From NCBI RefSeq assembly GCF_003334355.1, contig NZ_QOWP01000084.1: a stretch of 1,577 nucleotides of DNA, one strand, 5' to 3'. Under the pieces are notes generated by a model that did no database searches, was not told the origin of the DNA, and saw only the letters and a program-made list of their open reading frames with translations. Numbering within the stretch: the first letter of the stretch is position 1; every line of letters begins with the position of its first letter. Shown one piece after another: positions 1 through 1,577 of this stretch. The position numbers were made by a program, and so were the translations under genes. This DNA is from Escherichia coli. GTDB lineage: Bacteria > Pseudomonadota > Gammaproteobacteria > Enterobacterales > Enterobacteriaceae.

Positions 1-1192
<1,192 letters not shown>

Positions 1193-1210
1193 ATTTTATA
1201 ACCCAGAACG

Positions 1211-1237
1211 GGCGTCAGAAATGACGCCTTTTTTATT
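1211..1237 (+). terminator. Rho-independent (intrinsic) terminator downstream of J
   Basis: Seen directly: perfect 7-bp inverted repeat GGCGTCA (1211-1217) / TGACGCC (1222-1228) around a GAAA loop (1218-1221, a GNRA-type tetraloop), followed by the T-tract TTTTTTATT (1229-1237). It begins 18 nt after the J stop codon. It is oriented for + strand transcription; the reverse complement has no U-tract after the stem. Confidence 0.65.
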
Positions 1238-1247
1238 GCAGAAAAGC

Positions 1248-1253
1248 GAGAGG
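1248..1253 (+). promoter_or_regulatory. Shine-Dalgarno ribosome-binding site for lom
   Basis: GAGAGG at 1248-1253, followed by a 5-nt spacer (TAATT) and the ATG at 1259-1261. Confidence 0.6.
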
Positions 1254-1258
1254 TAATT

Positions 1259-1330
1259 ATGCGTAAACTTTATGCCGCCATTTTGTCCGCAGCCATTTGT
1301 CTGGCCGTATCCGGTGCGCCTGCATGGGCG
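1259..1330 (+). other. Predicted Sec signal peptide of Lom (24 aa), likely cleaved after the AWA motif
   Basis: The N-terminus MRK (positive n-region), then the hydrophobic core LYAAILSAAICLAVSGA, then the A-x-A-type site P-A-W-A followed by SEHQ. Cleavage after residue 24 is predicted from the pattern only. Confidence 0.65.
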
Positions 1331-1577
1331 TCTGAACATCAGTCCACGCTGAGCGCGGGGTATCTTCATGCCCGGACGAACGTTCCCGGCAGTGATGATC
1401 TGAACGGGATTAACGTGAAATACCGTTATGAGTTTACGGACACACTGGGGATGGTGACGTCGTTCAGCTATGCAGGAGACAAGAATCGCCAGCTGACCCG
1501 TTACAGCGATACCCGCTGGCATGAAGATTCCGTGCGTAACCGCTGGTTCAGCGTGATGGCGGGGCCGTCTGTGCGCG
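1259..1577 (+). CDS. lom: Lom outer-membrane protein (Ail/Lom/OmpX/PagC family 8-stranded beta-barrel), N-terminal 106 codons; 3'-partial, continues past the window end
   Basis: ATG at 1259 with an upstream RBS; open frame to the window end. The translation MRKLYAAILSAAICLAVSGAPAWASEHQSTLSAGYLHARTN...GINVKYRYEFTDTLG..VTSFSYAGDKNRQLTRYSDTRWHEDSVRNRWFSVMAGPSVR matches my recollection of lambda Lom almost residue for residue. It has a typical Sec signal peptide and alternating aromatic/hydrophilic stretches (e.g. GINVKYRYEF) characteristic of beta-barrel strands. Location directly downstream of J fits lambda gene order. Confidence 0.92.
   Translation, partial: MRKLYAAILSAAICLAVSGAPAWASEHQSTLSAGYLHARTNVPGSDDLNGINVKYRYEFTDTLGMVTSFSYAGDKNRQLTRYSDTRWHEDSVRNRWFSVMAGPSVR

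What the first reader, a model, noticed from the sequence alone, without database searches (positions are those of the whole stretch)
1193..1258. Strong intrinsic terminator sits between J and lom, consistent with lom being a separately regulated moron
The 66-bp spacer contains a textbook terminator (7-bp GC-rich stem, GAAA tetraloop, 9-nt T-rich tract) only 18 nt after the J stop and about 20 nt before the lom RBS. Late-operon transcription would be expected to read through it only in the Q-antiterminated mode. By established knowledge lom is expressed from the prophage in lysogens and is regarded as a lysogenic-conversion gene bracketed by its own signals. The arrangement raises the question of where lom transcription starts in a lysogen, because no convincing sigma-70 promoter is visible between the terminator and the lom start.
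Basis: partly seen in the sequence, partly recalled or inferred. Interest (0 to 1): 0.35.

Follow-up and report, generated by a model that had tools for sequence, protein, structure and literature searches.

The report
Conserved terminator hairpin after tail gene J
The hairpin plus T-run between the phage tail-tip gene J and the outer-membrane gene lom is a real, evolutionarily maintained intrinsic terminator, but it belongs to the end of J (phages without lom have it too) and is an ordinary, already annotated feature of lambda-like late operons.

Summary
Window 1210-1237 is an 8-pair hairpin (7 Watson-Crick pairs plus a G·U), a GAAA loop and TTTTTTATT. It starts 18 nt after the J stop and ends 21 nt before the lom ATG. 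It folds far better than shuffles (-14.6 kcal/mol, z -5.1).

Across 26 distinct relatives, 97.6% of stem cells pair, three stem pairs show compensatory double changes, and the six Ts are invariant. Lambda and a second Lom family carry different hairpins at the same place.

- The window is not lambda; it is a lambdoid prophage 98.9% identical to phage 2H10.
- lom-less phages (21, ev017, ev245, HannyBb) keep the same terminator between J and the side-tail-fibre gene. The phage 21 record already annotates it as "terminator".
- The lom presence/absence breakpoint lies exactly at the end of the T-run (1237/1238). The lom cassette is a 21-nt leader, the ORF and its own stronger 3' terminator, with no room for a promoter.
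- No promoter above chance was found in 1.2-1.7 kb upstream.
- Lambda's D-E, E-FI and I-J gaps hold similar hairpins, so a terminator here does not mark lom as a separate unit.

No transcript data were available. Verdict: ordinary and already known.

The parts
2..1192 (+). 3' 1191 nt of the tail-tip / host-specificity gene J (frame 2; ends ...[10 protein letters not shown], stop TGA 1190-1192)
   Evidence: ORF list and translation. Annotated as J / tail fibre protein in matching phage and E. coli records.
1193..1209 (+). Variable 17-nt linker between the J stop and the hairpin. AGAA at 1205-1208 can pair with the U-run and extend the stem.
   Evidence: Alignment A1 shows this stretch varies while the stem and T-run do not. 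The extended pairing appears in the MFE structure.
1210..1229 (+). Terminator hairpin: 5' arm GGGCGTCA (1210-1217), GAAA loop (1218-1221), 3' arm TGACGCCT (1222-1229)
   Evidence: 97.6% of stem cells pair and there are 3 compensatory pairs across 26 distinct sequences. RNAalifold predicts the same helix unprompted. Arm alleles always match across about 120 distinct contexts.
1229..1237 (+). T-tract TTTTTTATT (the U-run of the terminator). Its 3' end is also the left breakpoint of the lom presence/absence polymorphism.
   Evidence: Six Ts are invariant in all 26 distinct spacers. lom+ and lom- loci share sequence up to ...TTTTTTATT and diverge immediately after it.
1238..1258 (+). 21-nt lom leader GCAGAAAAGCGAGAGGTAATT with Shine-Dalgarno GAGAGG (1248-1253). 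This is the first part of the lom cassette.
   Evidence: Invariant in all but one of the type-A lom+ loci, although lom 5' codons vary. Too short to hold a promoter. No promoter-like match above chance.
1259..1577 (+). 5' 319 nt of lom (Ail/Lom/OmpX-family outer-membrane beta-barrel, 199-aa type, with signal peptide)
   Evidence: Translation. RefSeq names the match an Ail/Lom family protein. NCBIfam matches to Rck and OmpX models fall below the equivalog cut-offs. About 47% identical to lambda Lom.

Best explanation
Window 1210-1237 is the J-distal intrinsic (Rho-independent) terminator of a lambda-like late operon.

Mechanism. On the + strand RNA, the G+C-rich hairpin forms in the RNA exit channel just as the weak rU:dA hybrid of the UUUUUUAUU run is in the active site. 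An unmodified RNA polymerase then releases the transcript at about 1232-1237. Polymerase carrying the phage late antiterminator Q reads through, so J, lom and the side-tail-fibre genes are co-transcribed late in infection. In a lysogen, any stray transcription coming out of J is stopped or strongly attenuated before lom and stf.

Ownership. The element belongs to the J module, not to lom. lom is a roughly 673-nt cassette (21-nt leader with RBS, ORF, 3' UTR and its own stronger terminator). It lies immediately 3' of the T-run and has no promoter of its own.

What is shown and what is inferred.
- Shown: the structure, its conservation with compensatory changes, its presence without lom, the cassette boundaries, and the absence of a recognisable promoter.
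- Inferred from established knowledge of intrinsic termination and lambda Q antitermination: that it actually terminates, and that Q bypasses it.
For: 1. Anatomy and energetics.

2. Selection on pairing.
- Alignment A1 holds 26 distinct J-stop-to-T-run spacers drawn from about 200 loci.
- 97.6% of stem cells pair, against 37-59% when the partner columns are slid.
- Compensatory changes are G-C<->A-U (10 sequences), C-G<->U-A (7) and A-U<->U-A (2), reached by 0 of 500 shuffles. RNAalifold finds the same helix.
- 5' and 3' arm alleles are always matched (CGTC/ACG, CGCC/GCG, CACC/GTG), while the flanks re-assort freely.
- G·U pairs (G1210·U1229; the TGCC/GCG variant) are valid only in + strand RNA.

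3. Different hairpins at the same place. The type B family has GGCACCT-CAGG-AGGTGCC and lambda has CGTCCG-GGAA-CGGGCG. Each is followed by a T-run, then about 20 nt, then the GAGAGG/AAGAGG Shine-Dalgarno and the lom ATG.

4. Independence from lom.
- Phages 21, ev017, ev245, HannyBb and several viral contigs have the same hairpin followed directly by TGTGGAGTGAATATG-stf.
- Two spacer alleles occur in both lom+ and lom- loci.
- The phage 21 GenBank record annotates 19195..19222 as 'terminator'.

5. lom's own 3' terminator, AGCCCGCC-GGTTCA-GGCGGGCT followed by TTTTT, scores d +34. It and the J-distal site are the two top-ranked + strand terminator-like sites in 9.6 kb of phage 2H10.

6. Literature.
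- The late genes are expressed from pR' as one 27-kb Q-dependent mRNA (bioRxiv 10.1101/2023.05.14.540688).
- Lom is made at a low constitutive level in lysogens and rises dramatically late (PMC12366544, citing Liu 2013). Lom is strongly expressed in the lytic cycle (PMC9836094).
Against: - No transcript 3'-end or read-through measurement exists for this site in anything I could reach. Termination efficiency and Q bypass are inferred.
- The Q type of this prophage is unknown because it lies outside the window.
- Lambda's homologous-position hairpin is weak (d +9.0; spacer z -0.5), so strength is not uniformly conserved.
- If lom really is expressed in lysogens, some polymerase must pass or start beyond this site, and I found no promoter that explains this.
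- More distant J-bearing phages (SPN3UB, Erwinia 49, PY54) have no gap or terminator after J. The element is therefore a trait of the E. coli lambda/21 group and not of all such tail operons.
Confidence: 0.75

Rival explanations
1. One reading: the terminator is the 5' insulator of a self-contained lom moron, and its presence marks lom as a separately regulated unit bracketed by its own signals.
For: - lom is an indel gene flanked by two terminator-like hairpins.
- Morons are described as having their own promoter and terminator (PMC3594210).
- lom is reported as expressed from the prophage (PMC7067206, PMC12366544).
Against: - The upstream hairpin is present, with identical alleles, in lom-less phages in front of stf.
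- The indel boundary lies 3' of the T-run.
- Only 21 nt separate the T-run from the ATG, and no promoter scores above chance.
- Similar hairpins lie between the essential late genes D-E, E-FI and I-J in lambda.
- lom's G+C content matches its flanks.
Confidence: 0.08
2. The hairpin works mainly as an mRNA 3'-end stabiliser or processing barrier. In the Q-antiterminated late transcript it does not terminate. It protects the upstream J segment from 3'-5' exonucleases after cleavage and so sets J versus lom/stf dosage. Termination of unmodified polymerase would then be incidental.
For: - Hairpins of this kind lie in four of the five other gaps of 40 nt or more in lambda's late operon (D-E, E-FI, I-J, lom-stf), where termination would be counter-productive in lytic growth.
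- Conserved pairing is equally expected for a stability element.
Against: - The invariant run of six Ts immediately after the stem is a requirement for termination, not for an exonuclease barrier.
- This reading is not exclusive with the main explanation.
Confidence: 0.12
3. It is a DNA-level palindrome (a protein-binding, recombination or transposon target site), or a chance inverted repeat, with no role in RNA.
For: - IS4 has inserted at the same position inside the hairpin in at least two different contexts.
- The T-run coincides with the lom indel breakpoint.
- Two loci carry an inverted loop, GAAA to TTTC.
Against: - Sequence is not conserved where pairing is: three arm alleles and two further unrelated hairpins occupy the same place. 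This is the opposite of a protein-binding site.
- G·U pairs work only in + strand RNA.
- On the - strand the hairpin is not followed by a T-run.
- 0 of 200 shuffles fold as well.
Confidence: 0.03

Closest known systems
Annotated terminator between J (central tail fibre) and the side-tail-fibre gene of Escherichia phage 21 (OL657228.1, 19195..19222)
   Same: Homologous element at the same position after the same J 3' end. Its sequence is GGGCGCCAGAAATGGCGCCTTTTTTATT, which differs from the window by one compensatory pair (T-A to C-G).
   Different: Phage 21 has no lom, so the terminator is followed directly by stf. The annotation is computational, and no measurement is cited in the record.
Lambda J-lom intergenic hairpin (NC_001416 18920-18935), and the t'J terminators beyond J described by Luk & Szybalski (1983). 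The latter is from my memory only; I could not find it in the paper library.
   Same: Same position: after the J stop, with a T-run about 20 nt before the lom GAGAGG RBS. Same orientation. It is followed by the same lom 3' terminator and stf start.
   Different: The hairpin sequence is unrelated and much weaker: 6 pairs including a G·U, d +9.0 against +27.6, spacer z -0.5 against -3.0. I could not verify whether it equals any mapped t'J site.
Other terminator-like hairpins inside the lambda/21 late operon (D-E, E-FI, I-J gaps; the I-J one is annotated 'terminator' in phage 21)
   Same: G+C-rich hairpin plus T-run in a gap of 40 nt or more on the sense strand of the Q-dependent late transcript. 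Scores are d +10 to +22.
   Different: They lie between essential virion genes. The J-distal one is the last before the dispensable lom-stf-tfa block and doubles as the lom insertion point.
Canonical moron as defined for HK97/HK022 (for example HK97 gene 15: promoter + gene + terminator, atypical G+C), as summarised in PMC3594210
   Same: lom is present or absent among syntenic phages, carries its own 3' intrinsic terminator, and encodes a host-benefit or exclusion-type outer-membrane protein (PMC3594210; PMC12366544).
   Different: No promoter space or promoter-like sequence in the cassette, and no G+C contrast with the flanks. The upstream terminator is not part of the cassette.

Membership tests
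Intrinsic (Rho-independent) transcription terminator | G+C-rich stem of about 5-14 bp with a 3-8 nt loop | tested here: met
   7 Watson-Crick pairs (5 G-C) plus a G·U, with a GAAA loop. Hairpin energy is -11.4 kcal/mol, or -14.6 with the extension.
Intrinsic (Rho-independent) transcription terminator | U-rich tract starting 0-2 nt after the stem | tested here: met
   TTTTTTATT at 1229-1237, T-score 4.76. Six Ts are invariant in 26 distinct relatives.
Intrinsic (Rho-independent) transcription terminator | Sense orientation, just downstream of a stop codon | tested here: met
   18 nt after the J TGA on the J strand. The reverse strand has no T-run after the hairpin.
Intrinsic (Rho-independent) transcription terminator | Pairing maintained in evolution (covariation) | tested here: met
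   3 of 8 pairs show both-side changes and 97.6% of cells pair, against 37-59% in slid controls. Unrelated hairpins occupy the same site in lambda and the type B family.
Intrinsic (Rho-independent) transcription terminator | Measured release of transcripts at the U-tract in vitro or in vivo | not testable with these tools
   No Term-seq, 3'-RACE or reporter data were reachable. Literature searches found none for this site.
Q-bypassed internal terminator of a lambdoid late operon | Lies inside the pR'-driven late transcription unit, on the same strand, between late genes | tested here: met
   Synteny is I-J-(lom)-stf-tfa in 2H10, lambda and phage 21. The late genes are expressed as one 27-kb mRNA (bioRxiv 10.1101/2023.05.14.540688).
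Q-bypassed internal terminator of a lambdoid late operon | Read through by Q-modified RNA polymerase but not by unmodified polymerase | not testable with these tools
   Inferred from established lambda biology and from the reported strong late rise of Lom (PMC12366544, PMC9836094).
Moron (Juhala et al. 2000 sense; PMC3594210), applied to lom and its flanking signals | Extra gene present in some and absent from otherwise syntenic relatives | tested here: met
   lom+ and lom- loci share the same J end, the same terminator and the same stf start.
Moron (Juhala et al. 2000 sense; PMC3594210), applied to lom and its flanking signals | Own promoter upstream of the gene, inside the inserted segment | tested here: not met
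   The inserted segment starts 21 nt before the ATG. The consensus scan finds no + strand site. The PWM best hit anywhere upstream is 9.4, below the median best of shuffles at 10.2, and the same holds for lambda and type B. Non-sigma-70 or activator-dependent promoters are not excluded.
Moron (Juhala et al. 2000 sense; PMC3594210), applied to lom and its flanking signals | Own terminator downstream | tested here: met
   AGCCCGCC-GGTTCA-GGCGGGCT followed by TTTTT, d +34, is present in most lom+ loci and absent from lom- loci.
Moron (Juhala et al. 2000 sense; PMC3594210), applied to lom and its flanking signals | Nucleotide composition different from the neighbours | tested here: not met
   In 2H10, lom G+C is 0.56 against J 0.56 and stf 0.53. 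In lambda, the values are 0.54 against 0.56 and 0.58.
Moron (Juhala et al. 2000 sense; PMC3594210), applied to lom and its flanking signals | Expressed from the repressed prophage | not testable with these tools
Any curated RNA family (Rfam 15) | Match to a covariance model | tested here: not met
   No match at E <= 1 on either strand of the window.

The most novel reading that the evidence does not exclude
lom has no promoter of its own in any of these phages. Its low 'lysogenic' expression would then come from one of two sources:
1. Leak-through of the J-distal terminator by weak transcription arising in or upstream of J. In that case terminator strength (strong in this family, weak in lambda) would set how much Lom a lysogen makes.
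2. The minority of spontaneously induced cells, in which case lom is simply a late gene.

Either way, the textbook picture of lom as a self-contained promoter-gene-terminator moron would be wrong. The T-run of the J terminator would be a preferred docking point for promoterless cassettes and for IS4.
Probability: 0.25. Interest if true: 0.45.

Novelty: already known. Interest (0 to 1): 0.2.

Why it matters
This is a routine piece of late-operon punctuation. It stops unmodified polymerase at the end of the essential tail genes, and the phage antiterminator overrides it.

The useful refinement is negative. The terminator cannot be used as evidence that lom is an independent unit, because it is there with or without lom.

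The comparative data also sharpen a small, still-open question: where does lom transcription start in a lysogen? The lom cassette is promoterless by sequence, so any start site must lie in J, must overlap the terminator, or must not exist.

That matters modestly for reading lysogenic-conversion and exclusion functions such as Lom, which was recently shown to block lambda-vir when expressed (PMC12366544). It also matters for anyone using the J-lom gap as an insertion site in engineered lambda vectors.

Tried and rejected
- Rfam scan of the window at E <= 1 found nothing.
- Searches for the 1983 Luk & Szybalski paper on terminators beyond J returned nothing. The link to t'J sites therefore rests on my memory and is marked as such.
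- Three papers are not held in the library: Liu et al. 2013 (ribosome profiling), Casjens & Hendrix 2015 and Chen et al. 2005. Their content is used only as quoted by other papers.
The real tR' region shows it was wrong, so that row is discarded and no comparison to tR' is claimed.
- Promoter hunting found nothing usable.
  - The tool's consensus scan and my PWM scan found nothing above chance on the + strand upstream of lom in the window, lambda or type B.
  - By eye, TATAAC (1197-1202) would start transcription at the hairpin itself. TTTATT-N17-AATTAT (1232-1260) would start downstream of the ATG. Both were rejected.
- L165 looked like lom in a non-J context. It is an IS insertion between the type-B terminator and lom.
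- The idea that a J-distal terminator is universal was rejected: SPN3UB, Erwinia phage 49 and PY54 have J abutting the next gene.
- G+C contrast as a sign of a moron was not found.
- The - strand ORF 1196-1522 (108 aa) is antisense to lom and was treated as spurious.

Full report
**What is in the window**

The window holds three things:
- the last 1191 nt of a lambdoid tail-tip gene J, with its stop at 1190-1192;
- a 66-nt spacer (1193-1258);
- the first 319 nt of an Ail/Lom-family outer-membrane gene, with its ATG at 1259.

It is not lambda. The best phage match is Escherichia phage 2H10 at 98.9%. The best chromosome match is 99.8%, and 4,875 of 5,426 complete E. coli genomes hold a related stretch. 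Its Lom is the 199-aa type, about 47% identical to lambda Lom.

**Checking the observation**

The spacer contains GGGCGTCA-GAAA-TGACGCCT (1210-1229), followed by and overlapping TTTTTTATT (1229-1237). Three tests agree that this is a terminator-like element:
- The consensus scan reports it as one of only two + strand terminator-like sites in the window, and the better of the two (8 pairs against 5).
- RNAfold gives -14.6 kcal/mol for 1205-1240, z = -5.1, with 0 of 200 shuffles as stable.
- A d'Aubenton-Carafa-style score is +27.6.

On the reverse strand the hairpin is not followed by a T-run, so the element is unidirectional. Rfam has no family for it. The one adjustment is that the RBS (GAGAGG, 1248-1253) lies only 10 nt beyond the T-tract.

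**Is it more than chance? Comparative evidence**

I collected J 3' ends from viral contigs with a pattern anchored in the J coding sequence, not in the hairpin. I also collected lom loci found with lambda Lom. About 200 loci gave 26 distinct stop-to-T-run spacers (alignment A1).

With the 8-pair helix imposed:
- 97.6% of stem cells form standard pairs, against 37-59% when the 3' partners are slid by 1-3 columns.
- Three pairs change on both sides while staying paired: G-C<->A-U in 10 sequences, C-G<->U-A in 7, and A-U<->U-A in 2.
- 0 of 500 shuffles reach the observed covariation score or paired fraction.

RNAalifold predicts the same helix by itself. In about 120 distinct sequence contexts, the 5' and 3' arm alleles are always matched (CGTC/ACG, CGCC/GCG, CACC/GTG, plus one wobble, TGCC/GCG). 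Meanwhile the J-end alleles and lom 5' alleles on either side occur in every combination. The six Ts after the stem never vary.

Other families carry unrelated hairpins at the same place:
- The 207-aa Lom family has GGCACCT-CAGG-AGGTGCC or GGCACC-CGAAGT-GGTGCC.
- Lambda has CGTCCG-GGAA-CGGGCG.

Each is followed by a T-run and, about 20 nt later, by a GAGAGG/AAGAGG Shine-Dalgarno and the lom ATG.

Conservation of pairing, of the U-run and of position, but not of sequence or loop, is what selection for an intrinsic terminator predicts. It is not what a protein-binding palindrome predicts. Two loci even have the loop inverted (GAAA to TTTC) with the stem intact.

**Whose terminator is it?**

Several phages lack lom altogether: phage 21, ev017, ev245, HannyBb and several viral contigs. 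In them, the same J end and the same hairpin run straight into TGTGGAGTGAATATG, the start of the side-tail-fibre gene. Two spacer alleles occur in both lom+ and lom- loci.

lom+ and lom- sequences are collinear up to ...TTTTTTATT (window 1237) and diverge at the next base.

On the far side of lom sits a second, stronger hairpin: AGCCCGCC-GGTTCA-GGCGGGCT followed by TTTTT, with d +34. Homology to the lom-less junction then resumes with GTGGGGTGAATATGGCAGTA.

So the lom cassette is about 673 nt in 2H10. It consists of a 21-nt leader, the ORF, a 3' UTR and its own terminator. The hairpin in the finding is not part of it.

The GenBank record of phage 21 (OL657228.1) already annotates the homologous 28 nt as 'terminator'. 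It differs from the window by one compensatory pair. The same record annotates another terminator between I and J.

**Control: is a terminator at this place special?**

I scored every intergenic gap from nu1 to tfa in lambda. Of the seven gaps of 40 nt or more, five hold a hairpin plus T-run with a positive score.

| Gap | Score (d) |
|---|---|
| D-E | +22 |
| E-FI | +10 |
| I-J | +19 |
| J-lom | +9 |
| lom-stf | +40 |
| L-K | negative (-34) |
| orf401-orf314 (the frameshifted stf pseudo-gap) | negative (-60) |

Terminator-like punctuation between essential late genes is therefore normal in this operon. It must be overridden in lytic growth, when the late genes are expressed from pR' as one Q-dependent 27-kb mRNA (bioRxiv 10.1101/2023.05.14.540688). 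A terminator in front of lom thus says nothing specific about lom being separately regulated.

The element is also not universal. In SPN3UB, Erwinia phage 49 and PY54, J abuts the next gene.

**The promoter question**

I can go further:
- The cassette has only 21 nt before the ATG.
- The consensus scan finds no + strand promoter-like site in the window.
- A position-weight scan of the 1.2-1.7 kb upstream of lom gives best scores below the median best score of shuffled sequence. This holds for the window, lambda and a type-B locus.
- lom's G+C content does not differ from its neighbours.

By the usual moron criteria (PMC3594210), lom meets 'present/absent' and 'own terminator'. It fails 'own promoter' and 'odd composition' on sequence evidence.

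The literature I could read is consistent with a gene that is mainly late and only weakly expressed in lysogens:
[quoted passage not shown] **Mechanism**

The most likely mechanism is conditional intrinsic termination. Unmodified polymerase is released at the U-run. Q-modified polymerase reads through into lom and stf. In the prophage, the site insulates lom, stf and the b-region from stray transcription of the tail genes.

- Shown here: the structure, the selection on pairing, and which module owns the terminator.
- Inferred from established lambda biology: termination itself and Q bypass.

A non-exclusive rival is that such hairpins mainly stabilise the upstream mRNA segment after processing. 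The invariant T-run argues that termination itself is selected. A DNA-level role is unlikely for three reasons: sequence varies where pairing does not, the G·U pairs work only in + strand RNA, and the T-run follows the hairpin on only one strand.

**Strength**

The supporting features are a 7-8 pair stem, seven Us in the first eight positions, and an upstream AGAA that can pair with the U-run. Lambda's own J-lom hairpin is clearly weaker (d +9.0; spacer z -0.5). Statements about lambda lom therefore cannot simply be transferred to this prophage, or the reverse.

**Verdict**

The element is an ordinary, already annotated J-distal terminator of lambda/21-like late operons.

The only mildly new points are these:
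- It is independent of lom.
- The lom cassette is promoterless by sequence.
- The T-run and hairpin form a recurrent junction for lom and for IS4.

Noticed in passing
L006 2570-4010; L045 (- strand) about 6450-7890; L195 1443-1470. Equivalent to window about 1214-1227.: IS4 (about 1.4 kb, ends TAATGCC...GGCATTA) is inserted inside the terminator hairpin at the same position, with a roughly 13-14 bp target duplication (CACCAGAAATGGTG). It occurs in both a lom-less phage (4B5) and lom+ contigs. The hairpin therefore looks like a preferred IS4 target, and the right-hand copy keeps a shortened hairpin plus the T-run.
   Followed up: partly
L029 and L205 (equivalent to window 1218-1221): The tetraloop is reverse-complemented (GAAA to TTTC) while both arms are unchanged. 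This is a small inversion across the hairpin tip, and it shows that the GNRA loop identity is not required.
   Followed up: no
L165 188-1500: An IS3-like element (two overlapping - strand ORFs, 251-1464) sits between the type-B J terminator (188-207) and lom. This is a second kind of IS landing in the same short gap.
   Followed up: partly
L214 (lambda 1-24000): 6101-6114, 7164-7179, 15466-15479, 18920-18935, 19613-19632: Five of the seven intergenic gaps of 40 nt or more from nu1 to tfa in lambda contain a hairpin plus T-run with a positive terminator score: D-E, E-FI, I-J, J-lom and lom-stf. L-K and the orf401-orf314 pseudo-gap do not. All other gene junctions overlap or are shorter than 16 nt.
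   Followed up: partly
window 1238-1258 and relatives: The 21-nt lom leader plus the T-run (about 30 nt) is essentially invariant. The three hairpin alleles, several J-end alleles and at least three lom 5' alleles occur in all combinations. The spacer therefore behaves as a conserved recombination joint between modules.
   Followed up: partly
L001 1610-1665 versus window 1205-1258: Lambda and the window share GAACGGGCG, but it forms the 5' arm in the window and the 3' arm in lambda. Removing 16 nt (TCAGAAATGACGCCTT) from the window sequence gives something close to lambda's TTTTATT...GAGAGG. This is as if lambda lost the loop and 3' arm and rebuilt a weaker hairpin with new upstream sequence.
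   Followed up: no
window 171-144 (- strand); the same site in L001 583-556 and L002 4171-4144: The best promoter-like match in the window (TTCACA-N16-AATAAT, 10 of 12) is antisense inside J. It is conserved in lambda and 2H10, possibly only because the J coding sequence is conserved there.
   Followed up: no
L175-L182, L025, L062: the first 60 nt after the lom stop: A subset of lom genes is not followed by the usual 3' terminator and stf. Instead the downstream sequence is a different segment, TGACGGCAGATAC...TTCTGTAAATATTGGTATAATG, which contains an extended -10-like TGGTATAAT pointing downstream.
   Followed up: no
window 1196-1522 (- strand): A 108-aa ORF runs antisense to the lom 5' end and the spacer. 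It is treated as a chance ORF and was not examined further.
   Followed up: no

What the first reader, a model, noticed from the sequence alone, without database searches (positions are those of the whole stretch)
1259..1577. Lom: an Ail/Lom-family outer-membrane protein expressed from the prophage (virulence-associated accessory gene)
The N-terminal 106 residues match lambda Lom as I recall it, with at most a few substitutions. The Ail/Lom/OmpX/PagC family includes proteins implicated in adhesion and serum resistance, and lambda lom has been associated with adhesion of lysogens to human cells. Its high conservation next to the apparently diverged C-terminus of J is itself a mosaic signature. 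It is not novel, but it is the host-interaction cargo of this window.
Basis: partly seen in the sequence, partly recalled or inferred. Interest (0 to 1): 0.3.

Follow-up and report, generated by a model that had tools for sequence, protein, structure and literature searches.

The report
Common prophage Lom-family barrel, not lambda's

Summary
The ORF at 1259-1577(+) is real. It has an ATG preceded by GAGAGG, then 106 open codons that run off the window. It matches Pfam Ail_Lom (E 6e-61). Near-identical relatives are intact at 199 aa, and the closest one models as a signal peptide plus an 8-stranded barrel that matches Ail and OmpX.

The 106 residues are about 35% identical to lambda Lom (44-46% over the full length), with almost no DNA homology. 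Relative to lambda, lom is more diverged than the J C-terminus, not less.

This is the common 199-aa allele. It matches 4645 of 5426 complete E. coli genomes; the lambda allele matches 97.

The differences from lambda Lom lie in three predicted outward-facing loops (9-21% identity). The strands and turns are 61-81% identical.

lom lies behind a hairpin terminator that is supported by covariation. The same allele adjoins at least four J receptor-domain types.

The window's J tip is identical to a solved OmpC-bound J fragment (PDB 9wcb). Lambda Lom is deposited together with LamB (PDB 9wso) and blocks lambda-vir when overexpressed.

My leading functional reading is porin-associated anti-adsorption. 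It is inferred only. Adhesion or virulence is the rival.

The gene is already known and of low interest.

The parts
2..1192 (+). 3' part of the tail-tip / host-specificity gene J (396 codons plus TGA at 1190-1192)
   Evidence: NCBIfam lambda_TipJ NF049904 E 4.5e-205, profile positions 736-1163 of 1163. 75% identical overall to lambda J.
2..750 (+). Lambda-homologous portion of J. DNA homology to lambda ends here (mosaic joint inside J).
   Evidence: blastn window versus lambda: 2-750 at 93.6%, then nothing except a 59-nt patch. Amino-acid identity is 96% before window J residue 245 and 43% after it.
752..1189 (+). J C-terminal receptor-binding domain, non-lambda type (here called J1), most likely OmpC-binding
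   Evidence: 146/146 residues identical to PDB chain 9wca_J 'A8 gpJ 713'. Entry 9wcb, which holds the same J sequence, also holds 'Outer membrane porin C' in 3 chains. 42% identical to lambda's LamB-binding domain.
1210..1234 (+). Intrinsic-terminator hairpin (stem 1210-1217 / 1222-1229, loop GAAA) followed by a run of six T (1229-1234), between J and lom
   Evidence: Terminator scan. RNA fold -17.6 kcal/mol, z -2.8. Across 15 distinct intergenic variants, 95.8% of cells pair versus at most 59% for slid controls, and 3 of 8 pairs show changes on both sides. Lambda has a non-homologous hairpin at the same place.
1248..1253 (+). Shine-Dalgarno GAGAGG, 5 nt before the lom ATG
   Evidence: Read directly from the sequence. 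GAGAGGT is invariant in all intergenic variants, including lambda.
1259..1577 (+). 5' 53% of an Ail/Lom-family outer-membrane protein gene (codons 1-106 of an expected 199). The stop is expected 279-281 nt beyond the window end.
   Evidence: The 99.8%-identical E. coli Ec1119 locus has an intact 199-aa CDS. Two IMG/VR loci (L005, L006) have the identical first 106 aa and are 199 aa long.
1259..1330 (+). Sec signal peptide: MRK, a hydrophobic core, then AWA|SE. No lipobox.
   Evidence: Sequence inspection. The AF2 model shows a helix at 2-17, a low-confidence linker at 19-25, and the first strand from residue 29. No signal-peptide predictor was available.
1364..1405 (+). Predicted extracellular loop 1 region (residues 36-49). 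Short type, lacking lambda's 8-residue insertion.
   Evidence: 9% identity to lambda Lom here. Loop variants across loci are listed. Topology is inferred by analogy with OmpX and Ail, the top fold matches.
1466..1534 (+). Predicted extracellular loop 2 region (residues 70-92), 'AGDKNRQLTRY' variant
   Evidence: 17% identity to lambda Lom. An alternative 'ANAEDEQKTHY' cassette occurs in otherwise similar alleles.
1398..1456 (+). The only stretch of lom with DNA similarity to lambda lom. It encodes the conserved NGINVKYRYEFTD strand-turn-strand.
   Evidence: blastn 84.7% over 59 nt. These columns are invariant in alignment A1.

Best explanation
WHAT IT IS (shown, about 0.97). Window 1259-1577 is the first 106 codons of a 199-codon gene for an Ail/Lom-family protein. 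The protein has a Sec signal peptide, probably cut after Ala24 (AWA|SE), followed by an 8-stranded outer-membrane beta-barrel. The window covers strands 1-4 and predicted surface loops 1 and 2.

It is the common lambdoid-prophage allele of E. coli, not lambda's Lom. It shares the membrane-embedded strands, the periplasmic turns and the C-terminal ...GFIVGVGYKF with lambda Lom (61-81% identity), but not the three long outward-projecting loop regions (9-21%).

The gene is a small cassette between the tail-tip gene J and the side-tail-fibre gene stf. In the closest relative and in lambda, intrinsic terminators flank it on both sides.

HOW IT IS EXPRESSED (inferred). No promoter of its own is recognisable. 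The main expression should therefore come from Q-antiterminated late transcription reading through the J-lom terminator. Low constitutive expression in lysogens is reported for lambda and Phi24B orthologues but is not shown here.

WHAT IT DOES (inferred, about 0.4). It most likely works like lambda Lom appears to work. It would sit beside a trimeric porin that lambdoid phages use as receptor and lower adsorption of related phages, mainly late in the lytic cycle. The variable loops would set which porin or phage is affected.

Genes like this are under purifying selection (dN/dS 0.10 in the barrel, 0.26 in the loops), so a functional protein is being maintained.
For: Identity:
- Pfam Ail_Lom E 6e-61; PHROG 108 E 5.5e-54.
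- The window is 99.8% identical to E. coli Ec1119, where the CDS is intact at 199 aa and is followed by stfR and tfa.
- All 100 window-type ORFs in the loci examined (98 from IMG/VR plus Ec1119's own) are intact at 199 aa.

Fold:
- The AF2 model of the Ec1119 protein has pLDDT 82, one helix and 8 strands.
- Foldseek top hits are Ail 3qra (E 3e-15, TM 0.82 normalised by target) and OmpX 1qj9.

Not lambda's allele.

Cassette layout:
- Terminator with compensatory changes upstream of lom.
- Downstream terminator in Ec1119 and lambda.

Selection: dN/dS over 88 unique alleles.

Function by analogy:
- Lambda Lom overexpression protects strongly against lambda-vir but not T7. The authors propose prevention of non-productive adsorption late in infection (PMC12366544, read).
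- PDB entry 9wso contains both lambda Lom and maltoporin LamB.
- lom is dispensable for lambda plaque formation (PMC10695390).
- The gene always lies next to the receptor-recognition genes J and stf.
Against: - No experiment exists on this allele.
- Its predicted surface loops are unrelated to lambda Lom's, so LamB binding cannot be assumed.
- The same allele sits next to at least four different J receptor-domain types. The J type closest to the window's (J2, 78% identical) mostly carries a different Lom type. Lom type therefore does not track the receptor domain cleanly.
- Per PMC12366544, lysogen-level lambda Lom does not block lambda-vir in the laboratory.
- Short-tailed, BamA-using Stx phages also carry Lom relatives, about 41% identical.
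- Neither Lom hits any PADLOC defence model.
- I saw only the chain names of 9wso. I saw neither coordinates nor a paper, so 'complex' is an inference.
- The 3' half of the gene is outside the window.
Confidence: 0.55

Rival explanations
1. It is lambda Lom (or a near-identical orthologue), a lysogenic-conversion virulence factor. It would be expressed from the repressed prophage and promote adhesion to human cells or serum resistance, as Ail, Rck and PagC do.
For: - Family membership and the Ail/OmpX fold.
- Reviews cite Vica Pacheco 1997 for lambda-lom-dependent adhesion to buccal cells.
- lom and bor are listed as lysogen-expressed lambda genes (PMC7067206).
- A Phi24B Lom orthologue was expressed equally in stable and induced lysogens (PMC3342100).
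Against: - The identity premise is false: 35% identity to lambda Lom and 9-21% in the loops that would contact any ligand.
- Scores fall below the curated cut-offs for the Rck equivalog (113 versus 258) and the OmpX equivalog (98 versus 176).
- No promoter was found, and a functional-looking terminator lies upstream.
- The allele matches 86% of complete E. coli genomes, often in several copies and including isolates from carrots, frogs and swine. It therefore does not mark pathogens.
- The adhesion evidence is a single old report on a different allele.
Confidence: 0.2
2. Matched pair. This Lom allele would specifically mask OmpC, the receptor of the J tip encoded immediately upstream, just as lambda pairs a LamB-binding J with a LamB-associated Lom. 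J tip and Lom would then be a cognate key-and-cover module.
For: - The window's J tip is identical to the J fragment deposited with OmpC.
- Lambda Lom is deposited with LamB.
- In my sample lambda Lom occurs only with lambda-type J (4 of 4). Window-type Lom never occurs with lambda-type J. Overall, Lom type is strongly predictable from J type.
Against: - Window-type Lom is joined to J types that are only 43%, 59% and 78% identical to the window's J tip.
- Lom2 occurs with both a lambda-like tip (J5) and a J1-like tip (J2).
- J2, the closest relative of the window's tip, mostly carries Lom1 or Lom2.
- The joint between J-type-specific and lom-type-specific sequence lies at the terminator. lom is therefore exchanged independently of the J tip.
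- The association is what linkage of adjacent genes would give in any case, and the sample is biased: it consists of the best 80 hits of each of two queries.
Confidence: 0.12
3. Inactive remnant. The copy in the source genome is truncated or frameshifted beyond the window, or is never expressed, and has no function.
For: - The 3' 47% of the gene is not in the window.
- Many database entries for the family are 'partial' or fused gene calls.
- No promoter was found.
Against: - All 100 window-type ORFs examined are intact at 199 aa.
- dN/dS is 0.10-0.26.
- The nearest genome (3 mismatches in 1577 nt) has the intact gene.
- The Shine-Dalgarno sequence and start codon are intact.
Confidence: 0.03
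4. Lysis or envelope helper. [quoted passage not shown]
For: A comparative study found that lom and a holin gene are frequently co-transferred among lambdoid phages and proposed a lysis role. It also notes that Lom is strongly expressed in the lytic cycle (PMC9836094).
Against: - This is purely correlative.
- lom knock-down does not affect lambda plaque formation.
- It explains neither lambda-vir-specific protection nor the LamB co-deposit.
Confidence: 0.05

Closest known systems
Lambda Lom (NP_040601; PDB 9wso chain C)
   Same: - Same Pfam family and the same position between J and stf.
- Same terminator-gene-terminator layout.
- Same 8-strand plan.
- 61-81% identity in strands and turns, and an identical C-terminal ...YEGSGSGDWRTDGFIVGVGYKF.
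   Different: - Only 35% identical over the window part and 44-46% overall.
- 199 versus 206 aa: loop 1 lacks an 8-residue insertion.
- The loop 1, 2 and 3 regions are 9%, 17% and 21% identical.
- Almost no DNA homology.
- The lambda allele matches 97 of 5426 E. coli genomes, this one 4645.
- Lambda's neighbour J binds LamB. This one's J tip is the OmpC-bound type.
Ail of Yersinia pestis (PDB 3qra) and OmpX of E. coli (PDB 1qj8/1qj9)
   Same: - Best structural matches of the model: E 3e-15 and 2e-14, TM 0.82-0.84 normalised by target, 29-31% identity.
- Sequence hits at E about 1e-18.
   Different: - The Lom proteins are about 25 residues longer in the mature part, with longer outward strand extensions.
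- The score is below NCBIfam's OmpX equivalog cut-off, 98 versus 176.
- Chromosomal housekeeping or virulence genes versus phage cargo.
Rck / PagC (Salmonella serum-resistance barrels)
   Same: Best NCBIfam model hit is PRK15240 'resistance to complement killing', E 1e-32.
   Different: The score of 113 is far below the 258 cut-off, so it is not an equivalog. No evidence for complement resistance here.
Lom relatives of short-tailed Stx phages (933W / Phi24B / phi349 type)
   Same: Annotated Lom, prophage cargo. The Phi24B copy is shown to be expressed in lysogen cultures.
   Different: About 41% identical to the window type. Carried by BamA-targeting podophages that have no J gene.
Receptor-blocking exclusion proteins of siphophages (T5 Llp and phi80/N15 Cor acting on FhuA; named from my own knowledge)
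   Same: Phage-encoded envelope proteins proposed to stop the phage's own kind from adsorbing. This is the functional analogy I favour.
   Different: Llp is a lipoprotein, not an 8-stranded barrel. No sequence or fold relation. For this Lom allele, blocking is an inference only.

Membership tests
Ail/Lom family (Pfam PF06316) | Significant match to the family profile | tested here: met
   E 6.1e-61, 206 bits, model positions 1-106 of 199 for the window fragment. PHROG 108 E 5.5e-54.
Ail/Lom family (Pfam PF06316) | N-terminal Sec signal peptide with a signal-peptidase I site | tested here: met
   MRKLYAAILSAAICLAVSGAPAWA|SEHQ. Basic n-region, hydrophobic core, A-x-A, no lipobox (by inspection only). 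The model has a helix at 2-17 and then a disordered linker.
Ail/Lom family (Pfam PF06316) | Eight-stranded antiparallel beta-barrel | tested here: met
   Tested on the full-length Ec1119 protein, which differs from the window by 1 residue in 106. AF2 gives 8 strands at pLDDT 82. Foldseek top hits are Ail and OmpX. The window itself encodes only strands 1-4.
Ail/Lom family (Pfam PF06316) | C-terminal beta-signal ending in an aromatic residue, needed for BAM insertion | not testable with these tools
   It lies outside the window. It is present (…VGVGYKF) in all full-length relatives.
Lambda Lom proper (PGAP gene name 'lom') | Near-identity to NP_040601 | tested here: not met
   35% identity over the window part, 44-46% over the full length, and no DNA homology apart from 59 nt. 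RefSeq names the lambda allele 'lom' and this one only 'Ail/Lom family…'.
OmpX equivalog (NCBIfam NF006917) | Score above the curated cut-off of 176 bits | tested here: not met
   98.3 bits for the full-length relative.
Rck / complement-resistance equivalog (NCBIfam NF011777) | Score above the curated cut-off of 258 bits | tested here: not met
   113.2 bits for the full-length relative.
Phage 'moron' (independent accessory transcription unit) | Own terminator downstream of the gene | tested here: met
   Seen in the 99.8%-identical Ec1119 locus: AGCCCGCCGGTTCAGGCGGGCT plus TTTTTG, 27 nt after the lom stop. A homologous hairpin is present in lambda. It lies outside the window.
Phage 'moron' (independent accessory transcription unit) | Own promoter upstream of the gene | tested here: inconclusive
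   The consensus scan finds no sigma-70-like site on the + strand upstream of lom in the window or in Ec1119. Only 24 nt separate the terminator T-run from the ATG. The scan detects only near-consensus promoters.
Phage 'moron' (independent accessory transcription unit) | Exchanged independently of the flanking genes | tested here: met
   The same lom allele (at least 90% identical) lies next to J types J0, J1, J2 and J3, with the joint at the intergenic hairpin.
Receptor-masking / superinfection-exclusion outer-membrane proteins | Binds the phage's own receptor and lowers adsorption | not testable with these tools
   Only indirect evidence exists, and for lambda Lom only: lambda-vir-specific protection and co-deposition with LamB in 9wso. 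No PADLOC model hit.
Receptor-masking / superinfection-exclusion outer-membrane proteins | Specificity element co-varies with the phage's receptor-binding domain | tested here: inconclusive
   The association is strong but not one-to-one. Lom0 occurs with J0 (28), J1 (25), J3 (18) and J2 (3). Lom1 occurs with J2 (16). Lom2 occurs with J2 (5) and J5 (2). Lom3 occurs with J4 (4). This is compatible with plain linkage, and the sample is biased.

The most novel reading that the evidence does not exclude
Lambdoid phages would carry, side by side and separately exchangeable, a receptor-binding tail tip and a small barrel protein that covers a porin receptor. In this window, the OmpC-binding J tip (identical to the one in PDB 9wcb) would be followed by a Lom allele whose lambda-unlike loops retarget it from LamB to OmpC or to another porin. 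The hypervariable Lom loops, present in about 86% of E. coli genomes, would then form a large and unexplored repertoire of receptor masks that shapes which prophages exclude which phages.
Probability: 0.13. Interest if true: 0.6.

Novelty: already known. Interest (0 to 1): 0.18.

Why it matters
The value here is mainly a correction.

The label 'Lom' on most E. coli and Stx prophages hides the fact that the common allele shares only the membrane scaffold with the lambda protein on which all experiments were done. Those experiments cover adhesion, lambda-vir protection and the LamB co-structure. The predicted surface loops are 9-21% identical, so none of those properties can be assumed for this gene.

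There is also a cheap, concrete experiment. The window pairs this allele with a J tip whose OmpC complex has been solved. That makes it a natural test of whether Lom-type barrels act as receptor masks in general.

Otherwise the gene is ordinary. It matches 4645 of 5426 complete E. coli genomes and is routinely annotated.

Tried and rejected
- **Exact source.** No record matches the window 100%. The best is 99.8% (E. coli Ec1119), so the true downstream sequence could not be read. Relatives were used instead.
- **Text search for '9WSO'** returned only irrelevant papers. Two further literature searches found no paper describing the Lom-LamB structure. The partner chains were instead identified by querying the PDB with J, which is absent from 9wso, and with LamB, which is present in 9wso.
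- **Liu et al. 2013** (ribosome profiling of lambda) is not held. Statements on lom expression therefore rest on papers that cite it.
- **Promoter search.** No sigma-70 consensus site lies upstream of lom in the window or in Ec1119. By eye I considered TATAAC at 1197-1202 and TTGCAG at 1236-1241. I rejected both because neither has a matching partner hexamer at 16-18 nt, and the first would start transcription inside the terminator.
- **PADLOC defence models:** no hit for either Lom.
- **Co-variation of Lom type with J tip type:** done. It is strong but not one-to-one and cannot be told apart from linkage. I rejected it as proof of a cognate pair.
- **Positive selection in the loops:** not found. 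dN/dS is 0.26 in the loops and 0.10 in the barrel.
- **Antisense ORF 1196-1522(-), 108 aa:** no PHROG family. It lies wholly opposite the strongly supported lom frame, so I treat it as spurious.

Full report
**1. The observation**

The window reads as one long + strand frame from position 2 to a TGA at 1190-1192. A 66-nt spacer follows, and then an ATG at 1259 opens a frame that runs without a stop to the window end, 106 codons.

The first frame is the C-terminal 396 residues of the lambda-type tail-tip protein J (NCBIfam lambda_TipJ, E 4.5e-205).

The second frame is an Ail/Lom-family protein. It matches Pfam PF06316 at E 6.1e-61 over model positions 1-106 of 199 and PHROG 108 'Lom outer membrane protein' at E 5.5e-54.

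So the coordinates, the strand and the family are right, and the signal is far beyond chance.

**2.

I took the real lambda sequence (NC_001416, J 15505-18903, lom 18965-19585) and compared it.
- The window's 106 residues are 35% identical to lambda Lom by BLASTP (33/94).
- In a global alignment they are 34% identical. The full-length relative is 44-46% identical.
- At DNA level the window aligns to lambda from 2 to 750 (93.6%). After that only a 59-nt patch aligns (1398-1456, 85%), which encodes the conserved NGINVKYRYEFTD segment.

Relative to lambda, J is 96% identical up to window residue 245 and 43% after it. Lom is 34%. The gene called 'highly conserved' is therefore the more diverged of the two. 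The break with lambda lies inside J at about position 750, not between J and lom.

**3. What the gene is**

The best public match to the whole window is E. coli Ec1119, at 99.8% with 3 mismatches. There the gene is an intact 199-aa CDS annotated 'Ail/Lom family outer membrane beta-barrel protein'. It follows gpJ and precedes stfR and a tail-fibre assembly gene.

Two IMG/VR loci encode a Lom whose first 106 residues are identical to the window's, and both are 199 aa long. All 100 window-type ORFs I collected are intact at 199 aa.

The N-terminus reads MRK, a hydrophobic core, then AWA|SE. This is a signal-peptidase I site with no lipobox.

An AlphaFold2 model of the Ec1119 protein (pLDDT 82) shows a signal helix and eight strands. 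Its best PDB matches are Ail (3qra, E 3e-15) and OmpX (1qj9).

It is not an OmpX or Rck equivalog. Scores are 98 versus a cut-off of 176, and 113 versus 258.

Across 88 distinct 199-aa alleles, dN/dS is 0.10 in strands and turns and 0.26 in the loop regions. A working protein is being conserved, and there is no sign of positive selection.

**4. How common it is**

The lom part of the window matches 4645 of 5426 complete E. coli genomes. The median is 2 copies per genome and the maximum 13. Isolates come from people, swine, frogs and carrots.

The corresponding part of lambda's own lom matches 97 genomes, many of them laboratory strains. RefSeq gives the gene name 'lom' only there.

In the phage collection, 156 records carry the window type at 90% identity or more. 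They are mostly long-tailed lambdoid and Stx1a/Stx2 phages. Short-tailed Stx phages carry a third type at about 41%.

**5. Where it differs from lambda Lom**

Identity by region:

| Region | Identity to lambda Lom |
|---|---|
| Loop 1 region (residues 36-49) | 9% |
| Loop 2 region (70-92) | 17% |
| Loop 3 region (124-156) | 21% |
| Strands and periplasmic turns | 61-81% |
| Last 43 residues | 81% |

By analogy with OmpX and Ail, the variable segments are the outward-projecting ends of the long strand pairs. This topology rests on established knowledge and is not tested here.

The loops are themselves exchanged as cassettes. Some alleles carry 'ANAEDEQKTHY' instead of 'AGDKNRQLTRY' in loop 2. 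Some 207-aa proteins combine a lambda-like long loop 1 with a window-like body.

**6. Surroundings: terminator and promoter**

Between J and lom lies a hairpin (1210-1229, GAAA loop) followed by six T. I compared 15 distinct versions of this spacer from related loci.
- The helix is kept in 95.8% of cells, against at most 59% when the 3' arm is slid.
- Three of eight pairs change on both sides: G-C to A-U in 7 sequences, C-G to U-A in 4, and A-U to U-A in 2.

This is good evidence that it is a real RNA hairpin, most simply an intrinsic terminator. Lambda has an unrelated hairpin plus T-run at the same place. Both lambda and Ec1119 have a second, homologous terminator just after lom. lom is thus a terminator-bracketed cassette in the late operon.

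I found no sigma-70-like promoter in front of it. Only 24 nt separate the T-run from the ATG.

The most economical reading is that most expression comes from Q-modified polymerase reading through during lytic growth. Expression in lysogens is reported for lambda and for a Phi24B orthologue. It cannot be read from this sequence.

**7. Surroundings: the J tip**

The last 146 residues of the window's J are 100% identical to PDB chain 9wca_J, 'A8 gpJ 713'. The sister entry 9wcb also contains three chains of outer membrane porin C.

This tail tip is therefore almost certainly an OmpC binder, unlike lambda's LamB binder (42% identity).

**8. Function**

Two lines of recent evidence concern lambda Lom, not this allele.
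- A 2025 screen reports that lambda Lom, when overexpressed, protects strongly against lambda-vir but not T7. The authors suggest that Lom prevents non-productive adsorption late in infection (PMC12366544).
- The PDB holds an entry, 9wso, that contains both lambda Lom and maltoporin LamB. It does not contain J. I found no paper for it, so 'complex' is my inference from the chain list.

The older claim is adhesion to buccal cells. It is a single 1997 study, cited. lom is dispensable for plaque formation.

**9. Testing the attractive idea that Lom is matched to the neighbouring J tip**

I collected J-lom loci from IMG/VR, which reduced to 105 non-redundant J-tip/Lom pairs. I clustered Lom at 90% identity and the last 150 residues of J at 80%.

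| Lom type | J types it occurs with (count) |
|---|---|
| Lom0 (window type) | J0 (28), J1, the window's type (25), J3 (18), J2 (3) |
| Lom1 (207 aa) | J2 (16) |
| Lom2 | J2 (5), lambda-like J5 (2) |
| Lom3 (lambda Lom) | J4, lambda J (4) |

Lom0 also occurred three times, and Lom1 once, next to an upstream gene that was not a normal J (clusters J6-J9).

The association is strong but not one-to-one.
- The same Lom sits beside tips that share only 43-59% identity.
- The tip most like the window's (J2, 78%) usually carries a different Lom.
- The hairpin variant follows the J type, while the T-run, Shine-Dalgarno and lom follow the Lom type. The recombination joint therefore lies at the terminator, and lom moves independently of the J tip.

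This is what linkage of neighbouring genes would give. My sample is also biased towards two queries. I count the test as inconclusive and leaning against a strict cognate pair.

**10. Verdict**

The object is a known, ubiquitous prophage cargo gene, correctly placed in the Ail/Lom family but wrongly equated with lambda Lom.

I commit to the following.
- **Shown:** a Sec-exported, 8-stranded outer-membrane barrel gene in a terminator-bracketed cassette after J. It is under purifying selection, and its predicted surface loops are unrelated to lambda Lom's.
- **Inferred, about 0.4:** it acts like lambda Lom seems to act, as a porin-associated anti-adsorption factor working mainly late in the lytic cycle.
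- **Rival, about 0.2:** adhesion or serum-resistance conversion factor.
- **Novel but unlikely, about 0.13:** an OmpC-directed mask matched to the OmpC-binding tip next door.

Interest is low. The useful products are the correction of the identity claim, the evidence for the terminator, and a sharply defined experiment.

Noticed in passing
window 752-1189: The J receptor-binding domain is 100% identical (146/146) to PDB chain 9wca_J 'A8 gpJ 713'. Entry 9wcb holds the same J sequence together with three OmpC chains. The phage behind this window therefore very probably uses OmpC, not LamB.
   Followed up: yes
window about 750 (inside J): DNA homology to lambda (93.6% over 2-750) stops abruptly inside J, at the start of the C-terminal receptor-binding region. 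This is a classic lambdoid mosaic joint within a gene.
   Followed up: partly
window 1210-1234; L001 1621-1636; related loci L004-L160: The J-lom intergenic hairpin plus T-run keeps its pairing through compensatory changes across prophages. The stem variant tracks the J type, while the T-run and Shine-Dalgarno track the lom type. The recombination joint therefore appears to sit at the terminator.
   Followed up: yes
window 1193-1204 and the equivalent in related loci: A short motif, TTAT(A/T)AACCC, lies directly after the J stop codon and before the hairpin. It is conserved among otherwise different spacers. Its role is unknown. It is not a convincing -10 element.
   Followed up: no
PDB 9wso (outside the window): A solved entry contains lambda Lom (2 chains) and LamB with the same sequence as in the J-LamB complex 8xcj. 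No paper describing it was found in the held library.
   Followed up: partly
Alignment A1; proteins P0077, P0107, P0007, P0025: Lom proteins are internally mosaic. Loop 2 comes in two cassettes (AGDKNRQLTRY and ANAEDEQKTHY). Some 207-aa proteins carry a lambda-like long loop 1 on a window-like body.
   Followed up: partly
L002 7885-7906 and L001 2313-2334: The terminator downstream of lom is homologous between lambda and the window-type locus (AGCCCGCCGG…GGGCT TTTTTGTGGG), even though the coding regions share only about 45% protein identity. The 3' end of lom and its terminator are the conserved edge of the cassette.
   Followed up: partly
L051, L054, L117 (IMG/VR loci): In a few loci the gene upstream of lom is not J. 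In L051 it is a lysozyme-like protein. In L054 it is a transposase-like protein whose sequence runs to within about 20 nt of the lom ATG. In L117 it is an unrelated protein. These point to rearrangements or insertions next to lom.
   Followed up: no
window 1196-1522, minus strand: A 108-codon ORF lies antisense to lom. It matches no PHROG family and is most likely a chance open frame opposite a GC-balanced gene.
   Followed up: yes
homologue list (P0001-P0005, P0070, P0071, P0082): Many database 'Lom' proteins are longer than 199 aa (215-343 aa) or carry unrelated Pfam domains. They probably reflect upstream start calls, fusions across frameshifts or assembly chimeras.
   Followed up: no
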